NCBI RefSeq assembly: GCF_011045215.1
Contig: NZ_CP049201.1
DNA from: Escherichia coli
Lineage (GTDB): Bacteria; Pseudomonadota; Gammaproteobacteria; Enterobacterales; Enterobacteriaceae
DNA: 64,000 bases
Direction: 5' to 3' (one strand)
Shown here: positions 1 through 64,000 of the stretch, one piece after another
Position numbering within the stretch: the first letter of the stretch is position 1
Layout of the letters: each line of letters starts with the position of its first letter
Notes under the pieces: generated by a model
Told to the model about the DNA's origin: nothing
The model's database searches: none
The model's input: the letters and a program-made list of their open reading frames with translations, nothing else
Program-made: the position numbers and the translations under genes

Positions 1-214
1 AGATACCGCCGTCAAGTTCGGGACGAATGCGCGTGAGGATCAGCATGGCAAAGGCCAGCAATAAAATGCCAGCGCCAGTAATACCCCAGCCGATGAGCAG
101 TGCTGCCGGGCTGGCAACTGCCGCCATATTTTGCGGCAGACTGAAAACACCCGCGCCCAGCATTGAGCTTAATACCAGCGCGGTGAGTGCGCTCAGTCCC
201 AGTTTCTTTTCCAT
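1..214 (-). CDS. ydgI: Putative arginine/ornithine-type APC transporter YdgI, 5' end only (gene runs off the left edge)
   Basis: The minus strand from ATG at 214 reads MEKKLGLSALTALVLSSMLGAGVFSLPQNMAAVASPAALLIGWGITGAGILLLAFAMLIL..., which matches my memory of the YdgI N-terminus. Its position next to ydgH is as in K-12. It is not in the ORF track because it is truncated. Confidence 0.8.
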   Translation of the reverse strand, partial: MEKKLGLSALTALVLSSMLGAGVFSLPQNMAAVASPAALLIGWGITGAGILLLAFAMLILTRIRPELDGGI

Positions 215-350
215 CGATATCCAGTGATTAAAACGTGATAAGAAGAATAAATATTAGGGCAAAACGCATAAAAATGGAGTTTGCCACTGAAGCGCGGGAT
301 TTTACGAAGAGATGTGTCTGCATGCAATGGTCGCAGGGAAATTTGTGACT

Positions 351-381
351 AAAAATGCGAAAGGCGGCATCAAGCCGCCTT
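351..381 (-). terminator. Rho-independent terminator downstream of ydgH
   Basis: An 8-bp GC-rich stem aaggcggc/gccgcctt (361-368/374-381) with a 5-nt loop is followed on the minus strand by tcgcattttt. Confidence 0.7.
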
Positions 382-399
382 ATAGGAGTAACTGAATAG

Positions 400-1344
400 T
401 TATTTATACAGATCTGCGCTGACGGTCAGGTTATTACCACGTTCCTGCCACTGGCGGGTGATGTGGTAATACTTAGCACCTTTCTTCGCGGCACGTTTCG
501 CAACCTGATAGGAGACTTCGGTCATGTTGCCGTAGTTGCCAGAGAATTTGATGCTGTCGAACGGGACCATCATCGCTGCTGTCGCTTTGTTCAGTTCTTC
601 GACTTTAGTGCCGTCCGGGAGCGTGACGGTGTAACGCCCGCCTTTTGATGACTGGGTTTCAAAGAAGCGACCGACTTCAGAACTTGGTGATGCGGTAGTC
701 GCAACACCCGGGATCTCAACTTTCTTCGCGGCTTCGCCACCGGCAGCCAGAGCTGCACGTCCTGCTTCGGAATCTGCCGGGATCACATCCGGGCTCTGGA
801 CGATACGTTTCTTAGCATCTTTTTTATAGATGAATGCAGTAATACGCTGGTTGCCGCCCTGGTTGGCATCGATTTGACGAACAATGTAGAAAGAGTAGGC
901 ACCTTTCGCTTTTGCCGCTTTGGTGATGGCATCATTGACTTCTGGCTGGCTACGATAGAAGCCCTGGACGGTGACCGTGTCAAACGGTTCAATCAGAACA
1001 GCCTGATCTTTCGGCAGTTCGACAACACCGTTAATTACGCGATTACTTGTTTCTTCTGCTTTTTCAGCATCGGCTTTATAGAGGTCAGCGACCACACGCC
1101 AGTTACCGCTGTTACCAAAATCAGAAGTGTCGACAACATAAAAAGAGGCGGCACCTTCTTTATCTGCGCGACGAGAAACGGCTTTCACCGCTTCGCCAAT
1201 AGCATTAAAACGACCGGTAACCACTACACGGTCAAAAGGTTTAACCGCTGCCGCTTGCTCCGGTGTCAGTTCTGTTGCTGCGTTAACGGAGAATGCCGTA
1301 GCAGAAAGCAGTGCCGACGCCAGGAGGGTGTTCTTAAGCTTCAT
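400..1344 (-). CDS. ydgH: Periplasmic DUF1471-repeat protein YdgH
   Basis: 314-aa ORF with signal peptide MKLKNTLLASALLSATAFSVNA and three internal repeats of the YdgH type. Synteny next to pntA. Confidence 0.9.
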   Translation of the reverse strand: MKLKNTLLASALLSATAFSVNAATELTPEQAAAVKPFDRVVVTGRFNAIGEAVKAVSRRADKEGAASFYVVDTSDFGNSGNWRVVADLYKADAEKAEETSNRVINGVVELPKDQAVLIEPFDTVTVQGFYRSQPEVNDAITKAAKAKGAYSFYIVRQIDANQGGNQRITAFIYKKDAKKRIVQSPDVIPADSEAGRAALAAGGEAAKKVEIPGVATTASPSSEVGRFFETQSSKGGRYTVTLPDGTKVEELNKATAAMMVPFDSIKFSGNYGNMTEVSYQVAKRAAKKGAKYYHITRQWQERGNNLTVSADLYK

Positions 1345-1804
1345 AAAAATAATCCTTCGCCTTGCGCAAACCAGGTACTGGTATTGTTATTAACGAGAAA
1401 CGTGGCTGATTATTGCATTTAAACGGTGTAACTGTCTGCGTCATTTTTCATATCAGATTCCTTAAGCCAATTTTAATCCTGCCCAAATGACCGTCTATGC
1501 TTAAAAAACAGCCGTATCAGCATCAATACTACTGAAGCAACTGAATTGTATAAGTTAATTTAATGTTAAGTAGTGATTCGTGCCGGGGCGATGTCTCGTT
1601 TTACCTGACCGTCGAAGACAATTATCAGTCTTTATCCAGCGTTCTAAGGTGTTTATCCCACTATCACGGCTGAATCGTTAATATTTTGCGAGTTCACGCC
1701 GAAATACTGATTTTTGGCGCTAGATCACAGGCATAATTTTCAGTACGTTATAGGGCGTTTGTTACTAATTTATTTTAACGGAGTAACATTTAGCTCGTAC
1801 ATGA

Positions 1805-3400
<1,596 letters not shown>

Positions 3401-3407
3401 GGGGTAA

Positions 3408-4799
<1,392 letters not shown>

Positions 4800-4803
4800 C
4801 CCT

Positions 4804-4835
4804 GACGGCCTCTGCGGAGGCCGTCACTCTTTATT
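4804..4835. terminator. Hairpin shared by the convergent pntB and tqsA 3' ends
   Basis: 9-bp stem gacggcctc/gaggccgtc with loop tgcg, followed by a T-rich tail actctttatt. The tqsA stop (4824) lies inside it. Confidence 0.6.
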
Positions 4836-5858
4836 GAGATCGCTTAACAGAACGGCGATGCTTTGACCTCCCGCTGTTTGTTCAAGCGCAATTTTGACAA
4901 TAATTGTCAACGGCACGGAAAGCAGCATACCCACCGGTCCTAACAACCATCCCCAAAAAATCAACGACAAAAATACCACCAATGTCGAAAGCCCCAGCCC
5001 ACGTCCCATGATGCGCGGCTCCAGAATATTGCCGAAGACCAGATTAATCAGCAGATATCCCGCCAGCACCAGCAACGCTTCGTAGAAGCCATTAAACACC
5101 AGTACCTGAGCGATAGGGGGGATTGCCGCGAGAACTGAACCAATATTAGGGATGTAATTAAGCGCAAAGGCCAGCAATCCCCAGACAAAAGCGAAGCGAA
5201 CATCGAGTGCGGCGAGCATCGCCCAGGCGACCAGGCCGGTGATGATGCTGATGGCTGTTTTCAGCACCAGATAATGAGACACACTGTCAATCGCGCGTTG
5301 AATCGCCGCCATCCCTTCAACCGGACGCGCCATCATTTGCTGAAATTTTCCGGGCAATTGTGGCACTTCGAGCAGCATAAACAGCACCGTCAGCAGCAAT
5401 AAAAATATTGATGACATGGCATTAGATAACTGCGTCAATAAGTTGGTGAGCAACGTCATCGCCGCGTTCGGATCAATGTAATGCGCCAGTTGGTCAACTG
5501 AGACGTCAATCCCTACGCGTTGCAACAACGGCTCAAGAGCTTGCAGCGGCGTCATAATAGAGTTGCGATATTGTGGTAACGTCCGCGTCAACTCGTTGAG
5601 CGCGGAACCCAGATAAGCTAACAGCAACACCATAGCCATCACGATGATGGTCATCAAAATCGACACCGCCAGTACACGCGGCACTCGCCAGCGGACCATG
5701 TGTTGCACCAGCGGGTTAAGAATAACAGCAATAAATAATGCGAGAATAAACGGCACGATGATCTCGGCGGCAAAACGGATACCGCAGAGAATAATGACCA
5801 GCATTCCCAACATAATGACGATTTTTAGGCCATTGAGCGTGATGATCGGCTTTGCCAT
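4824..5858 (-). CDS. tqsA: AI-2 exporter, PerM/AI-2E family membrane protein TqsA
   Basis: 344-aa polytopic membrane ORF starting [26 protein letters not shown]. Synteny as in K-12. Confidence 0.9.
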
Positions 5859-6266
5859 GCTTGTCCCCGTTTTTTCTTCCTTTGCTAATAATGTCTTTTT
5901 CGCTCCGTCATCATAACGAAAATCAAACCGCTCAGGTAAAGAAGTGAAAATATTTTGAGTTAATTCTTAAGCTATGATACAAATCAGGCGTGTTCAACTA
6001 CCGAGGACAATTATCATCCGCGATGACGAGAAGCAACACTGCGGATAATTGTAATATTATGGACAATTTGTTCAGGACGTTATTTTCTACATTTACCCAT
6101 CTTCGTACCTCATCCACTATCTTGCTCGTAGGTGAGCAGCACTGGCGCAACGCGCTTTAGTCCTTTCTTCTGCCAAAGCTTGCCCTATACGCGGGGCTTG
6201 ACCACTTTACTTTGGTTTCGCTGAATTAAGCGAAAATTAGAATAATTCTCTTGCAGGAGAAGGACA

Positions 6267-6632
6267 ATGTATATTTATTGGGTTTTATTAGGTCTGGCTA
6301 TTGCTACAGAAATTACCGGTACGCTGTCCATGAAATGGGCGAGCGTCAGTGAGGGAAATGGCGGCTTTATTTTAATGCTGGTGATGATTTCTCTGTCGTA
6401 TATATTTCTCTCTTTCGCCGTTAAAAAAATCGCCTTAGGCGTGGCTTATGCACTGTGGGAAGGTATCGGTATTTTATTTATTACCTTGTTTAGCGTTTTG
6501 TTATTCGACGAAAGTTTATCGCTGATGAAAATTGCCGGGTTAACCACCCTGGTCGCCGGGATAGTGTTGATCAAATCAGGTACCCGTAAAGCGCGTAAAC
6601 CTGAACTGGAGGTGAACCATGGCGCAGTTTGA
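6267..6632 (+). CDS. mdtJ: Spermidine export SMR protein MdtJ
   Basis: 121 aa, four TM segments, SMR family, overlapping the downstream partner gene. Confidence 0.9.
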
Positions 6633-6948
6633 ATGGGTTCACGCCGCCTGGCTGGCATTGGCAATCGTGCTGGAAATCGTTGCTAACGTCTTTTTGAAAT
6701 TTTCTGACGGCTTTCGTCGCAAAATATTTGGCTTGCTCTCCCTGGCGGCGGTGCTGGCTGCCTTTAGTGCGCTTTCTCAGGCCGTTAAAGGGATCGACTT
6801 GTCTGTCGCTTATGCATTGTGGGGCGGGTTTGGTATTGCCGCCACGTTAGCCGCAGGTTGGATCTTGTTTGGTCAACGGTTAAATCGTAAAGGCTGGATT
6901 GGCCTGGTCTTGCTGTTGGCTGGAATGATCATGGTGAAACTTGCCTGA
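6619..6948 (+). CDS. mdtI: Spermidine export SMR protein MdtI
   Basis: 109 aa starting [32 protein letters not shown]. Overlaps mdtJ by 14 nt. Confidence 0.9.
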
Positions 6949-6953
6949 TGAAG

Positions 6954-6982
6954 ACGCTGCCCGCGCTGTCGGGCAGCGTTTG
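6954..6982. terminator. Hairpin between the convergent mdtI and ydgD
   Basis: Perfect 10-bp stem acgctgcccg/cgggcagcgt with a 6-nt loop. The T-run is weak (tttgaac). Confidence 0.5.
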
Positions 6983-6986
6983 AACA

Positions 6987-7808
6987 TTATTTTTGCGACA
7001 GTTGATCCAGCTTGTCGCGAAAACCGGTAACAGAAATGGCCCGGTTATCGGCGCGCCAGCGATCTTTCGCGGCAGGAGCCGAACTTTGCACCCCAATTAA
7101 TTGCCAGCCGTCATCGGTATGCAACATCAGAGGCGAACCGCTGTCACCCGGCAAGGTATCGCACTGATGTGACATCACCGACGTTTGCGCCCAGCCAGTC
7201 ACTTCACAGTTTTGATGACTGTACAACGTATCGAGATGATCTTCAGGGTATCCTGCCTGAGTCACTTTACGACCTGCCGCTTTTAATGCGGCGGTAAGCG
7301 CGGCTTTATCTCCCTCAAATAACGGCAACGGCGTAATGCCAGAAGGGGGATTACGTAGCACAATCAATCCGAAGTCCCACGGCGCGGCTGCGGGAGGTAC
7401 AATCCAACCATCCCCATCTGCTTTTAACCGCTTTCCCAGTGTCGGATCAACGCGGCCTTCTATGTCGTGGATGTCATAGCGCCAAAGACCTTTATTTGAC
7501 ACAAAACGCAGCGCCACTGCTTTATCGGCTTTACCCTTTGGAGGTGTCAATAAACAGTGTCCTGCCGTTAATGCCAGATTGGGTGCAATCAGCGTCGCCG
7601 TACATAAATTGCCGCTGGCCGTTTCCAGTTGCCCAACCGCATCCCACGGTGATTGGGTCGTGTCATTCACTGGCACACGATCATCATGACCAAAAAACAG
7701 GGTGCTGACCTCATCGTTTGCCGATTTGGCAATGTCTGGTTTATCTGCAAACACAAAAGCAGACGTCAAACTAATTGCACCCAACACTACAGCAATGGTT
7801 GTACGCAT
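6987..7808 (-). CDS. ydgD: Secreted trypsin-like serine peptidase YdgD
   Basis: 273 aa with a signal peptide, TAGHC (His) and GDSGSP (Ser) catalytic motifs. Confidence 0.85.
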
Positions 7809-7907
7809 ATCACACTCTGGTGGGTAATTATGATTATTAAAAGCAAACCCTCATAAATACTATAGACGGGACGGGATGAAAGTGGGAGTAAAATCAGATA
7901 ACTACAG

Positions 7908-7991
7908 TCAGGAAAGATAAAAACGGGCGGCAATCAGTGCGCATAAAATAAGGATGATCAGAATGAACTCAAAGCGATAACGGCCCACCAT
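7908..7991 (-). CDS. ydgU: 27-aa hydrophobic small protein YdgU
   Basis: I translated the minus strand by hand: MVGRYRFEFILIILILCALIAARFYLS*. This matches my memory of YdgU and its position beside asr. Too short for the ORF track. Confidence 0.55.
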   Translation of the reverse strand: MVGRYRFEFILIILILCALIAARFYLS

Positions 7992-8083
7992 ACTACCCTC
8001 CGCTAAAGGCGGTGCTAAACGTTACCCGCTTAGCACCGTAATTTTCAGGCGCGAGGGGGCGCGCCAGCATTACTGTTGAAAAC

Positions 8084-8392
8084 TTACGCTGCGGGTTGTG
8101 CAGCAGGTTTTGCCGGTTGCTGATGGCTGTGTTTCTTGGCGTGTTTCTTCGCTGCCTGCGCTTTTTGTTCAGGGGCTTTCTGTTCAGCTTTCGTATTTTT
8201 ATGATGCTTTTTAGCCGCCTGCGCTTTCTGGGCAGGTGCTGCTTTATGCTGTTTTTTATGATGTGTAGTTTTCGCCGGCGCTGCTTTGGTGGTCGTCGCA
8301 GTCGGAGCAGGTGTGGTCGCAGTCTCTGCAGCAAAGGCGGCAGAAGACAGACCCATAGCAGCGGCAACAACCAGAGCTAATACTTTTTTCAT
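8084..8392 (-). CDS. asr: Acid shock protein Asr
   Basis: [23 protein letters not shown] followed by a Lys/Ala/His-rich repeat (QKAQAAKKH twice). Start taken at ATG 8392 (102 aa). Confidence 0.9.
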
Positions 8393-8647
8393 TGTCATAC
8401 CCTCAATTTGTTTTTTCATTTAACCCCACTGCGGGGCCGTTGAAATAACTATATCCCTGGGAATGGCAGACTTCCGTGAGTGGTTGGTTTCAGCGTGTAA
8501 CGATATGTACAAACGCTGAATAAATTACAGCGTTGATAATAACGTATTGTGACTTAAGGGAAATTTAGCTACCAATAATAGTAGTCTTGATCGGGTTAAC
8601 TATTTTACTACTTACAAAGCGGTAGAATAACTGCGCATCAGTAATAA

Positions 8648-8767
8648 ATGACACACAGCAAAATGAATCCGTTTATTTGGGTACTTATAATCCTGATGAC
8701 GCTAGACGCGCTGCGGGAATTGGCTGGCGCTTCGTCTATTTTAGGATGGCTATTAACGTTGGTTTGA
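8648..8767 (+). CDS. Hypothetical 39-aa hydrophobic peptide (unverified)
   Basis: Hand translation gives MTHSKMNPFIWVLIILMTLDALRELAGASSILGWLLTLV*. A strong + strand terminator follows immediately. I found no SD sequence and no recognised homolog. Confidence 0.25.
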   Translation: MTHSKMNPFIWVLIILMTLDALRELAGASSILGWLLTLV

Positions 8768-8774
8768 GCAGGCA

Positions 8775-8816
8775 ATAAGTCCGGACGGGTATTTACCGCA
8801 GTCCGGACTTATTTTT
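8775..8816 (+). terminator. Rho-independent terminator (+ strand)
   Basis: 12-bp perfect stem ataagtccggac/gtccggacttat followed by ttttt. It abuts the ynfM stop codon. Confidence 0.6.
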
Positions 8817-10069
8817 CAGGCGTGCAGACGACGATGCAAACGCGTCCCGACCAGCAGAGCAATGACCAGCATCAGAGCAATAAATGCGCCGACGCCGTTC
8901 CAGCCATAGTTATGCCAGAAAACACCACCCAGCGTCCCGGCAATACTCGACCCCAGATAGTAACTGAACAGATACAGCGAGGAGGCCTGGCCTTTAGCGC
9001 GTTTTGCGCGGGGGCCGATCCAGCTGCTGGCTACTGAGTGGGCTGCGAAGAATCCGGCTGAGAAGAGTAACATTCCGGCAAAGATCAGCCACAGCGAGCT
9101 GAATAAGGTCATCAGTAAACCAAACAGCATAACCCCCGTCGAAAACAACATCACTGGACCACGCCCATAGCGGGTGGTCATGGTTCCGGCTTTGGGTGAG
9201 CTCCATGTACCGGTCAAATAAGCCAGCGATAATAAGCCAACCACGGCCTGACTGACATGCCAGGGGGAGAGCATCAACCGATAGCCGATGTAATTAAACA
9301 GCGTGACGAACGACCCCATCAGCAAAAAGCCTTCTGCGAACAATAACGGTAATCCCCGGTCACGCCAGTGCAGACGAAAGTTGATAAACAACGACTTAGG
9401 TCGCAGCGAAGTCGGGCGAAAATGGCGTGATTCCGGGAGGATTTTCCAGAACATCAACGCCGAGGCTAGCGCGAAACAACCGATTGCCGCCAGCGCAATT
9501 CGCCAGTTGAAAAAGTCCGTGAAGACACCGCTAATTAAGCGTCCGCTCATGCCGCCAATTGAGTTGCCGCTGATATACAACCCCATCGAAAAGGCCACGA
9601 AACTGGGGTGGATTTCCTCGCTAAGATAAGTCATGCCAACAGCTGCCACGCCACTTAACGAAAGCCCAATCAAGGCGCGCATAATCAAAATGCCGTGCCA
9701 GCTGGTCATCATTGTCGAAAGTAACGTACAAATGGAGGCCAACAGTAGCGCCGTGACCATCACTGGTTTGCGACCAATGGCATCGGATAGCGGACCAGTA
9801 AACAGCAAACCGATAGCCAACATCGCCGTGGAAATGGACAGTGAAATACTACTGTTCGCGGGCGTTAAGCCAAACTCCTGCGAAAGCACCGGAAGGATAG
9901 GCTGCACACAATAGAGAAGTGCAAATGTTGCCAGTCCGGCAGAGAACAGCGCCAGGGTGACGCGCATAAATTGCGGCGTACCGCGTTTAATAAATTGATT
10001 TGGCTGAGAAATGCTTTGCTTGTCAGTGTCGCTTGCCGGAGCGCCATCAACAGTTGTAGTACGGCTCAC
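8816..10069 (-). CDS. ynfM: MFS transporter YnfM
   Basis: 417 aa, 12-TM-like MFS pattern. Divergent from the ynfL LysR gene as in K-12. Confidence 0.9.
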   Translation of the reverse strand: MSRTTTVDGAPASDTDKQSISQPNQFIKRGTPQFMRVTLALFSAGLATFALLYCVQPILPVLSQEFGLTPANSSISLSISTAMLAIGLLFTGPLSDAIGRKPVMVTALLLASICTLLSTMMTSWHGILIMRALIGLSLSGVAAVGMTYLSEEIHPSFVAFSMGLYISGNSIGGMSGRLISGVFTDFFNWRIALAAIGCFALASALMFWKILPESRHFRPTSLRPKSLFINFRLHWRDRGLPLLFAEGFLLMGSFVTLFNYIGYRLMLSPWHVSQAVVGLLSLAYLTGTWSSPKAGTMTTRYGRGPVMLFSTGVMLFGLLMTLFSSLWLIFAGMLLFSAGFFAAHSVASSWIGPRAKRAKGQASSLYLFSYYLGSSIAGTLGGVFWHNYGWNGVGAFIALMLVIALLVGTRLHRRLHA

Positions 10070-10175
10070 TTGAAATCCTTGCTAAATATGCCTGTGGATC
10101 AGGCTTATACATAGGGTAGGAAAATCGAATTGTTCTGTCTAATATATTAATAATCTCAAATAAGATGTTTTAAAT

Positions 10176-11069
10176 ATGAATATTGAACTTCGTCATCTGC
10201 GTTACTTTGTTGCTGTTGCGGAAGAGCTGCATTTCGGGCGCGCCGCTGCCCGCCTGAATATTTCGCAACCGCCGCTAAGTCAGCAGATTCAGGCGCTGGA
10301 GCAACAAATTGGTGCCCGACTGCTGGCACGAACCAATCGCAGTGTATTGCTGACGGCAGCAGGAAAACAGTTTCTTGCAGATAGTCGGCAAATCCTGTCT
10401 ATGGTGGATGACGCTGCCGCTCGCGCTGAAAGGCTGCATCAGGGTGAAGCGGGGGAGTTGCGTATTGGTTTTACTTCGTCCGCTCCTTTTATTCGGGCGG
10501 TGTCTGATACGTTATCGCTGTTTCGCCGTGATTATCCTGATGTCCATTTACAAACCCGCGAAATGAACACTCGCGAGCAAATCGCTCCGCTCATTGAAGG
10601 AACGCTGGATATGGGATTGCTGCGTAACACAGCGTTACCGGAGACGCTTGAACACGCAGTCATCGTCCATGAACCGCTTATGGCGATGATCCCGCACGAT
10701 CATCCCCTGGCAAATAATTCGAGTGTAACACTGGCTGAACTGGCTAAAGAACCCTTTGTCTTTTTTGATCCGCACGTCGGGACAGGGCTGTATGACGATA
10801 TTCTCGGGCTGATGCGACGTTACCATTTGACGCCCGTCATCACTCAGGAGGTGGGCGAGGCAATGACCATCATCGGTCTGGTTTCCGCCGGTCTGGGTGT
10901 TTCAATTTTGCCTGCGTCATTTAAACGTGTTCAGCTCAACGAAATGCGCTGGGTGCCGATTGCTGAAGAGGATGCGGTTTCTGAAATGTGGTTGGTCTGG
11001 CCGAAGCATCATGAACAAAGTCCAGCTGCGCGTAACTTTCGTATTCATCTGCTGAATGCTCTCAGGTGA
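10176..11069 (+). CDS. ynfL: LysR-family transcriptional regulator YnfL
   Basis: MNIELRHLRYFVAVAEELHFGRAAARLNISQPPLSQQI is a canonical LysR HTH. 297 aa. Confidence 0.9.
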   Translation: MNIELRHLRYFVAVAEELHFGRAAARLNISQPPLSQQIQALEQQIGARLLARTNRSVLLTAAGKQFLADSRQILSMVDDAAARAERLHQGEAGELRIGFTSSAPFIRAVSDTLSLFRRDYPDVHLQTREMNTREQIAPLIEGTLDMGLLRNTALPETLEHAVIVHEPLMAMIPHDHPLANNSSVTLAELAKEPFVFFDPHVGTGLYDDILGLMRRYHLTPVITQEVGEAMTIIGLVSAGLGVSILPASFKRVQLNEMRWVPIAEEDAVSEMWLVWPKHHEQSPAARNFRIHLLNALR

Positions 11070-11203
11070 GGGAAATTTCAGCGAAAAAGCCCGAAAAATG
11101 TGCTGTTAATCACATGCCTAAGTAAAAATTTGACGACACGTATTGAAGTGCTTCACCATAGCCTACAGATTATTTCGGAGCGCGAAAATATAGGGAGTAT
11201 GCG

Positions 11204-12424
11204 GTGGTTGCTGAAAACCAGCCTGGGCACATTGATCAAATAAAGCAGACCAACGCGGGCGCGGTTTATCGCCTGATTGATCAGCTTGGTCCAGTCTCGC
11301 GTATCGATCTTTCCCGTCTGGCGCAGCTGGCTCCTGCCAGTATCACTAAAATTGTCCGTGAGATGCTCGAAGCACACCTGGTGCAAGAGCTGGAAATCAA
11401 AGAAGCGGGGAACCGTGGCCGTCCGGCGGTGGGGCTGGTGGTTGAAACTGAAGCCTGGCACTATCTTTCTCTGCGCATTAGTCGCGGGGAGATTTTCCTT
11501 GCTCTGCGCGATCTGAGCAGCAAACTGGTGGTGGAAGAGTCGCAGGAACTGGCGTTAAAAGATGACTCGCCATTGCTGGATCGTATCATTTCCCATATCG
11601 ATCAGTTTTTTATCCGCCACCAGAAAAAACTTGAGCGTCTAACTTCGATTGCCATAACCCTGCCGGGAATTATTGATACGGAAAATGGCATTGTACATCG
11701 CATGCCGTTCTACGAGGATGTAAAAGAGATGCCGCTCGGCGAGGCTCTGGAGCAGCATACCGGCGTTCCGGTTTATATACAGCATGATATCAGCGCATGG
11801 ACGATGGCAGAGGCCTTGTTTGGTGCCTCACGCGGGGCGCGCGATGTGATTCAGGTGGTTATCGATCACAACGTGGGGGCGGGCGTCATTACCGATGGTC
11901 ATCTGCTACACGCAGGCAGCAGTAGCCTCGTGGAAATAGGTCACACACAGGTAGACCCATATGGTAAACGCTGTTATTGCGGGAACCACGGCTGCCTCGA
12001 AACCATCGCCAGTGTGGACAGTATTCTTGAGCTGGCACAGCTGCGTCTCAATCAATCCATGAGCTCGATGTTACATGGGCAACCGTTAACCGTGGACTCA
12101 TTGTGTCAGGCGGCATTGCGCGGCGATCTGCTGGCAAAAGACATCATTACCGGGGTGGGCGCGCATGTAGGGCGCATTCTTGCCATCATGGTGAATTTAT
12201 TTAACCCACAAAAAATACTGATTGGCTCACCGTTAAGTAAAGCGGCAGATATCCTCTTCCCGGTCATCTCAGACAGCATCCGTCAGCAGGCCCTTCCTGC
12301 GTATAGTCAGCACATTAGCGTTGAGAGTACTCAGTTTTCTAACCAGGGCACGATGGCAGGGGCTGCGCTGGTAAAAGACGCGATGTATAACGGTTCTTTG
12401 TTGATTCGTCTGTTGCAGGGTTAA
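11204..12424 (+). CDS. mlc: ROK-family global sugar regulator Mlc (DgsA)
   Basis: 406 aa with a GTG start, VAENQPGHIDQIKQTNAGAVYRLIDQLGPVSRIDLS, and the ROK zinc motif CYCGNHGCLE. Confidence 0.95.
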   Translation: MVAENQPGHIDQIKQTNAGAVYRLIDQLGPVSRIDLSRLAQLAPASITKIVREMLEAHLVQELEIKEAGNRGRPAVGLVVETEAWHYLSLRISRGEIFLALRDLSSKLVVEESQELALKDDSPLLDRIISHIDQFFIRHQKKLERLTSIAITLPGIIDTENGIVHRMPFYEDVKEMPLGEALEQHTGVPVYIQHDISAWTMAEALFGASRGARDVIQVVIDHNVGAGVITDGHLLHAGSSSLVEIGHTQVDPYGKRCYCGNHGCLETIASVDSILELAQLRLNQSMSSMLHGQPLTVDSLCQAALRGDLLAKDIITGVGAHVGRILAIMVNLFNPQKILIGSPLSKAADILFPVISDSIRQQALPAYSQHISVESTQFSNQGTMAGAALVKDAMYNGSLLIRLLQG

Positions 12425-12548
12425 CATTTTTTAACTGTTCTACCAAAATTTGCGCTATCTCAATTTGGGCCAGGAAAGCATAACTTAGACTTTCAAGGTT
12501 AATTATTTTCCTGGTTTATATTTGTGAAGCATAACGGTGGAGTTAGTG

Positions 12549-13244
12549 ATGCTGAAGCGTTTCTTTATTACCGGTACAGACACTTCTGTAGGGAAAACGG
12601 TGGTTTCCCGCGCATTGCTACAAGCGTTAGCCTCCCAGGGAAAAACGGTTGCGGGATATAAACCCGTAGCGAAGGGGAGCAAAGAGACACCCGAAGGGCT
12701 GCGTAATAAAGATGCCCTGGTGTTGCAGAGTGTTTCAACCATCGAACTGCCTTATGAAGCAGTTAATCCTATCGCGTTAAGCGAAGAAGAAAGTAGCGTG
12801 GCGCACAGTTGCCCAATCAATTACACCCTCATTTCAAACGGCCTGGCAAACCTGACCGAAAAAGTCGATCATGTCGTGGTAGAAGGGACTGGCGGCTGGC
12901 GCAGTCTGATGAATGATTTGCGTCCACTCTCTGAATGGGTGGTGCAGGAACAACTGCCGGTGTTGATGGTTGTCGGTATTCAGGAAGGTTGCATTAACCA
13001 TGCACTGCTAACAGCTCAGGCGATTGCCAACGACGGGCTGCCGCTCATTGGCTGGGTGGCTAACCGAATCAACCCAGGACTGGCGCATTATGCGGAAATC
13101 ATTGATGTGCTCGGTAAAAAACTTCCGGCACCGCTCATTGGTGAACTGCCTTATCTGCCGCGCGCCGAACAGCGTGAACTGGGGCAATACATCCGCTTAG
13201 CTATGCTGCGCAGTGTGCTGGCGGTAGATAGAGTCACGGTGTAA
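12549..13244 (+). CDS. ynfK: Dethiobiotin synthetase paralog YnfK (BioD2)
   Basis: [24 protein letters not shown] contains the P-loop of the BioD family. Start at ATG 12549 (231 aa). Confidence 0.85.
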
Positions 13245-14453
13245 CATCCGCGAGATTACCGACGCAATTACGCAGGCAATCAATAAACCGGGGAGTAGCT
13301 GATACTCCCCGGTCATTTCACATATCATCAACGTCGACATAATCGGTGCGTGCGTGGTTGCCGCCAACAGTGTCGCCATCCCGGTCAATCCGAGTAAAAG
13401 CGTAATTTCTTCGCCGTCAGGGAACCATAATCCCAGGCTACGACCATACAACATGCCAATGGCAAGACCGATAAATAGCGTCGGTGTAAAGACACCACCG
13501 GGCGCGCCGGAACCGCTACTCGCCAGCACGGCACACAGTTTACAAAGGAAGATCCCGGCAATGATCATTAACAGTGGCGGGGCGGTTAAAAAGGATTGTA
13601 CGGTGCTATAGCCGTTGCCCCACACTGCAGGTGTGAACAGGGAAAGCAGACCCACGATCAACCCGCCTAGTGCCAGTTGCCAGGGCGGTGCAAGTTTGAG
13701 ACTCACAAATCCACGATGACAGGCGTTCATTAACGTTAACAACAGTGGTCCGCACAGACCTGCCAGCACACCTGTACTGATAATCAGCGCATAGTCACGA
13801 GCCTGAACCGTCACTGAGAGTTGTACGCTGTAGAGTAACGCGTCGCTATGATTAATCAGATTGCTAACCAGCAATGCCACGACGGCGGAAATAATCACCG
13901 GGCCGAGAGAGGCCAACATCATAGTGCCAAACAGCACTTCGGCTATAAATAAACTGCCAGCAAGCGGGGCACGATAGGCCGCAGCCATTCCCGCCGCGGC
14001 CCCACAGGCGATCCATAATTTCCACTCCTGGCGTGGCGTAAAACGTTGGGCAAAACAGGAGGCGGCAAGGACAGCTAAAAGAATCATCGCACCTTCGCGA
14101 CCAATTGCACTGCCGCTGGTTACTACCAGCAGAGAGGCAAGCGATTTAACCAGGCTTGCTGCGTAATCAAACTGACCCTCGGTTTGCAACGCTTCCATAT
14201 AATCGGTCGGCGCATGAGGGCGTTGCTGGGTAAATTTCTGCCAGCCCATCAGCAACAAACCCGCCGCCAGTCCGCCGAGCGCCGGAGTTAGCAGCCGTCG
14301 CCAGGGGGAAAGGTTTGTCGCTGCATTGACCAGACTGCCGGAGTCATTATTGAGGAACAACCACTCCAGTAGCAGCATCGTATGACGAAACCCGGCAACG
14401 GCAAAGGCCGCGAGAATACCGACGACTGTTGCGATAAGCAGACGGCGGAACAT
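13197..14453 (-). CDS. clcB: Voltage-gated ClC-type chloride channel ClcB
   Basis: Polytopic protein with the ClC motifs GREGA and GGVFTP. Start at ATG 14453 ([12 protein letters not shown], 418 aa). Confidence 0.9.
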
Positions 14454-14646
14454 AGTGCGCAGATCCGGATAGGTGTGTAGATGATGCATGAGCAGAAATG
14501 GGCAATGAAACACGGGCGACTATTTTGCGGCAAAAGAGGCCAGCTGCAAAAGCAGTGCGTGCTTTAAGAGATAAAAAACGTGACACTGTAACCTATTATT
14601 GCCGAATTGCGCGTAATCGCCACTATCCGGCAATATTACGGTGATC

Positions 14647-15261
14647 CTATCGAAAGAGTGGTTTAACCGCGACAGGAATCAACAGTTGTGATTGCCATTG
14701 CGCCAGCGTTAAGCGAGCCAGTTCACCCAGTGCACGGTAGAAAGGGTGTTCTGCTTTTTCGATAAAAACGTCAAGAAAACGTGTTGACCACGGAAAAAGG
14801 TGCCATGCCAGCAATTCTTCGCATTCTGTCTGGCGACCATTCTCCGCCAACCACGCAGCCATCAACAGCAGTGAACCAAAATGATCTTCCGGTTCGTTTT
14901 GCTTCATTTCAAACTGAATGCCTTTCTCGCGCATCCACTGACGAAGTGCCAATGTTGAATCGCCAAACAGCACAGATTCGCGATCCAGCCAGACCGATCC
15001 CCACGGCGGAGACGGCAGTGCCCACGGGCCGACAAACAAACGCTGCCAGGCCTGGGCGTGAGTCTCTTCACACTGTGTCTGAAAAGCCGTCACCAGCGGC
15101 GCTAATGACGCTTCTGGTAGAGGCCACTGAGTTTCCCAGCCGTCACGGGTGAGTACCGCAACCAGAGGTGCGGCTTCCGCACTCTCTGGAGCGTAATAAA
15201 ACAGCGCGCCCAACACGCGCGCCGCGACAGAAAAATTATCTTGCTGTGAAAAATGGGTCAT
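14647..15261 (-). CDS. dmsD: Tat proofreading chaperone DmsD
   Basis: MTHFSQQDNFSVAARVLGALFYYAPES..., 204 aa from ATG 15261. Last gene of the ynfEFGH-dmsD operon. Confidence 0.9.
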   Translation of the reverse strand: MTHFSQQDNFSVAARVLGALFYYAPESAEAAPLVAVLTRDGWETQWPLPEASLAPLVTAFQTQCEETHAQAWQRLFVGPWALPSPPWGSVWLDRESVLFGDSTLALRQWMREKGIQFEMKQNEPEDHFGSLLLMAAWLAENGRQTECEELLAWHLFPWSTRFLDVFIEKAEHPFYRALGELARLTLAQWQSQLLIPVAVKPLFR

Positions 15262-15303
15262 TCCTAACATCCTGAAATGTGCGGGTTGCCCCGCACCAAT
15301 TTG

Positions 15304-16158
15304 TTAACCTGCAATAGCCACTCCTACCGTCATGTGCAGGCCATAAAAGAGCACACGCCCGATCATCTCACCGCCAAGAATGAGGATTAACCCCAGAATA
15401 AGTCCGGCAACGTGAGGTTCACGGCGACGTATGAGCGGACAAAGCCAGCATCCTAGACCTGCACATAACAATACCACACGCCAGACCTGTAAGGAGGCGT
15501 AATCTGGTACCAGTGCGCTGGCTTGTTGCACGGATGAGTGAATAGACGACAGAGACAAACCTTGCAGCACAATCACCCCGGCACAAGCGATCAGCGCCAG
15601 AACGCTAATGATGGCAAATGGTGTGGTATTAAATGTAACGCGGGCTGCCCGCAGAATTGCGGCAGCAAGTATTGGACCACTCAACAATACCGTCAGGAAG
15701 AAAGCCAGCGTAGTGTAACCGTTATGCCAGGTTGGCACAGTGTCGATTTGATACACGCAGGTCATCATCCAGACGAAAATGACGCCGAGCGCCATGCTGA
15801 CAAGTAACCAGAGTTTCCCCAACGCTTGCGGCATTTTACCGATGACCGCCACCAGCCACCATAGTCCGCCAACGGCAAAAAATATGGAACCGGCAGCAAT
15901 CTCGTTACTCAGACCAGAAGCTCCGATTCGATTCAGCGAGTTAAACGCCCGCAGTGGCGATCCCAGGTGCATGACAGAGGCAATAAACCCGATGCCCATC
16001 AACAGCCAGAGGAAAAACATGCCACGAACAATGTGCTGACGGTCTGCGTCATTTTTGGCGGCGAACCAGCCAATTCCGCTAACAATCAGCGCGCCTACTA
16101 CGCATTGACCCAATACGGTAAAGATAACCAGTGGCCATTCATGCCATCCATTTCCCAT
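15304..16158 (-). CDS. ynfH: DmsC-like membrane anchor subunit YnfH
   Basis: MGNGWHEWPLVIFTVLGQCVVGALIV, 284 aa from ATG 16158, hydrophobic throughout. Confidence 0.9.
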   Translation of the reverse strand: MGNGWHEWPLVIFTVLGQCVVGALIVSGIGWFAAKNDADRQHIVRGMFFLWLLMGIGFIASVMHLGSPLRAFNSLNRIGASGLSNEIAAGSIFFAVGGLWWLVAVIGKMPQALGKLWLLVSMALGVIFVWMMTCVYQIDTVPTWHNGYTTLAFFLTVLLSGPILAAAILRAARVTFNTTPFAIISVLALIACAGVIVLQGLSLSSIHSSVQQASALVPDYASLQVWRVVLLCAGLGCWLCPLIRRREPHVAGLILGLILILGGEMIGRVLFYGLHMTVGVAIAG

Positions 16159-16159
16159 T

Positions 16160-16777
16160 TTACACTTCCTCCGGATTAGCCAGATAACCAGTGGTATCGC
16201 CGGTCGGGCGGCTGTTGGCGTTAGGTTTGATAACGATATTGGGTTTTGTGAAATGCGCGCGCGGCAGTGGCGCGACGGCAGCCAGAGTGCCGTGCTTCTG
16301 GCGCAGCTCTTCAATTGGACCGAACTCAAGTGCACGCAGCGGGCAGGATTCGACGCATATGGGTTGTTTCCCCTCGGCGACGCGCGAATAACAACCATCG
16401 CACTTCGTCATGTGCCCTTTTTCAGCATTGTACTGTGGCGCGCCGTACGGACAAGCCATGTGGCAGTAGCGGCAGCCGATACAAACATCTTCATCAACCA
16501 CCACAAAGCCATCTTCACGCTTATGCATTGCGCCGCTGGGGCAGACTTTTGTACATGCGGGGTCATCGCAATGGTTACAGGAGATGGAGAGATAATAAGC
16601 GAACACGTTCTGGTGCCAGACGCCATTATCTTCCTGCCAGTCGCCGCCAGCATATTCATAAATACGGCGGAAACTGACTTCCGGGCCAAGATCTTTAAAA
16701 TCTTTGCACGCCAGTTCGCAGGTTTTACAGCCAGTGCAGCGGCTGGAATCGATAAAAAATCCATATTGTGTGGTCAT
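16160..16777 (-). CDS. ynfG: DmsB-like 4x[4Fe-4S] electron transfer subunit YnfG
   Basis: 205 aa with four Cys clusters (CTGCKTCELAC, CNHCDDPAC, CIGCRYCHMAC, CDGC...C). Confidence 0.9.
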   Translation of the reverse strand: MTTQYGFFIDSSRCTGCKTCELACKDFKDLGPEVSFRRIYEYAGGDWQEDNGVWHQNVFAYYLSISCNHCDDPACTKVCPSGAMHKREDGFVVVDEDVCIGCRYCHMACPYGAPQYNAEKGHMTKCDGCYSRVAEGKQPICVESCPLRALEFGPIEELRQKHGTLAAVAPLPRAHFTKPNIVIKPNANSRPTGDTTGYLANPEEV

Positions 16778-16787
16778 GGGCTACTCC

Positions 16788-19214
16788 TTAAACCTTTTCG
16801 ATCTGGACAAGATTGCTGTGCGACGGGTTTCCCTTTGCCAGCGGTGAAGGGCGGTGAGAGGTCAGAATATTAATACTGCCGCCGTGATCGACCCGGTCAC
16901 CAAACATATCCGCTTTAAGCCACGCACCTTGCCCGATGGCGGTAACGCCAGGCAGAATACGCGGAGTCACTTTTGCGGCAATCAGCATTTCTCCATTATT
17001 GTTAAATACCCGCACGGTATCGCCATGACGGATACCGCGAGCCTGAGCATCAATGGGGTTGATCCACACCTCTTGTGGGCAGGCCTGCTGTAACACATCA
17101 ATATTGCCGTAGCTGGAGTGGGTACGCGCTTTGTAGTGGAAGCCCGTTAACTGCAGTGGATAGGTTTTCCGCAGGGGATCGTCCCAGCCATCAAAACCTG
17201 GGGTATACGCAGGAAGGGGATGAATAATTTCATCTTTTTTCAATTCCCAGGTATCTGCAATCTTCGCCAGTCGTTCAGAATAAATTTCGATTTTCCCCGA
17301 AGGTGTTTTCAACGGGTTTGCCTGTGGATCTTCACGGAATGCGCGGAAAGCGACGTAGTGTTCTTCCGGGCATTTTTTCTTAAAGATCCCGGTCGTTTTC
17401 ATCTCCTCGTAGTCGGGCATCTCAGGGTTACGTTCCTTCGTTTTCGCATGGAGATATTTGATCCATTCATGCTGACTGCGACCTTCAGTAAAGGTTTGAT
17501 AAACGTCCGGTCCTAAGCGGTTGGCGACTTCACTCAGCATCCAGTAGATGGGTTTGCGTTCAAATTTTGCTGAGGTTGCGGGTTGGGCGAGGATCACATA
17601 GCCCATATTCCCTGCAGATTCATGAGAGATAAGGTCTTCTTGCTCTGTTGGCATCAGGTCGGGCAACAGGATATCGCAATACTTAGCCGAGGCCGTCATG
17701 AAGTGGTCAATGCCAACAATCATCTCGCACTTGCTGTCATCCTGAAGCACCTCATGGGTGTGATTGATGTCGCCATGTTGATTGATCAATGTGTTACTGG
17801 CGTAGCACCATAAAAACTTGATGGGGACATCCAGTTTTTCTTTTCCACGAACACCATCACGGGTCGCGGTCATTTCCGTACCATGGTCGATGGCATCTGT
17901 CCATGTAAAGACGGAAATCTGCGTTTTAACAGGATTCTCGAGCATCGGGAACCATTCTACCCCCAGATCCCAGCTACCTTCGCGTACGCCTGAGTTGCCG
18001 CCGTTTATGCCGACGTTACCGGTGAGAACGGAAAGCATGGCAATAGCGCGGGATGTTTGTTCGCCGTTGGAGTGTCGTTGTGGCCCCCAACCCTGACAAA
18101 TATAAGCAGGTTTTGCTGAACCGATCTCTCGTGCCAACTGGATAATTTTTTCTGCCGGGATGCTGGTGATTTTTGCTGCCCATTCCGGCGTTTTAGCTAT
18201 GCCGTCAGGCCCTTCGCCCAGAATATAGGCTTTATAATGCGCGTTACGTGGTGCGTTGGCGGGAAGCGTTTTTTCATCGTAACCAACACAATATTTGTCG
18301 AGAAATGGCTGATCGACCATGTTTTCAGTAATCAGTACCCAGGCAATCGCACAGGCCAGTGCGCCATCGGTGCCAGGGCGAATGGGCAGCCATTCATCTT
18401 CACGTCCGGCAGCTGTGTCGTTATAACGTGGATCGATGACGATCATGCGTGCGTTTGAACGTTCGCGGGCTTGCTCGACGTAGTAAGTGACACCACCACC
18501 GCTCATCCGCGTTTCTGCCGGGTTATTTCCGAACATAACGACCAGTTTCGTATTGGCGATATCATCCGGGCTGTTGCCATCATTGGCACCGAACATATAA
18601 CTCATTGCGGCACTGATCTGTGCGGTACTGTAGCTGCCATAGCGACTGAGAAAACCACCGCAAGAGTTCATCAGACGGTACGGGACGTTTGAGTTGGTGA
18701 TGTTTCCGCCATCTACACCTGTTCCGTACAGGACATGTACAGCCTCATTGCCGTAATCTTTTAGGATCTGCCGAAGATTATCACTGATGGTATCCAGGGC
18801 TTCGTCCCAACTTATCCGTTCAAATTTACCTTCACCGCGCTTGCCGACGCGCTTCATGGGATATTTCAACCTATCAGGATGATTCATCCGTCGGCGGATA
18901 GAGCGCCCGCGTAAACACGCTCGAACCTGATGATTACCGTAGACGTCGTCACCTGTCGTATCAGACTCCACCCAGTACACGGTGTCATCTTTCACATGCA
19001 AACGTAACAGACAGCGGCTCCCGCAGTTAACGGTGCAGGAACTCCAGACCGCTTTCTCTTCTACCGGAGCCTCTGCCGCCCGGACCATTTGGGAAAATGG
19101 CAGAGTGAAAGCACTGCTTGCCAGCGCAAGACTGCCAAGTGCGGAGGTTTTCATCAGACTTCTACGGCTGATTTCAGCCTTCATGAGCGCCTCTGTGGTA
19201 TGGATTTTCATCAT
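16788..19214 (-). CDS. ynfF: Mo-bisPGD oxidoreductase catalytic subunit YnfF (DmsA paralog)
   Basis: 808 aa with Tat signal SRRSLMKTSALGSLALA and an N-terminal Cys cluster CTVNCGSRC. Confidence 0.9.
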   Translation of the reverse strand: MMKIHTTEALMKAEISRRSLMKTSALGSLALASSAFTLPFSQMVRAAEAPVEEKAVWSSCTVNCGSRCLLRLHVKDDTVYWVESDTTGDDVYGNHQVRACLRGRSIRRRMNHPDRLKYPMKRVGKRGEGKFERISWDEALDTISDNLRQILKDYGNEAVHVLYGTGVDGGNITNSNVPYRLMNSCGGFLSRYGSYSTAQISAAMSYMFGANDGNSPDDIANTKLVVMFGNNPAETRMSGGGVTYYVEQARERSNARMIVIDPRYNDTAAGREDEWLPIRPGTDGALACAIAWVLITENMVDQPFLDKYCVGYDEKTLPANAPRNAHYKAYILGEGPDGIAKTPEWAAKITSIPAEKIIQLAREIGSAKPAYICQGWGPQRHSNGEQTSRAIAMLSVLTGNVGINGGNSGVREGSWDLGVEWFPMLENPVKTQISVFTWTDAIDHGTEMTATRDGVRGKEKLDVPIKFLWCYASNTLINQHGDINHTHEVLQDDSKCEMIVGIDHFMTASAKYCDILLPDLMPTEQEDLISHESAGNMGYVILAQPATSAKFERKPIYWMLSEVANRLGPDVYQTFTEGRSQHEWIKYLHAKTKERNPEMPDYEEMKTTGIFKKKCPEEHYVAFRAFREDPQANPLKTPSGKIEIYSERLAKIADTWELKKDEIIHPLPAYTPGFDGWDDPLRKTYPLQLTGFHYKARTHSSYGNIDVLQQACPQEVWINPIDAQARGIRHGDTVRVFNNNGEMLIAAKVTPRILPGVTAIGQGAWLKADMFGDRVDHGGSINILTSHRPSPLAKGNPSHSNLVQIEKV

Positions 19215-19271
19215 TACTCACTTATTGCTTTTCAAACAAAATGTCATGCCAGAATTTATGTTTGTAGTGGG

Positions 19272-21698
19272 TTATATTTTTTCGATCTCGACCAGATTAG
19301 TGTGCTGCGGGTTTCCCTTCGCCAGTGGTGAAGGGCGCAGAGTGGTTAGCGTATTCACACAGCCTCCATGGTCGATTTTATCGCCAGACATATCGGCCTC
19401 GTGCCAGGCTCCCTGGCCCATAGCGCTAACTCCAGGGAGAATACGTGGTGTCACTTTGGCTGGTAGCCGAACTTCGCCACGATGGTTAAACACCCGCACC
19501 ATATCGCCGTTGGCAATCCCACGTTTCTGCGCATCTATAGGGTTGATCCACACCTCCTGACGGCAGGCAGCCTTCAGGAGATCAATATTGCCGTAGGTCG
19601 AGTGAGTACGGGATTTGTAATGGAAACCAAACAGTTGCAGTGGGAAGGTTCTACGTTCAGGGGAGTCCCAGCCTTCAAAGGTTGAGGCATAAACTGGCAG
19701 TGGGCTTATCACTTCATCTTTTTCCAGTTCCCAGGTACGGGCAATTTCCGCCAGCCTGCTGGAATAAATTTCAATCTTACCGGAAGGCGTTTTAAGTGGA
19801 TTTGCCTCGGGGTCGTCACGAAATGCTTTGTAGGCGACAAAATGACCATTGGGATCTTTACGCTTATAGATACCCATTTTTTTCAGTTCGTCGTAAGACG
19901 GTAACGCCGGATCTTTGGCAAGCATTTTGGCGTACAGATGTTGTAACCATTGTTCCTGCGTGCGACCTTCTGTGAACTTTTGATAGACGTCAGGTCCAAG
20001 ACGTTTCGCGACTTCACTCAGGATCCAGTAAATCGGTTTGCGTTCGAATTTTTCGCTGGTGACAGGCTGGAGGAAAATGAGATATCCCATGTTACCGGCG
20101 TAGTCGTTAGGAATAATATCTTCCTGCTCAACGGTCATCAGGTCTGGCAGCAGAATGTCGGCATATTTTGCCGATGAGGTCATAAAGTTTTCGATGACCA
20201 CAATCATTTCGCATTTCGATTCGTCTTGCAGAATTTCATGCGTTTTGTTGATGTCAGAATGCTGATTAACGAGGGTATTTCCCGCGTAGTTCCAGATGAA
20301 CTTAATGGGCACATCCAGTTTATCTTTGCCCCGGACGCCGTCGCGGATTGCCGTCATTTGCGGGCCATGATCGATAGCATCTGTCCAGCTGAAGCAGGAG
20401 ATTGACGTTTTGACCGGATTGTCCAGCACCGGCAGGCGTTCTATGGTAATGGTATAGGTCGATTCACGCGCGCCACTATTTCCGCCGCTGATGCCGACAT
20501 TGCCCGTCAGAATAGGCAACATAGCAATAGCGCGTGCGGTCAGCTCGCCGTTTGCCTGGCGTTGTGGCCCCCAGCCCTGGCAGATATAAGCGGGTTTTGC
20601 TGTGCCAATTTCACGCGCCAGTTTGATGATACGGTCCACCGGGATACCGGTAATTTGCGAAGCCCACTGCGGCGTTTTCGCTGTTTTATCGTCACCTTCA
20701 CCAAGAATATAGGCTTTATAGTGACCATTTTTGGGGGCATCTGCGGGTAAGGTTTTTTCGTCATAGCCGACGCAGTATTTATCGAGAAAAGGTTGATCAA
20801 CGAGATTTTCGTTAATCAATACCCAGGCAATACCCGCAACCAGCGCGGCATCGGTGCCCGGGCGAATAGGAAGCCATTCATCTTCACGACCAGCAGCCGT
20901 ATCGGTATATCGCGGATCGATAACAATCATTTTTGCGTTCGATTTTTCGCGCGCTTTTTCAAGAAGATAAGTGATGCCACCGCCGCTCATGCGGGTTTCT
21001 GCCGGGTTGTTACCAAACATCACGACCAGCTTGCTGTTTTCAATATCCGTGGTGCTGTTGCCATCATTACTGCCGTAGGTGTAGGGCATGGCACAGGAAA
21101 TTTGCGCGGTGCTGTAGGAGCCATACTGATTGAGTGAACCGCCGTAGCAGTTCATCAGGCGTTTGACCGCCGAGGCTGATGGCGAAGAGCGGGTCATATT
21201 GCCGCCAACGATCCCCGAAGAGTACTGAATATATACAGCCTCATTGCCATATTGTTCGACGGTTTTCTTCAGGCTACTGGCGATAGTATCCAGGGCTTCA
21301 TCCCAGCTAATCCGTTCGAATTTGCCTTCGCCGCGTTTGCCCGCGCGTTTCATTGGGTAATTCAAGCGATCGGGATGATTAATACGCCGGCGGATGGAGC
21401 GACCGCGCAAACAGGCGCGTACCTGATGGTTGCCGTACTCATCGCTGCCGGTATTGTCAGTTTCCACCCAGGTCACTTCATTATCTTTAACATGTAGACG
21501 AAGTGCACAGCGGCTACCACAGTTGACGGAACAGGCACCCCAGACCACTTTTTCGCTGGCCTGTTGTACCGCTGCCGCTGCACTGCGCAGGGTGAACGGT
21601 AAAGAAAAACCGCCTGCAGCCAGGGCCAGAGAACCTATCGCGGTAGATTTAACGAGTGTTCTGCGGCTGATGCCCACCATTTGTTCATTTTTGGACAT
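19272..21698 (-). CDS. ynfE: Mo-bisPGD oxidoreductase catalytic subunit YnfE (selenate reductase-associated DmsA paralog)
   Basis: 808 aa with Tat signal SRRTLVKSTAIGSLALA, colinear with YnfF. Confidence 0.9.
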   Translation of the reverse strand: MSKNEQMVGISRRTLVKSTAIGSLALAAGGFSLPFTLRSAAAAVQQASEKVVWGACSVNCGSRCALRLHVKDNEVTWVETDNTGSDEYGNHQVRACLRGRSIRRRINHPDRLNYPMKRAGKRGEGKFERISWDEALDTIASSLKKTVEQYGNEAVYIQYSSGIVGGNMTRSSPSASAVKRLMNCYGGSLNQYGSYSTAQISCAMPYTYGSNDGNSTTDIENSKLVVMFGNNPAETRMSGGGITYLLEKAREKSNAKMIVIDPRYTDTAAGREDEWLPIRPGTDAALVAGIAWVLINENLVDQPFLDKYCVGYDEKTLPADAPKNGHYKAYILGEGDDKTAKTPQWASQITGIPVDRIIKLAREIGTAKPAYICQGWGPQRQANGELTARAIAMLPILTGNVGISGGNSGARESTYTITIERLPVLDNPVKTSISCFSWTDAIDHGPQMTAIRDGVRGKDKLDVPIKFIWNYAGNTLVNQHSDINKTHEILQDESKCEMIVVIENFMTSSAKYADILLPDLMTVEQEDIIPNDYAGNMGYLIFLQPVTSEKFERKPIYWILSEVAKRLGPDVYQKFTEGRTQEQWLQHLYAKMLAKDPALPSYDELKKMGIYKRKDPNGHFVAYKAFRDDPEANPLKTPSGKIEIYSSRLAEIARTWELEKDEVISPLPVYASTFEGWDSPERRTFPLQLFGFHYKSRTHSTYGNIDLLKAACRQEVWINPIDAQKRGIANGDMVRVFNHRGEVRLPAKVTPRILPGVSAMGQGAWHEADMSGDKIDHGGCVNTLTTLRPSPLAKGNPQHTNLVEIEKI

Positions 21699-21896
21699 AA
21701 CTCACTCCCTGTTCTTTATCGTTATATAAATGTTTATATATTGAATATTTAGCGCGCTAACAATAGAGGGAGTCTACCCATTTTGGGTTAAGAATTATTA
21801 ATCCACATCAATAGAAGGGTATGAGTAATATGGTGGGATTATGTTGTATGTTCAAATCGCCGGATGTGTCATATCCGGCGTTCAGTCGATAATGTG

Positions 21897-22202
21897 TTAC
21901 TGCGGTTCGGCAGGCGCGCCATCCTGGGTAGACTGCGCGGGAGCAGAGACGTTACCGCTGGTGGTGCGGGTGTAGAGAATTTTATGCGTATCATTAGCAC
22001 AATGCCCGACGACCTGGGAATCAGGCTGATCAACCTGGTCATTGGGTACAATACTTAACGTGAAGCTGCTTTCGGGTACGCCATTATTGATAATGCGCTG
22101 TGATATATCGCTCTGTATGCGCTCACAGGATCCCGGCGCGGCGAGTACCGTGGGTGAGGAGAGGGCGAGCAGAAGCGCGGCACAGCAGGCTGAGAGTTTC
22201 AT
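21897..22202 (-). CDS. ynfD: Secreted DUF1161 protein YnfD
   Basis: MKLSACCAALLLALSSPTVLAAPGSCERIQS..., 101 aa from ATG 22202. Confidence 0.8.
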   Translation of the reverse strand: MKLSACCAALLLALSSPTVLAAPGSCERIQSDISQRIINNGVPESSFTLSIVPNDQVDQPDSQVVGHCANDTHKILYTRTTSGNVSAPAQSTQDGAPAEPQ

Positions 22203-22309
22203 CATAAGCTCCTTACGCGAAGATAACTTCTTTAAGCATAGCATTTAACGTGTAAAGTACTGTATTTGCTACTATGATTGAGAATCATCTCTACTCTCTG
22301 GTGACTGAT

Positions 22310-23020
22310 GTGAAATACAAATTACTGCCATGCTTACTCGCGATATTACTCACAGGATGTGACCGCACAGAGGTAACACTTTCATTTACTCCTGAGATGG
22401 CCAGTTTCTCTAATGAATTCGATTTTGATCCGCTGCGTGGTCCGGTAAAAGATTTCACTCAGACATTAATGGATGAGCAAGGTGAAGTGACGAAACGTGT
22501 TTCGGGGACTTTGTCGGAAGAAGGCTGTTTTGATTCACTCGAATTACTGGATCTGGAAAATAATACCGTGGTCGCTCTGGTACTGGACGCCAATTATTAC
22601 CGTGATGCCGAGACGCTGGAGAAGAGAGTACGTTTACAGGGAAAATGCCAGCTAGCGGAATTACCTTCCGCCGGGGTGAGTTGGGAAACCGATGATAATG
22701 GCTTCGTGATTAAAGCCAGCAGCAAACAGATGCAGATGGAATATCGCTATGATGATCAGGGGTATCCGCTGGGTAAAACCACGAAAAGTAACGACAAAAC
22801 ATTATCTGTCAGCGCCACGCCATCAACGGATCCGATCAAAAAATTAGATTACACAGCGGTTACTTTACTGAACAATCAACGGGTTGGTAATGTAAAACAG
22901 AGCTGTGAATATGACAGTCACGCCAATCCGGTGGACTGTCAGCTGATCATTGTTGATGAAGGAGTAAAACCCGCCGTCGAACGGGTTTACACCATCAAAA
23001 ATACAATCGATTATTATTAA
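22310..23020 (+). CDS. ynfC: Lipoprotein YnfC (UPF0257)
   Basis: (V)KYKLLPCLLAILLTGC lipobox. GTG start at 22310 gives the 236-aa K-12 length. The start is less certain than the frame. Confidence 0.8.
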   Translation: MKYKLLPCLLAILLTGCDRTEVTLSFTPEMASFSNEFDFDPLRGPVKDFTQTLMDEQGEVTKRVSGTLSEEGCFDSLELLDLENNTVVALVLDANYYRDAETLEKRVRLQGKCQLAELPSAGVSWETDDNGFVIKASSKQMQMEYRYDDQGYPLGKTTKSNDKTLSVSATPSTDPIKKLDYTAVTLLNNQRVGNVKQSCEYDSHANPVDCQLIIVDEGVKPAVERVYTIKNTIDYY

Positions 23021-23022
23021 TG

Positions 23023-23583
23023 CTATTGTGCGGTCGGCTTCAGGAGAGTCTGACCCGGTGTTTTGTGCTCTGCCAGATACTGATGCTGGAATATACACAT
23101 GCGAATGGCATTACGATATTGACCATTAATAAAGAACTCATGCATCAATTCACCTTCAACCGTAAAGCCAAGCTTGCGGTAAATGTGAATCGCTTTTTCA
23201 TTCTCTTTATCGACGATCAGATACAGCTTATAGAGATTGAGAACGGTGAAGCCATAGTCCATTGCTAATTTGGCGGCACGGGTTGCCAGACCTTTCCCCT
23301 GATACTCCGGGGAGATAATTATCTGAAATTCTGCGCGGCGATGAACATGGTTAATTTCCACCAGCTCCACCAGACCGGCTTTTTCGCCGTCACATTCCAC
23401 CACAAAGCGCCGTTCGCTCTGATCGTGAATATGCTTATCATACAGATCAGAGAGTTCAACAAAGGCTTCGTAGGGTTCCTCAAACCAGTAACGCATCACA
23501 CTGGCGTTATTGTCGAGTTGATGTACATAGCGTAAATCTTCACGCTCCAGCGGGCGTAGCTTAACACTGTGGGCGCTTGGCAT
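23023..23583 (-). CDS. speG: Spermidine N1-acetyltransferase
   Basis: 186 aa starting [39 protein letters not shown], with a GNAT fold motif. Confidence 0.95.
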
Positions 23584-23617
23584 AACGTGTCCTTACATTC
23601 CTTAAATCAATAACAGG

Positions 23618-23959
23618 TTAGGGGGTAATAACGCGGCCAGTTCGACGGTCCAGGCAGCGCAAAGTATTGGGCTCCCAGTAGGCATTGATGTTGGCGCTTT
23701 GCTCACATTTATCGCGGTTATCAAAAGCGGCGTCGGCTTTATCCCACTCTTTTTCAGTGCGTTTATTCACTTTCTGGCGCAGATTGCGCGTGTCATTCCA
23801 TTGCTCTTTTTCCATAGCGGCGTGCTGGCGGCTTTGTGCACTGTCGCCAGACTCAATCACCAGTTTGTTAGTTTCGGCATGAACAGTTGTGCTCAATGCC
23901 AGTGCGCAAGGCAGCAGAAAAGCGAGCAGGCCGATTCGTTTGCTGAGAGTGATTTTCAT
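23618..23959 (-). CDS. ynfB: Secreted DUF1283 protein YnfB
   Basis: 113 aa with a signal peptide. Operon position upstream of speG. Confidence 0.85.
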
Positions 23960-24093
23960 AATTCATTCCCTGTGTGAATGATTAAAGGTGATTCTACACC
24001 ATCCACTGCGAACGCAAAACGTACCAGGAGGGTGTTTATATTGATGATATTATGTCGCCCTATAACTATACATGATGTCAATAAGTGACAAAG

Positions 24094-24420
24094 ATGATTA
24101 AAACAACGTTACTATTTTTTGCTACTGCGCTGTGTGAAATTATTGGATGCTTTCTGCCCTGGTTGTGGTTAAAACGAAACGCCAGTATCTGGCTGTTGCT
24201 TCCGGCGGGGATTTCTCTGGCGCTGTTTGTCTGGTTGTTAACGTTGCATCCTGCGGCGAGTGGGCGTGTTTACGCCGCTTATGGTGGCGTTTATGTCTGC
24301 ACGGCGTTGATGTGGCTGCGCGTTGTGGATGGCGTGAAACTGAGTCTTTATGACTGGACGGGGGCGTTGATTGCGCTTTGCGGCATGTTGATCATTGTTG
24401 CCGGCTGGGGGCGCACGTAA
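24094..24420 (+). CDS. ynfA: UPF0060 small membrane protein YnfA
   Basis: [26 protein letters not shown], 108 aa, four TM segments. Confidence 0.85.
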
Positions 24421-24625
24421 GGACATAAATCTATTTTATCAATAAGATACGAGGAAGCGTCAGCTGATAAAAGGTACTCTATTTCATCTTTTGTCAACCA
24501 TTCATGGCGAAAATATACGCCTTTTTTTGTGATCACTCCGGCTTTTTTTGATCTTCATACTTGTATGGTAGTAGCTCAGTTGCGTAGATTTCATGCATCA
24601 CGACAAGCGATGCAAGGAATCGAAC

Positions 24626-25840
24626 ATGAAGATCGTAAAGGCTGAAGTTTTTGTTACCTGTCCGGGGCGTAATTTCGTCACATTAAAAATCACCACTAAG
24701 GACGGTATTACGGGCCTTGGGGATGCCACCCTCAATGGACGTGAGCTTTCCGTGGCCTCTTATTTGCAGGATCACCTTTGTCCGCAGCTTATTGGTCGCG
24801 ATGCGCACCGTATCGAAGATATCTGGCAGTTTTTCTATAAAGGTGCTTACTGGCGTCGCGGTCCGGTTACGATGTCGGCCATTTCAGCGGTTGATATGGC
24901 GCTGTGGGATATTAAAGCCAAAGCTGCCAACATGCCGCTTTACCAGTTACTCGGCGGCGCGTCTCGTGAAGGGGTGATGGTTTATTGCCATACCACCGGT
25001 CACAGTATTGATGAAGCTCTGGATGATTATGCCCGTCATCAGGAGCTGGGATTCAAAGCCATCCGCGTGCAGTGCGGCATCCCTGGTATGAAAACCACCT
25101 ACGGCATGTCGAAAGGTAAAGGTCTGGCTTATGAACCCGCAACCAAAGGACAGTGGCCGGAAGAGCAGCTGTGGTCGACGGAGAAATACCTCGATTTCAT
25201 GCCGAAATTGTTTGACGCGGTACGTAACAAGTTTGGTTTTAATGAACATTTGCTGCATGACATGCACCATCGCTTAACGCCTATTGAAGCGGCGCGCTTT
25301 GGTAAAAGCATTGAAGATTATCGCATGTTCTGGATGGAAGACCCGACGCCTGCGGAAAACCAGGAATGCTTCCGTCTCATTCGCCAACATACCGTCACAC
25401 CCATCGCAGTGGGTGAAGTCTTCAACAGCATCTGGGACTGCAAACAACTGATTGAAGAGCAACTCATCGATTATATCCGCACCACGCTGACCCATGCAGG
25501 CGGAATTACCGGTATGCGCCGGATTGCCGATTTTGCTTCGTTGTATCAGGTACGTACTGGCTCACACGGTCCTTCCGATTTGTCACCAGTCTGCATGGCT
25601 GCGGCGCTGCACTTTGATCTGTGGGTCCCCAATTTCGGTGTCCAGGAATACATGGGTTATTCCGAACAAATGCTCGAAGTCTTCCCGCACAACTGGACTT
25701 TCGATAACGGCTATATGCATCCGGGAGACAAACCGGGTCTTGGCATCGAATTAGATGAAAAGCTGGCGGCGAAATATCCCTATGAACCTGCTTATCTACC
25801 AGTCGCACGTCTGGAAGATGGCACGCTGTGGAACTGGTAA
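24626..25840 (+). CDS. rspA: Starvation-sensing enolase-superfamily protein RspA (mannonate dehydratase-like)
   Basis: [24 protein letters not shown]..., 404 aa from ATG 24626. Confidence 0.9.
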
Positions 25841-25851
25841 GGAGTAAGATA

Positions 25852-26871
25852 ATGAAAAGCATATTAATTGAAAAACCGAATCAACTGGCGATTGTCGAAC
25901 GTGAAATACCCACCCCGTCAGCGGGTGAAGTACGAGTAAAAGTGAAACTTGCCGGAATTTGTGGTTCAGATAGCCATATTTATCGTGGGCATAATCCTTT
26001 TGCGAAATATCCGCGCGTCATTGGACATGAATTCTTTGGCGTCATTGATGCGGTGGGTGAAGGTGTGGAAAGCGCCAGAGTCGGTGATCGTGTTGCTGTC
26101 GATCCGGTGGTCAGCTGTGGTCATTGCTATCCGTGCTCAATAGGTAAGCCGAACGTTTGTACGACACTCGCTGTATTAGGTGTGCACGCTGACGGTGGTT
26201 TCAGTGAATATGCTGTGGTTCCGGCAAAAAATGCGTGGAAAATTCCTGAAGCATTGGCCGATCAATATGCGGTAATGATCGAACCTTTTACCATTGCGGC
26301 TAACGTAACCGGTCATGGTCAACCGACTGAAAATGATACCGTTCTGGTTTATGGTGCCGGTCCAATCGGCCTGACGATCGTTCAGGTATTAAAAGGCGTC
26401 TATAACGTTAAAAATGTGATTGTTGCCGATCGCATTGATGAACGACTGGAAAAAGCGAAAGAGAGCGGGGCTGACTGGGTGATTAATAACAGCCAGACAC
26501 CGCTTGGCGAGATTTTCGCTGAAAAAGGCATAAAGCCGACATTAATTATCGATGCGGCTTGTCATCCTTCTATCCTGAAAGAGGCCGTAACGCTGGCTTC
26601 TCCAGCGGCACGTATTGTATTGATGGGCTTCTCCAGTGAACCGTCTGAAGTGATTCAGCAAGGAATTACCGGAAAAGAACTCTCTATTTTCTCTTCACGC
26701 TTAAATGCAAATAAATTCCCGGTCGTTATCGACTGGTTAAGTAAAGGGTTAATTAAACCAGAAAAATTAATTACCCATACGTTTGATTTCCAGCATGTTG
26801 CTGATGCCATTAGTTTATTTGAACAGGATCAAAAACATTGCTGCAAAGTCTTACTCACTTTTTCTGAATAA
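25852..26871 (+). CDS. rspB: Zn-dependent alcohol dehydrogenase-family protein RspB
   Basis: MKSILIEKPNQLAIVEREIP with GICGSDSH and GHEFFG zinc-ADH motifs. 339 aa. Confidence 0.9.
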   Translation: MKSILIEKPNQLAIVEREIPTPSAGEVRVKVKLAGICGSDSHIYRGHNPFAKYPRVIGHEFFGVIDAVGEGVESARVGDRVAVDPVVSCGHCYPCSIGKPNVCTTLAVLGVHADGGFSEYAVVPAKNAWKIPEALADQYAVMIEPFTIAANVTGHGQPTENDTVLVYGAGPIGLTIVQVLKGVYNVKNVIVADRIDERLEKAKESGADWVINNSQTPLGEIFAEKGIKPTLIIDAACHPSILKEAVTLASPAARIVLMGFSSEPSEVIQQGITGKELSIFSSRLNANKFPVVIDWLSKGLIKPEKLITHTFDFQHVADAISLFEQDQKHCCKVLLTFSE

Positions 26872-26928
26872 TACCAATAACGGCGAGTAAGTAGTACGCA
26901 TCTTACCTCTTTTTTAGAGATAACCATT

Positions 26929-27039
26929 ATGACAATAGAAAAACACGAAAGAAGCACTAAGGATTTGGTGAAAGCAGCGGTATCGGGATGGCTGGGCACT
27001 GCGCTTGAATTTATGGATTTCAAGAGTCATGCGTATTAA
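26929..27039 (+). pseudogene. ydfJ: 5' stub of MFS transporter gene ydfJ, truncated by prophage insertion
   Basis: MTIEKHERSTKDLVKAAVSGWLGTALEFMDF (31 codons, the typical LE(F/W)xDF MFS N-terminus) then reads KSHAY* in AT-rich phage-end DNA. In K-12 the same gene is split by Qin. Confidence 0.7.
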
Positions 27040-27058
27040 CTATTTGATAAATATTAAA

Positions 27059-28354
27059 TTAATTTTTCATTGCTTCGTTATGGGGCATGGTTGGGGCAAA
27101 CTCGCTTAACTGTGTATTTAACAAAGCTACCTGTGCATTATTGTTTTCAGACATCCATTTTCCGTATACCTGAAATACCATTTGCGCATCTGCATGGCCC
27201 ATCTGGTTTGCTATAAATGCCGGGTTAGCACCAGCTGTCAGCGACCAGCAGGCATAAGTATGTCTCGACTGATATGATTTTCGATGGCGGAGTCCGGCAC
27301 GTTTTATCGCTGCGTCCCACATCTGCCTTATTGAGTCAACGGTAAAATGGTCACCATAATTTTTTACTCTCGCTGACACTTCAGGTTGAAAAACAAAGGT
27401 GCATTTTTGTTTTTCTGTTCTGCCATACTCTCTGAGGTGAACATCAATGATATGCTCTTTGCTCAGTCTCGTTAATGTCATCTGACTCCGGAGAGCGTCG
27501 ATTGCTGGCTTAATAAGATGAATGACCCGATTGGTTCCCGCCTGTGTTTTTGGTACCGTGAAACGGTCTTTTGCTAAATTTCTCCTGATCATCATTGTTC
27601 CATTTTTCAGATCTATGTCCTCCCATCCAAGTGCACACAGCTCACCAGGGCGAACGCCAGTATAAACAGAAACACACCATAAATTTTTTGCTTGCTGATT
27701 TCTGCACGCATCGATAAGACGGATAAATTCTTCCCGCGAAAGAGGATCCGGAATGGTTCTTGATTCCTTTAATGGCGAGATCCCCTTAAACGGATTATCT
27801 GCCAGGTAACCGTTATCAACACCAAACTGGAACACGGCGTTAAGATTTGTCATGTAATTATTTACAGTTACAGCCGATCTCCCTGGTTGTGTAACAATAT
27901 AGTTACTTTTGGGGGTCTGGTATCCAGTCAGTAGCTCTTTACGAACCTCCAGTAATTTTTCTTTATTAATCGATGAGGCAAGATTTTTTTCACCGATTAT
28001 GCTCAGGATATTTTTGATGACGGCACGGTATGTGTTGAGTGATGTTTTGGCGACTTCAGTTTCTTTCAGTGCCAGAAATTTTTCAGCCAGTTCTTTTATG
28101 GTTAAATCTTGTCGGGCCTCACCAAATTTTTCCAGATTGCGTGAGGAGGGAAACTGTTTTGCATAGTCGAAAACACCAGTTTTTATTGCGTAACAAACAG
28201 AGGAGCGTAGTTCACCTGCAACGCGCCTGTTTTTTGCTGTGTCAGGAACCCCCAGATTTTCCCTGACTCTTACGCCTTTATAAACAAACCAGATACGTAA
28301 TTTCCCTCCATGGTTTTCCACGCCTGTCGGATATTTCATTTCAACTTCTCTCAT
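27059..28354 (-). CDS. Tyrosine integrase
   Basis: 431-aa ORF (an alternative start at ATG 28339 gives MKYPTGVENHGG...). C-terminal catalytic region has R..HxxR..Y-type motifs (SRHTYACW, GHADAQMVFQVYGKW). Sits at the prophage edge next to xis. Confidence 0.9.
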   Translation of the reverse strand: MREVEMKYPTGVENHGGKLRIWFVYKGVRVRENLGVPDTAKNRRVAGELRSSVCYAIKTGVFDYAKQFPSSRNLEKFGEARQDLTIKELAEKFLALKETEVAKTSLNTYRAVIKNILSIIGEKNLASSINKEKLLEVRKELLTGYQTPKSNYIVTQPGRSAVTVNNYMTNLNAVFQFGVDNGYLADNPFKGISPLKESRTIPDPLSREEFIRLIDACRNQQAKNLWCVSVYTGVRPGELCALGWEDIDLKNGTMMIRRNLAKDRFTVPKTQAGTNRVIHLIKPAIDALRSQMTLTRLSKEHIIDVHLREYGRTEKQKCTFVFQPEVSARVKNYGDHFTVDSIRQMWDAAIKRAGLRHRKSYQSRHTYACWSLTAGANPAFIANQMGHADAQMVFQVYGKWMSENNNAQVALLNTQLSEFAPTMPHNEAMKN

Positions 28355-28373
28355 TAGTTAGTGTGGCTTTTAG

Positions 28374-28625
28374 TCAAGTAAGATGACGTCTTGGTCTCGC
28401 TGATGCCTGGCGCTCAATCCAGCGATCAATTTCTTCCAGGTTGTAAAAGCATGGACTGTTATCCCATGGCATACCGTCATGAGCGACATGCTTATATTCC
28501 CTTCCTTCCATAAACGATTTTTCCCGGGCCTTTTTTAACGTACCTTTTTTTATTCCTTTCAGCGCAATTAACTGCTCTTCGGATACCCATTTGCCGGGAG
28601 AGACAATCATGATTACTTCGCTCAT
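28374..28625 (-). CDS. Excisionase-like small DNA-binding protein
   Basis: 83 aa, immediately upstream of int in the same orientation. The calling is based on size and position, with only a weak resemblance to lambda Xis-type winged helix. Confidence 0.65.
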   Translation of the reverse strand: MSEVIMIVSPGKWVSEEQLIALKGIKKGTLKKAREKSFMEGREYKHVAHDGMPWDNSPCFYNLEEIDRWIERQASARPRRHLT

Positions 28626-28697
28626 CGATTTCTTTATCTCTTACATCAGACGAGCGCCGGTTGCAGAATACCAGTCACAACCGGCGACAGTTGAACA

Positions 28698-31169
28698 TTA
28701 AGAATCAGCCTGACTCGGGATCAGTTTTTGCCAGATAACTGAAACGTATTTTGCCTGGTAACGGGCGTCATCAAGTGCATTATGGCGCTCACCTTCGAAT
28801 GGAATAGCCGTTCTGGGATCGAAGTCTATGGCTTTCCCCAGCTCAACGATTGTGCGTACATCGCGATCGTTGTAGTAACGCCACGGGCAGGGGATCCCCT
28901 GCCGTTCGTATGAACGGCGCAAAATCGTGTTGTCGAAGTTGGCTCCATTTCCCCAGACCTGAACAAAAAATTCACCGGAGTTTTCGTCGATAAATTCCCG
29001 CAATTGTAACAGTGCATCATCTAACGGGATTTCATCGGTCATAATGGCAGATTGCGCTTCGCGTGATTGCTTAAGCCACCATTTAATGGTGTCCCGATCA
29101 ATGACTCCGCCAGCAGTTTCCAGATCGATAGTCTTACTAAATTCCGGTCCCATATCTCCGGTTTGCGGATCGAAAAATATTGCACCTATTGAGATGATCG
29201 GGGCATCAGGATTTTTTCCCATGGTTTCAAGGTCGATCATTAGATGGTCACACGTCCTGCTGGTGGATGTGATTTCGTGATGACCGTTCACCTTAATTGA
29301 GTGATCTGCCGTCTCGCCAGTTTCATTATCGCTATTGTGATGCTGATTGCCGCCAGTGTTCTCCTTGTGTGGATGTTCAGCGCCTTCCATTTCCTCCGGA
29401 TCATCTTCCTGAACTTCAACCTGATACTCTTCATCGAATGTTTCTTGGTATGTTGCGTCGCCCATCACCGCGCCACAATCAGGGCAGTTGCCGCCGCCGG
29501 TCTGACCGCAGGCGGTGCAGACTTTTTCCACTTCCTGTTGCGCCACTGGTTCAGGCTGTTTCGTTTCTGGCTCGTTTTGTAACGCATTTGGGCTGTTTTG
29601 TTCCGCTTTTTGGTAGTTCCGTTCCGATTCATGCTGGTTCTGGTTCACAGAATCGCGGGTCTGGATCCCCTTAACCCATTTCGGATCATTCGGGTCACTA
29701 ATCCCTTCAACAAATTCACCACGTGATGCAGCAAGCAACTTATCGGCGTCAGGCTGGCTGATATTGGCTGCCTGCATAATTTTGTTTACTTCGTCAGCGG
29801 TAACTTTTATCGGCTCTGGTTGTTCTGAATCTTCAGCGGTATCTACATTTTGCGGTAAGCCCGTGTATGTGCCATTTTTTCGGGCAAAATATTCTTCTTT
29901 TGTGATTTCAGTGGCGCCAGCAGCCAGTGCCTTATCCAGACCAGAAAGTTTGTTTGCGCGACCGTATTTTTCTCCGTCCTTATCTGCGAAGAGGAAATAG
30001 AACGGCCCCTCACGCTCTACAGATGGTTCAGCTTCCGGCGCGGTTTCATTTTTTGGGATATCAGATACCTCAGTTTCCACTGCATCAGTTTGTGTTTCTG
30101 ATGACTGGAGAACATCAACAGTGCCCAGGTCTGTTTCTTCATTCTCAAACACGCCCTTTGTCGTCAGGTATTCGCAGATATATTTGTTCAGTGCTACGGG
30201 ATCTTTGTGAATGTCGATCGGACGCTCACGGACAAGGCCAAAAATAGTTTGGCGGTCGTAGCGAAGGGCATCAGGCTGTTTGCGCATTGATGCCGAGATA
30301 CGCTTCCAGTCTTCGCGGTCGTTGTCGATAACTTCTTTTTTTGCCCAGCGATGGATGCTGCCGTCAATGTTTCCGGCATCCACATCACCAGGCCAGAGAG
30401 CGTAGGCCAGTTCGTCATCCAGTGTTTTCCATGTCTGCTTGTATTCGCGATGAATGGCAGCAATGACCGGGCTGATTTTTCCTGTTGAATTTTCAGTGTA
30501 CTGTTGATTGGCTCTGGCGCGGGCGAGATCAACAACAGACGTGTATTTTCCGGTTTCCTTGCGTTCACCTTCGCGACGTTTTTTCCAGATGCGCATCTCT
30601 GTCTGAATTTCGGGCCATTTAGCACCAGGAATACATTTATGCTTAACCCACCCAATGGCGTGCAACTTAAGCTCCGGATACATGGCGTTAACTTCTGGCA
30701 TTTTCATCAACGCTTCAACGATATGTCCGTCGAATGTTGCCATGTCTTCCTGCAACAATTCCTGTGTGCTAATAACCATATCAACGGTGATGTTTTCACA
30801 TGTGTCGAACTTAACCATGACAGCGTTCTGTACTTCAGGGGCCAGCTTGTCAAAAGTGACGTTCATCGGATCGGATTCAGTCTCAACCGGGACAAAAGAA
30901 GCAGACTCCTCATCCCAGCGGTTTTCCTGCATATATTCAGCATCCCATGAATCGAGGGCAGGGCGGGGTATGCCAGGTTTATCCTCGCAGATAATAAATT
31001 TATAAGCGCAGTCCTGAGCAGCCGGATAATGTTCCAGGAACTGCCAGTGAAATTTTGCTCGAGCACGGCGTTCGTCGCCAGCTTCAATGGCTGTGGCTAC
31101 AGCCACCGCGCCTTCTCCCCTTGTTGCCAGTTCGTCAGGAATAGCGGCGCAAATAAAGACTTTACTCAT
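28698..31169 (-). CDS. ydfE: YdfE-like 823-aa protein with C-terminal DEDDh 3'-5' exonuclease domain
   Basis: The N-terminus MSKVFICAAIPDELATR... matches my memory of Qin YdfE, which is IS-truncated in K-12. The C-terminus carries the exo motifs DLETMG, WGNGANFDNTIL and HNALDDARYQAKY. There is a 4-Cys knuckle CTACGQTGGGNCPDCG and a long acidic linker. Confidence 0.75.
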   Translation of the reverse strand: MSKVFICAAIPDELATRGEGAVAVATAIEAGDERRARAKFHWQFLEHYPAAQDCAYKFIICEDKPGIPRPALDSWDAEYMQENRWDEESASFVPVETESDPMNVTFDKLAPEVQNAVMVKFDTCENITVDMVISTQELLQEDMATFDGHIVEALMKMPEVNAMYPELKLHAIGWVKHKCIPGAKWPEIQTEMRIWKKRREGERKETGKYTSVVDLARARANQQYTENSTGKISPVIAAIHREYKQTWKTLDDELAYALWPGDVDAGNIDGSIHRWAKKEVIDNDREDWKRISASMRKQPDALRYDRQTIFGLVRERPIDIHKDPVALNKYICEYLTTKGVFENEETDLGTVDVLQSSETQTDAVETEVSDIPKNETAPEAEPSVEREGPFYFLFADKDGEKYGRANKLSGLDKALAAGATEITKEEYFARKNGTYTGLPQNVDTAEDSEQPEPIKVTADEVNKIMQAANISQPDADKLLAASRGEFVEGISDPNDPKWVKGIQTRDSVNQNQHESERNYQKAEQNSPNALQNEPETKQPEPVAQQEVEKVCTACGQTGGGNCPDCGAVMGDATYQETFDEEYQVEVQEDDPEEMEGAEHPHKENTGGNQHHNSDNETGETADHSIKVNGHHEITSTSRTCDHLMIDLETMGKNPDAPIISIGAIFFDPQTGDMGPEFSKTIDLETAGGVIDRDTIKWWLKQSREAQSAIMTDEIPLDDALLQLREFIDENSGEFFVQVWGNGANFDNTILRRSYERQGIPCPWRYYNDRDVRTIVELGKAIDFDPRTAIPFEGERHNALDDARYQAKYVSVIWQKLIPSQADS

Positions 31170-31262
31170 TTTGTTTGAACCTCATGACAGATTTAAGGAT
31201 GAACAAATCCCTGCCATTGCTGGCATATAAGAATGAAACCGGATATTTATTACGGAACTGTT

Positions 31263-31454
31263 TTAAAGACCTGCCGGGATTTCGATATTATCCTGGTGAA
31301 TAACTTTATCGACCGGGTAACAGTTACCGGGAATTTTCTGTTCGGTTGCTGCAGTCATACACTCCTGCATTGTCCTGTGAACACTGACTGCAATATCAAC
31401 TGGCTCTCCGGAAACAAGAAAAACTGTCAGAACAAGCGCAAATGCTGAATTCAT
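31263..31454 (-). CDS. ydfD: YdfD small membrane lysis protein
   Basis: MNSAFALVLTVFLVSGEPVDIAVSVHRTMQECMTAATEQKIPGNCYPVDKVIHQDNIEIPAGL (63 aa). Overlaps the dicB stop as ATGA. Confidence 0.8.
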   Translation of the reverse strand: MNSAFALVLTVFLVSGEPVDIAVSVHRTMQECMTAATEQKIPGNCYPVDKVIHQDNIEIPAGL

Positions 31455-31639
31455 TGTGCACATCCTTTTGGCATCAGACGTAAACGAGCCAGCATTGAAA
31501 CAATGCATATTTTATTTAATAGCTCCCGTTCTTGTTTTCTCTTGTTAATGGCATCTTCAGTAAATACAGGGTTACTGATAGTGACACCAATTTCAAAACA
31601 ACCTTCAGACGTATTAACGTTTGGTAATAACGTTTTCAT
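31451..31639 (-). CDS. dicB: Cell division inhibitor DicB
   Basis: MKTLLPNVNTSEGCFEIGVTISNPVFTEDAINKRKQERELLNKICIVSMLARLRLMPKGCAQ (62 aa) matches remembered DicB. Lies downstream of dicF as in Qin. Confidence 0.85.
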   Translation of the reverse strand: MKTLLPNVNTSEGCFEIGVTISNPVFTEDAINKRKQERELLNKICIVSMLARLRLMPKGCAQ

Positions 31640-31807
31640 TATCGCGTCCTCAACAATGAATTTTGTGATGCAGTGCCTGGTGCCTCCAGGTGACGTTAAC
31701 CAGTTAACAATTAACGCCGGATACAGAGAATCCACCCATAACACTGTTTTTGGTTTTAACTGTTCCGCGTGCGCTTAGCCGCATTCACCGCATCACAAAA
31801 TTCACTT

Positions 31808-31865
31808 TAAAAACGGCGGCAGAGCAGTCACGGAGTAAAACTGATACCGCCAAACGTCACCAGAA
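31808..31865 (-). ncRNA. dicF: DicF sRNA (ftsZ-targeting Hfq-dependent antisense RNA)
   Basis: The minus strand reads tttctggtgacgtttggcggtatcagttttactccgtgactgctctgccgccgttttt. This is essentially the K-12 DicF sequence as I remember it, including the terminator stem and U tail. Confidence 0.85.
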
Positions 31866-32125
31866 AATTGATAACAGAGGGCGTTGCAGCGGGGTTGTCA
31901 CTTAAGCGTATGGTCAACCTGACAACTCGGTGTCCTCAACGGGGAAGGAATAACCCCGCCATACTTACCGCCGCGCCATTTCGCGGATTGCCACAACCGG
32001 AAGCGCACGGTCGAATTAAATTTACCGACACCGTACAGTTAGACGAATTTCGCCGTGCGCTTTCGTGTTGTGTGCCTGCTTTTAACCACGTCAGGCGAGG
32101 TGGTATCCTTAAAATCACCACAGTT

Positions 32126-32701
32126 TTAAGGATTCATTAAGCAATGTCGCAACCACCAATAAATCCGCTTAAGAACATGAAAATTGATTACTGGTATAAA
32201 GCGCTTACAGTTGTTGGCGCTGCGTTGTTTGTCTTTAATGGAACGTCTTTTTTTGACAGATATCCCGTTGTTCCATTGGGTTTTTTGTCCTCCGGCATCT
32301 TTTTTATTGGTTTGGGGGAGTGGATTAATCACCCTCTCAAAGTGAGATTTATTGGTCCTGGGGTTTGGACTCGTGGATATAATCGTTCTTCGTGCGCACT
32401 CGGCATCATCTTCGACATACTTGGTTGTTTCCTGATTGTTACAGGAGTCGTCAAGTTCTTCTGATGTAAAACCGCAAATGGGGCACGTAACGGGAATTTT
32501 GAAAAGCGTTTCTCCGGGTTCCAGAACAAAATTTTCTGCGGTCTGATTTTGCTTCTCATATTTGTGCTCCGCGTCATTGTGAGAGCACATTCTTATTCTG
32601 AGTGCCTGTTTAAACTCACTGAAGCTGAGAGCTTCTTCGCCTTCGGCAAGGCCTTCGAAGTATTCTTCGTAAGCCTTTTCCATGATTGTGTCGAAATCCA
32701 T
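32126..32701 (-). CDS. YdfB-like ORF extended to 191 codons (the 3' 60% is antisense to a membrane-protein ORF)
   Basis: ATG 32701 lies 2 nt after the ydfA stop. The N-terminal MDFDTIMEKAYEEYFEGLAEGEEALSFSEFKQAL... looks protein-like. The C-terminal half is K/R/N-rich low complexity. It is doubtful that the whole ORF is translated. Confidence 0.4.
   Translation of the reverse strand: MDFDTIMEKAYEEYFEGLAEGEEALSFSEFKQALRIRMCSHNDAEHKYEKQNQTAENFVLEPGETLFKIPVTCPICGFTSEELDDSCNNQETTKYVEDDAECARRTIISTSPNPRTNKSHFERVINPLPQTNKKDAGGQKTQWNNGISVKKRRSIKDKQRSANNCKRFIPVINFHVLKRIYWWLRHCLMNP
32144..32464 (+). CDS. Hypothetical 106-aa protein with three hydrophobic segments (possible lysogen-expressed moron)
   Basis: Hydrophobic stretches are KALTVVGAALFVFNG, VVPLGFLSSGIFFIGLG and CALGIIFDILGCFLIVTGVV, with T-rich codon use. 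It is the only + strand ORF inside the leftward early operon, and its SD is weak. Confidence 0.45.
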   Translation: MSQPPINPLKNMKIDYWYKALTVVGAALFVFNGTSFFDRYPVVPLGFLSSGIFFIGLGEWINHPLKVRFIGPGVWTRGYNRSSCALGIIFDILGCFLIVTGVVKFF

Positions 32702-32702
32702 A

Positions 32703-32858
32703 TCACTCACCTGAGTTTCTTTCCAGCCAGCGACGGGCACCATTTTCGGTTTTAAACGTTTTGCTTTTGGTATACGTCATCGCGGTGAACGTGCCGTCCT
32801 GGTTGGGGAACACGCCACATACCAGAGATTCGCTGTTGCCAAGATCGATAGTATCCAT
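32703..32858 (-). CDS. ydfA: YdfA (DUF1391) small protein
   Basis: MDTIDLGNSESLVCGVFPNQDGTFTAMTYTKSKTFKTENGARRWLERNSGE (51 aa), close to remembered Qin YdfA. Confidence 0.85.
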   Translation of the reverse strand: MDTIDLGNSESLVCGVFPNQDGTFTAMTYTKSKTFKTENGARRWLERNSGE

Positions 32859-32938
32859 GCTGACCTCATTTCCCCTTAACGCCTGGGTAGCGGAACTGTT
32901 TGCTGAGAACACCGTGCGGTGTCTTGATGGAAATTAAT

Positions 32939-32991
32939 TTAGAATAATCTAACATGATAGGCAAGTGTTTTTTGTTAGGTTAGTCTAACAA
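32939..32991. promoter_or_regulatory. Operator-like palindromes between the dicA stop and ydfA (candidate DicA-controlled promoter of the leftward dicB operon)
   Basis: TTAGAataaTCTAA (32939-32952) and ttgTTAGgttagtCTAAcaa (32972-32991). A minus-strand TTGCCT-N17-TAAATT promoter candidate overlaps them. Confidence 0.45.
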
Positions 32992-33026
32992 AAAGAGTGA
33001 GCGCAACTAATCACTTGAAAAGAATG

Positions 33027-33434
33027 TTATTTTATTGATTTATTTTTACGCGCTTTAAGCATTTCTTCGAAGAGTTTGTTGAAGTTTTCTACTCTTGCGC
33101 GCATTTCAGACAGCAAGGCTTCCTGCTCGGAAGATGGAAGAGCATCGAATAATTCGATCAATTCTTTGTGGTTGGGAGTTAGCTCTGTTTCCACATGAAG
33201 TTCTTGTGCAGGCACTGGTGCCTTGTCTTCATCACCAAACATTAGCCATGTAGGTGAGCACTTCAGAGCATCCGCTAAAGCAAACAATCGTTTTCCGACT
33301 GGCTGGGTTTCGTCTCTTTCCCATTGTGAAATTGTGACGTGAGCAACTCCAGCGAGGCGCGCAGCTTCTCGTTGTGTTAAGCGTAATTCTTTTCGTCGCG
33401 CCAGAACTCGCTGGCCTAGGGTTCTTGTATCCAT
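33027..33434 (-). CDS. dicA: DicA-like CI-type repressor (HTH_XRE)
   Basis: 135 aa. LTQREAARLAGVAHVTISQWERDETQPVGKRLFALADALKCSPTWLMFGDEDK and the C-terminus MRARVENFNKLFEEMLKARK are colinear with remembered K-12 DicA. Confidence 0.85.
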   Translation of the reverse strand: MDTRTLGQRVLARRKELRLTQREAARLAGVAHVTISQWERDETQPVGKRLFALADALKCSPTWLMFGDEDKAPVPAQELHVETELTPNHKELIELFDALPSSEQEALLSEMRARVENFNKLFEEMLKARKNKSIK

Positions 33435-33436
33435 AG

Positions 33437-33501
33437 TTAGGTAATTCTAATTTTTCTTGACTTAGGTATCCCGCGCACAATAATGTTAGAAAAGTCTAAC
33501 A
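33437..33501. promoter_or_regulatory. dicA/dicC divergent control region: operators plus the dicC promoter
   Basis: TTAGgtaattCTAA (33437-33450). TTGACT (33457-62)-N17-ATAATG. tGTTAGAaaagTCTAACa (33484-33501; 7-bp arms, 4-nt spacer) overlaps the -10/+1. Confidence 0.55.
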
Positions 33502-33514
33502 AGAGGGGGCTTTG

Positions 33515-33742
33515 ATGCTTAAAGTTGACGCAATTACTTTTTTTGGCAGCAAAACAAAGCTTGCCAATGCCGCAGGAGTGAGACTGGCAAGTGTTGCTGC
33601 TTGGGGGATACTGGTTCCTGAAGGTCGCGCGATGCGTCTACAGGAGGCATCTGGCGGGGAGCTTCAGTATGATCCCAAAGTTTATGACGAATATCGTAAG
33701 ACGAAGCGGACGGGGCGGTTGAACAATGAAAATCACTCCTGA
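33515..33742 (+). CDS. dicC: DicC-like Cro-type regulator
   Basis: MLKVDAITFFGSKTKLANAAGVRLASVAAW...VPEGRAMRLQEASGGELQYDPKVYDEYRK is colinear with remembered DicC. Divergent from dicA. Confidence 0.85.
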   Translation: MLKVDAITFFGSKTKLANAAGVRLASVAAWGILVPEGRAMRLQEASGGELQYDPKVYDEYRKTKRTGRLNNENHS

Positions 33743-34247
33743 ACAGGCTCGTGAGGCTCTGGATGCCTGGATATGTCGACCAGGAATGACACAGGAGCAG
33801 GCGACGATATTAATCACTGAAGCATTCTGGGCTTTGAAAGAGCGCCCGAACATCGATGTTCAGCGTGTCACATATGAAGGTGGCGCGGTTGATCAGCGAG
33901 CGCTTAGCGTTAATCGAGTGAAGATATTCGAACGCTGGAAGGCTATCGACACCAGGGATAAGCGTGAAAAGTTCACAGCGCTAGTGCCTGCAATTATGGA
34001 GGCTATCCGGATTAGTGATTTCAGGTTGTATCGTGAGATCAGTGATGGAAAAAGTATTACGTACATGATCGCCGGGTTAAATAAAGAATATGGCGATGTG
34101 GTGGAATCTGGACTGCTTTTTGCAGATCCTGCCGTTGTAGATCGTGAAACTGACGAACTTATAGAAAAAGCAATTGCTTTCAAGCTTGCGTATCGACAGC
34201 AATACCAACAAAAAGCTGGATGGAATTATGAGTCTTCTTTTTGCTGA
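33726..34247 (+). CDS. YdaT-family protein in the CII position
   Basis: 173 aa. The segment VKIFERWKAIDTRDKREKFTALVPAIMEAI resembles Rac YdaT (IYHRWLKGETKTQREKIQKLIPAILAIL). It is the gene directly after the cro-like gene. Confidence 0.5.
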   Translation: MKITPEQAREALDAWICRPGMTQEQATILITEAFWALKERPNIDVQRVTYEGGAVDQRALSVNRVKIFERWKAIDTRDKREKFTALVPAIMEAIRISDFRLYREISDGKSITYMIAGLNKEYGDVVESGLLFADPAVVDRETDELIEKAIAFKLAYRQQYQQKAGWNYESSFC

Positions 34248-35193
34248 ACGCCCACTGGTTATAAACACGCAGCTGGCAATGAAAATCGGCTTAAACGAAG
34301 CCATTGTTTTGCAACAACTGCACTACTGGTTGAGAGATACCAACTCCGGTATGGAATGTGATGGTGTTCGCTGGATTTATAACACAACGGAACAATGGCT
34401 GGAACAGTTCCCATTCTGGTCAGAGTCAACGTTAAAACGCGCGTTTGCAAGTCTGAAAACGCTGGGGCTTTTGCGTTGTGAAAAGCTCAATAAATCAAAG
34501 CGCGATATGACCAATTTCTACACGATCAACTATGGGAGCGAGCTTTTAGATGGTGGCAAATTGAACGAATCCATCGGTTCAAAATGCGCCGCTCCATCAG
34601 GTCAAAATGACACGATGGAAGAGGTCAAAATGAAACGCTCCATTGGTTCAAAACGACCCAATGTCATCGGGTCAAAATGGCCTGATGATCTTACAGAGAA
34701 TACAACAGAGATTACTACAGAGAATAAAAACACTTTTCGTCCGGAAGCTTCGCAACCGGACCCGCAGACGACTGAACAGGATTTTTTAACCCGGAACCCC
34801 GACGCGGTTGTGTTTAGTGTGAAAAAACGCCAGTGGGGTAGCAGGGAGGATTTGGCGTGTGCGCAGTGGATTTGGGGGCGGATCGTGAACCTTTACGAAC
34901 AGGCTGCCAGCGACGATGGAGAGATCATGCGACCAAAAGAGCCTAACTGGACAGCCTGGGCCAATGACGTGCGCACAATGCGGATGCTGGATGGCAGAAG
35001 CCACAGACAAATTTGCGAAATGTTTGGTCGGGTACAGCGGGATCCATTCTGGGTAAAAAACATCATGAGCCCGTCAAAACTCCGCGAAAAATGGGACGAA
35101 CTGGTCATCCGCCTGGGACGTTCACCTGTACAGCGTTGTGTGAATCATATTTCTGAACCGGATACAGAAATTCCGCCTGGTTTCAGAGGATAA
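34228..35193 (+). CDS. Replication initiator (lambda O-like role) containing the origin iterons
   Basis: Start at MSLLFAERPLVINTQLAMKIGLNEAIVLQQLHYWL (an N-terminal wHTH typical of phage replisome organisers). Five regularly spaced iterons and an A/T-rich block lie inside the gene. Confidence 0.7.
   Translation: MSLLFAERPLVINTQLAMKIGLNEAIVLQQLHYWLRDTNSGMECDGVRWIYNTTEQWLEQFPFWSESTLKRAFASLKTLGLLRCEKLNKSKRDMTNFYTINYGSELLDGGKLNESIGSKCAAPSGQNDTMEEVKMKRSIGSKRPNVIGSKWPDDLTENTTEITTENKNTFRPEASQPDPQTTEQDFLTRNPDAVVFSVKKRQWGSREDLACAQWIWGRIVNLYEQAASDDGEIMRPKEPNWTAWANDVRTMRMLDGRSHRQICEMFGRVQRDPFWVKNIMSPSKLREKWDELVIRLGRSPVQRCVNHISEPDTEIPPGFRG
34570..34728. repeat. Putative phage origin: five about 17-bp iterons at 23-24 bp spacing plus a 3 x 12-bp tandem A/T-rich repeat
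   Basis: tccatcggttcaaaatg (34570), tccatcaggtcaaaatg (34593), ..gaggtcaaaatg (ends 34632), tccattggttcaaaacg (34639), gtcatcgggtcaaaatg (34663). Then ACAGAGAATACA/ACAGAGATTACT/ACAGAGAATAAA at 34693-34728. Confidence 0.7.
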
Positions 35194-35233
35194 GTTTTGA
35201 TTTCAGGTCATGAGGTAATTTTAAGGGGGACTT

Positions 35234-35635
35234 GTGGCAAAAGTTTTTACACAAGAAGAGCGGGAAAAAATTAAAGGGCAGGTGGTGGAACTCGTGCGCC
35301 AGAGCGGTCGTGAGACGTTACGGCAACTGGAAGCTAAAACAGGTGCGACTAGATATCTGATGAGCGTTCTTGCCAGAGAGCTGGTAGCCAGTGGCGATGT
35401 ATACAACTCCGGCTACGGGTTATTCCCGTCTGAACAGGCGCGTAAGGACTGGCAAAACGCCCGCAAAAAACTATCGAGGGCAAAGGTGAAGAAAACAGCT
35501 GTGGTTGATCCGGACCTTATCTGGTCGTTACCTGATGGAGAAATACGTCGCTACGACAGTCGCCTAAACATAATCTGTCGCGAGTGCCGGATGAGTGAAG
35601 TTATGCAGCGCATACTGGCATTTTATCAGGGATAA
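35234..35635 (+). CDS. Hypothetical 133-aa protein after the initiator gene (function unknown)
   Basis: GTG start with a strong SD (aaggggga). It sits where lambdoid phages carry P or a helicase loader, but I see no such motif. Confidence 0.5.
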   Translation: MAKVFTQEEREKIKGQVVELVRQSGRETLRQLEAKTGATRYLMSVLARELVASGDVYNSGYGLFPSEQARKDWQNARKKLSRAKVKKTAVVDPDLIWSLPDGEIRRYDSRLNIICRECRMSEVMQRILAFYQG

Positions 35636-35731
35636 TGTTAGGTATTTTAGACGTTACTAGATTAAAAAGCATTAGTTCAGGAGTGAATTGACATTCTCAT
35701 TTTTCATGGCACAGGGTAGATCTGGCGTGGT

Positions 35732-35757
35732 TGTCCGCTTTGTGCCAGAAGCGGACA
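35732..35757. repeat. Stem-loop A flanking the NUDIX/HAD cargo (shares the GTCCGCTT...AAGCGGAC arms with stem-loop B)
   Basis: tgtccgctt-tgtgccag-aagcggaca, a 9-bp stem with no T-run. GTGCCAGA is repeated at 35742 and 35766. Confidence 0.5.
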
Positions 35758-35831
35758 TAGCAGGTGCCAGATGCATTTGTTATTCTTCATTGAATTGAGC
35801 AGTATCCTTAACAGGAACTCTGAATACATAA

Positions 35832-36470
35832 ATGAAGATGAAAAACATGTCTGAAGTGTTGACCCAAGAAAAGCTTATTTTTGTTGCCCAGAGACTAAAG
35901 GCCCTCGCGCAGTCAGGCCTGACCTATTCAAAAGACGTCTTTGACAAGGAACGCTATGAAGCCTTGCGTGAAATTGCCGCTGGACTGCTGAGTTCGCAGT
36001 TTGATATTAGCCGCAATGATTTGTTTCATGTATCGGAAACGGGTTACGCGACGCCCAAAACAGATGTGCGTGCGTTTATCCTGCGTAATAATCGTATTCT
36101 GATGGTGAAAGAGGCTGCAGATGGATTATGGAGTCTTCCTGGCGGATGGGCAGATGTTGGAGATACACCTTCTGAAGCTGTGCGTCGAGAGGTCGAAGAA
36201 GAAACCGGATTAAAAGTCAGAGTGACTAAACTATTGGGAGTTTGGGATCGTAATCTTCACGGCCATCCGCCTTTACCCTGGCATGTTTACAAGCTGATTT
36301 TTCTCTGTGAAGAAGTAGGTGGCAGCCTGTCAATCAGCCATGAGTCACTCGATGCTGATTTTTTTGATGTCAACGACCTGCCTGAATTGTCGCTTTCAAG
36401 AATTGTGCCTGAGCAGATTGCTGTCAGCCTGAGAGTAGCGAAAGGTGATGAAAAAACATGGTTTGATTAA
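35832..36470 (+). CDS. NUDIX hydrolase with N-terminal helical extension (ADP-ribose pyrophosphatase-like)
   Basis: Near-canonical Nudix box GGWADVGDTPSEAVRREVEEETGL (REVEEETGL fits REUxEExGU). 212 aa. Several in-frame ATGs near the start. Confidence 0.8.
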   Translation: MKMKNMSEVLTQEKLIFVAQRLKALAQSGLTYSKDVFDKERYEALREIAAGLLSSQFDISRNDLFHVSETGYATPKTDVRAFILRNNRILMVKEAADGLWSLPGGWADVGDTPSEAVRREVEEETGLKVRVTKLLGVWDRNLHGHPPLPWHVYKLIFLCEEVGGSLSISHESLDADFFDVNDLPELSLSRIVPEQIAVSLRVAKGDEKTWFD

Positions 36471-36493
36471 CTTTCTTCTGCAACCATTAAGGA

Positions 36494-37138
36494 ATGGCAA
36501 TGATATTCAACGCTAAGGGTTTTTTATTCGATATGGACGGTACGCTGGTTGATTCAACAGCCGTAGTGGAAAACGTCTGGAGAGATTTTTGTGCAGAATA
36601 CGGTCTTGATTCTCAGGCTGTGATTGCTTACGCACACGGGCGGCAAACGATTGATACACTAACGCATTTTATTGGTGCAGGTGAGAAAACCAATAAAATC
36701 GCGGCCTCACTCGAAGAGGTTGAAATCAACACGACAGAAGGCGTTACTGAAGTAAAAGGGGCCGCTGCACTCTTATCAAAACTGCCACCGGATAGCTGGG
36801 CACTTGTCACTTCTGCAGGCAGAATGCTTGCCGAAAACAGGATGAAAGCGGCTAATCTCCCCTTACCCAGAGTAATGGTGTGTGCAGAAGATGTAATGAC
36901 GGGAAAACCAAGTCCCGAGGGTTACATCAAAGCAGCTTTGGCTTTGGGCCTTGAGCCTGGTGAATGCGTGGTATTTGAGGATGCATCTGCGGGTATAAAA
37001 GCAGGGCTGGCAAGTGGAGCTTCGGTAATAGCTGTTCAGCCTGACGCTCTGGGATCATCTGAAGCCCATGCCGTCAGCGAACTGTCTGACATTATGGTCA
37101 AGATTTCCGGAGAACGTTTCAATATCATCTGTGGTTAA
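36494..37138 (+). CDS. HAD-superfamily sugar phosphatase (YfbT/HxpA-like)
   Basis: Motif I FLFDMDGTLVDS, motif II VTSAG, motif III GKPSPEGY, motif IV FEDASAGIKAG. Colinear with remembered YfbT. Confidence 0.8.
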   Translation: MAMIFNAKGFLFDMDGTLVDSTAVVENVWRDFCAEYGLDSQAVIAYAHGRQTIDTLTHFIGAGEKTNKIAASLEEVEINTTEGVTEVKGAAALLSKLPPDSWALVTSAGRMLAENRMKAANLPLPRVMVCAEDVMTGKPSPEGYIKAALALGLEPGECVVFEDASAGIKAGLASGASVIAVQPDALGSSEAHAVSELSDIMVKISGERFNIICG

Positions 37139-37198
37139 TCACGTTACACAATACGCATCAATGGACGCTGAGTAGTTCGCGAGTTTTAAACTTCCAAC

Positions 37199-37222
37199 GT
37201 CCGCTTTTCGCTCAAAGCGGAC
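37199..37222. repeat. Stem-loop B flanking the NUDIX/HAD cargo
   Basis: gtccgcttt-tcgctc-aaagcggac, a 9-bp stem with no T-run, 61 nt after the HAD stop. Confidence 0.5.
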
Positions 37223-37483
37223 TAGAAGGTTAGCTTGTATCGGACTTTGCGTATTAAATGACTAGTGGTTGAGCCCCATTTCCACAGAAAAAATCAGAGA
37301 AACTATACCCAATAGTTGTATTGAATCACTGACGAGACAGCCTCATATTCATCAGGACTGGTGTACGTCCAATACAGGAGGTTGTGGTGCTGGTTCTCAA
37401 ATGTGCGCTGGCTATTACGGCTGTAATGGCGATTTATTGTCTTGCTATTGTTCTTATGGATCGCCTTTCTGACTGATTTCATA

Positions 37484-37512
37484 TTGGCGAGGTAACGGTA
37501 GTTAAGTAGAAT
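37484..37512 (+). promoter_or_regulatory. Candidate hok mRNA promoter
   Basis: TTGGCG-N17-TAGAAT, placing +1 near 37519, at the start of the tac element. Confidence 0.55.
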
Positions 37513-37566
37513 GGCTGCGGGTGCTTGAGGCTATCTGCCTCGGGCATGAACACCAACGGCAGATAG

Positions 37567-37639
37567 AGAAAAGCCCCAGTTAACATTACGCGTCCTGCAA
37601 GACGCTTAACATTAATCTGAGGCCAATTTCATGCTAGAC
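37567..37639 (-). ncRNA. Candidate Sok antisense RNA
   Basis: Minus-strand TTGCCT (37674-69)-N17-TAACCT (37651-46) faces the mok start region. There is a small hairpin gcgtc/gacgc, and the U-run is only 4 nt. The boundaries are guesses. Confidence 0.3.
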
Positions 37640-37843
37640 ACATGTAGGTTAGCCTCTTACGTGCCGAAAGGCAAGGAGAAGCAGGCTATGAAGCAGCAAA
37701 AGGCGATGTTAATCGCCCTGATCGTCATCTGTTTAACCGTCATAGTGACGGCACTGGTAACGAGGAAAGACCTCTGCGAGGTACGAATCCGAACCGGCCA
37801 GACGGAGGTCGCTGTCTTCACAGCTTACGAACCTGAGGAGTAA
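37631..37843 (+). CDS. Mok (in-frame upstream extension whose translation is coupled to hok)
   Basis: MLDTCRLASYVPKGKEKQA followed by the Hok sequence. Same layout as the K-12 MokB/MokC entries as I remember them. Confidence 0.55.
   Translation: MLDTCRLASYVPKGKEKQAMKQQKAMLIALIVICLTVIVTALVTRKDLCEVRIRTGQTEVAVFTAYEPEE
37688..37843 (+). CDS. hokD: Hok-family type I toxin (HokD/RelF-like)
   Basis: MKQQKAMLIALIVICLTVIVTALVTRKDLCEVRIRTGQTEVAVFTAYEPEE (51 aa). Confidence 0.9.
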   Translation: MKQQKAMLIALIVICLTVIVTALVTRKDLCEVRIRTGQTEVAVFTAYEPEE

Positions 37844-37911
37844 GAGACCCGGCGAGGGATAAATCCCTCGCCACCTCTGATGTGGCAGGCATCCTCAACG
37901 CACCCGCACTT

Positions 37912-37938
37912 AACCCGCTTCGGCGGGTTTTTGTTTTT
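37912..37938 (+). terminator. hok mRNA terminator
   Basis: aacccgc-ttcg-gcgggtt followed by tttgttttt. Confidence 0.75.
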
Positions 37939-38059
37939 ATTTTCAACGCGTTTGAAGTTCTGGACGGTGCCGGAATAGAATCAAAAATACTTAAGTAGCG
38001 CGCAGGGATAAGAGGGATGGTCCCTTAAAGGGGAGAGCTAATTATCCGGAAGGATTCTG

Positions 38060-38311
38060 ATGATGAACATCGAAGAACTGCGTAAAATTTTTTGTGAAGA
38101 TGGCCTCTATGCTGTGTGCGTTGAAAATGGAAACATTGTTAGTCATTACCGCATTCTGTGTTTGCGAAAGAATGGGGCTGCGTTAATTAATTTTATGGAT
38201 GCTCGGGTCACGGACGGATTTATCTTGCGCGAAGGTGAGTTTGTCACTTCATTACAGGCACTGAAAGAGATCGGAATAAAAGCAGGCTTTTCAGCTTTTG
38301 CAGAAGAATAA
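38060..38311 (+). CDS. rem: Rem (small Qin-type protein of unknown function)
   Basis: 83 aa starting MMNIEELRKIFCEDGLYAVCVENGN... Matches my memory of Qin Rem and its position between hokD and ydfU. Confidence 0.65.
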   Translation: MMNIEELRKIFCEDGLYAVCVENGNIVSHYRILCLRKNGAALINFMDARVTDGFILREGEFVTSLQALKEIGIKAGFSAFAEE

Positions 38312-38377
38312 ACTCATCTACAATCTTGCGCGGGGCTGAACTCCCGCTGAGTAACACCGTGCCACCGGAGAAAACCG

Positions 38378-38656
38378 ATGGCACGCAACGTAAAATATTA
38401 CAATTCTGATAATTCGCCCGTTCTTGCCTGCACGCACGAGCGGTATTCTCACGCATTCAAGTCTGAATGGTTCCAGCACCCTCCATGCACTGAAGAGCAG
38501 GCTGAATGGATAATTCAGTGTTACCGCAGGCGCGGATACGAGGTTAAGAAAGCCCTTAGTCTCGACTACCGTCACTGGATAATCTCAGTCAGATTGCCTT
38601 ACTCCGAACGCCCACCGCGTCCGTCCCGTACATTCCAGCAACGCATCTGGAGGTAA
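38378..38656 (+). CDS. Hypothetical 92-aa protein
   Basis: ORF with an ATG start that abuts the next gene (1-nt gap). No motif recognised. Confidence 0.45.
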   Translation: MARNVKYYNSDNSPVLACTHERYSHAFKSEWFQHPPCTEEQAEWIIQCYRRRGYEVKKALSLDYRHWIISVRLPYSERPPRPSRTFQQRIWR

Positions 38657-38657
38657 C

Positions 38658-39707
38658 GTGCGGGTATTACTTCGACCTGTTCTGGTACCGGAACTCGGGC
38701 TGGTGGTCGTTAAGCCGGGCCGTGAATCCATGCCGGTATTCCACAATACCCGGGTACTGGTGGAGCCGGAACCGAAAAGCATGCGTAATCTGCCGTCCGG
38801 GATCGTTCCTGCCGTTCGCCAGCCGCTGGTGGAAGACAAAACATTGCTGCCGTTTTTCAGTAATGCACGGGTAATTCGTGCTGCTGGTGGTGCTGGTGCA
38901 TTGTCTGACTGGCTGTTGCGCCATATTAAATCCTGCCAGTGGCCACACGGCGATTATCATCACAGCGAAACCGTTATTCACCGTTATGGTACCGGCGCAA
39001 TGGTGTTGTGCTGGCACTGCGACAACCAGCTGCGTGACCAGACATCCGAATCACTCGAGCAACTTGCTCATCAAAACCTGTCAGCATGGATGATTGACGT
39101 CATCGGTCACGCAATAAGCGGTACGCAGGAGCGTGAATTATCTCTGGCTGAATTATCCTGGTGGGCGGTCCGCAATCAGGTGGCGGACGCGCTACCGGAA
39201 GCGGTATTACGTCGTTCGCTGGGGTTGCGTGCGGAAAAAATCCGCTCCATGTACCGTGAAAGCGACATCGTACCGGGAGAGCAGACCGCCACCAGCATAC
39301 TGAAACAGCGCACAAAAAATCTTGCGCCGCTGCCTCACGCCCACCAGCAACAGAACCCACCACAGGAAAAGACGGTGGTCAGCATTGCCGTTGATCCTGA
39401 GTCTCCGGAATCTTTCATGAAACGACCTAAACGTCGCCGCTGGGTTAATGAAAAGTACACGCGCTGGGTTAAGACACAGCCGTGTGCATGTTGTGGAAAG
39501 CCCGCTGATGATCCCCACCACCTGATAGGCCACGGTCAGGGGGGAATGGGTACAAAAGCGCATGACCTCTTTGTGTTGCCTTTGTGCAGAAAGCATCACG
39601 ACGAGCTGCATGCGGATACCGTGGCATTTGAAGAGAAGTATGGCTCCCAGCTGGAGCTGATATTTCGTTTTATCGATCGTGCGCTGGCAATTGGCGTGCT
39701 GGCCTGA
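38658..39707 (+). CDS. ydfU: DUF968 protein (YdfU-like)
   Basis: 349 aa with a GTG start. The C-terminal CACCGKPADDPHHLIGHGQGGMGTKAHDLFVLPLCRKHHDELH is the DUF968 signature. Confidence 0.8.
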   Translation: MRVLLRPVLVPELGLVVVKPGRESMPVFHNTRVLVEPEPKSMRNLPSGIVPAVRQPLVEDKTLLPFFSNARVIRAAGGAGALSDWLLRHIKSCQWPHGDYHHSETVIHRYGTGAMVLCWHCDNQLRDQTSESLEQLAHQNLSAWMIDVIGHAISGTQERELSLAELSWWAVRNQVADALPEAVLRRSLGLRAEKIRSMYRESDIVPGEQTATSILKQRTKNLAPLPHAHQQQNPPQEKTVVSIAVDPESPESFMKRPKRRRWVNEKYTRWVKTQPCACCGKPADDPHHLIGHGQGGMGTKAHDLFVLPLCRKHHDELHADTVAFEEKYGSQLELIFRFIDRALAIGVLA

Positions 39708-39724
39708 TTTTGTGGAGAAAGTTG

Positions 39725-40069
39725 ATGCGTGATATGTATGAAGTTTTAGACCGCTGGGGAGCGTGGGCTGCAGCAGATAACAGTGGTGTGGACTGGCAGC
39801 CGATAGCAGCAGGCTTTAAGGGGCTTTTACCTCATGGTAAAAAAATACGCCTTCAGTGTGATGATGATGAAGGCATCATGATAGACGGCTGTGTTGCCCG
39901 CCTGTGTAAGTATAAACCAGACGAATATGAGCTGATCATTGCTCACTTCGTTATAGGTATTTCACTGCGTTCTATTGCGAAGAGACGCAGATGCTCAGAT
40001 GGAACAATCCGGAAGCAATTGCAGACTGCGTTAGGTTTCATTAATGGGGTTATGTACATGCTCAAGTAA
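39725..40069 (+). CDS. Late antiterminator Q (QuuD/phage-82-type)
   Basis: MRDMYEVLDRWGAWAAADNSGVDWQPIAAGFKGLLP...CDDDEG..IDGCVARL is colinear with remembered DLP12 QuuD. A GGAG SD lies 7 nt upstream of ATG 39725. Confidence 0.8.
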   Translation: MRDMYEVLDRWGAWAAADNSGVDWQPIAAGFKGLLPHGKKIRLQCDDDEGIMIDGCVARLCKYKPDEYELIIAHFVIGISLRSIAKRRRCSDGTIRKQLQTALGFINGVMYMLK

Positions 40070-41288
40070 TATTTGGCATTAATTTAAATAAAATACCGAT
40101 GATGCCTATGAATGTAGGCATCCATGCTAGTGATAATAAACTGTCAAGCACCTTATGACAAAAATCCTCATTGTCATTTAATTTTTTAATAGCCTCTTCT
40201 AAGCTCTCTTTAAGATCGCTGGTGTCATCCTTTATTCTATATCTTAATTGTCCAAAAAGTATTTCTTTAGAGTGTGAAATACGAGCAAGTTGTTTTTTTT
40301 GTGACACAATCATTGCAGATGTTATTATTGCTGTGATAATCAATCCAATTAAAGCAATAATCCAATCAGCTTTTGTTGTTAATTTGAAAATAGCAATTGA
40401 ACCAGCTAGTGAAATAGGTATTGCAAGAGCTTTGTTAGAAATTTCTGAAATTATTTTTGACAGTTTTTCTGAGTAATCGAGTTCAGCATCAACAACTTCT
40501 TTCCTTGCTTTATGAAAAGAAAATGCCGATATATAAGCAGCTAAGTTGTTCGTATAAAGTTCGCATATGAAATCCCACTTGTTAATTAACTCGACAAAGG
40601 AATTTCCATTTTTATTAACATACTCAATAACTGTGTTTCTGAAAGTGTTAATCTTTTCAATGTGATGGGCATCAGTAGTAGCTTCACTACTTACTAATGT
40701 TTTAACTAACTGAGTATTTACTGTTTTATCATTAAAAATTTCTTCTGTAATATTTGTTTCAATTACAGCAGAAGAAGATTTAGACTCTGAGTTTAAAATA
40801 AAGACTAAACGATAAAATGTACCTTTGCTATCTTTTTTTATATCATGGAAATGAGCAAGCATGGAAAGAGCATTGATTAGCTCACAAATGTCCTCAATTT
40901 TTTGGATATAAGAAGGTTTTGGTGTTTCTAATGAATAGAAATCATCCTCTATAATATAGAAATACTCTGGCATTATGCCTTTCTTGAGCGTGTTTATTTT
41001 TACAAACTCGTTTTTATTTTTATAAAAACGATTCGCACTTCCTTGTGAAATTTTAAACGAGTATGTAAGAAAATTTCCCTTTTCAGGAAAGTCTTCATAA
41101 TCATAAATTAAATGACCATCCACCTCTATTTCGTCAGCTGTACCAGCTTGAAAAGTAGGGTTCAAAATTCTTTTGAACAATGATTTTACGTCTGCATTAT
41201 AAGCTATACGCGCAGAAAACTTAGCCCCGTCAAAATGAGGATAGCTTGATAATCTATACAGATTAACTATTATACTAAAATCATTCAT
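40062..41288 (-). CDS. Hypothetical 408-aa protein: unknown ~285-aa N-terminal domain plus three predicted C-terminal TM segments (candidate effector)
   Basis: AT-rich ORF whose ATG overlaps the upstream stop as ATGA. Hydrophobic segments are ALAIPISLAGSIAIFKL, WIIALIGLIITAIITSAMIV and LLSLAWMPTFIGIIGILFKL. The stop overlaps the Q stop by 8 nt. Confidence 0.75.
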   Translation of the reverse strand: MNDFSIIVNLYRLSSYPHFDGAKFSARIAYNADVKSLFKRILNPTFQAGTADEIEVDGHLIYDYEDFPEKGNFLTYSFKISQGSANRFYKNKNEFVKINTLKKGIMPEYFYIIEDDFYSLETPKPSYIQKIEDICELINALSMLAHFHDIKKDSKGTFYRLVFILNSESKSSSAVIETNITEEIFNDKTVNTQLVKTLVSSEATTDAHHIEKINTFRNTVIEYVNKNGNSFVELINKWDFICELYTNNLAAYISAFSFHKARKEVVDAELDYSEKLSKIISEISNKALAIPISLAGSIAIFKLTTKADWIIALIGLIITAIITSAMIVSQKKQLARISHSKEILFGQLRYRIKDDTSDLKESLEEAIKKLNDNEDFCHKVLDSLLSLAWMPTFIGIIGILFKLMPNIT

Positions 41289-42451
41289 TCTTTATCTTCT
41301 TCATTACTCGGGTTATCAGTTTCTTTCAACGCTCTTCTTATCTTAGTTAATGCTTCAACAGGCAAATTATTAAATGTTAGGCTTTGGTTTTCGTCATCAT
41401 AATATATTTTAGCATCAGTTGTGACACCGAGTAAATCCTTGTCGAAGTGAAAGCTCAATGATGGGGTTTTATATATCACATTGCGGATTTTATCTAAGGA
41501 GTTTTTATTGATTACGAACTCTGATGGGATTCTGACTTCCTCACTATTGAGGTGTTTCATTAATTTATCAACAAGTTCTGTTTTTTCTTCCTCTTTTAAA
41601 TAGGACATATGGCCTGAAGCAAGCGATTCGATATCAGAAAGCCTTGCAGAGTGCTCGTTGTCAAATTGCTTTTCTAAGTATTTGATAACATCATTTCTAA
41701 ATGACTCTGCTTGATTTTTTAAAAGAGGTTCTTTCTTAAAGAAACGCCTTATTTCATCTGGTAACTTACGGGTTGCGCCTGCTGAAGCAATCCCCTTGTC
41801 ACATCCTAATGCTGCTATAAAATATGCTGCCGCTGACTGTCCCGTAGTTTTGCTTATAAAGCTTAGATAACTTAAGTCTGTTTTTTTTAAATCATCTGCT
41901 TTTTGGTATTCTTCATAATATCTGAAATTTATTTTTGCTGCTTGGTTAATATTACCAAGTTCTAAGTGAATCATTTCCTCTGGCTCTAAATTTTCACTAA
42001 TAGTTACGCCATTAGTTTTTTTGATCATTGTAACCAATAGATAACGGAAACCAGATAAAATATAATCAGTAAAAACAACATATCCTCCAGAAGCCCAAAT
42101 CTGCTCTTGAGCAGATTTATACATTTGTTTCATAACTTCCTTCGATAATTCAATGAAATCATTTGAAACAGATTGTTGAACTAAAGAGTATTTATGAAAT
42201 AGTTCTGGTATAGGGCCTTGTTTTGTTTTATTTTTAATAAAAACACCATAATGCGCTGAGTTCCCTTTTGAACCATACAAATCAATAACACCGTCTACTA
42301 ATTTTTTTACTATATCATTTGTTTTATCTAGTTCTGTATCACGAAGATTGTATGGTTTGGAGTGATCGAAGTCTTTATTAGATTCTTTTAAGAGCTCATG
42401 AACGATTACGTGGCGTATGCTTGCTTTGCTCATTTTTTTGGTCAATTCCAT
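41285..42451 (-). CDS. YejK/NdpA-like nucleoid-associated protein (NA37 family) homolog (candidate sensor)
   Basis: 388 aa (or 382 from ATG 42433). Colinear motifs against remembered E. coli YejK: IRHVIVHEL, YGVF, GGYVVFTDY..FRYLLVTMI, ISENLE, LSYLSFISK, AAYFIAALGC. Confidence 0.7.
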   Translation of the reverse strand: MELTKKMSKASIRHVIVHELLKESNKDFDHSKPYNLRDTELDKTNDIVKKLVDGVIDLYGSKGNSAHYGVFIKNKTKQGPIPELFHKYSLVQQSVSNDFIELSKEVMKQMYKSAQEQIWASGGYVVFTDYILSGFRYLLVTMIKKTNGVTISENLEPEEMIHLELGNINQAAKINFRYYEEYQKADDLKKTDLSYLSFISKTTGQSAAAYFIAALGCDKGIASAGATRKLPDEIRRFFKKEPLLKNQAESFRNDVIKYLEKQFDNEHSARLSDIESLASGHMSYLKEEEKTELVDKLMKHLNSEEVRIPSEFVINKNSLDKIRNVIYKTPSLSFHFDKDLLGVTTDAKIYYDDENQSLTFNNLPVEALTKIRRALKETDNPSNEEDKE

Positions 42452-42475
42452 GCGGTTAAGCTAACAATTGTAAAG

Positions 42476-42504
42476 AGCATAATAAATTACTAACGCGTAC
42501 GCAA
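42476..42504 (-). promoter_or_regulatory. Candidate promoter of the AT-rich cassette
   Basis: Minus-strand TTGCGT (42504-42499)-N17-TATGCT (42481-42476), about 25 nt upstream of ATG 42451. Confidence 0.4.
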
Positions 42505-42514
42505 AAACTATCAT
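42487..42514 (+). promoter_or_regulatory. Candidate late promoter pR' (Q target), overlapping the cassette promoter back to back
   Basis: TTACTA-N16-TATCAT on the + strand. A short leader then ends in a hairpin plus T7, like the lambdoid pR'-tR' unit. Confidence 0.35.
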
Positions 42515-42549
42515 AATCTGTTAAGAGTGGTTACTTCGCCACACAGCTT

Positions 42550-42575
42550 AAACCCGCCGTCGAGCGGTTTTTTTG
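42550..42575 (+). terminator. Candidate tR' terminator
   Basis: aaacccgc-cgtcga-gcggttttttt, with a 4-bp GC core extendable by A:T pairs and seven T residues. Confidence 0.5.
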
Positions 42576-42696
42576 TACCTGTAAAACTGGTGCAGTACAG
42601 TAAACACGCTGGTGGTCGTGAATACTGACTTTTTATCTTGCTGGCTTTTTAGACAAGAGTTATTGGTATGTCATGTTAACCAGAAGGGAAAAAGAC

Positions 42697-42900
42697 ATGC
42701 TAAAACAGCAAGATATGACAGAAACCGCCGCCGCAGTCCTTCATTTCTTACCTGCTGACAAGTGGGTAACGCCACGCATGATGACGAGAACTACCGGAGT
42801 AAGCGAAGCCCGGTGCCAGTTAATACTGACTCAGTTAGTTCTGGCGGGTCTGGCGAAGGATAACGGCGGGTACGGGAATAAATTCAGACGCTGCCAGTAA
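42697..42900 (+). CDS. Hypothetical small protein (possible winged-helix)
   Basis: ATG 42697 has an AAGGGA SD. The track ORF begins at 42673. No motif recognised. Confidence 0.4.
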   Translation: MLKQQDMTETAAAVLHFLPADKWVTPRMMTRTTGVSEARCQLILTQLVLAGLAKDNGGYGNKFRRCQ

Positions 42901-43050
42901 TGGCGGTTTCCTGCTGTGAAAATGGGCGGCTGGTGGGTGTTGGTAGCACCTGCCAGCCATTCGCTCATGCTTACTGGTCACAAGCGAACCACGGCCCACT
43001 GCTTTAGCGCAAAAGCAGAGTGAGCCTACCAGAGTTACGCTTACTGATCC

Positions 43051-44103
43051 ATGAAAAATACTGTAAAAATAAACAGTGTTGATTTAATCAACGCTGATTG
43101 CCTGCATTTTATTCAGTCCTTGCCTGATGATTCCATTGATCTGATTGTTACCGATCCGCCGTACTTCAAAGTGAAGCCCAACGGCTGGGACAATCAGTGG
43201 AAAGGGGACGAAGATTACCTGAAGTGGCTGGACTACTGTCTGGCCCAGTTCTGGCGGGTACTGAAACCAGCCGGAAGCCTTTACCTGTTCTGTGGACATC
43301 GCCTGGCATCTGATATTGAGATCATGATGCGTGAACGTTTCAACGTGCTTAACCATATCATCTGGGCGAAGCCGTCCGGACGTTGGAATGGGTGTAATAA
43401 AGAAAGTCTGCGCGCATATTTTCCTGCCACAGAGCGCGTTCTGTTTGCTGAACATTACCAGGGGCCATATCGCGGCAAAAGTGACGGCTATGCGGCAAAA
43501 GAAAGGGAACTCAAACAGCACATAATGGCACCGCTGATATCGTATTTCAGGGATGCTCGTGCCGAACTGGGTATAACGGCAAAACAAATTGCCGAAGCCA
43601 CAGGTAAGAAAAATATGGTTTCCCACTGGTTTGGTGCCAGTCAGTGGCAGTTGCCGAATGAGGCTGACTATCGGAAGTTACAGGCACTGTTTTCCCGTAT
43701 AGCGGCAGAGAAGTTTCAGGAACAACAACTGGAACAACCACACCACCAGCTGGTGGCATCTTATGATTCACTGAATCGCAAATATTCTGAATTGCTGGAT
43801 GAGTTTAAATCTCTCCGGCGCTATTTCTCCGTATCAGTCTCCGTGCCTTATACCGATGTCTGGATGCATAAACCCGTTCAGTTCTACCCGGGTAAACATC
43901 CGTGTGAGAAACCTGCGGATATGCTCCGGCAAATAATCAATGCCAGTAGTCGACCTGGTGATCTGGTTGCTGATTTTTTTATGGGATCCGGTTCCACAAT
44001 AAAAGCAGCAATGGCGCTGGGGCGTCGGGCCTTAGGTGTTGAGCTTGAGTCAGAGCGGTTTAACCAGACAGTGAAAGAGATATACGAGCTGGTGGGGAAA
44101 TAA
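43051..44103 (+). CDS. Orphan DNA methyltransferase (N6A/N4C, beta-class motif order)
   Basis: LIVTDPPYF (motif IV) is N-terminal and DFFMGSGSTIKAA (motif I, FxGxG) is C-terminal. 350 aa, with no adjacent endonuclease-like ORF. Confidence 0.85.
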   Translation: MKNTVKINSVDLINADCLHFIQSLPDDSIDLIVTDPPYFKVKPNGWDNQWKGDEDYLKWLDYCLAQFWRVLKPAGSLYLFCGHRLASDIEIMMRERFNVLNHIIWAKPSGRWNGCNKESLRAYFPATERVLFAEHYQGPYRGKSDGYAAKERELKQHIMAPLISYFRDARAELGITAKQIAEATGKKNMVSHWFGASQWQLPNEADYRKLQALFSRIAAEKFQEQQLEQPHHQLVASYDSLNRKYSELLDEFKSLRRYFSVSVSVPYTDVWMHKPVQFYPGKHPCEKPADMLRQIINASSRPGDLVADFFMGSGSTIKAAMALGRRALGVELESERFNQTVKEIYELVGK

Positions 44104-44109
44104 TCTGGT

Positions 44110-44134
44110 GGCCACGTAGGTGGCCTTTTTATTT
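44110..44134 (+). terminator. Terminator-like hairpin between the methylase and holin
   Basis: ggccac-gtag-gtggcc followed by tttttattt. Confidence 0.6.
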
Positions 44135-44169
44135 CCATTACACAGCACCCGCATCTGCGAGGTGGGGTT

Positions 44170-44385
44170 ATGAAATCCATGGATAAGTTAACAACGGGTG
44201 TCGCCTATGGCACCTCAGCAGGTAGTGCCGGGTACTGGTTTTTACAGTTGCTCGATAAAGTCACGCCCTCACAGTGGGCGGCAATAGGTGTGCTGGGTAG
44301 TCTGGTATTTGGCTTGCTGACGTATCTGACAAACCTTTATTTCAAGATTAAAGAAGATAAGCGTAAGGCTGCGAGAGGTGAATAA
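44170..44385 (+). CDS. Phage-21-type pinholin S
   Basis: [71 protein letters not shown], near-identical in pattern to remembered S21. Confidence 0.9.
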
Positions 44386-44882
44386 TGTCGCCATCATTAC
44401 GCAAGGCTGTTGCTGCTGCTATTGGTGGTGGGGCTGTTGCCATAGCGTCTGTGCTCATCACTGGTCCGAGTGGTGACGATGGCCTGGAAGGTGTCAGCTA
44501 CATACCATACAAAGATATCGTTGGCGTATGGACTGTATGTCACGGACACACCGGAAAAGACATCATGCTAGGTAAAACGTATACCGAAGCAGAATGCAAA
44601 GCCCTCCTGAATAAAGACCTTGCCACGGTCGCCAGACAAATTAACCCGTACATCAAAGTCGATATACCGGAAACAACGCGCGGCGCTCTTTACTCGTTCG
44701 TCTACAACGTGGGTGCTGGCAATTTCAGAACATCGACGCTTCTTCGCAAAATAAACCAGGGCGATATCAAAGGCGCATGTGACCAGCTACGTCGCTGGAC
44801 ATACGCTGGCGGTAAGCAATGGAAAGGCCTGATGACTCGTCGTGAGATTGAGCGTGAAGTCTGTTTGTGGGGGCAACAATGA
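44385..44882 (+). CDS. SAR endolysin (T4-lysozyme/GH24 type, R21-like)
   Basis: N-terminal signal-anchor-release segment [18 protein letters not shown], a catalytic E (GLEGVSY) region, and [19 protein letters not shown]. Confidence 0.9.
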
Positions 44883-45346
44883 GCAGAGTAACCGCGATTA
44901 TCTCCGCTCTGGTTATCTGCATCATCGTCTGCCTGTCGTGGGCGGTCAATCATTACCGTGATAACGCCATCGCCTACAAAGAACAGCGAGATAAAAAAGT
45001 CAGTGAGCTGAAGCAGGCGACCGCCACCATCGCTGACATGCAGCAGCGTCAGCGTGATGTTGCTGCGATCGATGCAAAATACACGAAGGAGTTAGCCGAT
45101 GCGAAAACTGAAAATGAAACTCTGCGCGCTGATGTTGCCGCTGGTCGTAAGCGCCTGCGGGTCAATGCCAGTTGCTCCGCAGCCGTGCGTGAAGCCACCG
45201 GACCCACCAGCATGGATAATGCAACCAGCCCCCGACTGGCAGACACCGCTGAACGGGATTATTTCATCCTCAGAGAACGGTTGATGACGATGCAGAAGCA
45301 ACTGGAAGGGGCGCAGGAATATATCCGCACCCAGCGCATTAAGTAG
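44879..45346 (+). CDS. i-spanin Rz
   Basis: [24 protein letters not shown]-terminal TM segment then a coiled coil. The ATG overlaps the R stop as ATGA. Confidence 0.85.
45099..45284 (+). CDS. o-spanin Rz1 (embedded in Rz, +1 frame)
   Basis: Lipobox LVVSAC and a Pro-rich mature part. Entirely nested in Rz. Confidence 0.8.
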
Positions 45347-45367
45347 CTGGAGAAAAAACACGAATCT

Positions 45368-45730
45368 GTGGTTTTTACTGAGCGCGGTGTACACGGTGGA
45401 ACATATGGCGGGAAGTTTGTTGCTTATGATTATGCAGCATGGCTAAACCCCGGATTTAAATATGCAGCCTATAAAGTCCTGGATGACTACTTCACCGGAG
45501 AACTTCAGCATCGCAACAGCTTAAGTGCGCAGCTCAATATGAAGTGTCATGAGTTTGATCAGAAAAAAGATATGGCGAGCTTCTGTGGACAAGGGCTGGC
45601 GGCATGGCGCTATACGAAGCCAGTGTTGGTCGCTGAGATTAACTCCCTGGCTAACCAGCTGCAGATAACGATCCCCGGGCTGTCCGGTATTTGCCGGTAT
45701 GAAATTACCGGAAGGCGCGGTCGTTACTGA
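45368..45730 (+). CDS. KilA-N-like fragment (N-terminally truncated) fused to an unknown C-terminus
   Basis: GTG-start ORF. GTYGGKFVAYDYAAWLNPGFKYAAYKVLDDYF resembles the C-terminal end of KilA-N domains, and the N-terminal part of the domain is missing. Confidence 0.35.
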   Translation: MVFTERGVHGGTYGGKFVAYDYAAWLNPGFKYAAYKVLDDYFTGELQHRNSLSAQLNMKCHEFDQKKDMASFCGQGLAAWRYTKPVLVAEINSLANQLQITIPGLSGICRYEITGRRGRY

Positions 45731-45783
45731 GTAACAGCAGGCATTACAGCAGCCCTTCACTGAGGGGCTGCGATAATGTGAGG

Positions 45784-45824
45784 AATAAAAAACCGGCAGG
45801 GGAAATCCATTGAAGATTTGCCGG
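45784..45824 (-). terminator. Minus-strand intrinsic terminator with no obvious gene
   Basis: On the minus strand, ccggc-aaatc-ttcaatg-gattt-(cccct bulge)-gccgg is followed by ttttttatt. Confidence 0.45.
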
Positions 45825-45997
45825 TGGCAAAAGATGGCCATGCTTTTAACCTTAGTAGCAGAGTTACGGAGTTCAACAACGACCGTCGCCGTTATCTTGC
45901 TGAAAGGCGTTTCAATGATTTTCATCAATTTATTCATCAGCAATGGTGATAATCACTCTCATTTTGGCGGGTCCTTCCGGTGGGGTGGCCTGCCACG

Positions 45998-46009
45998 GGG
46001 CGGGAGCGT
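45998..46009. other. Predicted cosN cohesive-end sequence (GGGCGGGAGCGT)
   Basis: ACG|GGGCGGGAGCGT|CGCGG aligns with lambda ACG|GGGCGGCGACCT|CGCGG. It lies about 187 nt upstream of the small terminase ATG, versus 190 nt in lambda. Confidence 0.6.
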
Positions 46010-46052
46010 CGCGGAAAAAGGCTAGTTTTTGAAATTTCATTCGTCATCACCA

Positions 46053-46090
46053 CCACTGTAATAGATTGATATTACAGTGGTTTTATTTTT
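46053..46090 (+). repeat. Inverted repeat plus T-tract in the cosB-equivalent region
   Basis: ccactgtaat-agattgat-attacagtgg (10-bp perfect) then ttttattttt. Lambda has an analogous large inverted repeat before Nu1. Confidence 0.5.
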
Positions 46091-46184
46091 ATGGTGTCGA
46101 TTTTGATTGTTTTTTTGTTCACCACTAACACCGTTTGCCTAAAGTTGTTCGCAAGATGCATGTTTAAAACATTCTGGAGCGGGT

Positions 46185-46679
46185 ATGGATCGAGAGTTAA
46201 AAAATCTGACGCTGAATATCAGTCAACTGGCGGCACTGTCAGGTGTACATCGCCAGACTGCTGCGGCAAGGCTGCAAAATCTACCCGTTGCAGGGGGGCA
46301 TGAAAGCAACCTCAAGCTTTATCGGGTGGTTGATATTGTGTCGGCATTTCTGGCATTGCCACCGCCGGTTGCAGAAGGCGAAATGGACGCGCATGAGCGC
46401 AAAGCCTGGTATCAGTCTGAACGTGAGCGTCTTAAGTTCGAACAGGAAACGGCACAACTCATTCCGGCCAGTGATGTCAGACGGGAGTTTGCCATCTGGG
46501 CAAAAGCGGTCGTGCAGGTGCTGGAGACATTACCGGATATTCTGGAACGTGACTGCGGTCTGCAGCCTGCCGCTGTGAGCCGTGTTCAGTCCATTATTGA
46601 TGATCTGCGCGATCAGATAGCCCTGCGGGTGACTGAAGCAGGTGCGGATGATGAGGAGGAATTACAGCAGGAGGAGTAA
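46185..46679 (+). CDS. Terminase small subunit (Nu1-like)
   Basis: 164 aa with an N-terminal HTH (LNISQLAALSGVHRQTAAARL) and an acidic C-terminus. Located directly after cos and before the large subunit. Confidence 0.85.
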   Translation: MDRELKNLTLNISQLAALSGVHRQTAAARLQNLPVAGGHESNLKLYRVVDIVSAFLALPPPVAEGEMDAHERKAWYQSERERLKFEQETAQLIPASDVRREFAIWAKAVVQVLETLPDILERDCGLQPAAVSRVQSIIDDLRDQIALRVTEAGADDEEELQQEE

Positions 46680-48781
46680 TGCTGAATCAGGAAACCGCAA
46701 AGGCAGCACGAACCGATTCAGGTTATATCCTTCGCGCACCGAGACGAATGCGGGTTGCTGATGCCGTTGCTCAGTATATGCGGGTGCCCATGGGGGCAGG
46801 GAACTCAGTCCCGTGGGATCCGCTGGTGGCACCGTATGTTATTGAGCCGATGAACTGCCTGGCCTCGCGTGAATACGACGCAGTGATATTTGTTGGCCCG
46901 GCACGAACCGGCAAGACTATCGGCCTGATTGACGGCTGGGTGATTTACAACGTGATTTGCGATCCTGCTGATATGCTGATCATTCAGATGACGGAGGAAA
47001 AAGCCCGCGAACACTCCAAAAAACGACTCGCCAGAACGTTTCGCGTCAGCCCGGAAGTGGTCAGTCGCCTGAGTCCGAACAAAAATGACAACAACGTTTA
47101 TGACAGAACATTCCTTGCTGGTAACTACCTGAAAATCGGCTGGCCGTCAGTCAATATCATGTCCTCATCAGATTATAAATGCGTCGCGCTGACGGATTAT
47201 GACCGTTTTCCGGAAGATATTGATGGCGAGGGGGATGCTTTCTCTCTTGCCTCAAAACGTACCACCACATTTATGTCCAGCGGTATGACGCTGGTGGAGA
47301 GTTCCCCCGGCAGGGATGTGAAGGATGTGAAATGGCGACGGACTTCACCGCATGAGGCTCCACCAACCACGGGGATCCTGTCGCTCTATAACCGTGGTGA
47401 TCGCCGTCGCTGGTACTGGCCCTGTCCACACTGTGGTGAGTATTTTCAGCCCTGCGGCGATGTGGTTGCTGGTTTCCGTGATATTGCCGATCCCGTGCTG
47501 GCAAGTGAGGCGGCTTATATTCAGTGTCCTTCCTGTTCAGGACGGATTATGCCTGAACAAAAACGTGAGCTGAACGGACGTGGGGTCTGGTTGCGGGATG
47601 GTGAATCCATCAATGCGGATGGCAGTCGTTATGGTGATCCCCGACGCTCACGTATTGCGTCATTCTGGATGGAGGGTCCGGCAGCTGCTTACCAGACACT
47701 CTCGCAACTCGTTTACAAACTGCTTACTGCAGAACAGGAATACGAGACAACCGGAAGTGAAGAAACACTCAAGACGGTTATCAATACCGACTGGGGATTA
47801 CCTTATCTTCCCCGCGCCAGCATGGAGCAACGAAAAAGTGAACTGCTTGAGCAGCGGGCAGAGCCAGTTCCTTCCCGCAGTGTGCCGGATGGCGTTAATT
47901 TCCTTGTGGCGACAGTGGATGTGCAGGCGGGACGTCATCGCCGTTTTGTGGTTCAGGTAACGGGCTATGGCAGCCGTGGCGAACGCTGGATTATTGATCG
48001 TTACAACATCACGCAGTCATTGCGCGGTGACAGCGACGGGGAGAGCCAGCGAATTGATCCGGCCAGCTATCCGGAAGACTGGGATGTCCTGCTGACGGAT
48101 GTTTTTCATAAAAGCTGGCCGCTGGCCTCCGATCCTTCTCAACAAATGCGACTGATGGCAATGGCGGTGGACTCCGGCGGTGAAGACGGGGTCACTGATA
48201 ATGCCTATAAATTCTGGCGTCGTTGCCGTCGTGATGGCCTTGGTAAACGTATTTACCTGTTTAAGGGCGACAGCATCCGGCGCGCAAAACTGATCACCCG
48301 TACATTCCCTGATAACACCGGACGAACGGGCCGACGGGCGCAGGCCGCAGGTGATGTGCCGCTCTGGCTTCTTCAGACGGATGCACTGAAAGACCGGGTG
48401 AATAACGCGTTATGGCGTGACTCGCCAGGTCCCGGCTATGTGCATTTCCCTGACTGGCTGGGGAGCTGGTTTTACGACGAACTGACGTATGAAGAGCGGA
48501 GCAGTGACGGGAAATGGAGTAAGCCGGGTCGCGGTGCCAACGAAGCTTTTGACCTGATGGTGTATGCCGAGGCTCTGGTCATTCTGCATGGATACGAAAA
48601 GATCCGCTGGCCGGATGCACCGGAGTGGGCGAGCCGGGAAACCTGGCTGGAGTGTGTCCCGGACAGTACCGAACCGTCATCCTCACCGGAACCGGTATCC
48701 ACGCCTGTTAAAAAACAAAAACGGAAGAAAACAGTAACTGACGATGTTAACCCCTGGCTGACTTCCGGAGGATGGTTATGA
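46679..48781 (+). CDS. Terminase large subunit (GpA family)
   Basis: 700 aa with Walker A VGPARTGKT and a Zn-ribbon-like CPHCGEYF...CPSCSG, as in lambda gpA relatives. Confidence 0.9.
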   Translation: MLNQETAKAARTDSGYILRAPRRMRVADAVAQYMRVPMGAGNSVPWDPLVAPYVIEPMNCLASREYDAVIFVGPARTGKTIGLIDGWVIYNVICDPADMLIIQMTEEKAREHSKKRLARTFRVSPEVVSRLSPNKNDNNVYDRTFLAGNYLKIGWPSVNIMSSSDYKCVALTDYDRFPEDIDGEGDAFSLASKRTTTFMSSGMTLVESSPGRDVKDVKWRRTSPHEAPPTTGILSLYNRGDRRRWYWPCPHCGEYFQPCGDVVAGFRDIADPVLASEAAYIQCPSCSGRIMPEQKRELNGRGVWLRDGESINADGSRYGDPRRSRIASFWMEGPAAAYQTLSQLVYKLLTAEQEYETTGSEETLKTVINTDWGLPYLPRASMEQRKSELLEQRAEPVPSRSVPDGVNFLVATVDVQAGRHRRFVVQVTGYGSRGERWIIDRYNITQSLRGDSDGESQRIDPASYPEDWDVLLTDVFHKSWPLASDPSQQMRLMAMAVDSGGEDGVTDNAYKFWRRCRRDGLGKRIYLFKGDSIRRAKLITRTFPDNTGRTGRRAQAAGDVPLWLLQTDALKDRVNNALWRDSPGPGYVHFPDWLGSWFYDELTYEERSSDGKWSKPGRGANEAFDLMVYAEALVILHGYEKIRWPDAPEWASRETWLECVPDSTEPSSSPEPVSTPVKKQKRKKTVTDDVNPWLTSGGWL

Positions 48782-48990
48782 ACCAGAATGATATCGAAGC
48801 CATGATTCAGCGTTATACGGAAGCTGAAATGGCGGTGCTGGACGGAAAATCCGTCACCTTTAATGGTCAGCAGATGACCATGGAAAACTTATCTGAGATC
48901 CGGCAGGGACGGCAGGAGTGGGAGCGCCGCCTTGCGGCTCTGATTACACGACGACGGGGGCATCCCGGGTATCGGCTGGCGAGGTTCTGA
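48772..48990 (+). CDS. Head-tail joining protein gpW-like
   Basis: About 70 aa, located between the terminase and the portal. The alternative ATG 48778 overlaps the terminase stop. Confidence 0.7.
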   Translation: MVMNQNDIEAMIQRYTEAEMAVLDGKSVTFNGQQMTMENLSEIRQGRQEWERRLAALITRRRGHPGYRLARF

Positions 48991-50498
48991 TGGCAATTCT
49001 TGATGATGTGATTGGCGTTTTTTCACCAGGATGGAAAGCGGCAAGGCTGCGTTCCCGTGCGGTGATCCAGGCTTATGAGGCCGTAAAAACGACGCGGACA
49101 CACAAAGCCCGACGGGAGAACCGAACTGCCGACCAGTTAAGCCAGTACGGGGCCGTGTCGTTACGTGAGCAGGCCCGTTACCTTGATAACAACCACGATC
49201 TGGTTATTGGTGTATTTGACAAGCTGGAAGAACGGGTGGTGGGGAAAAACGGGATTATTGTCGAGCCACATCCGGTATTACGCAATGGGGCCATTGCCCG
49301 TGACCTGGCTGCGGAGATTCGCACCCGATGGAGTGAATGGTCTGTCAGCCCGGAAGTCACCGGGCAGTTTACCCGTCCGATGCTGGAACGTCTGATGCTT
49401 CGTACCTGGCTGCGCGATGGTGAGGTGTTTGCCCAGATGGTTTCCGGGCGCATAAACAGCCTGACGCCTTCTGCCGGTGTTCATTTCTGGCTGGAGGCGC
49501 TCGAGCCGGACTTTATTCCCATGACCAGTGATGAGAGCAACAGGCTGAATCAGGGCGTGTTTGTTGATGACTGGGGGCGTCCCGAAAAATATCTGGTGTA
49601 TAAAAGCCGTCCCGTATCCGGACGGCAGATGGAAACCAAAGAAGTGGATGCAGAGCGAATGCTGCATCTTAAATTTGTTCGCCGTCTGCACCAGATGCGC
49701 GGGACGTCTTTATTGTCCGGTGTGCTGATCCGCCTCAGTGCCCTGAAAGAGTATGAAGATTCTGAGCTGACTGCAGCAAGGATCGCCGCCGCTCTGGGGA
49801 TGTACATCCGGAAAGGCGACGGGCAGAGCTATGAAGCGGATGGTAATGGCAGCAAGGATAAGGAACGCGAGCTTACCATTCAGCCAGGCATTATTTACGA
49901 TGATCTGAAACCCGGCGAAGAAATCGGAATGGTGAAGTCGGATCGCCCAAATCCTAACCTTGAAACTTTTCGTAATGGTCAGTTGCGTGCCGTGGCGGCG
50001 GGCAGTCGTCTGAGTTTTTCCAGTACAGCGCGCAACTATAACGGCACTTACAGCGCCCAGCGTCAGGAGCTGGTTGAATCCACTGATGGCTACCTGATCC
50101 TGCAGGACTGGTTTATTGGTGCCGTCACCCGTCCGATGTATCGTGCCTGGCTGAAACAGGCTGTGGCATCCGGTGTTATCAGGCTACCCCGCGATCTTGA
50201 CCTTTCTTCACTGTATACCGCGGTGTATTCCGGACCGGTGATGCCGTGGATTGACCCTGTTAAGGAGGCTGAGGCCTGGAAAATCCAGATTCGTGGTGGA
50301 GCGGCGACAGAATCAGACTGGGTACGTGCTGGTGGTCGTAATCCGGATGATGTCAAACGTCGGCGCAAGGCCGAAATTGATGAAAACCGCAAGCTGGATC
50401 TGGTATTTGATACCGATCCGGCCAGTGATAAAGGAGGCAGCAGTGCCGCAACGAAACGACAGGAGCCGCAGCACACCGACGACCAGTCCGAAGAATAA
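48990..50498 (+). CDS. Portal protein (lambda gpB family)
   Basis: MAILDDVIGVFSPGWKAARLRSRAVIQAYEAVK..., 502 aa. The ATG overlaps the W stop (TGATG). Confidence 0.9.
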   Translation: MAILDDVIGVFSPGWKAARLRSRAVIQAYEAVKTTRTHKARRENRTADQLSQYGAVSLREQARYLDNNHDLVIGVFDKLEERVVGKNGIIVEPHPVLRNGAIARDLAAEIRTRWSEWSVSPEVTGQFTRPMLERLMLRTWLRDGEVFAQMVSGRINSLTPSAGVHFWLEALEPDFIPMTSDESNRLNQGVFVDDWGRPEKYLVYKSRPVSGRQMETKEVDAERMLHLKFVRRLHQMRGTSLLSGVLIRLSALKEYEDSELTAARIAAALGMYIRKGDGQSYEADGNGSKDKERELTIQPGIIYDDLKPGEEIGMVKSDRPNPNLETFRNGQLRAVAAGSRLSFSSTARNYNGTYSAQRQELVESTDGYLILQDWFIGAVTRPMYRAWLKQAVASGVIRLPRDLDLSSLYTAVYSGPVMPWIDPVKEAEAWKIQIRGGAATESDWVRAGGRNPDDVKRRRKAEIDENRKLDLVFDTDPASDKGGSSAATKRQEPQHTDDQSEE

Positions 50499-52470
50499 TT
50501 CCTGGTTCAGGATGCAGGCTGGTCACCAGAGTGACGCGGATATTTATATTTATGACGAGATTGGTTTCTGGGGTGTTACAGCGAAGCAGTTTATCAGTGA
50601 TCTGAATGCACTGGGCGATATCACCCATATTAATCTCCATATTAATTCACCGGGTGGCGATGTCTTTGAAGGCATCGCCATTTTTAATGCACTGAAAACA
50701 CATGGTGCGTCCATTACCGTTTATGTCGACGGTGTGGCGGCGTCAATGGCGTCGGTCATTGCGATGGTGGGAAACCCGGTCATTATGCCGGAAAACACCT
50801 TCATGATGATTCATAAACCATTTGGCTTTACGGGCGGTGATGCGGAGGACATGCGCACCTATGCCGACCTGCTCGATAAAGTTGAGGCGGTTCTGTTACC
50901 CGCTTATGCACAGAAAACCGGGAAAACCACCGATGAAATTGCTGCCATGCTGGCGGATGAGACCTGGATGTCCGGTGCCGAATGTCTGGCACATGGATTT
51001 GCTGATCAGGTAACGCCAGCCGTTAAGGCAATGGCATGTATTCAGTCAAAACGTACAGAGGAATTTAAAAAGATGCCGGAATCCATTCGAAACATGATTA
51101 CTCCGCCACGCAACAGTGCTCCACGCGTACAGGATAATGAACCTGAAGCCTCCCGGACGCCAGTGCAGGCAGCAGCACCCGTGGTGGATGAAAACAGCAT
51201 CCGTGCGCAGGTACTGGCAGAGCAAAAAGCGCGTGTAAACGGTATTAATGATCTGTTTGCCATGTTTGGCGGGCGTTATCAGACGCTGCAGGCTCAGTGT
51301 CTTGCCGATCCTGAATGTTCGCTGGAGCAGGCCCGCGAAAAGCTGTTGAACGAGATGGGGCGCGAGTCCACGCCATCCAATAAAAATACCCCGGCTCATA
51401 TTTATGCCGGTAACGGTAATTTTGTGGGGGACGGGATCCGCCAGGCGCTGATGGCGCGTGCCGGATTTGAAAAAACCGAACGTGATAATGTCTACAACGG
51501 GATGACCCTGCGTGAATATGCCCGTATGTCACTGACTGAACGGGGTATTGGGGTTTCCAGTTATAACCCGATGCAGATGGTCGGTGCGGCGTTCACACAC
51601 AGTACGTCTGACTTCGGTAATATTCTGCTGGATGTTGCGAACAAAGCCATTCTGCAGGGCTGGGAAGATGCCCCTGAAACCTATGAACAGTGGACGCGGA
51701 AAGGTCAGTTGTCTGATTTTAAAATTGCCCATCGTGTGGGTATGGGGGGCTTCAGTGCTCTGCGTCAGGTGCGTGAAGGGGCGGAATATAAATACGTCAC
51801 CACCGGAGATAAACAGGCCACTATTGCACTGGCGACCTATGGCGAGCTGTTCAGTATCACCCGTCAGGCCATTATCAATGATGATCTGAATATGCTGACC
51901 GATGTCCCGATGAAACTGGGCCGTGCGGCGAAATCCACTATTGCCGATCTGGTTTATGCCATTCTGACGTCTAACCCGAAAATCTCCACAGATAATGTAA
52001 GTCTGTTCGATAAAGCGAAACATGCAAACGTACTGGAGAGCGCTGCAATGGACGTGGCATCGCTGGATAAAGCCCGCCAGTTGATGCGCGTTCAGAAAGA
52101 GGGGGAGCGTCATCTGAATATTCGTCCTGCGTTCGTACTGGTACCGACGGCGATGGAGTCTGTTGCTAACCAGGTCATTCGCTCCTCAAGTGTCAAGGGG
52201 GCTGACATTAACGCCGGTATTATTAACCCGGTGAAAGATTTTGCGACCGTTATTGCAGAGCCTCGTCTTGATGATAACAGCCAGACCACCTTCTACCTGG
52301 CTGCGTCAAAAGGCTCCGATACGATTGAAGTGGCTTATCTCAACGGTGTGGATACGCCATATATTGATCAGATGGAGGGCTTCAGTGTGGATGGCGTGAC
52401 AACGAAAGTGCGTATTGACGCCGGTGTCGCGCCAGTTGATCACCGCGGTCTGGTGAAATGTACGGCGTAA
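50443..52470 (+). CDS. Fusion of S49/ClpP-like prohead protease and major capsid protein
   Basis: GTG 50443 has an AAGGAGG SD (alternative ATG at 50512). The N-terminal half has INSPGGDV and GVAASMASVIAM protease motifs. The C-terminal ~330 aa resemble Mu gpT-type major head proteins. It is a single uninterrupted frame. Confidence 0.8.
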   Translation: MPQRNDRSRSTPTTSPKNNSWFRMQAGHQSDADIYIYDEIGFWGVTAKQFISDLNALGDITHINLHINSPGGDVFEGIAIFNALKTHGASITVYVDGVAASMASVIAMVGNPVIMPENTFMMIHKPFGFTGGDAEDMRTYADLLDKVEAVLLPAYAQKTGKTTDEIAAMLADETWMSGAECLAHGFADQVTPAVKAMACIQSKRTEEFKKMPESIRNMITPPRNSAPRVQDNEPEASRTPVQAAAPVVDENSIRAQVLAEQKARVNGINDLFAMFGGRYQTLQAQCLADPECSLEQAREKLLNEMGRESTPSNKNTPAHIYAGNGNFVGDGIRQALMARAGFEKTERDNVYNGMTLREYARMSLTERGIGVSSYNPMQMVGAAFTHSTSDFGNILLDVANKAILQGWEDAPETYEQWTRKGQLSDFKIAHRVGMGGFSALRQVREGAEYKYVTTGDKQATIALATYGELFSITRQAIINDDLNMLTDVPMKLGRAAKSTIADLVYAILTSNPKISTDNVSLFDKAKHANVLESAAMDVASLDKARQLMRVQKEGERHLNIRPAFVLVPTAMESVANQVIRSSSVKGADINAGIINPVKDFATVIAEPRLDDNSQTTFYLAASKGSDTIEVAYLNGVDTPYIDQMEGFSVDGVTTKVRIDAGVAPVDHRGLVKCTA

Positions 52471-52493
52471 ACGTCGCAGACAACAACTCTGAT

Positions 52494-52513
52494 GGCCCGT
52501 AAGGGCTTTTTTT
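52494..52513 (+). terminator. Weak terminator after the capsid gene
   Basis: gccc-gtaa-gggc plus seven T residues. A second hairpin cagcccc/ggggctg follows at 52525-52543. Confidence 0.45.
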
Positions 52514-52556
52514 GTACCTGAAATCAGCCCCTGAACGGGGCTGTGCGGAGACAGTT

Positions 52557-52880
52557 ATGGCAAAGAATTTTGTAGAAGAAGGAAAAACGGTGGCGATTGT
52601 TGCCAGTGCAGCCATCAGCAGCGGAGATCTGGTGCAGGTGGGTGATGTTTTTGCGGTGGCGCTGACCGATATTCCACAGGGTGAAACAGGCGACGGCATG
52701 ACCGAAGGTGTGTTTATCCTGCCTAAACTGAAAACGGATGACATGAAAACGGGTAAGAAGGTTTATCTGAAGTCCGGAAAAGTTCAGCTGACTAACAGCG
52801 GCTCTGATCCGCTGGTCGGGGTTGTCTGGGCAGATGCCGGAACCAGTGCAGAAGAAGTGCCGGTAAAACTCAATGTCTGA
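52557..52880 (+). CDS. DUF2190-type head decoration/cement-like protein
   Basis: MAKNFVEEGKTVAIVASAAISSGDLVQVGD..., 107 aa. Good SD, and in the position of lambda D. Confidence 0.65.
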   Translation: MAKNFVEEGKTVAIVASAAISSGDLVQVGDVFAVALTDIPQGETGDGMTEGVFILPKLKTDDMKTGKKVYLKSGKVQLTNSGSDPLVGVVWADAGTSAEEVPVKLNV

Positions 52881-53148
52881 TCCCTTTTCCCGGCTGGCAG
52901 CGCGTATGGATGCGATCACGGTCAGAAAGATGGGAAAGACAGCCTCGATTAATGATGTCGATATGACTGTGATCCCGGGAGAAACACTGGCAGAGCTGAA
53001 TGCTCTGTCCGGACCTGCGGTCTCTCTGGTGGTGTTTTCTTCGGGATACCGCCCACGGCGCGGGGATCGCGTTGTTTATGACGGACAACATTGGACGGTC
53101 ACACGGCATGAACGCTTTAACGGTAAGCCAATGATCTTTATTGAGTAA
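52873..53148 (+). CDS. Head completion / head-tail adaptor protein
   Basis: 91 aa. The call rests on position between the decoration and gpZ-like genes. Confidence 0.55.
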   Translation: MSDPFSRLAARMDAITVRKMGKTASINDVDMTVIPGETLAELNALSGPAVSLVVFSSGYRPRRGDRVVYDGQHWTVTRHERFNGKPMIFIE

Positions 53149-53159
53149 AGAGGTGTGGG

Positions 53160-53738
53160 ATGAAGGGGCTTGAGAATGCCATCCGCAATCTGAACAGCCT
53201 TGATACCCGTATGGTGCCACAGGCCAGCGCATGGGCGATAAACCGTGTGGCACAGAAAGCGGTCTCGGTTGCCACCCGGCAGGTTGCCGGGAATACCGTT
53301 GCGGGAGATAACCAGGTGAAAGGGATACCCCTGAAACTGGTACGTCAGCGTGTCCGGGTGTTTAAAGCCAGTCCGTCAGGAAAAATGACGGCCAGGATCC
53401 GCGTTAACCGGGGCAATCTGCCTGCCATTAAGCTGGGGACCGCCCGGGTCAGACTGACCCGACGTGGTGGAAAACTGCAGTACCGTGGCAGCGTGCTGAA
53501 GGTGGGTAAATATCTTTTCCGGGATGCGTTTATTCAGCAACTGGCGAATGGTCGCTGGCATGTGATGCGGCGTATTGATGGCAAAAATCGTTACCCCATT
53601 GATGTGGTGAAAATCCCTCTGTCCGGACCGCTGACACAGGCATTTGAAGATGCCCGCGACCGCATCATTGCTGCGGAAATGCCGAAACAGCTGGGGTATG
53701 CACTGAAACAACAACTGAGGTTATGGCTGACCCGATGA
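53160..53738 (+). CDS. Z: Minor tail protein Z
   Basis: 192 aa starting MKGLENAIRNLNSLDTRMVPQASAWAINRVAQKA, lambda gpZ-like. Confidence 0.75.
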   Translation: MKGLENAIRNLNSLDTRMVPQASAWAINRVAQKAVSVATRQVAGNTVAGDNQVKGIPLKLVRQRVRVFKASPSGKMTARIRVNRGNLPAIKLGTARVRLTRRGGKLQYRGSVLKVGKYLFRDAFIQQLANGRWHVMRRIDGKNRYPIDVVKIPLSGPLTQAFEDARDRIIAAEMPKQLGYALKQQLRLWLTR

Positions 53739-54136
53739 ACCGACATACACAAATCCGCCAGGTCGTACTGGCACGCCTTCGGGAACAGTGTGGAGACAGC
53801 GCCACGTTTTTTGACGGGCTTCCGGCATTTGTTGATGCGCAGGAACTGCCTGCCGTGGCGGTGTGGCTGAGTGATGCTCAGTACACCGGAAAAATGACGG
53901 ATGACGATGACTGGCAGGCTGTTCTGCATATTGCTGTCTTCATCCGGGCACAGGCACCGGATTCAGAGCTGGATATGTGGATGGAGAGCACCATTTTCCC
54001 GGCCCTGAATGATGTACCGGCACTTTCCGGACTCATCGACACCCTGATCCCACTCGGTTTTAACTATCAACGTGATAATGAGATGGCCACCTGGGCGATG
54101 GCGGAAATCACGTACCAGATCACGTACACGAATTAA
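53723..54136 (+). CDS. U: Tail terminator protein U
   Basis: 137 aa (a possible internal start at MNRHTQIR). Lambda gpU-like in order and size. Confidence 0.75.
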   Translation: MADPMNRHTQIRQVVLARLREQCGDSATFFDGLPAFVDAQELPAVAVWLSDAQYTGKMTDDDDWQAVLHIAVFIRAQAPDSELDMWMESTIFPALNDVPALSGLIDTLIPLGFNYQRDNEMATWAMAEITYQITYTN

Positions 54137-54146
54137 GGAGGTGGCA

Positions 54147-54890
54147 ATGACCACACCAAATCCACTGGCAAAAACGAAAGGTGCGGGAACGACGTTCTGG
54201 ATGTACACCGGCAAGGGCGATGCGTTTGCGAACCCTTTATCGGACACTGACTGGCTGCGTCTTGCGATGGTGAAGGATCTGCAGCCTGGCGAAATGACCG
54301 CTGATGCAGAAGATGACACTTATCTCGATGATGAAGATGCAGACTGGAAAACGACAACCCAGGGGCAGAAATCCGTCGGTGATACTTCGGCGACGCTGGC
54401 CTGGCGTCCGGGTGACAGCGGGCAGAAAAAACTGGTTCAGTTGTTCGACGCCGGTGAAGTCTGCGCGTTTCGTATCAAATATCCCAACGGTACTGTTGAT
54501 GTTTTCCGTGGCTGGCTGAGTTCACTGGGTAAAACCATTGCCTCAAAAGACGTGATGACCCGCACAGTGAAAATCAGCGGTGTGGGGCGTCCGTATCTGG
54601 CAGAAGAAGGTACTGAAACCGTGGGCGTTACCGGGCTGACGGTGGCACCGGCATCTGCCAGTGTAAAAGTGGGAGCAACCACCACGCTGACCTTTACAGT
54701 AAAACCTGACGGAGCCAGTGACAAAGCGATCAGTGTGCATTCGACAGATCCACAGACTGCCACGGTGACCCTGAACGGGCTTGTGGCCACGGTGAAAGGC
54801 GTGAAGCAGGGCAGTGTCAGCATTGTGGGCATGACTTCTGACGGCGATTTTGTGGCAGTGGCTGCGGTGGCTGTCAGCGCAGCAGGTTAA
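54147..54890 (+). CDS. V: Major tail tube protein V with C-terminal Ig-like (Big_2) domain
   Basis: MTTPNPLAKTKGAGTTFWMYTGKGDAF... with a C-terminal VTGLTVAPASASVKVGATTTLTFTVKP. AAGGAGG SD. Confidence 0.85.
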   Translation: MTTPNPLAKTKGAGTTFWMYTGKGDAFANPLSDTDWLRLAMVKDLQPGEMTADAEDDTYLDDEDADWKTTTQGQKSVGDTSATLAWRPGDSGQKKLVQLFDAGEVCAFRIKYPNGTVDVFRGWLSSLGKTIASKDVMTRTVKISGVGRPYLAEEGTETVGVTGLTVAPASASVKVGATTTLTFTVKPDGASDKAISVHSTDPQTATVTLNGLVATVKGVKQGSVSIVGMTSDGDFVAVAAVAVSAAG

Positions 54891-54910
54891 CAGGACGATA
54901 CTCATCATTT

Positions 54911-54934
54911 GCCCCGGTTATCCGGGGCTTTTTT
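54911..54934 (+). terminator. Terminator/attenuator after V
   Basis: gccccgg-ttat-ccggggc followed by tttttt. Confidence 0.7.
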
Positions 54935-54947
54935 GCAGGTGGAGAAC

Positions 54948-55337
54948 ATGATGTTTCTGAAACAGGGCACGTTTAATTATGAAAAGCAGTCCGTGGTGCT
55001 CAGTGAGCTGTCCGGGCTGCAGAGAATTGAATATCTGGCGTTTGTTCAGCAGCGAACGGCAAAGTTTGATGCCGAAGAGGGAGAACTGCCGGAGGCTGAA
55101 CGACAGATTGCTTTTCTGCGGATGGGGATGGATATCAATGCCTGGCTGGTTTCCCGCTCACTGTGGAATGCGGATCAGTCTAAGGATGTTGAGACGCTTT
55201 GCGCATCCGTTATTACAACATGGTCGTATGATGCCCTGGGAGCGGGGGCGGAGATGGTTCTGTCGCTGAGCGGTATGGGAGCCATTGAGAATGCCGGGGA
55301 TTTGGAGCATGAGGTGCTGACGCCGGAAAAGTCCTGA
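54948..55337 (+). CDS. G: Tail assembly chaperone G
   Basis: MMFLKQGTFNYEKQSVVLSELSGLQRIEYLAF, lambda gpG-like, 129 aa. Confidence 0.8.
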   Translation: MMFLKQGTFNYEKQSVVLSELSGLQRIEYLAFVQQRTAKFDAEEGELPEAERQIAFLRMGMDINAWLVSRSLWNADQSKDVETLCASVITTWSYDALGAGAEMVLSLSGMGAIENAGDLEHEVLTPEKS

Positions 55338-55675
55338 CGCGGGAAATGCAGTTTGTCATGCGGCTTGCCCGGGAGTTCCGGCGGGCAGACTGGCGGCGGA
55401 TGCTGTCGGAAATGTCGGCCACTGAGCTTGGTGAGTGGGGCGATTATTTCCGGATGCAGAGCTTCAGTGATGTGTGGATGGATGCGCAGTTTGCCTCGCT
55501 GAAGGCATTGATCGTGAGAATGGTGTCCGGTAGCAGTGATGCTGCGGTGGCTGATTTCAGCCTTTTACCGGAAGAGAACGGGATACCGGAGCGAACGGAC
55601 GAAGAACTGATGCATCTTGGGGAAGGTATTTCCGGAGGTGTGCGTTATGGACCAGATAGCCAACCTGGTCATTGA
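55325..55675 (+). CDS. T: T segment of the G-T tail chaperone, reached by programmed -1 frameshift from G
   Basis: The T frame is -1 relative to G and is open only from 55313. GGAAAAG at 55325-55331 is the only slippery-looking site. Downstream it reads GKVLTREMQFVMRLAREFRRADWRRML (gpT-like). Confidence 0.7.
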   Translation, partial: GKVLTREMQFVMRLAREFRRADWRRMLSEMSATELGEWGDYFRMQSFSDVWMDAQFASLKALIVRMVSGSSDAAVADFSLLPEENGIPERTDEELMHLGEGISGGVRYGPDSQPGH

Positions 55676-58600
55676 TTTGGGGATTGATGCGGCAGAGTTT
55701 AAAAATGAAATTCCCCGTATCAAAAACCTTCTGAATGGTGCAGCCAGCGATGCAGAACGGTCTTCTGCCCGTATGCAGCGTTTTATGGAGCGTCAGACTC
55801 AGGCCGCCCGGCAGACAATGCAGGCGGCTTCTTCGGCTGCAACAGCCGCATCCGTCCATGCGCAGACGGTGGAGAAGAGCGCACAGGCTCATGAACGCAT
55901 GGCCCGCGAGGTGGAGCAAACCCGCCAGCGTATGGAGGCACTGAGCCAGAAAATGCGCGAGGAACAGGCGCAGGCCATGGCTCTGGCGGAGGCTCAGGAT
56001 AAAGCGGCTGCTGCGTTTTATCGTCAGATTGACAGTGTGAAACAGGCCAGTGCGGGGCTGCAGGAATTACAGCGTATTCAGCAGCAGATCCGACAGGCCA
56101 GAAACAGTGGCGGGATTGGTCAGCAGGATTATCTGGCGCTGATTTCTGAGGTTACTGCGAAAACTCGAGTTCTTACACAGGCTGAGGAAGAGGCTACCCG
56201 ACAGAAAGTGGCGTTTATCCGTCAGCTTAAAGAGCAGGCAACCCGCCAGAATCTTTCATCTTCTGAGTTGCTTCGTGCTAAGGCAGCCCAGCTGGGGGTA
56301 AGCAGTGCTGCAGAAGTGTATATCCGCAAAATGGAGCAGGCAGGAAAAGCCACGCATTCGCTGGGGCTGAAAAGTGCAGCGGCCCGCCAGGAGATAGGCG
56401 TTCTGATAGGTGAACTGGCCCGCGGCAATTTAGGGGCGCTGAGAGGATCCGGGATAACGCTGGCTAACCGTGCCGGATGGATAGACACACTGATGTCACC
56501 GAAAGGCATGATGCTGGGCGGGGTTATTGGCGGTATTACCGCGGCCGTCTATGGTCTGGGTAAAGCCTGGTATGACGGTCAGAAGGAGGGGGAAGAATTT
56601 AACCGCCAGCTGTCGCTGACGGGGCACTATGCCGGAGTCACTGCCGGGCAACTGTGGACGCTCAGTCGTGCTATTTCCGGGAATGGTATCACGCAACATG
56701 CTGCAGCCGGTGCGCTGGCTCAGGTGGTGGGGAGTGGCGCATTTCGTGGAAACGATATCGGTATGGTGGCGAGAGCTGCCGCACAGATGGAGCGATCGGT
56801 TGGCCAGTCGGTCAGCGATACCATAAATCAGTTTAAGCGGCTGAAGGATGATCCTGTAAATGCCGCGAAGGCTCTGGACAATGAGCTGCATTTTCTTACT
56901 GCCACTCAGCTTGAGCAGATACGCGTCCTTGGGGAGCAGGGGCGGTCCAGTGATGCTGCACGGATAGCCATGTCTGCACTGGCAGAGGAAACCGGTCGGC
57001 GTACTGCGGATATTGATAATAACCTCAATGCGCTTGGCAGTACGCTGAAGTATCTGTCTGATTTGTGGAGTCGTTTCTGGGATGCGGCCATGAATATTGG
57101 TCGTGAAGACTCGCTGGATGAACAGATTGCCGCTTTACAGGAGAAAGTGTCGCGGGCGAAAAGACTCCCCTGGACGGCATCATCTTCTCAGGTTGAATAC
57201 GATCAGCAGCGTCTTAACGATCTTCAGGAGAAAAAACGCCAGAAGGATTTGCAGGATGCAAAAGAGCAGGCAGAGCGGAATTATCAGGAGCAACAGAAAC
57301 GACGTAATGCTGAAAATGCTGCACTGAACCGGATGAATGAAACGGAAGCAGCACGACATCAGCGTGAAATTGCGCGTATTAATGCCATGCAGTACGCCGA
57401 TCAGGCTGTCAGGGATGCGGCGATACAACGTGAAAATGAACGTTACGAGAAAGCCCTGGCATCCGGTAAGAAAAAAACACGCGAACCCCGTAATGATGAG
57501 GCCACCCGGTTATTGCTGCAGTACAGTCAGCAACAGGCACAGGTGGAAGGGCAGATTGCTGCTGCCAGACAGTCAGCAGGCATTGCCACGGAAAGGATGA
57601 CAGAAGCGCATAAACAGCTTCTGGCTCTGCAGCAGCGCATCAGCGACCTGGACGGGAAAAAACTGACGGCAGATGAAAAGAGTGTGCTGGCCCGTAAAGA
57701 TGAACTGATTCAGGCACTGACGCTGCTGGATGTAAAACAGCAGGAGCTTCAGAAACAGACGGCACTCAACGAGCTGAAGAAAAAAACAATTCAGCTGACC
57801 AGTCAACTGGCTGAAGAAGAGCGCGCTCAGCGTCAGCAACATGACCTGGATATCGCCACGGTGGGTATGGGTGATCAGCAGCGGCAGCGATATCAGGTAC
57901 AACTGAGTCTTCGCCAGAAATACCAGCAACAGCTGGAGCAGTTGAGGCGGGATAGTGAGCAGAAAGGAACATATAACACGGATGACTACAGAAAGGCCGA
58001 GCAGGCGCTGACGGAGAGCCTGAACCGACAACTGAATGAGAATCGCCGTTATTGGCAACAGCTTGAAATTGCTCAGGGTGACTGGAAAAACGGAGTCCTG
58101 CGTGCACTCCAGAATGTCACTGAGAAAGCGGATAACACAGCCGGGACAGTGGAACAGTTGTTCACGTCTGCGTTCAGTAGCATGAGTGACTGGCTGGCGA
58201 CATTCTGTACTACAGGCAAACTCAATTTCAAATCCTTCACCTCTTCTGTGCTGTCAGATATGTCCAGAATCATGGCTCAGATAGCTTTAATGAAAGCGGT
58301 AAAAGGTATTGCTTCCGCGCTGCCTTTTGATTTTGTAGCCAATGCTGATGGCGGTGTTTATCAGTCGGCTGATTTGAGTCGCTACAGTGGCACGGTGGTT
58401 AACCGTCCGACGTTTTTTGCTTTTGCAAAAGGCGCGGGTGTGATGGGGGAAGCTGGACCTGAAGCCATTCTGCCACTGCGTCGTGGTGCTGACGGTAAGC
58501 TGGGGGTTGTGGCGGATATTGGTGGTTCAGGTATGGCGATGTTTGCCCCGCAGTACAACATTGAGATCAATAACGATGGCACGAACGGGCAGATAGGTCC

Positions 58601-58703
58601 GGCTGCCCTGAAGGTGGTTTATGACCTTGGGAAAAAAGCGGCAGCGGACTTTATGCAACAGCAGGCCCGTGATGGTGGTCGGTTAAGTGGAGCATATCGG
58701 TAA
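55647..58703 (+). CDS. H: Tape measure protein H
   Basis: 1018 aa from ATG 55647. Long coiled-coil, Q/A/R-rich, with a C-terminal lambda gpH-like region. Confidence 0.9.
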   Translation: MDQIANLVIDLGIDAAEFKNEIPRIKNLLNGAASDAERSSARMQRFMERQTQAARQTMQAASSAATAASVHAQTVEKSAQAHERMAREVEQTRQRMEALSQKMREEQAQAMALAEAQDKAAAAFYRQIDSVKQASAGLQELQRIQQQIRQARNSGGIGQQDYLALISEVTAKTRVLTQAEEEATRQKVAFIRQLKEQATRQNLSSSELLRAKAAQLGVSSAAEVYIRKMEQAGKATHSLGLKSAAARQEIGVLIGELARGNLGALRGSGITLANRAGWIDTLMSPKGMMLGGVIGGITAAVYGLGKAWYDGQKEGEEFNRQLSLTGHYAGVTAGQLWTLSRAISGNGITQHAAAGALAQVVGSGAFRGNDIGMVARAAAQMERSVGQSVSDTINQFKRLKDDPVNAAKALDNELHFLTATQLEQIRVLGEQGRSSDAARIAMSALAEETGRRTADIDNNLNALGSTLKYLSDLWSRFWDAAMNIGREDSLDEQIAALQEKVSRAKRLPWTASSSQVEYDQQRLNDLQEKKRQKDLQDAKEQAERNYQEQQKRRNAENAALNRMNETEAARHQREIARINAMQYADQAVRDAAIQRENERYEKALASGKKKTREPRNDEATRLLLQYSQQQAQVEGQIAAARQSAGIATERMTEAHKQLLALQQRISDLDGKKLTADEKSVLARKDELIQALTLLDVKQQELQKQTALNELKKKTIQLTSQLAEEERAQRQQHDLDIATVGMGDQQRQRYQVQLSLRQKYQQQLEQLRRDSEQKGTYNTDDYRKAEQALTESLNRQLNENRRYWQQLEIAQGDWKNGVLRALQNVTEKADNTAGTVEQLFTSAFSSMSDWLATFCTTGKLNFKSFTSSVLSDMSRIMAQIALMKAVKGIASALPFDFVANADGGVYQSADLSRYSGTVVNRPTFFAFAKGAGVMGEAGPEAILPLRRGADGKLGVVADIGGSGMAMFAPQYNIEINNDGTNGQIGPAALKVVYDLGKKAAADFMQQQARDGGRLSGAYR

Positions 58704-59032
58704 TGGAGACGTTTCACTGGAAAGTGCGCCCGGATATGAATGTGGTATCAGAGCCGAAAGTGGTGACAGTGAAGCTGGGCGATGGTTATGAACAGCGTCG
58801 TGCGGCGGGACTGAATAACCAGTTGTCGACTTACAGCGTGACGATACGTGTTCGTAAATGTGAACACCCATCTTTAAAAGCCTTTCTGGAACGGCACGGT
58901 GGCGTCCGCGCATTTCAGTGGACGCCACCTTATGACTGGAAACCGATTAGGGTGGTTTGTCGTAAATGGTCGGCAAGCGTGGGGGCGCTGTGGGTAACCA
59001 TAACGGCAGATTTTGAACAGGTCGTGGCATAG
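58703..59032 (+). CDS. M: Minor tail protein M
   Basis: 109 aa starting METFHWKVRPDMNVVSEPKV, lambda gpM-like. Confidence 0.85.
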   Translation: METFHWKVRPDMNVVSEPKVVTVKLGDGYEQRRAAGLNNQLSTYSVTIRVRKCEHPSLKAFLERHGGVRAFQWTPPYDWKPIRVVCRKWSASVGALWVTITADFEQVVA

Positions 59033-59041
59033 GAGGCTCTG

Positions 59042-59740
59042 ATGCAGGATATTCCACAGGAAACACATCATGAGACGACACGCCTCACTCAGTCAGCCCA
59101 GGTGGTGCTCTGGGAAATCGATCTGACAGAGGTCGGTGGTGAACGTTATTTTTTCTGTAATGAGCAGAACGAAAAAGGTGAGCCGGTTACCTGGCAGGGG
59201 CGGCAGTATCAGGCATACCCCATTCAGGGGACGGGATTTGAACTGAACGGCAAGGGCAGTGCTGCCCGTCCGACACTGACGGTTTCTAACCTGCACGGCA
59301 TGGTCACGGGGATGGCGGAAGACCTGCAGAGTCTGGTCGGCGGAACGGTGGTCAGGCGTAAGGTTTACGCCCGTTTTCTGGATGCGGTGAACTTCGTCAA
59401 CGGAAACAGCGACGCCGATCCGGAGCAGGAGGTGATCAGCCGCTGGCGCATAGAGCAGTGCAGCGAACTGAGTGCGGTCAGTGCCTCCTTTGTGTTGTCC
59501 ACACCGACGGAAACGGATGGTGCCGTTTTTCCGGGGCGCATCATGCTGGCTAATACCTGCACCTGGACCTATCGCGGCGATGAGTGCGGTTATCACGGTC
59601 CGGCGGTCGCGGATGAATATGACCAGCCAACGTCCGATATCACGAAGGATAAATGCAGCAAATGCCTGAGCGGCTGTAAGTTTCGCAATAACGTCGGCAA
59701 CTTTGGCGGCTTCCTTTCCATTAACAAACTTTCGCAGTAA
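59042..59740 (+). CDS. L: Minor tail protein L
   Basis: 232 aa with a C-terminal Cys cluster (CTWTYRGDECGY...CSKCLSGC), as in lambda gpL. Confidence 0.85.
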   Translation: MQDIPQETHHETTRLTQSAQVVLWEIDLTEVGGERYFFCNEQNEKGEPVTWQGRQYQAYPIQGTGFELNGKGSAARPTLTVSNLHGMVTGMAEDLQSLVGGTVVRRKVYARFLDAVNFVNGNSDADPEQEVISRWRIEQCSELSAVSASFVLSTPTETDGAVFPGRIMLANTCTWTYRGDECGYHGPAVADEYDQPTSDITKDKCSKCLSGCKFRNNVGNFGGFLSINKLSQ

Positions 59741-59745
59741 ATCCC

Positions 59746-60489
59746 ATGACAGAGACAGAATCAGCGATTCTGGCGCACGCCCGGCGATGTGCGCCAGCGG
59801 AGTCGTGCGGCTTCGTGGTGAGAACGCCGGAAGGGGAAAGATATTTTCCCTGCGTGAATATCTCCGGTGAGCCGGAGGAGTATTTCCGGATGTCGCCGGA
59901 GGACTGGCTGCGGGCAGAGATGCAGGGTGAGATTGTGGCGCTGGTCCACAGCCACCCCGGTGGTCTGCCCTGGCTGAGTGAGGCTGACCGGCGGCTGCAG
60001 GTGCAGAGTGATTTGCCGTGGTGGCTGGTCTGCCGGGGTGAGATTCATAAATTCCGCTGTGTGCCGCATCTCACCGGGCGGCGCTTTGAGCACGGGGTGA
60101 CGGACTGTTACACGCTGTTCCGGGATGCTTATCATCTGGCGGGGATTGAGATGCCGGATTTTCATCGTGAGGATGACTGGTGGCGTCACGGTCAGAATCT
60201 CTATCTGGATAATCTGGAGGCAACGGGGCTATATCAGGTGCCGTTGTCAGCGGCGCAGCCGGGCGATGTGCTGCTGTGCTGTTTTGGTTCATCGGTGCCG
60301 AATCATGCCGCTATTTACTGCGGCGACGGCGAGCTGCTGCACCATATTCCTGAACAACTGAGCAAACGAGAGAGGTATACCGACAAATGGCAGCGACGCA
60401 CACACTCCCTCTGGCATCACCGGGCATGGCACGCATCTGCCTTTACGGGGATTTGCAACGATTTGGCCGCCGCATCGACCTTCGTGTGA
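59746..60489 (+). CDS. K: Tail tip assembly protein K (MPN/JAB + NlpC/P60)
   Basis: 247 aa with HSHP (JAMM-like) and an NlpC/P60-type Cys (VTDCYTLF). Confidence 0.85.
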   Translation: MTETESAILAHARRCAPAESCGFVVRTPEGERYFPCVNISGEPEEYFRMSPEDWLRAEMQGEIVALVHSHPGGLPWLSEADRRLQVQSDLPWWLVCRGEIHKFRCVPHLTGRRFEHGVTDCYTLFRDAYHLAGIEMPDFHREDDWWRHGQNLYLDNLEATGLYQVPLSAAQPGDVLLCCFGSSVPNHAAIYCGDGELLHHIPEQLSKRERYTDKWQRRTHSLWHHRAWHASAFTGICNDLAAASTFV

Positions 60490-61034
60490 AAACGGGGGCC
60501 GAAGCCATCCGGGCGCTGGCCACACAGCTCCCGGTGTTTCGTCAGAAACTGAATGAGGGCTGGTATCAGGTGCGCATTGCCGGGCGTGATGCAGGCGAAA
60601 ATGAATTATCTGCCCGTCTTAATGAGCCGCTGGCAAATGGTGCCGTGATCCACATCGTGCCGCGTCTGGCGGGAGCTAAAAGTGGCGGTGTGTTTCAGGT
60701 GGTGCTTGGGGCGGCGCTGATTGCGGTGGCATGGTGGAATCCTGTGGGTTGGCTGGGTGCCGCGGCTGTATCGGGCATGTATGCGGCAGGGGCCAGTATG
60801 ATCCTGGGCGGAGTGGCGCAGATGCTGGCACCGAAAGCCAGGACGCCCACGGCAGCCAGTACAGATAACGGCAAACAGAACACGTATTTCTCCTCACTGG
60901 ATAACATGGTTGCCCAGGGCAATGTTCTGCCTGTTCTGTACGGTGAAATGCGCGTGGGGTCACGTGTGGTTTCTCAGGAGATCAGCACGGCAGACGAAGG
61001 GGATGGTGGTCAGGTTGTGGTGATTGGTCGCTGA
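60387..61034 (+). CDS. I: Tail assembly protein I
   Basis: 215 aa. Overlaps K as in lambda, with a hydrophobic central segment. Confidence 0.8.
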   Translation: MAATHTLPLASPGMARICLYGDLQRFGRRIDLRVKTGAEAIRALATQLPVFRQKLNEGWYQVRIAGRDAGENELSARLNEPLANGAVIHIVPRLAGAKSGGVFQVVLGAALIAVAWWNPVGWLGAAAVSGMYAAGASMILGGVAQMLAPKARTPTAASTDNGKQNTYFSSLDNMVAQGNVLPVLYGEMRVGSRVVSQEISTADEGDGGQVVVIGR

Positions 61035-61052
61035 TGCAAAACATTTTATGTG

Positions 61053-61080
61053 AAACCGCCTGCGGGCGGTTTTGTCATTT
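61053..61080 (+). terminator. Terminator-like hairpin between I and J
   Basis: aaaccgcc-tgcg-ggcggttt then tgtcattt. Confidence 0.5.
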
Positions 61081-61094
61081 ATGGAGCGTGAGGA

Positions 61095-64000
61095 ATGGGT
61101 AAAGGCAGCAGTAAGGGGCATACCCCGCGCGAAGCGAAGGACAACCTGAAGTCCACGCAGCTGCTGAGTGTGATCGATGCCATCAGCGAAGGGCCGGTTG
61201 AAGGTCCGGTGGATGGATTAAAAAGCGTGCTGCTGAACAGTACGCCGGTGCTGGACACTGAGGGGAATACCAACATCTCCGGTGTCACGGTGGTGTTCCG
61301 TGCCGGTGAGCAGGAGCAGACACCGCCGGAGGGGTTTGAATCCTCCGGCTCCGAGACGGTGCTGGGTACGGAAGTGAAATATGACACGCCGATCACCCGC
61401 ACCATTACGTCTGCAAACATCGACCGTCTGCGCTTTACCTTCGGCGTGCAGGCACTGGTGGAAACCACCTCAAAGGGGGACCGGAATCCGTCGGAAGTCC
61501 GCCTGCTGGTTCAGATCCAGCGTAATGGTGGCTGGGTGACGGAAAAAGACATCACCATTAAGGGCAAAACCACCTCGCAGTATCTGGCCTCGGTGGTGGT
61601 GGGTAACCTGCCGCCGCGCCCGTTCAATATACGGATGCGCAGGATGACGCCGGACAGCACCACAGACCAGCTGCAGAACAAAACGCTCTGGTCGTCATAC
61701 ACCGAAATCATCGATGTGAAACAGTGCTACCCGAACACGGCACTGGTCGGCGTGCAGGTGGATTCGGAGCAGTTCGGCAGCCAGCAGGTGAGCCGTAATT
61801 ATCATCTGCGCGGGCGCATTCTGCAGGTGCCGTCGAACTATAACCCGCAGACGCGGCAATACAGCGGTATCTGGGACGGAACGTTTAAGCCAGCATACAG
61901 CAACAACATGGCCTGGTGTCTGTGGGATATGCTGACCCATCCGCGCTACGGCATGGGGAAACGTCTTGGTGCGGCGGATGTGGACAAATGGGCGCTGTAT
62001 GTCATCGGCCAGCATTGCGATCAGTCGGTGCCGGACGGTTTTGGCGGCACGGAGCCGCGCATCACCTGTAATGCGTACCTGACCACACAGCGCAAGGCGT
62101 GGGATGTGCTCAGTGATTTCTGCTCTGCGATGCGCTGTATGCCGGTATGGAACGGGCAGACGCTGACGTTCGTGCAGGACCGACCGTCGGATAAGGTGTG
62201 GACCTATAACCGCAGTAATGTGGTGATGCCGGATGATGGTGCGCCGTTCCGCTACAGCTTCAGCGCCCTGAAGGACCGCCATAATGCCGTTGAGGTGAAC
62301 TGGATTGACCCGAATAACGGCTGGGAGACGGCGACAGAGCTTGTGGAGGACACGCAGGCCATTGCCCGTTACGGTCGTAACGTCACGAAGATGGATGCTT
62401 TTGGCTGTACCAGCCGGGGGCAGGCACACCGCGCCGGGCTGTGGCTGATTAAAACAGAACTGCTGGAAACGCAGACCGTGGACTTCAGCGTGGGTGCCGA
62501 AGGGCTTCGCCATGTACCGGGCGATGTCATTGAAATCTGCGATGATGACTATGCCGGTATCCGCACCGGCGGGCGCGTGCTGGCGGTAAACAGCCAGACC
62601 CGGACGCTGACGCTCGACCGTGAAATCACGCTGCCATCTTCCGGCACCACGCTGATAAGCCTGGTTGACGGGCAGGGGAGTCCGGTCAGCGTGGAGGTTC
62701 AGTCCGTCACCGACGGCGTGAAGGTGAAAGTGAGCCGTGTTCCTGACGGCGTTGCTGAATACAGCGTATGGGGGCTGAAGCTGCCGACGTTGCGCCAGCG
62801 CCTGTTCCGCTGCGTGAGTATCCGTGAGAACGACGACGGCACGTATGCCATCACCGCCGTGCAGCATGTACCGGAAAAAGAGGCCATCGTGGATAACGGG
62901 GCGCACTTTGACGGCGACCAGAGCGGCACGGTAAATGGTGTCACGCCGCCAGCGGTGCAGCACCTGACCGCAGAAGTCACCGCAGACAGCGGGGAATACC
63001 AGGTGCTGGCGCGCTGGGACACGCCGAAGGTGGTGAAGGGCGTGAGCTTCCTGCTTCGCCTGACCGTGGCAGCGGATGACGGCCGTGAGCGGCTGGTCAG
63101 CACGGCCCGGACGACGGAAACCACTTACCGCTTCACACAACTGGCTCTGGGGAACTACAGGCTGACAGTCCGGGCAGTAAATGCGTGGGGGCAGCAGGGC
63201 GATCCGGCGTCGGTATCGTTCCGGATTGCCGCACCGGCAGCGCCGTCGCGGATTGAGCTGACGCCGGGCTATTTTCAGATAACCGCCACGCCGCATCTTG
63301 CGGTTTATGACCCGACGGTACAGTTTGAGTTCTGGTTCTCGGAAAAACGGATTGCGGATATCAGGCAGGTTGAAACCAGCGCGCGTTATCTTGGTACGGC
63401 ACTGTACTGGATAGCCGCCAGTATCAATATCAAACCGGGCCATGATTATTATTTTTACGTTCGCAGTGTGAACACCGTTGGCAAATCGGCATTCGTGGAG
63501 GCTGTCGGTCAGCCGAGTGATGATGCATCAGGCTATCTGGATTTTTTCAAAGGCGAGATAGGGAAAACCCATCTGGCTCAGGAGCTGTGGACGCAGATTG
63601 ATAACGGTCAGCTTGCGCCTGACCTGACTGAAATCAGGACGTCCATAACGGATGTCAGCAATGAAATAACACAGACCGTCAATAAGAAACTGGAAGACCA
63701 GAGTGCAGCGATCCAGCAGATACAGAAGGTTCAGGTTGATACAAATAATAACCTGAACAGCATGTGGGCAGTGAAGCTGCAGCAGATGCAGGACGGACGC
63801 CTTTATATTGCGGGTATCGGTGCCGGTATTGAGAACACCCCTGACGGCATGCAGAGTCAGGTGCTGCTGGCAGCAGACAGGATTGCGATGATTAATCCTG
63901 CGAATGGCAACACAAAGCCGATGTTTGTTGGTCAGGGCGATCAGATATTCATGAATGAAGTGTTCCTGAAACGCCTGACGGCCCCCACCATTACCAGCGG
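61095..64000 (+). CDS. J: Tail tip / host specificity protein J (N-terminal ~968 codons; continues beyond the window)
   Basis: [59 protein letters not shown]... is nearly identical to remembered lambda gpJ. It is absent from the ORF track only because there is no stop in the window. Confidence 0.9.

What the first reader, a model, noticed from the sequence alone, without database searches (positions are those of the whole stretch)
35732..37222. NUDIX hydrolase + HAD phosphatase cargo pair bracketed by two related stem-loops inside the early-right region
Two + strand genes that are not normal lambdoid equipment sit between the replication genes and hok. One is a NUDIX hydrolase (35832-36470), with Nudix box GGWADVGDTPSEAVRREVEEETGL and an N-terminal helical extension as seen in ADP-ribose pyrophosphatase-like enzymes. 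The other is a YfbT/HxpA-like HAD sugar phosphatase (36494-37138; DMDGTLVDS, VTSAG, GKPSPEGY, FEDASAG). The pair is bracketed by two 9-bp-stem hairpins that share the arms GTCCGCTT...AAGCGGAC: 35732-35757 lies 75 nt before the first ATG, and 37199-37222 lies 61 nt after the last stop. Neither hairpin has a T-run. This looks like a discrete mobile moron unit. Inference: sequential pyrophosphatase and phosphatase chemistry on a nucleotide-sugar or ADP-ribose-type molecule. One possibility is removal of an immune signalling or NAD-derived nucleotide (counter-defence). Another is a metabolic benefit to the lysogen. I cannot tell which from sequence alone.
Basis: partly seen in the sequence, partly recalled or inferred. 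Interest (0 to 1): 0.55.

Follow-up and report, generated by a model that had tools for sequence, protein, structure and literature searches.

The report
Swappable phage gene cassette with boundary sites
The NUDIX and HAD genes are ordinary cargo, but the two hairpins around them are the shared left and right boundary sites of a widespread cassette-swapping system found in lambda-like phages, P2-like phages and genomic islands, which may explain how such elements trade defence and metabolic genes.

Summary
A NUDIX gene (35832-36470) and a HAD phosphatase gene (36494-37138) lie between two related 24-nt palindromes (35733-35756 and 37199-37222).

The palindromes are not private to this gene pair. 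They are two site types:
- L: GTCCGCT-n-TGTGCCA-rr-AGCGGAC
- R: GTCCGCT-yy-TCGCTCA-n-AGCGGAC

These sites bracket at least 77 different cargos. The settings include the lambdoid replication-to-hok hotspot, the P2 Z/fun hotspot (including fun(Z) of phage P2 itself), tandem arrays, and non-phage islands.

The same NUDIX-HAD cassette, 99.3% identical, sits in P2-like phages. Identity stops at the outer edges of the palindromes. In both phage families the outer arm and centre of each site stay with the flank. The inner arm travels with the cargo, so exchange happens at the site centre. Only the 7-bp arms and the centres are conserved, as sequence and without compensatory changes.

A 200-aa tyrosine recombinase gene always lies between an R-type and an L-type half-site, in E. 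coli, Proteus, Idiomarina and Cycloclasticus. I infer an integron-like system with two heterospecific sites; this is not shown. The cargo's function is unresolved. Captured house-cleaning enzymes are the most likely reading, and counter-defence has no support.

The parts
35234..35635 (+). Last conserved early-right gene before the hotspot (DUF977 / 'LygF'-like, 133 aa). Context only.
   Evidence: ORF list. PF06163 DUF977 at the same position in sister prophages. Annotated LygF in phages mEp460_ev081 and Evi.
35640..35732 (+). Lambdoid left flank of the hotspot, ending ...CACAGGGTAGATCTGGCGTGGTT.
   Evidence: 98% identical in phage mEp460_ev081, where the match ends at the L site. A scan with this flank alone, independent of the hairpin, found an L site after 131 of 134 copies.
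35733..35756 (+). L site: arm GTCCGCT, T, centre TGTGCCA, GA, arm AGCGGAC. The left arm and centre belong to the phage flank; the right arm belongs to the cargo.
   Evidence: Family consensus and information content. Linkage of each half-site to flank or cargo. Position 35740 is T in lambdoid flanks and C in P2 flanks.
35832..36470 (+). Cargo gene 1: NUDIX hydrolase with a Nudix_N domain, of the CDP-Chase / YjhB-like family.
   Evidence: Pfam. PDB 3q1p/3q4i/6nch, E = 7.2e-50 over residues 19-204. 5366 homologues found.
36494..37138 (+). Cargo gene 2: HAD-IA phosphatase related to YfbT/HxpA sugar phosphatases. An alternative start at 36500 gives the 212-aa form called in other genomes.
   Evidence: Pfam and NCBIfam. 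Best solved relative is yeast glycerol-3-phosphatase 2qlt, 1.6e-22. Called as 212 or 214 aa in sister loci.
37199..37222 (+). R site: arm GTCCGCT, TT, centre TCGCTCA, A, arm AGCGGAC. The left arm belongs to the cargo; the centre and right arm belong to the phage flank. Its reverse complement differs from the L consensus at only 2 positions.
   Evidence: Half-site linkage. Positions 37214 and 37219 differ from the P2 copy and match the lambdoid-specific right half.
37223..37300 (+). Lambdoid right flank of the hotspot (TAGAAGGTTAGCTTG...), leading to sok/hok.
   Evidence: Shared with phages Evi and mEp460_ev081, which carry other cargo. It is the right flank in 57 of 198 R sites.
37519..37843 (+). 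sok RNA and mok/hok toxin locus. Context only; marks the downstream edge of the hotspot.
   Evidence: Rfam RF01794 sok, 115 bits. hok ORF at 37631-37843. PF01848 HOK_GEF in sister loci.

Best explanation
The two hairpins are the left (L, centre TGTGCCA) and right (R, centre TCGCTCA) boundary sites of a cassette-exchange system. The system is shared by lambdoid prophages (between the replication genes and hok), P2-like phages (the Z/fun hotspot between gpG and gpFI), and genomic islands or ICE-like elements. The NUDIX-HAD pair is one of many interchangeable cargos.

Shown:
- The cargo unit runs from the centre of L to the centre of R.
- The outer arm and centre stay with the resident element, and the inner arm comes with the cargo.
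- Cassettes also occur in tandem, separated by a fixed R-18 nt-L junction.
- The hotspots sampled are never empty.

Inferred, my preferred mechanism:
- The sites are core sites for a tyrosine recombinase: two 7-bp inverted arms around a 10-nt central region with a 7-nt invariant core (what I call the centre). The differing L and R centres would act as heterospecific overlap regions.
- The enzyme would be the roughly 200-aa recombinase whose gene always sits between an R-type and an L-type half-site (R*-int-L*). In this lysogen it would have to act in trans, because the window does not encode it.
- L x L or R x R recombination between neighbouring cassettes would release a circle carrying one L and one R. 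That circle could re-enter at any L or R site in another element.
- A lone cassette cannot be excised, which would explain why hotspots are swapped but never emptied.

Cargo function (inferred, weak). The NUDIX enzyme would split a nucleoside-diphosphate-X compound (CDP-alcohol, nucleotide-sugar or ADP-ribose type). The HAD enzyme would then dephosphorylate the phospho-product. The pair most likely represents captured enterobacterial house-cleaning or metabolic genes of modest benefit to the lysogen (about 45%). An anti-phage role (about 25%) and a counter-defence role (about 15%) are less likely.
For: Same cassette in P2-like phages. It is 99.3% identical in phages P24C9, 10W and 11W, and the match limits are window 35733-37223. 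Inside that span there are 11 mismatches. Three lie in the outer halves of the sites. Identity in the 40 nt beyond each edge is 13/40 and 11/40.

Same sites, other cargo. Phages mEp460_ev081 and Evi have the same sites at the same lambdoid position but carry different genes.

Survey of IMG/VR. I found 233 L and 198 R sites, 131 co-oriented L...R pairs, 77 cargo clusters of 403-6715 nt, and 44 clusters each of left and right flanks. Two cargos occur in both P2 and lambdoid flanks.

Scans with flank sequence alone, independent of the hairpin.
- 131 of 134 lambdoid left flanks are followed by an L site. The other 3 carry what looks like an IS3 end inserted inside the L site.
- All of the listed site variants after 130 P2 left flanks are L-type or degenerate L-type.
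- There are 36 (lambdoid) and 52 (P2) distinct flank-to-flank lengths, and the minimum is about 840 nt.
- The flank-proximal arm and centre are near-invariant within each context, and the cargo-proximal arm varies. A permutation test gives z up to 11 for flank-side linkage and about 4.5 for cargo-side linkage.

Sequence conservation, not structure. The centres carry about 1.3-2.0 bits per position and the arms 1.0-2.0. Stem substitutions are uncompensated.

Arrays. Tandem cassettes have a constant 16-18 nt R-L spacing. The doublet occurs in 937 of 5426 E. coli genomes, at 1-4 places each.

Recombinase.
- Four independent contexts become homologous exactly at an R-type site 35 nt upstream of the gene.
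- In all 16 copies of 84% identity or more that I inspected, the stop codon is followed by a small hairpin, then TGTGCCA-like-rr-AGCGGAC-like; the arm is degenerate in a few copies. After that the sequences diverge.
- The same geometry holds in Proteus, Idiomarina (with a perfect R site 7 kb downstream) and Cycloclasticus.
- Three of four homologues at about 59-62% identity with downstream sequence are followed by a variant centre, GGCCA(G/T)AAGC. This matches a GC-richer hairpin family.
- The catalytic R, H-x-x-R, H and Y residues are present.
- The gene is in 889 of 5426 E. coli genomes.

Literature. P2 hotspots were reported never to be empty, and the route of defence-gene exchange with other elements was called unknown (PMC13586616).
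Against: - No experiment links the recombinase to the sites. Co-location is also what a passenger gene fixed in a junction would show.
- Most hotspots, including this window, lack the recombinase gene, so action in trans has to be assumed.
- Cargo-proximal arms are often degenerate. This is awkward for a site that should bind a recombinase dimer.
- The P2 flank carries AGCAGAC, which mismatches its partner arm.
- Crossovers within 24 bp of identity could also be produced by Red/RecET-type or RecA recombination.
- No excised circle or empty site was observed.
- An identical palindrome occurs as a multi-copy REP-like repeat in Alphaproteobacteria, with no recombinase gene seen in the 8-kb windows around it.
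- For the cargo, nothing discriminates the candidate substrates or roles.
Confidence: 0.5

Rival explanations
1. The sites are conserved boundary sequences that serve only as short homology. Cassettes would be swapped by general or phage-encoded homologous recombination (RecA, Red, RecET, Erf) between 24-bp palindromes. Such palindromes may also stall replication or be cut as hairpins. On this view the small recombinase is a passenger that became fixed in one junction type.
For: - Exchange junctions fall inside a stretch of identity that a recombinase such as Red could use.
- Most hotspots lack the integrase gene.
- Cargo-proximal arms decay, as expected if no protein needs them.
- The concept has precedent: promoter-stem-loop (PeSL) cassettes in T4-type phages are reported near insertion, deletion and replacement sites and to mediate modular shuffling (PMC2839356, title and abstract only). 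Boundary sequences have also been described in lambdoid phages (my own knowledge).
Against: - It does not explain why the loop (centre) is at least as conserved as the arms across unrelated contexts.
- It does not explain why L and R keep two distinct centres everywhere.
- It does not explain why the same 24-nt sites occur in at least 40 unrelated flank contexts, and in Idiomarina, Proteus and Cycloclasticus together with the same recombinase in the same geometry.
- It does not explain why the R-L spacing in arrays is fixed at 16-18 nt.
- 24 bp is at the lower limit for RecA-dependent exchange (my own knowledge).
Confidence: 0.3
2. The palindromes are REP/BIME-type elements. The R-18 nt-L doublets would be REPIN-like, and cassettes would move as single-stranded DNA through a RAYT (HUH) transposase. 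Alternatively, phages simply pick up chromosomal genes together with their flanking REPs from a donor species in which this REP family is abundant.
For: - Identical 24-nt palindromes (GTCCGCTTTGTGCCAATAGCGGAC) occur many times per genome in Pseudolabrys, Xanthobacteraceae and Hyphomicrobiales MAGs. They form clusters of 2-3 with about 21-nt linkers, often just after ABC substrate-binding protein genes.
- L resembles the reverse complement of R, like the inverted REP pairs of REPINs.
- Many cargos are ordinary chromosomal gene types such as LysR, MFS, SDR, GNAT and NUDIX.
Against: - In E. coli the doublet is low-copy, at 1-4 places per genome.
- A motif search found no RAYT-like HUH/Y protein in any fetched locus. 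This is a limited test.
- I saw no conserved GTAG-type 5' tetranucleotide.
- The gene consistently attached to the sites is a tyrosine recombinase, not a Y1 transposase.
Confidence: 0.07
3. The hairpins are private regulatory parts of this cassette. They would be RNA stem-loops that terminate, insulate or stabilise the NUDIX-HAD transcript, and they would move with it as part of a classical moron.
For: - Both sequences fold stably as RNA.
- They lie in the untranslated regions, just outside the two co-oriented genes.
- In the P2 copy both hairpins are present as well.
Against: - The same sites flank at least 77 unrelated cargos, on either strand relative to the sites.
- The outer half of each site belongs to the phage flank, not to the cargo.
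- Neither has a T-run or is called as a terminator.
- There is no covariation, and stem changes are uncompensated.
- There is no Rfam match.
Confidence: 0.03

Closest known systems
Integrons (IntI, attI, attC gene cassettes)
   Same: Arrays of short one-to-few-gene cassettes are separated by conserved imperfect-palindrome sites. A tyrosine recombinase gene sits next to a primary site. Under my model, excision as circles and re-insertion would account for the arrays. Cargo includes anti-phage systems, as recently reported for integrons (titles and abstracts).
   Different: The recombinase is about 200 aa, little more than a catalytic domain (catalytic-domain match from about residue 37, so only a ~35-aa N-terminal stretch). 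It scores 54 bits against the XerA/integron-integrase model, whose cut-off is 220. There are two heterotypic 24-nt sites bracketing each cassette instead of one attC of 57-141 bp. Cargo genes lie on either strand, and I assume they have their own promoters. The hosts are phages, ICE-like elements and islands. No attI or Pc-like organisation was seen.
pdif modules (XerC/XerD-dependent dif modules of Acinetobacter plasmids; my own knowledge, and a review title listed)
   Same: Discrete gene modules are bracketed by pairs of short recombination sites in inverted orientation. Each site has two arms around a short spacer. The same module is found in different replicons, with boundaries at the sites.
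   Different: By inspection, the site sequence is unrelated to dif (GGTGCGCATAA-TGTATA-TTATGTTAAAT). A dedicated small recombinase gene is associated with the sites, rather than the host XerCD. The hosts are temperate phages and islands of Gammaproteobacteria.
P2/P4 defence hotspots (Rousset et al. 2022, PMC9122126; Moura de Sousa et al. 2026, PMC13586616)
   Same: The P2 copies of this cassette lie in the known variable locus between the tail-fibre assembly gene G and the sheath gene FI. Cargo there includes PD-T7-1, PD-T7-5, DarTG, Thoeris and Pycsar components among others. The hotspot is never empty.
   Different: Neither paper mentions hairpins, palindromes, inverted repeats or stem-loops. 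The 2026 paper lists the mechanism of exchange with other elements as open. Here the boundaries are defined to the nucleotide and are shared with a lambdoid hotspot and with non-phage islands.
PeSL mobile regulatory cassettes of T4-type phages (Arbiol et al. 2010, PMC2839356) and lambdoid morons or boundary sequences
   Same: Short conserved stem-loop-containing motifs lie at the edges of variable genes and are proposed to promote modular shuffling. The NUDIX-HAD pair fits the broad definition of a moron.
   Different: PeSLs include an early promoter and are thought to act through homologous recombination. No promoter or terminator is detected at L or R. L and R are two distinct site types, and they are associated with a recombinase gene.
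REP / BIME / REPIN elements with RAYT transposases
   Same: They are 24-nt palindromes that form inverted doublets with conserved short linkers. An identical sequence behaves as a multi-copy extragenic repeat in some Alphaproteobacteria.
   Different: The sites are low-copy in E. coli. No RAYT was found. They are associated with a tyrosine recombinase of the phage-integrase fold.
Cargo enzymes: B. cereus CDP-Chase (PDB 3Q1P/3Q4I) and E. coli YfbT/HxpA sugar phosphatase
   Same: The NUDIX protein aligns over residues 19-204, including the Nudix_N helical domain and the Nudix box, at E = 7e-50. The HAD protein has all four HAD motifs, and its best family match is PRK11587.
   Different: The HAD protein scores below the equivalog cut-off (191 versus 282 bits). 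No substrate was tested. Close NUDIX relatives are usually not paired with a HAD gene. An 80%-identical NUDIX-HAD pair does exist elsewhere, without the sites.

Membership tests
Integron | IntI-type integrase (about 320 aa, with the IntI-specific extra domain) | tested here: not met
   The associated recombinase is 200-203 aa with a PF00589 catalytic domain only. It scores 54.5 bits against the XerA/integron-integrase model NF040815, whose cut-off is 220.
Integron | attC sites (R''-L''...L'-R', 57-141 bp, conserved AAC/GTT ends) at the 3' end of each cassette | tested here: inconclusive
   The cargo-side flanks show AA-n|R and L|r-TT, which recalls AAC/GTT. However, each cassette is bracketed by two separate 24-nt palindromes, and the exchange point lies in their centres, not at G|TT. 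No attC covariance model was available.
Integron | Cassettes mostly promoterless and co-oriented, expressed from Pc | tested here: not met
   Cargo ORFs lie on either strand relative to the L-to-R direction.
XerCD/dif modules | 28-bp sites matching the XerC and XerD arm consensus, with a 6-bp spacer | tested here: not met
   By inspection of the consensus GTCCGCT-N10-AGCGGAC, there is no similarity to E. coli dif. The dif sequence is from my own knowledge.
REP/BIME/REPIN-RAYT | High copy number of extragenic palindromes in the host genome | tested here: not met
   In E. coli the R-18 nt-L doublet is in 937 of 5426 genomes, at 1-4 places each. The feature is met only for the look-alike repeats in Alphaproteobacteria.
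REP/BIME/REPIN-RAYT | An associated RAYT (Y1 HUH transposase) gene flanked by the repeats | tested here: inconclusive
   A motif scan of all fetched loci found none. The test is a crude regular expression, and the loci are windows of 20 kb or less.
P2 Z/fun hotspot cargo | Location between gpG (tail-fibre assembly) and gpFI (sheath) of a P2-like phage | tested here: met
   Met for the P24C9, 10W and 11W copies and for L443. The copy in this window is in a lambdoid prophage instead.
Known anti-phage defence system (PADLOC-DB v2) | Significant match of the component proteins to a defence-system model | tested here: not met
   The NUDIX protein matches only candidate PDC-S07, at 36.8 bits over the generic NUDIX domain. 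The HAD protein has no match.
CDP-Chase-like NUDIX hydrolases (Nudix_N + NUDIX) | Nudix_N helical domain, a Nudix box, and full-length similarity to 3Q1P | tested here: met
   PF12535 and PF00293 both match. 3q1p aligns at E = 7.2e-50 over residues 19-204. Substrate specificity cannot be tested with these tools.
YfbT/HxpA sugar phosphatase (NCBIfam PRK11587 equivalog) | Score above the curated equivalog cut-off | tested here: not met
   191.2 bits against a cut-off of 282. The protein is related but is not an equivalog.
Tyrosine recombinase core site | Two inverted arm sequences around a short asymmetric, strictly conserved central region, with exchange inside that region | tested here: met
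   There are 7-bp arms around a 10-nt central region containing a 7-nt near-invariant core (1.3-2.0 bits per position). Flank and cargo linkage breaks at the centre. Binding and cleavage cannot be tested with these tools.

The most novel reading that the evidence does not exclude
L and R are the recombination sites of an undescribed integron-like cassette system that uses two heterospecific sites. The system would be driven by a minimal (about 200 aa) tyrosine recombinase that is 77-95% conserved across Gammaproteobacteria. It would move defence, resistance and metabolic cassettes between P2-like phages, lambdoid phages, ICE-like elements and chromosomal islands. It would swap cargo without ever emptying the hotspot, because a lone cassette cannot be excised.
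Probability: 0.4. Interest if true: 0.9.

Novelty: new variant of a known kind. Interest (0 to 1): 0.74.

Why it matters
How anti-phage systems and other accessory genes move so quickly between unrelated mobile elements is an open question. The 2026 survey of P2/P4 hotspots says that swaps are fast, that hotspots are never empty, and that the route of exchange with other elements is unknown.

Nucleotide-precise boundary sites shared by P2-like phages, lambdoid phages and islands, together with a candidate recombinase, make that question directly testable. They also give a simple sequence signature for finding cassettes, including unannotated candidate defence genes, and a possible natural tool for cassette exchange.

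The NUDIX-HAD cargo is of modest interest on its own.

Tried and rejected
- Rfam search of 35000-38500 at E <= 1: only sok and sub-threshold matches (weak isrK, rsmX, ceN48), and nothing at the hairpins.
- Promoter and terminator scan: nothing at either hairpin.
- Base composition: the cassette does not stand out.
- Literal search of the paper library for the site sequences: one irrelevant hit, in a fish QTL paper.
- Searches for hairpin, palindrome or stem-loop in the two P2-hotspot papers: none.
- Other literature searches for a described system: nothing relevant. One search failed on syntax.
- NARP3 as a possible NUDIX-based counter-defence: it is a PnuC/NadR pair and is unrelated.
- Phage 11W as a hoped-for 'different cargo': it is the same cassette in an N-masked record.
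- Search for empty hotspots (left flank, one palindrome, right flank): none in the loci held.
- RAYT motif search: none.
- Chromosomal NUDIX homologues in Cedecea and Pseudescherichia as a possible source operon: they are not paired with a HAD gene.
- Covariation support for an RNA structure: none found.
- I did not run structure prediction or fold searches, because the sequence matches to solved structures were already decisive at family level.
Full report
**1. What is in the window**

The window holds a Rac-like lambdoid prophage. Two co-oriented ORFs, 35832-36470 and 36494-37138, lie between the last conserved early-right gene (DUF977/'LygF'-like, 35234-35635) and the sok/hok locus.

- The first ORF has the Pfam NUDIX and Nudix_N domains.
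- The second is a HAD-IA phosphatase. Its best family match is the YfbT/HxpA-type 'sugar phosphatase' model PRK11587, but it scores below the equivalog cut-off.
- They are the only two matches to GTCCGCT-N8-12-AGCGGAC in 64 kb, against 0 in 100 shuffles.
- They fold more stably than shuffled sequence.
- Neither has a T-run, and the consensus scan calls neither a promoter nor a terminator at them.

**2. The cassette is mobile, and its limits are the palindromes**

A megablast search against deposited phages found the same 1.49-kb segment at 99.3% identity in the P2-like phages P24C9, 10W and 11W. The query match limits correspond to window 35733-37223, palindrome to palindrome. In those phages the segment lies between the tail-fibre assembly gene G and the sheath gene FI, which is the classical Z/fun variable locus.

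An ungapped comparison gives 11 mismatches inside the segment. Identity in the 40 nt beyond each edge is at background level (13/40 and 11/40). Three of the 11 mismatches lie in the outer halves of the palindromes: L position 8, and R positions 16 and 21.

In E. coli complete genomes the cassette is rare: 21 of 5426, always single-copy and at least 99% identical. An exact-protein look-up added a further context, next to IS elements and a P4-type integrase, where the R site is retained.

**3. The palindromes are generic hotspot boundaries**

The lambdoid phages mEp460_ev081 and Evi have the same two palindromes at the same position, but with different cargo. One carries a 449-aa protein on the opposite strand. 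The other carries an XRE/cupin regulator plus an acetyltransferase.

Scans of IMG/VR with the palindrome patterns, followed by approximate matching, gave these figures:

| Item | Count |
|---|---|
| L-type sites (GTCCGCT-y-TGTGCCA-rr-AGCGGAC) | 233 |
| R-type sites (GTCCGCT-yy-TCGCTCA-n-AGCGGAC) | 198 |
| Co-oriented L...R pairs | 131 |
| Distinct cargo clusters (403-6715 nt; one to six genes, on either strand) | 77 |
| Left-flank clusters | 44 |
| Right-flank clusters | 44 |

By left flank, 17 cargo clusters had a lambdoid flank, 20 a P2 flank and 45 some other flank. Two cargos (this one, and a 269-aa ORF) occur in both P2 and lambdoid flanks.

The reference phage P2 itself has fun(Z) bracketed by an L site (P2 15335-15358) and a degenerate R site (17432-17455).

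Cargo proteins include known defence components and ordinary accessory functions:
- Defence: PD-T7-1, PD-T7-5, DarT/DarG, ThsA/ThsB, PycC, LmuA, Tmn, NsnA and several PDC candidates.
- Other: LysR regulators, MFS transporters, short-chain dehydrogenases, GNAT acetyltransferases, glyoxalase and APH.
- In E. coli Nissle, a TonB-receptor/ABC iron-uptake cassette in a non-phage island.

**4. Where the exchange happens**

To avoid selecting loci by the palindrome, I scanned with flank sequence alone.

Lambdoid hotspot:
- Of 134 left flanks, 131 are followed by an L site. The other three carry what looks like an IS3 end inserted inside the L site.
- The left arm and centre of L (GTCCGCTTTGTGCCA) are essentially invariant, while the right arm varies and is sometimes degenerate.
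- At the right flank the mirror image holds: the R centre and right arm (TCGCTCAAAGCGGAC) are invariant, and the left arm varies.

P2 hotspot:
- All of the listed site variants after 130 left flanks are L-type or degenerate L-type.
- The P2 flank has its own variants: C at L position 8, and AGCAGAC as the R right arm.

A permutation test on de-duplicated sites shows the same pattern. Positions in the left half of L associate with the upstream flank (z up to 11) but only weakly with the downstream cargo (z up to 2.4). Positions in the right half associate with the cargo (z about 4.5). R behaves in the mirror-image way.

The transferable unit therefore runs from the centre of L to the centre of R.

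Both hotspots were never empty in these samples. There were 36 and 52 distinct flank-to-flank lengths, with a minimum of about 840 nt. This agrees with the published statement that P2 hotspots are never found empty (PMC13586616).

**5. Sequence, not structure, is conserved**

When sites are anchored on the loops alone, only the seven outer base pairs are conserved. Substitutions in them are almost always uncompensated. Positions 8/17 and 9/16 do not covary.

With one representative per cargo, information content is 1.3-2.0 bits across the 7-nt centres and 1.0-2.0 bits in the arms. Two or three further positions are conserved on the cargo side only: L followed by r-T-t, and R preceded by a-A-n.

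The reverse complement of R differs from the L consensus at two positions, so L and R are inverted relatives with different centres.

This is the anatomy of a protein-recognised recombination site: two inverted arms around an asymmetric central region. It is not the anatomy of a structural RNA or a terminator.

**6. Arrays, and a recombinase in the junction**

Many loci have tandem cassettes of the form L-cargo-R, 16-18 nt, L-cargo-R, with up to three in a row and a conserved linker (CTTYAGCTCAGTNAYMTC). The R-18 nt-L doublet occurs in 937 of 5426 E. coli genomes at 1-4 places each. It is therefore not a genome-wide repeat.

Two cargo intervals contained a 202-aa protein with the catalytic R, H-x-x-R, H and Y residues of tyrosine recombinases. 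It gives weak matches to Xer and FimB-type invertase models, and PF00589 is its only domain. Its position is the key point.

- Upstream. Four independent contexts were aligned: a lambdoid prophage, the E. coli Nissle island, another prophage and Phytobacter. Homology begins exactly at an R-type site (variable left arm, TCGCTCA, TAAGGGAC) 35 nt before the start codon. The enterobacterial homologues in IMG/VR with upstream sequence available show the same site.
- Downstream. In all 16 copies of 84% identity or more that I inspected, the stop codon is followed by a small hairpin (CAGGGCTG-N6-CAGCCC), then an L-type centre (TGTGCCA or close), then rr-AGCGGAC or a degenerate form of it. After that the sequences diverge.
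- The gene therefore occupies the junction compartment (R*-int-L*), the same place as the 18-nt linker. It is not in the cargo compartment.

The protein is 77-95% identical across Enterobacterales, Proteus/Providencia, Idiomarina, Cycloclasticus, Rheinheimera and Pseudoalteromonas. The geometry holds in the three of these that I examined:
- Idiomarina sp. X4: gcvP, int, L*, a 7-kb cargo (two-component system, eptA, PAP2, DAGK, sulfatase), then a perfect R site.
- Proteus mirabilis: a defence-rich island at icd with L, int, L* and R.
- A Cycloclasticus ICE-like element: int and L* lie between an arsenic module and a copper module.

Three of four more distant homologues (about 59-62% identity) with downstream sequence are followed by a hairpin and a variant centre, GGCCA(G/T)AAGC. 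This matches a GC-richer palindrome family seen in the first scan. It is a hint of enzyme-site co-variation.

The gene is present in 889 of 5426 E. coli genomes, including 42 places on plasmids. It is absent from this window.

**7. Mechanism**

Shown:
- Heterotypic L and R sites bracket interchangeable cargo.
- Junctions lie at the site centres.
- Arrays have a fixed junction, and hotspots are never empty.
- A tyrosine recombinase gene is fixed between R-type and L-type half-sites across orders of Gammaproteobacteria.

Inferred:
- The recombinase binds the 7-bp arms and exchanges strands across the centre.
- Because the centres differ, only L x L and R x R events occur.
- In an array these events excise a circle with one L and one R. 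The circle can integrate at any L or R site in another element.
- Deleting the older neighbour completes a swap.
- A single cassette, with one L and one R, cannot be excised.

This explains the arrays, the cross-family sharing and the never-empty rule. The main rival is short-homology recombination at conserved palindromes by Red/RecET or RecA, with the recombinase as a passenger. That rival fits the absence of the gene from most hotspots and the decay of the cargo-side arms. It does not explain the conserved, distinct centres, the fixed junction, or the recurrent enzyme-site geometry in distant taxa. I put the site-specific reading at roughly 0.45-0.5 and the homology reading at about 0.3.

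**8. The cargo**

The NUDIX protein aligns over nearly its full length with B. cereus CDP-Chase (3Q1P/3Q4I/6NCH; E = 7e-50). It aligns less well with a Streptococcus suis protein deposited as ADP-ribose pyrophosphatase. That CDP-Chase hydrolyses CDP-choline is my own recollection of the literature.

NUDIX homologues fall into these groups:

| Identity to the window protein | Setting |
|---|---|
| 60-74% | Single chromosomal genes in Cedecea, Pseudescherichia, Leclercia and others, without a HAD neighbour (neighbourhoods inspected for Cedecea and Pseudescherichia only) |
| 84% | A one-gene cassette between an L site and a degenerate R site, in an array |
| 80% | Paired with the HAD gene in an island that lacks the sites |

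The closest solved relative of the HAD protein is yeast glycerol-3-phosphatase. PADLOC gives only a weak generic NUDIX match to candidate PDC-S07. No paper in the library describes such a pair as a defence or counter-defence system.

Sequential pyrophosphatase and phosphatase chemistry is plausible. The substrate and the biological role remain open. I lean towards captured house-cleaning or metabolic genes. The hotspot's mixed content does not allow a defence role to be inferred from location alone.

**9. Relation to known systems, and novelty**

The system works like an integron or like pdif modules, but it fails their defining features. It has no IntI-type integrase, no attC, mixed gene orientation, and no dif-like sequence (see the membership table). 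It overlaps the known P2 defence hotspot, whose published descriptions do not mention these sites. It also resembles REP/BIME elements. An identical palindrome is a multi-copy extragenic repeat in some Alphaproteobacteria, which I cannot explain.

I found no description of the sites or of this recombinase's role in the searchable library. Older papers in subscription journals on P2 Z/fun are not held there, so prior description cannot be excluded. I rate the finding as a new variant of a known kind (site-bracketed gene cassettes).

Noticed in passing
L320-L439 (genome-contig scan), e.g. L421 881/3485/4807, L402, L404, L423, L339: The identical 24-nt palindrome GTCCGCTTTGTGCCAATAGCGGAC occurs many times per genome in Pseudolabrys, Xanthobacteraceae and Hyphomicrobiales MAGs. 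It forms clusters of 2-3 palindromes that share the stem but have loops GGGTCA, ACCCCCG or GTGCCA, separated by about 21-nt linkers (ATGTGCAGTGCAACT...). The clusters often lie just after paralogous ABC substrate-binding protein genes ending ...ADEVIE*. This is REP/BIME-like behaviour. Its relation to the enterobacterial sites is unexplained.
   Followed up: partly
L529 836-859 and 2933-2956 (phage P2, NC_001895 15335-15358 and 17432-17455): In the reference phage P2, the lysogenic-conversion gene fun(Z) is bracketed by an L site and a degenerate R site. The GenBank record annotates neither of them.
   Followed up: yes
L527 7982-8005 and 8973-8996 (E. coli K-12 MG1655, Qin prophage): Degenerate L-like and R-like sites bracket flxA, in the region between the replication-gene remnants and relBE-hokD. 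They are in inverted orientation relative to the phage's early-right direction. A separate K-12-labelled record also holds a 74-nt remnant of the R*/operator region of the small recombinase (hit H98).
   Followed up: partly
L440 2774-12785 (E. coli Nissle chromosome, NZ_CM187577.1): A non-phage island consists of site-bracketed cassettes. It includes the small recombinase, an ETEC_3214-family protein, the 269-aa ORF also seen in P2 and lambdoid hotspots, and a 5.7-kb TonB-receptor/ABC iron-uptake cassette.
   Followed up: partly
L039 9348-9386 and the equivalent position in all copies (alignment A2): A perfect 15-bp inverted repeat (CATACTCAAATCTCC-N9-GGAGATTTGAGTATG) overlaps the start codon of the small recombinase gene. 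It may be an operator or a further binding site.
   Followed up: no
Three IMG/VR loci; L447 2038-2061: IS elements target or abut the sites. What looks like an IS3 left end (my identification, from memory of the IS3 terminus) is inserted after the first three bases (GTC) of the L site in three lambdoid hotspots. In L447 an IS, which I take to be IS2 from its terminal sequence, begins directly after an L site, so the NUDIX-HAD cassette there has lost its own L site.
   Followed up: no
L458 4229-8008 (Logan contig SRR27258020_18028): An 84%-identical NUDIX homologue without the HAD gene is itself a single-gene cassette (L, NUDIX, degenerate R, 18 nt, L). It is followed by a LysR plus short-chain dehydrogenase cassette. 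The NUDIX gene family has therefore been captured by this system more than once.
   Followed up: partly
window 37852-37933: A sub-threshold Rfam match to the Hfq-binding sRNA isrK (27.4 bits, gathering score 50, E = 0.0036) lies just downstream of hok.
   Followed up: no
L002 (phage 11W, NC_070902.1) 5020-6250: The deposited record of phage 11W is heavily N-masked across the cassette. This makes it look like different cargo in BLAST summaries (33% coverage), but it is the same NUDIX-HAD cassette.
   Followed up: yes
L028 2224/3737, L090 8200/9713, L086, L105, L111: A GC-richer relative of the palindrome (GTCCGCTTyCGGyCAGAAGCGGAC) brackets about 1.5 kb in other viral contigs. The two copies are in direct orientation and differ by one base in the centre. 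Its centre matches the motif found after distant homologues of the small recombinase.
   Followed up: partly

Follow-up and report, generated by a model that had tools for sequence, protein, structure and literature searches.

A predicted two-gene anti-phage module of an NA37-family protein and a putative membrane partner, distantly related to DS-1, beside the Q gene of an Escherichia coli prophage

Main finding

A pair of AT-rich genes lying between the antiterminator gene Q and the lysis genes of a lambdoid prophage in Escherichia coli is, by sequence comparison, a divergent relative of the anti-phage system DS-1, and represents a second DS-1 allele, far diverged in sequence, at the same prophage position. 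The pair (hereafter the cassette) was analyzed within a 64,000 nt stretch of contig NZ_CP049201.1, referred to as the window. The favored reading, given a probability of about 0.7, is that the two genes form an anti-phage module carried by the prophage, of the same kind as DS-1 and PANGU type II, in which release of an NA37 sensor would activate a membrane partner and lead to abortive infection (Abi).

Gene organization and composition of the cassette

Gene A (41285-42451, minus strand) is an ORF of 388 aa encoding an NA37/YejK-family nucleoid-associated protein (NAP), the proposed sensor, and gene B (40062-41288, minus strand) is an ORF of 408 aa encoding the proposed membrane effector, which is homologous to DS-1B. 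A direct reading of the sequence shows that the two genes share an ATGA stop/start overlap on the minus strand (41285-41288), with the TGA stop of gene A at 41287-41285 and the ATG start of gene B at 41288-41286. The flanking phage genes are all on the plus strand and the A-B pair is antisense to them, with a DUF968/HNH gene (38658-39707) and the Q gene (39710-40069; PF06530, Pfam E=5e-44) on one side, and the genes for a methylase (43051-44103), holin (44170-44385), lysozyme (44385-44882) and Rz (44867-45346) on the other. The G+C fraction is 0.29-0.36 across 40000-42400, compared with 0.47-0.56 on either side. The original prediction, which was made from the sequence alone, had described the locus in the same terms, and the coordinates and lengths of both ORFs were exactly as it claimed; the ATGA junction, the orientation opposite to every neighbor, the sharp drop in G+C and the position in the Q-lysis slot were likewise borne out. 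Since genes A and B are ORFs of about 400 codons in DNA of 31% G+C, and have hundreds of homologues each, they are far beyond what could arise by chance. A 101-aa plus-strand ORF within gene B (40171-40476) was dismissed as fortuitous, the DNA here being AT-rich. In RefSeq, gene A starts at 42433 rather than 42451, giving a protein of 382 aa (WP_120130707.1-like), and inspection of the sequence revealed no obvious Shine-Dalgarno motif ahead of the ATG at 42451.

Gene A specifies an NA37-family protein

The gene A protein matched the Pfam family NA37 (PF04245) with E=2.2e-50 and 172.3 bits, residues 16-364 aligning with positions 1-321 of the 325 in the profile. Membership of PF04245 was taken as a score above the gathering cut-off of 24.6 bits together with full-length domain coverage, and gene A has both, in line with the family that had been expected for the 388-aa protein. 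It also matched phrog_3767 (E=2.4e-98). A phmmer comparison with E. coli YejK (9be2_A) gave E=6.7e-15, aligning residues 11-372 with 7-331, and this alignment recovers every one of the motif pairs that had earlier been listed as signs of colinearity with YejK. The score against the YejK equivalog model (NCBIfam NF001557) is 133.2 bits, below the cut-off of 341. On these profile scores, gene A is assigned to the NA37 family but not as the housekeeping YejK orthologue. The protein has only one Cys.

Gene B specifies a predicted membrane protein

The gene B protein matched phrog_5023 (E=1.2e-137), while a Pfam search assigned it to no family; matches to DUF4456 and ATP-synt_ab_C were under the cut-offs and were dismissed as noise. 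Hydropathy analysis revealed segments at residues 287-305 (weak), 303-331 (strong) and 381-405, and an AF2 model of the protein (pLDDT 85.7) placed helices at 289-302, 306-351, 358-388 and 390-403. The second and third hydrophobic segments are separated by charged, helical sequence. The three segments and the charged stretch that had been noted from the translation are thereby recovered. The C-terminal region (residues 288-408; 40065-40427, minus strand) is predicted to consist of a weak TM1, which opens with a conserved K-A-L-x-I-P motif, a strong TM2, a charged cytoplasmic helical hairpin and TM3. At the other end of the protein, residues 1-185 (40734-41288, minus strand) are modeled as a compact, mildly acidic alpha/beta domain of no recognizable known fold, which is a candidate docking domain for the NA37 protein. 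The net charge of residues 1-287 is -7 (pI 5.6), and across the gene B family the median net charge ahead of the first hydrophobic segment is -11. A predicted topology in which the N-terminal domain is cytoplasmic fits the positive-inside rule. Because structure searches with the model returned generic helical-bundle matches only, the membrane action of gene B is a pure inference; the N-terminal domain is without a detectable structural relative, which leaves room for a novel effector mechanism.

Both genes are distant homologues of DS-1

DS-1 (DefensePredictor system 1), an E. coli system whose anti-phage activity has been demonstrated experimentally, consists of DS-1A (WP_000355468.1) and DS-1B (WP_000150292.1), which are represented by NCBIfam models NF053868 and NF053869 (DeWeirdt et al., Science 2026, PMC13092281). 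Expressed from its native promoter in MG1655, it gave -log EOP values of 7.6 for Bas1, 2.7 for Bas26, 1.7 for both Bas3 and T3, 1.0 for T5 and 0.9 for T7 (PMC13092281, Tables S6, S7 and S11). Gene A matched the DS1_1_antiphage model (NF053868) with 98.2 bits (E=4.9e-28), missing the equivalog cut-off of 330, and its protein is 24% identical to DS-1A. Gene B matched DS1_2_antiphage (NF053869) with 100.7 bits (E=8.9e-29; residues 86-397 against positions 31-336 of the 337 in the profile), under the equivalog cut-off of 315 bits by a wide margin. A BLASTP comparison of gene B with DS-1B gave 24% identity (E=2e-10), and hhalign of the gene B family (A1) against the DS-1B family (A2) gave 99.4% probability (E=4.8e-21) over 308 columns, so that the homology of gene B to DS-1B extends over most of its length.

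In the same study, WP_120130707.1, which is the NA37 protein of the cassette in strain K71-77, appears in Table S10 as a predicted defense gene with a log-odds of 10.3, and a 408-aa protein, WP_016159279.1, has a DefensePredictor log-odds of 13.0 (PMC13092281); the latter is probably the partner protein of the cassette. The cassette is found in this prediction table only, and is absent from the experimentally tested units (PMC13092281). The view that it was undescribed and belonged to no named family therefore does not hold, given that both genes are distant homologues of a system published in 2026 and that one of the proteins is already in Table S10. A search of both proteins against PADLOC-DB v2.0 (2023), one of the checks proposed at the outset, returned no significant match (DrmC at E=0.047 for gene A, nothing for gene B), and no system was recognized. 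The right kind of function had been read from raw sequence, with DS-1 (Science 2026) and PANGU (bioRxiv 2026) coming first, and annotation by PGAP and PADLOC 2.0 does not recognize this diverged DS-1 allele. As a second, unrecognized allele in the same slot, it is a natural partner to DS-1 for comparative mutagenesis and specificity studies.

Pairing, distribution and co-divergence

The relatives examined comprised 58 intact examples in lambdoid contexts and five distant family members found elsewhere. The NA37 gene lies directly upstream of the partner gene, and on the same strand, at all 11 genomic and all 48 viral loci, and it also adjoins the partner in all five of the distant members sampled, where the contexts are unrelated. 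It is thus adjacent in every intact relative examined. The spacing between them varies from -38 to +39 nt among relatives, indicating that closeness is conserved and the exact overlap is not. Genes A and B co-diverge (Spearman 0.89, n=58), and the pair is kept down to 33% protein identity. Distant members retain it without any nearby Q, and one of these is located between the CI repressor and integrase genes of a P2-like prophage, a position that is expressed in the lysogen. The partner family amounts to 1011 representative clusters, and is far larger than published models suggest. The only isolated phage found by tblastn to carry the pair was Klebsiella phage P7641, while megablast matches to deposited phages were restricted to the conserved right flank.

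The cassette had been viewed as a moron of foreign origin, a view that calls for qualification. Although AT-rich at every locus, the two genes have long resided in the Q slot, diverging together, and are no recent arrival. A recent foreign insertion was rejected, since the Q-linked slot, the orientation and the low G+C persist across genera (at least seven for residence in the slot), with proteins diverging down to 33% identity. It is also very improbable that the cassette is neutral or decaying cargo without a current function in this strain. Such decay might be read from its rarity (29 of 5426 complete E. coli genomes) and from the Shigella flexneri and Pantoea symbiont copies (L005 and L012), in which both genes are split; however, neither ORF in the window is broken or truncated by comparison with its family, copies of the cassette are 99.6% identical across unrelated strains, and the pair is conserved over the wide range of divergence given above.

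The Q junction and the control region

Genes B and Q are convergent, and their 3' ends overlap tail-to-tail by 8 nt (40062-40069). A convergent Q abuts the partner gene at 58 of 60 lambdoid-lineage loci (10/12 genomic and 48/48 viral), and the same arrangement is present at the DS-1 locus and in phage P7641. A consensus scan found no minus-strand terminator between gene B and Q. The overlap may itself be functional, although this is rather doubtful. Convergent transcription would allow either the defense operon or the lytic switch to be active, but not both: during lysogeny, the transcript of the cassette would run antisense into Q and damp leaky activation of the late genes, and upon induction, antiterminated early transcription through Q would run antisense into the cassette and shut down the Abi module, sparing the phage's own burst. 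The fixed convergence with Q offers a testable idea of how a prophage could carry an Abi module without damage to its own lytic cycle.

The near-invariant junction, and the apparent lack of a terminator there, could also be taken to mean that the pair serves the prophage itself, either as a membrane-tethered nucleoid protein that organizes or silences prophage DNA, or through an operon transcript that runs antisense into Q and stabilizes lysogeny, in the manner of the antisense promoter paQ of lambda. Plasmids also carry horizontally transferred NA37 proteins as NAPs, an example being Pnd of pCAR1. Such a housekeeping role is quite improbable, as antisense RNA does not need two long, conserved and co-diverging proteins, the pair is retained in distant members that have no nearby Q, and plasmid-borne DS-1 is protective in a strain without the prophage (PMC13092281).

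Upstream of gene A, a cassette-specific leader (42452-42488, minus strand) separates the annotated gene start from a conserved intergenic control region that includes the start of orf75 (42489-42729) and is common to the DS-1 locus and to lambdoid phages that lack the cassette. The boundary of homology with the DS-1 locus is at 42489, and the control region shares 92% nucleotide identity over 243 nt with the sequence upstream of DS-1A (L017, 4816-5058). The only part of the query to match deposited phages is 42476-42700, where it comes after Q or after different cargo. Divergent promoters are presumably located within 42489-42729, a late promoter directed rightwards and a cassette promoter leftwards. 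A promoter scan detected no more sites than in shuffled sequence, with none convincingly placed upstream of gene A, and reading 42452-42580 by eye revealed weak -35/-10 candidates only. A terminator-like hairpin followed by seven T residues (42556-42576, plus strand) was picked out by consensus scan and sequence, and is a candidate tR' of the Q-dependent late transcript, a role that is inferred only.

Proposed mechanism

The homology, pairing and architecture of the cassette come from the present analysis, and the steps of the mechanism that follows are drawn from published work on its relatives. PANGU type II consists of Pag2A and Pag2B, both of which are needed and neither of which is toxic alone; Pag2A binds the N-terminal domain of Pag2B with a KD of 19 nM, and the system displays an Abi-like phenotype with growth arrest at high MOI (Li et al., bioRxiv 10.64898/2026.04.06.716658). 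With PANGU-Ecu, Pag2A departs from the nucleoid upon T4 infection and T4 denA mutants escape, and in the model proposed for type II, degradation of the host genome by the phage releases the NAP, which then binds the membrane effector (bioRxiv 10.64898/2026.04.06.716658).

By analogy, the NA37 protein of the cassette would sit on the chromosome of the lysogen and be released when a superinfecting lytic phage degrades the host DNA. The freed protein would bind the membrane partner at the latter's cytoplasmic N-terminal domain and activate its membrane module, most likely perturbing the inner membrane, and the infected cell would cease to support phage growth. Induction of the prophage itself should leave the system untriggered, since lambdoid prophages do not break down the DNA of their host. 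The predicted role, in which the prophage would express a DNA-binding sensor and a membrane effector as an Abi-type defense, is supported by the homology to DS-1 and by the architecture of PANGU type II.

The same two components, a membrane-anchored partner and a non-specific DNA clamp, could instead capture or block incoming DNA, excluding superinfecting phages at entry and leaving the infected cell alive, with no abortive infection. Classical sie genes are also prophage-borne, and the more than 7 logs by which DS-1 blocks Bas1 is a strength often met with entry blocks. Exclusion at entry is nevertheless improbable, because the high-MOI growth arrest, the denA escape mutants and the relocation of the NAP off the nucleoid in PANGU type II are post-entry and damage-sensing features, and the SieB match of gene A (Pfam, E=0.21) was dismissed as noise.

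Comparison with known systems

The nearest parallel to the predicted module is DS-1. Each is a two-gene operon with the same gene order, in which the NA37/YejK-like protein comes first and a partner of about 400 aa, with hydrophobic helices at its C-terminus, comes second. The juxtamembrane signature FSxxK...SK...KALxIP is conserved in both partner families, with F256, S257, K260, K286 and P291 of gene B among the invariant residues. They occupy an identical slot, the DS-1 partner being tail-to-tail with a Q gene (whose protein is 84% identical to that of the window) with DUF968 beyond, and the operon lying downstream of the shared control region (92% identical, see above); in each case the operon is AT-rich and runs against the late genes of the phage. 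In contrast, the proteins of the two systems are each only about 24% identical and far under the equivalog cut-offs, DS-1A has an N-terminal CxxC...CxxC zinc ribbon that is lacking in the gene A protein, the two partners cannot be aligned over roughly their first 85 residues, and the TM segments of gene B are far more hydrophobic than those of DS-1B. DS-1 has been validated by experiment and is found in 106 of 5426 complete E. coli genomes, whereas the cassette is predicted only, and is the rarer of the two in these genomes.

PANGU type II provides the sole tested mechanism for an architecture of this kind, the likeness being judged by architecture as described. The cassette, similarly, has a YejK-like NAP in a two-gene operon with a predicted transmembrane effector, and the shared features extend to a partner with a soluble N-terminal domain and a C-terminal TM region, a bicistronic arrangement and occurrence in E. 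coli. PANGU-Ecu could be this very cassette, or DS-1. The N-terminal domain of Pag2B is, however, described as densely acidic and 'DNA-mimicking', whereas that of gene B is only mildly acidic, and PANGU systems were collected via linkage to defense islands, whereas the lineage of the cassette is linked to the Q gene of prophages.

The housekeeping NAP YejK of E. coli forms a dimeric clamp on DNA and shows no sequence specificity in its binding (Schumacher et al., NAR 2024, PMC11229321), and the gene A protein belongs to the same fold family along its full length (PDB 9be2). It differs in that its gene is AT-rich, carried by a phage and obligately paired with that of a membrane partner, as well as in not being the YejK orthologue, and in the phmmer alignment the basic DNA-pore residues mutated in YejK (R173/R176/K177 and R276/R280/K284) are not matched one for one. 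Lys and Arg residues are present in gene A near the aligned positions.

RexAB of lambda is a lysogen-expressed, two-gene exclusion system, with its genes beside cI. It resembles the predicted module in combining a cytoplasmic sensor with a membrane effector, in being carried by a lambdoid prophage and in acting against superinfecting lytic phages, but there is no sequence or fold similarity between the two, the sensor is different, and the position next to cI in lambda is replaced by one next to Q in the cassette.

Organization of the cassette

Two minus-strand ORFs of 388 aa (gene A, 41285-42451) and 408 aa (gene B, 40062-41288) are present as originally predicted, and their junction at 41288-41285 reads ...GAA TGA with an overlapping ATG, confirming the proposed ATGA overlap. 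The start codon of gene A is ambiguous, since RefSeq annotates the gene from 42433 (382 aa) and not from 42451. The pair had also been described as antisense to its phage neighbours and AT-rich, and this is indeed the case: all neighbouring phage genes, including those for holin, lysozyme and Rz, are on the plus strand, and G+C is 0.29-0.36 over 40000-42400 compared with 0.47-0.56 on both sides. To the left are genes for a DUF968 protein with a C-terminal HNH-like motif (38658-39707, +; PF06147, E=3.9e-79; HNHc_6, E=3.6e-6) and antiterminator Q (39710-40069, +; PF06530, E=5e-44), and to the right are a 75-aa ORF (orf75, 42673-42900, +) and a DNA methylase gene (43051-44103, +). Gene B and Q are arranged tail-to-tail with an 8-nt overlap, the gene B stop codon (40062-40064) lying within the final codons of Q, which itself stops at 40067-40069. 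The DUF968 gene, directly upstream of Q, accompanies Q in most related loci and so appears to belong to the same conserved module.

A consensus scan found no terminator between gene B and Q, and no cassette promoter was identified by consensus scan and reading by eye. The conserved stretch separating the cassette from orf75 holds a G+C-rich hairpin with seven T after it (42556-42576, +), which could be a tR' terminator read through by Q-modified RNA polymerase; consensus scanning and sequence reading did not locate a late promoter in this region. The prophage nin region carries a hok/sok type I toxin-antitoxin locus (37519-37843), where the Rfam sok match (RF01794, 115 bits, 37519-37693, +) overlaps an ORF with the C-terminal part MKQQKAMLIALIVICLTVIVTALVTRKDLCEVRIRTGQTEVAVFTAYEPEE, which looks like a Hok-family toxin.

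The gene A protein is a full-length NA37 protein, giving the expected match to PF04245 (172 bits, E=2.2e-50) as well as one to phrog_3767, 'nucleoid associated protein' (E=2.4e-98). Among solved structures its one relative, E. coli YejK (9be2_A, E=6.7e-15), aligns end to end, and every motif pair listed earlier for YejK colinearity appears in this alignment. At 133 bits, under the 341-bit cut-off, it is not the housekeeping YejK orthologue. The YejK clamp is a dimer with no sequence preference in its DNA binding (PMC11229321); gene A does not keep, at matching positions, the basic residues of the YejK pore that were mutated in that work, but basic residues adjoin those positions.

Conservation of the gene pair

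A word-indexed search with gene B returned 59 clusters, all from Enterobacterales, and an exhaustive profile search gave 1011 representative clusters at a cut-off of E<=1e-3, of which 198 reached E<=1e-30; most were 400-430 aa long. Pairing is obligate: an NA37 gene lies directly upstream of the gene B homologue in 11/11 genomic loci (drawn from Shigella, Ewingella, Pantoea, Xenorhabdus, Pectobacterium, Providencia and Proteus), and the two are adjacent in 48/48 IMG/VR viral contigs. The 3' end of the gene B homologue meets or overlaps a convergent Q in 10/12 genomic and 48/48 viral loci, with gaps of -20 to +79 nt, and one isolated phage, Klebsiella phage P7641, has the pair in the same arrangement. 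The G+C of the pair is 0.29-0.37 in all loci, regardless of host G+C. A and B diverge from the copies in the window in close parallel (Spearman 0.89, n=58), and Q follows them loosely (Spearman 0.41). That the pair is neutral cargo is unlikely, because the genes are intact and strongly conserved. Two of the 11 genomic copies are scored as pseudogenised: in Shigella flexneri SFBU0723 (L005, 6836-9186) and the Pantoea sp. symbiont of Euschistus servus (L012, 6864-9140) both genes are split into several ORFs, which suggests pseudogenes; genome decay is a known trait of the two organisms.

An NA37 gene is likewise the immediate upstream neighbour of five distant members (162-288 bits), which lie in other contexts, one beside a HicB antitoxin and one near a D12 methylase. 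A third of these (L070, 4004-8494; GCA_019219295.1, JAHUWA010000005.1) has the repressor gene (CI/S24-type) of a P2-like prophage on one side and its integrase gene on the other, a position that would be transcribed in the lysogen; Ogr/Delta and CP76 genes are nearby. Since NA37 pairing is kept in other contexts, the two genes form one self-contained unit, which is tied to Q only within the lambdoid lineage.

Relationship to DS-1

The original prediction of an undescribed defence system stands as to the feature, but not as to its novelty, as both genes match models and proteins of DS-1. PADLOC 2.0 gave zero matches for the cassette, and the paired NCBIfam models DS1_1_antiphage ('nucleoid-associated anti-phage protein') and DS1_2_antiphage are matched by gene A (E=4.9e-28) and gene B (E=8.9e-29), respectively, both far under the equivalog cut-off. 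By BLASTP, each shares 24% identity with its DS-1 counterpart (E=3e-11 and 2e-10). Profile-profile comparison of the gene B family (39 sequences) with that of DS-1B (32 sequences) gave 99.4% probability (E=4.8e-21, 308 columns), and the most conserved block common to both, FSxxK...SK...K-A-L-x-I-P, runs from the end of a long helix into the beginning of the first membrane segment.

In the DefensePredictor study, DS-1 is system 1 (working name D390) and comprises WP_000355468.1 (391 aa, zinc ribbon and NA37) and WP_000150292.1 (DS-1B, 404 aa), and the YejK domain is listed there as newly implicated in defence (PMC13092281). When carried in MG1655 under its native promoter, the cloned system lowered plating by 7.6 logs for Bas1, 2.7 for Bas26, 1.7 for Bas3 and T3, 1.0 for T5 and 0.9 for T7, and SECphi27 formed small plaques (PMC13092281 Table S7). 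The cassette copy of E. coli K71-77 is annotated as WP_046657265.1 and WP_120130707.1, and the latter is a 'predicted novel defense gene' in Table S10 (log-odds 10.3), as is the 408-aa WP_016159279.1 (log-odds 13.0) (PMC13092281). This second protein is probably the same partner, since the K71-77 Q protein carries the next accession number. Cassette accessions are absent from the tables of tested units (PMC13092281), and with the Table S10 entry this makes the cassette predicted, not validated.

In DS-1 DNA, DS-1B overlaps at its 3' end with a convergent gene for a Q protein 84% identical to that of the window, and in complete genomes DS-1 has Q and DUF968 to one side of it and late-region genes to the other. 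Window positions 42489-42729 share 92% identity with the DNA upstream of WP_000355468.1. With the Q side and upstream region common to both loci, the cassette and DS-1 are alternative alleles between the same flanks. Among 5426 complete E. coli genomes, DS-1 occurs in 106 and the cassette in 29; deposited phages match over the right flank only. PGAP now names the DS-1 products 'anti-phage protein' and 'nucleoid-associated anti-phage protein', and those of the cassette are still 'hypothetical protein' and 'nucleoid-associated protein'. Escherichia virus mEp460_4F5 (LR595868.1, locus positions 1525-2451) has a different antisense gene here (308 aa, hypothetical), and the slot is therefore a variable antisense cargo position between Q and the conserved control region, whose other occupants in this phage group may be further defence candidates.

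The late region downstream of DS-1 in E. coli NCCP 13905 differs from the methylase-holin layout of the window, with tRNA-Ile, tRNA-Arg, tRNA-Arg and a SASA-family carbohydrate esterase before the holin (L017, 3525-3774 and 1075-3036), a layout typical of Stx-type lambdoid phages. In K71-77 (NZ_CP040886.1; L001, 10949-12848), the prophage lysozyme gene rrrD is truncated and followed on the opposite strand by reverse-transcriptase and SLATT-domain genes, a retron/DRT-like defence pair, beyond which are dinI, integrase and dusA.

Comparison with PANGU

The only tested model for a NAP with a membrane partner is PANGU, of which type II consists of a YejK-like NAP (Pag2A) and a transmembrane effector (Pag2B) with an acidic, 'DNA-mimicking' N-terminal domain that binds Pag2A with a KD of 19 nM (bioRxiv 10.64898/2026.04.06.716658). 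In an E. coli system of this type, the two genes are both required and non-toxic, cultures stall on infection without lysis, T4 infection moves Pag2A-GFP off the nucleoid, and T4 escape mutations fall in denA, whose product, endonuclease II, initiates the breakdown of host DNA (same preprint). Because DS-1 works from a plasmid without a prophage, and given these PANGU phenotypes, exclusion at the level of phage entry is disfavoured, and so is a role in regulating the prophage, whether antisense to Q or through chromatin organisation. The cassette fits the type II architecture, and for this reason the PANGU model is, by analogy, its most likely mechanism. The gene A protein would bind DNA, be released upon genome damage and bind its gene B partner, which would perturb the membrane. 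The DS-1 target range takes in T1-like, T5-like and T7-like phages, which are known to degrade host DNA, and is consistent with such a model, as is residence in a lambdoid prophage, a non-degrader of host DNA. The N-terminal region of gene B, a domain without known fold, is of modest acidity, and that of Pag2B is described as densely acidic. The cassette is very probably a defence module, and it is a divergent, as-yet predicted member of the DS-1 or NAP-plus-membrane-effector kind.

Follow-up and report, generated by a model that had tools for sequence, protein, structure and literature searches.

We report an E. coli prophage locus in which the gene for a putative late-gene antiterminator, Q, and a convergent two-gene cassette of PANGU-like architecture overlap tail to tail by 8 nt. 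The cassette lies in a slot between the Q stop codon and a putative late-promoter region; cargo in this slot ran antisense to Q in 26 of 26 types, and the tight junction recurred in 14 enterobacterial genera, which is more than chance. The initial annotation had read the overlap as an antisense switch between Q and the cassette, and the structural premises of that idea (overlap, no terminator, convergent cargo) hold and generalise. In our judgement the arrangement is owed mainly to tolerance and to compaction in a "safe" orientation, and a frozen, compact junction of that kind accounts for the data as well as an antisense switch does; that antisense overlap occurs, is tolerated, and brings at most a side benefit seems to us about an even call. 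The slot with its uniformly antisense cargo, together with a candidate Q-binding element at its right border, is perhaps a more useful lead than the junction itself.

The Q gene, the cassette, and their junction

Coordinates refer to the window, the whole 64,000-nt stretch of contig NZ_CP049201.1 that was analysed. The features at the junction were as follows.

39725–40069, + strand: antiterminator Q gene, 114 aa from the ATG at 39725 (PF06530)
40062–40069: 8-nt tail-to-tail overlap of the Q and 408-aa coding regions, read directly from the sequence
40062–41288, − strand: second cassette gene, encoding the 408-aa protein B408, a Pag2B-like effector candidate with an alpha/beta domain at its N terminus and transmembrane helices towards its C terminus
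41285–42451, − strand: first cassette gene, encoding an NA37/YejK-like nucleoid-associated protein (NAP; Pag2A-like; PF04245, E value 2e-50)

Q matched the PF06530 profile over positions 1 to 113 of 118 (149.4 bits against a cut-off of 26; E value, 5e-44) as a full-length family member, with 48% identity to K-12 QuuD and weak similarity to the Q21 chains 6jnx/6p18. The mechanical open reading frame offers an alternative TTG start at 39710 (119 aa); the ATG is the PGAP call in an identical copy of the locus in E. coli AR434 (L001). The position of Q matches the end of an early-right operon, with DUF968 upstream and the putative late-promoter block, a methylase, a holin, and a lysozyme downstream. 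The prophage in the window is Rac/Qin-like (integrase, RecE-like exonuclease, DicF, HTH repressor, YdaT-like protein, and hok/sok), and Q would belong to this lambdoid prophage as its late-gene antiterminator.

Positions 40060 to 40069 read g c T C A a g T A A, which places the Q stop (TAA) at 40067 to 40069 on the plus strand and the stop of the 408-aa frame (TGA, read as TCA) at 40062 to 40064 on the minus strand; this direct reading confirmed the 8-nt convergent overlap given in the initial annotation. The same overlap and the same two genes are present in the PGAP annotation of AR434, and the overlap was identical across the 29 E. coli genomes with the module. An ORF-calling artefact was considered and rejected, as the stops are mechanical and the conserved cores of the two proteins reach to approximately 6 and 17 codons from them.

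From 39946 to 41538, a consensus scan returned no terminator-like site on either strand, and a re-implementation of the same rule found no intrinsic terminator in the stretch that begins 40 nt before the Q stop and ends 90 nt after it. Rfam matched no RNA family to the junction, whether at gathering thresholds across the window or at E-value thresholds over 39500 to 43100. Q and B408 are thus convergent genes with an 8-nt overlap and no terminator-like site between them. The further claim that there is no room for a terminator stood for the intergenic space and had to be qualified for the coding regions themselves, which contain weak hairpins (at 40099 to 40120, and at 40155 to 40177 followed by a T-run).

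The two cassette genes are themselves joined by a 4-nt overlap (ATGA, 41285 to 41288) of the NA37 stop and the B408 start; the PGAP start of the NA37 gene corresponds to 42433. B408 had no Pfam match, and PADLOC 2.0.0 had no model for either cassette protein. Hydrophobic segments of B408 at residues ~287 to 331 and 381 to 405 (Kyte-Doolittle windows, >1.6) were helical in an AlphaFold2 model (pLDDT, 85), in which an alpha/beta domain is followed by long helical hairpins; residues 1 to 285 were mildly acidic (pI 5.46; net charge, −8). Foldseek comparison of the model with the PDB gave no match with an E value of <0.2, only non-significant hits to helical bundles, ClyA, and CorA. From ~40050 to 42500 the GC content was 29 to 38% (~31 to 32% in the cassette) versus ~50% in both flanks.

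Type II PANGU is a two-gene E. coli system with a YejK-like sensor (Pag2A) and a transmembrane effector (Pag2B) that acts by abortive infection, both genes being needed to protect against T4 and Bas34 in the tested system, PANGU-Ecu; the N-terminal part of Pag2B is an acidic DNA-mimic "DMK" domain that binds the NAP, and the reported trigger is phage-induced degradation of the host genome by T4 EndoII (bioRxiv 10.64898/2026.04.06.716658). Such systems are recognised by a NAP gene that shares an operon with a non-NAP partner at a distance of less than 40 bp; the words "prophage" and "antitermin" are absent from the main text of the preprint (bioRxiv 10.64898/2026.04.06.716658). Here the PF04245 gene overlaps its partner by 4 nt, and the partner, B408, has a C-terminal transmembrane domain. 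The cassette, a two-gene E. coli operon with the YejK/NA37-like gene first and the partner with the C-terminal transmembrane domain second, matches the type II PANGU architecture, a likeness by architecture only. Its 32% GC content marks the cassette as foreign, and its PANGU-like architecture agrees with the view in the initial annotation of it as a defence module.

Conservation of the tight junction

The B408 family comprises only 59 clusters, whose named members all come from Enterobacterales. We examined approximately 20 separate loci in 14 enterobacterial genera (E. coli, Shigella, Ewingella, Pantoea, Xenorhabdus, Pectobacterium, Providencia, Proteus, Edwardsiella, Klebsiella, Kosakonia, Citrobacter, Serratia, and Cronobacter), and in every intact case a homologous cassette abutted a convergent PF06530 Q gene, down to 33% identity for the 408-aa protein and 54 to 60% for Q. 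The exceptions were a frameshifted locus (L008), a degraded one (L015), and a 31%-identical metagenomic relative without Q (L016 to L018). Distances from stop to stop were −18, −13, −12, −8, −4 (the commonest), 0, and +3 nt. From the GFIxG motif of Q to the WxP motif of the effector, all clades had 63 to 68 nt, nearly free of indels, which just holds the 6- to 12-residue hydrophobic tail of Q and the last transmembrane helix of the effector; the stop codons collide because these two ends are packed into so short a space.

Such persistence could be taken as the mark of a dedicated collision/antisense toggle, in which the missing terminator would have been selected, anti-Q RNA in the lysogen would curb leaky Q, and on induction strong early-right transcription through Q would silence the cassette and so avoid a self-triggered abortive infection. 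We consider this toggle unlikely. It would account for a junction kept tight to 33% protein identity across 14 genera while 12 other cargo types have a hairpin at the same place, but the length of the overlap is not conserved and a conserved junction sequence is absent. Because all of the cassettes come from one ancestor, the number of loci does not amount to independent evidence of selection, and since the spacing of the cores is nearly indel-free, plain inheritance of a compact junction explains the conservation without a switch.

The cargo slot and the putative late-promoter region

To the right of the cassette, the following features were identified.

42491–42507, + strand: invariant 17-mer TAACGCGTACGCAAAAA, right border of the cargo slot, putative Q-binding/late-promoter (PR') element
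42514–42527, + strand: TAnnnT (TAATCT, −10-like) and then an invariant TGnTAAGAG, putative −10 element and start of PR' (alignment of 15 loci from 8 genera)
42550–42576, + strand: GC hairpin and T-run AAACCCGCCGTCGAGCGGTTTTTTTG, tR'-like terminator past the putative PR' (terminator scan)
42706–42900, + strand: small ORF, WP_001355891-like (L001 annotation), among the first genes past the putative PR'
43051–44103, + strand: DNA methyltransferase (PF01555, E value 5e-42; L001 annotation)
44385–44882: lysozyme, the lysis genes coming after the methyltransferase

The 17-mer occurs as a single exact copy in the window. It was exact in 16 of 25 loci compared, across genera and including loci with other cargo, and with up to two mismatches it was present downstream of Q in the surveyed loci wherever the flank was long enough. 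At empty sites (viral contigs L081, L086, and L087) it starts 16 nt past the Q stop. Most loci had a GC hairpin with a T-run after these elements: the terminator AAACCCGCCGTCGAGCGGTTTTTTTG was kept in E. coli loci, some genera had other hairpin/T-run sequences, and in others the equivalent was unclear. From position and conservation, the block of 17-mer, −10-like element, and hairpin with T-run probably constitutes a Q-binding/late-promoter region with its proximal terminator.

The 17-mer was not present in phage Ayreon, whose Q belongs to a different family and is directly followed by a promoter-like sequence and a terminator of its own; a terminator is annotated in Ayreon at the corresponding site. 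It was also absent from the K-12 prophage DLP12, where, as here, a PF06530 Q homologue (quuD) precedes an opposite-facing moron (the nmpC porin gene), with lysis genes (essD) beyond it; DLP12 differs in that the gap between quuD and nmpC is ~190 nt with GC hairpins and QuuD is only 48% identical to Q. Its absence from DLP12 suggests that the element is specific to this Q subfamily. A full-text literature search with the core of the 17-mer returned only unrelated cloning primers. We regard the 17-mer as a candidate Q-binding/late-promoter element for a Q subfamily without prior biochemical study.

The slot was surveyed in 80 viral contigs with close Q relatives, together with the loci compared above. 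Cargo ranged from 625 to 3,752 nt and fell into 26 types by nucleotide clustering, every type being low in GC (0.30 to 0.43) and antisense to Q (46.4 kb of minus-strand ORFs versus 0.8 kb of plus-strand ORFs). Matches to defence models among the scanned types were PDC-S60, LmuA/DRT-like, PD-Lambda-5_A-like, and caspase-like, and NA37 operons in the slot belonged to four distinct clades. Junctions with Q were as follows.

408-aa cassette family (types 2, 5, 13, 15, and 16): stops −18 to +3 nt apart, no intergenic hairpin
Type 11, another, unrelated NA37 operon (L070 and L088): stops −21 to −30 nt apart, no intergenic hairpin
Types 4 and 14: stops −8 nt apart, no intergenic hairpin
Most other cargo types: stops +7 to +40 nt apart (type 9, 514 nt)
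Types 1, 3, 6, 7, 10, 12, 17, 19, 20, 22, 23, and 26 (12 of 26): perfect 6- to 12-bp GC-rich intergenic hairpin

The hairpins of these 12 types have the shape of bidirectional terminators. Terminator-less overlap is therefore typical of the 408-aa cassette family and unusual for the slot, and is not unique to that family. The overlap of the unrelated type 11 operon with Q, by 21 to 30 nt, would suit the toggle, but an intergenic hairpin is present in two NA37 operons of this slot that are more distantly related (type 12, L097; type 22, L067). A simpler rule suggests itself for the uniform orientation: cargo active in the lysogen has to be kept from reading into the late and lysis genes, and is therefore antisense; backward reading into Q is harmless or mildly useful, and a terminator would therefore be dispensable.

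The slot is a hotspot with sharp borders, the Q stop and TAACGCGTACGCAAAAA, and its at least 26 low-GC cargo types, many without a family assignment, make it a candidate source of defence systems and a natural genomic home for PANGU-like operons. A literature search of limited reach found nothing specific on a defence hotspot between Q and the late promoter.

Transcription across the junction and comparison with known systems

Two hairpins within the coding regions bear on transcription through the junction.

40099–40120, − strand: 8-bp hairpin GATGCCTA(N6)TAGGCATC, then U-rich AUCGGUAUUUUAUUU, within the last transmembrane codons of B408, 35 nt upstream of the stop
40155–40189, + strand: weak AT-rich hairpin (ATGACAA...TTGTCAT, 2 GC pairs) followed by TTAATTTTTTAA (RNA fold)

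These raise the alternative that the junction is insulated despite the overlap, with cassette RNA ending at the embedded hairpin or by Rho, and Q read-through ended by Rho or H-NS within a few hundred bases, so that the overlap would be mere compaction; we hold this to be doubtful. The minus-strand hairpin with its U-rich stretch was predicted in both the minimum-energy and the centroid folds, and five further cassettes of its E. coli/Shigella/Ewingella/Pantoea/Klebsiella clade had equivalent hairpins, one compensatory change from A-T to G-C included; it could end some cassette transcripts before Q. It was kept in that one clade only, the Xenorhabdus, Edwardsiella, Providencia, Proteus, and Pectobacterium clades having none at the same place. 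Termination 35 nt before the stop would leave mRNAs without a stop codon, and ribosomes should melt the hairpin. As a conserved embedded terminator it was rejected for its restriction to one clade, its single compensatory change, and its position before the stop. Clade-specific AT-rich hairpins near the stop in Xenorhabdus (L009 and L011) and Providencia (L012) would also fit an insulated junction.

On the plus strand, the hairpin with T-run at 40155 to 40189 is the only terminator-like shape that faces Q read-through, and would favour insulation from that side; it scored below the scan threshold, has just two GC pairs, and was not kept in the 53%-identical TUM1880 cassette. Rho and H-NS curb antisense transcription in AT-rich foreign DNA, which likewise favours insulation, and strongly C-rich, G-poor RNA is typical of Rho loading sites. 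Antisense-Q RNA had more C than G throughout, and its strongest C-rich, G-poor stretch lay at the 5' end of Q, 235 to 390 nt beyond the stop (maximum C/G, 3.3, at 274 to 351 nt). Rho termination, if any, would therefore come after most of Q had been covered, which argues against insulation.

The initial annotation had early-right read-through of Q crossing the cassette antisense, and this was upheld by the location of the putative late promoter and terminator (42491 to 42576) downstream of the cassette; for the same reason late transcription would not cross the cassette, and only early-right read-through would. Transcripts from either side probably continue into the opposite gene as antisense RNA.

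At the other end of the cassette, the gap between the NA37 start and the 17-mer was only 39 to 57 nt. A scan of this gap gave no minus-strand cassette promoter; the best candidate, TACAAT at 42472 to 42467, was rejected because an acceptable −35 element is absent. With so short a gap, the cassette promoter would have to overlap the putative late-promoter region. A cassette start less than 60 nt from the putative late promoter, with both cassette ends touching Q-related elements, is what a toggle might look like. In a stronger form, the cassette would be wired into the late switch at both ends, by a constitutive paQ-like anti-Q tail and by a promoter overlapping the Q-binding/late-promoter element, which we think quite improbable. 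Were it true, anti-Q RNA would set the Q threshold and stabilise lysogeny, Q loading at PR' and early read-through would shut the cassette off at the lytic switch, and the slot between Q and PR' would be a general docking site that couples antisense defence cargo to the prophage life cycle. H-NS may silence the AT-rich cargo, the cassette included, in the lysogen, and the cassette would thus not be "on" there.

Under the reading that we prefer, tolerated overlap in a safe orientation, a horizontally acquired cassette of NA37 sensor and membrane effector would fill the slot between the Q stop and the late-promoter region. Read-through from a cargo promoter active in the lysogen would run backwards into Q and the early genes and not into the late and lysis genes. 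In the 408-aa family, the last transmembrane helix and the Q tail would have been fitted into 63 to 68 nt, with overlapping stops, and an insulating hairpin would never have been gained. Cassette transcripts that pass the TGA would have a 3' tail antisense to Q, up to the point where Rho or RNases end them, and early-right transcripts that pass Q would be antisense over the whole 2.4-kb cassette, up to the terminator at 42550 to 42576. Reciprocal interference would follow unless cryptic or Rho-dependent termination steps in. By analogy with lambda paQ, damping of Q may plausibly come as a side benefit.

The locus combines known kinds of arrangement, namely, antisense control of phage switch genes, opposite-facing defence cargo in prophages, and PANGU-like operons. 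Among phage switch genes, OOP RNA converges on the 3' end of cII. The lambda paQ promoter, activated by CII, makes an antisense RNA that lowers Q function and delays the late genes (PMC2327240). A cassette transcript entering Q would share both target and mode of action with this RNA; paQ differs in being a dedicated CII-activated promoter inside Q of the lambda Q family, whereas here a PF06530 Q would meet the unterminated tail of a defence mRNA.

The second precedent for a toggle is the "noncontiguous operon" taiEcA/atiEcA of phi80 (Nat Commun 2024), in which the lysogen expresses taiEcA and the opposite-facing Tai protein falls on Q overexpression, but its level is unchanged after mitomycin C induction (PMC11364771). 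In both cases a prophage defence gene faces against a Q-tied phage operon. The late operon of phi80, which depends on Q, is interrupted by taiEcA downstream of its promoter and beside a counter-defence gene, whereas the cassette described here lies upstream of the putative late promoter, overlaps Q with its 3' end, would be crossed by early read-through past Q only, and has no evident counter-defence gene. The proposal that the phage silences the cassette so as not to trigger its own defence fared poorly against these comparisons, given that Tai is constant after mitomycin C and that the reported PANGU trigger is host-genome degradation by T4 EndoII, which weakens the need for self-silencing. 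We know of no lambdoid phage that degrades the host genome.

As an abortive-infection-type cassette that overlaps a master regulator of late genes and sits between this regulator and its putative promoter, the locus offers a clean, conserved test case for the coupling of prophage-borne defence systems to the lytic cycle of their carrier. If the antisense interplay is real, the defence module would also serve to regulate prophage induction, which would explain why cargo in the slot is always antisense.

Occurrence was low, with Q and the cassette together in only 29 of 5,426 complete E. coli genomes, and a search of a phage collection found the cassette in none of the isolated phages. Q alleles of at least 99% identity gave 29 records, the same number as carry the cassette, and both of the examples listed have the cassette gene under the match. 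In AR434, the same block of Q, cassette, and methylase lies in a different, partly deleted prophage adjoining dusA, and its presence in two different prophages marks it as a mosaic module.

Cargo between Q and a conserved block

The interval from the stop codon of Q, the PF06530 antiterminator gene, to an invariant 17-mer is a cargo hotspot (window 40070-42490; comparison loci L002-L105). Across about 100 loci, this slot holds 26 types of cargo, 625 to 3,752 nt long (GC content, 0.30 to 0.43), and in all 26 types the cargo lies antisense to Q. Three sites (L081, L086, and L087) are "empty," with 16 nt from the Q stop to the start of the 17-mer. Several of the cargo proteins had no match in Pfam or PADLOC.

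A conserved block was recognized at the far end of the slot:

Window 42491-42527: TAACGCGTACGCAAAAA, followed by TAnnnT and then TGnTAAGAG (identified by conservation)

The block is kept from E. coli to Proteus and Xenorhabdus, and its flanks are not conserved. It is a candidate Q-binding element plus late promoter for this subfamily of PF06530 Q proteins. The TAACGCGTACGCAAAAA block was not found beside QuuD, the Q homologue of K-12 prophage DLP12, or beside the different Q of phage Ayreon.

Three more NA37 operons, mutually distant, also occupy the slot:

L070, 6328-8741: NA37 operon with a 407-aa partner
L097, 672-2874: NA37 operon with a 395-aa partner
L067, 6387-8464: NA37 operon with a 330-aa partner

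One of these shares its last 30 nt with Q, and its relative L088 shares 21 nt; an intergenic GC hairpin is present in the other two.

Hairpins on either side of Q

Window 39641-39703, + strand: two terminator-like hairpins with T-rich tails, within the final 70 nt of the gene for the DUF968 protein
Window 40099-40120: hairpin in the codons of the effector's last transmembrane helix (equivalents in L004, L006, L007, L013, and L022)

The DUF968-internal pair lies just upstream of the Q start and might restrict how much Q is expressed when early transcription reaches it. The stems of the effector hairpin pair codons for W-M/V-P with codons for G-I/T; one compensatory change was seen (ATG...ATC to GTG...ACC), in which both amino acids are altered. 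This hairpin may have arisen by chance from the codons used.

Prophage type and related copies

Window 31814-31865: DicF sRNA gene
Window 35832-37138: NUDIX hydrolase gene and HAD-family hydrolase gene, early-right region, upstream of hok/sok
Window 37519-37843: hok/sok toxin-antitoxin pair

Because it carries both the hok/sok pair (sok, 115 bits in Rfam; Hok, PF01848) and the DicF gene, the prophage was placed in the Qin/Rac-like group. The two hydrolase genes are metabolic-looking cargo, unusual at an early-right position.

Decayed versions occur in Pantoea rodasii (L007; a frameshift splits Q), Shigella flexneri (L008; frameshifts in both cassette genes), and a Pantoea insect symbiont (L015; cassette in fragments, Q not detectable). 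The E. coli AR434 prophage, which has the identical Q-cassette block, also contains what looks like another defense-type pair:

L001, 17820-19719: reverse transcriptase and SLATT-domain protein, beside the integrase at dusA
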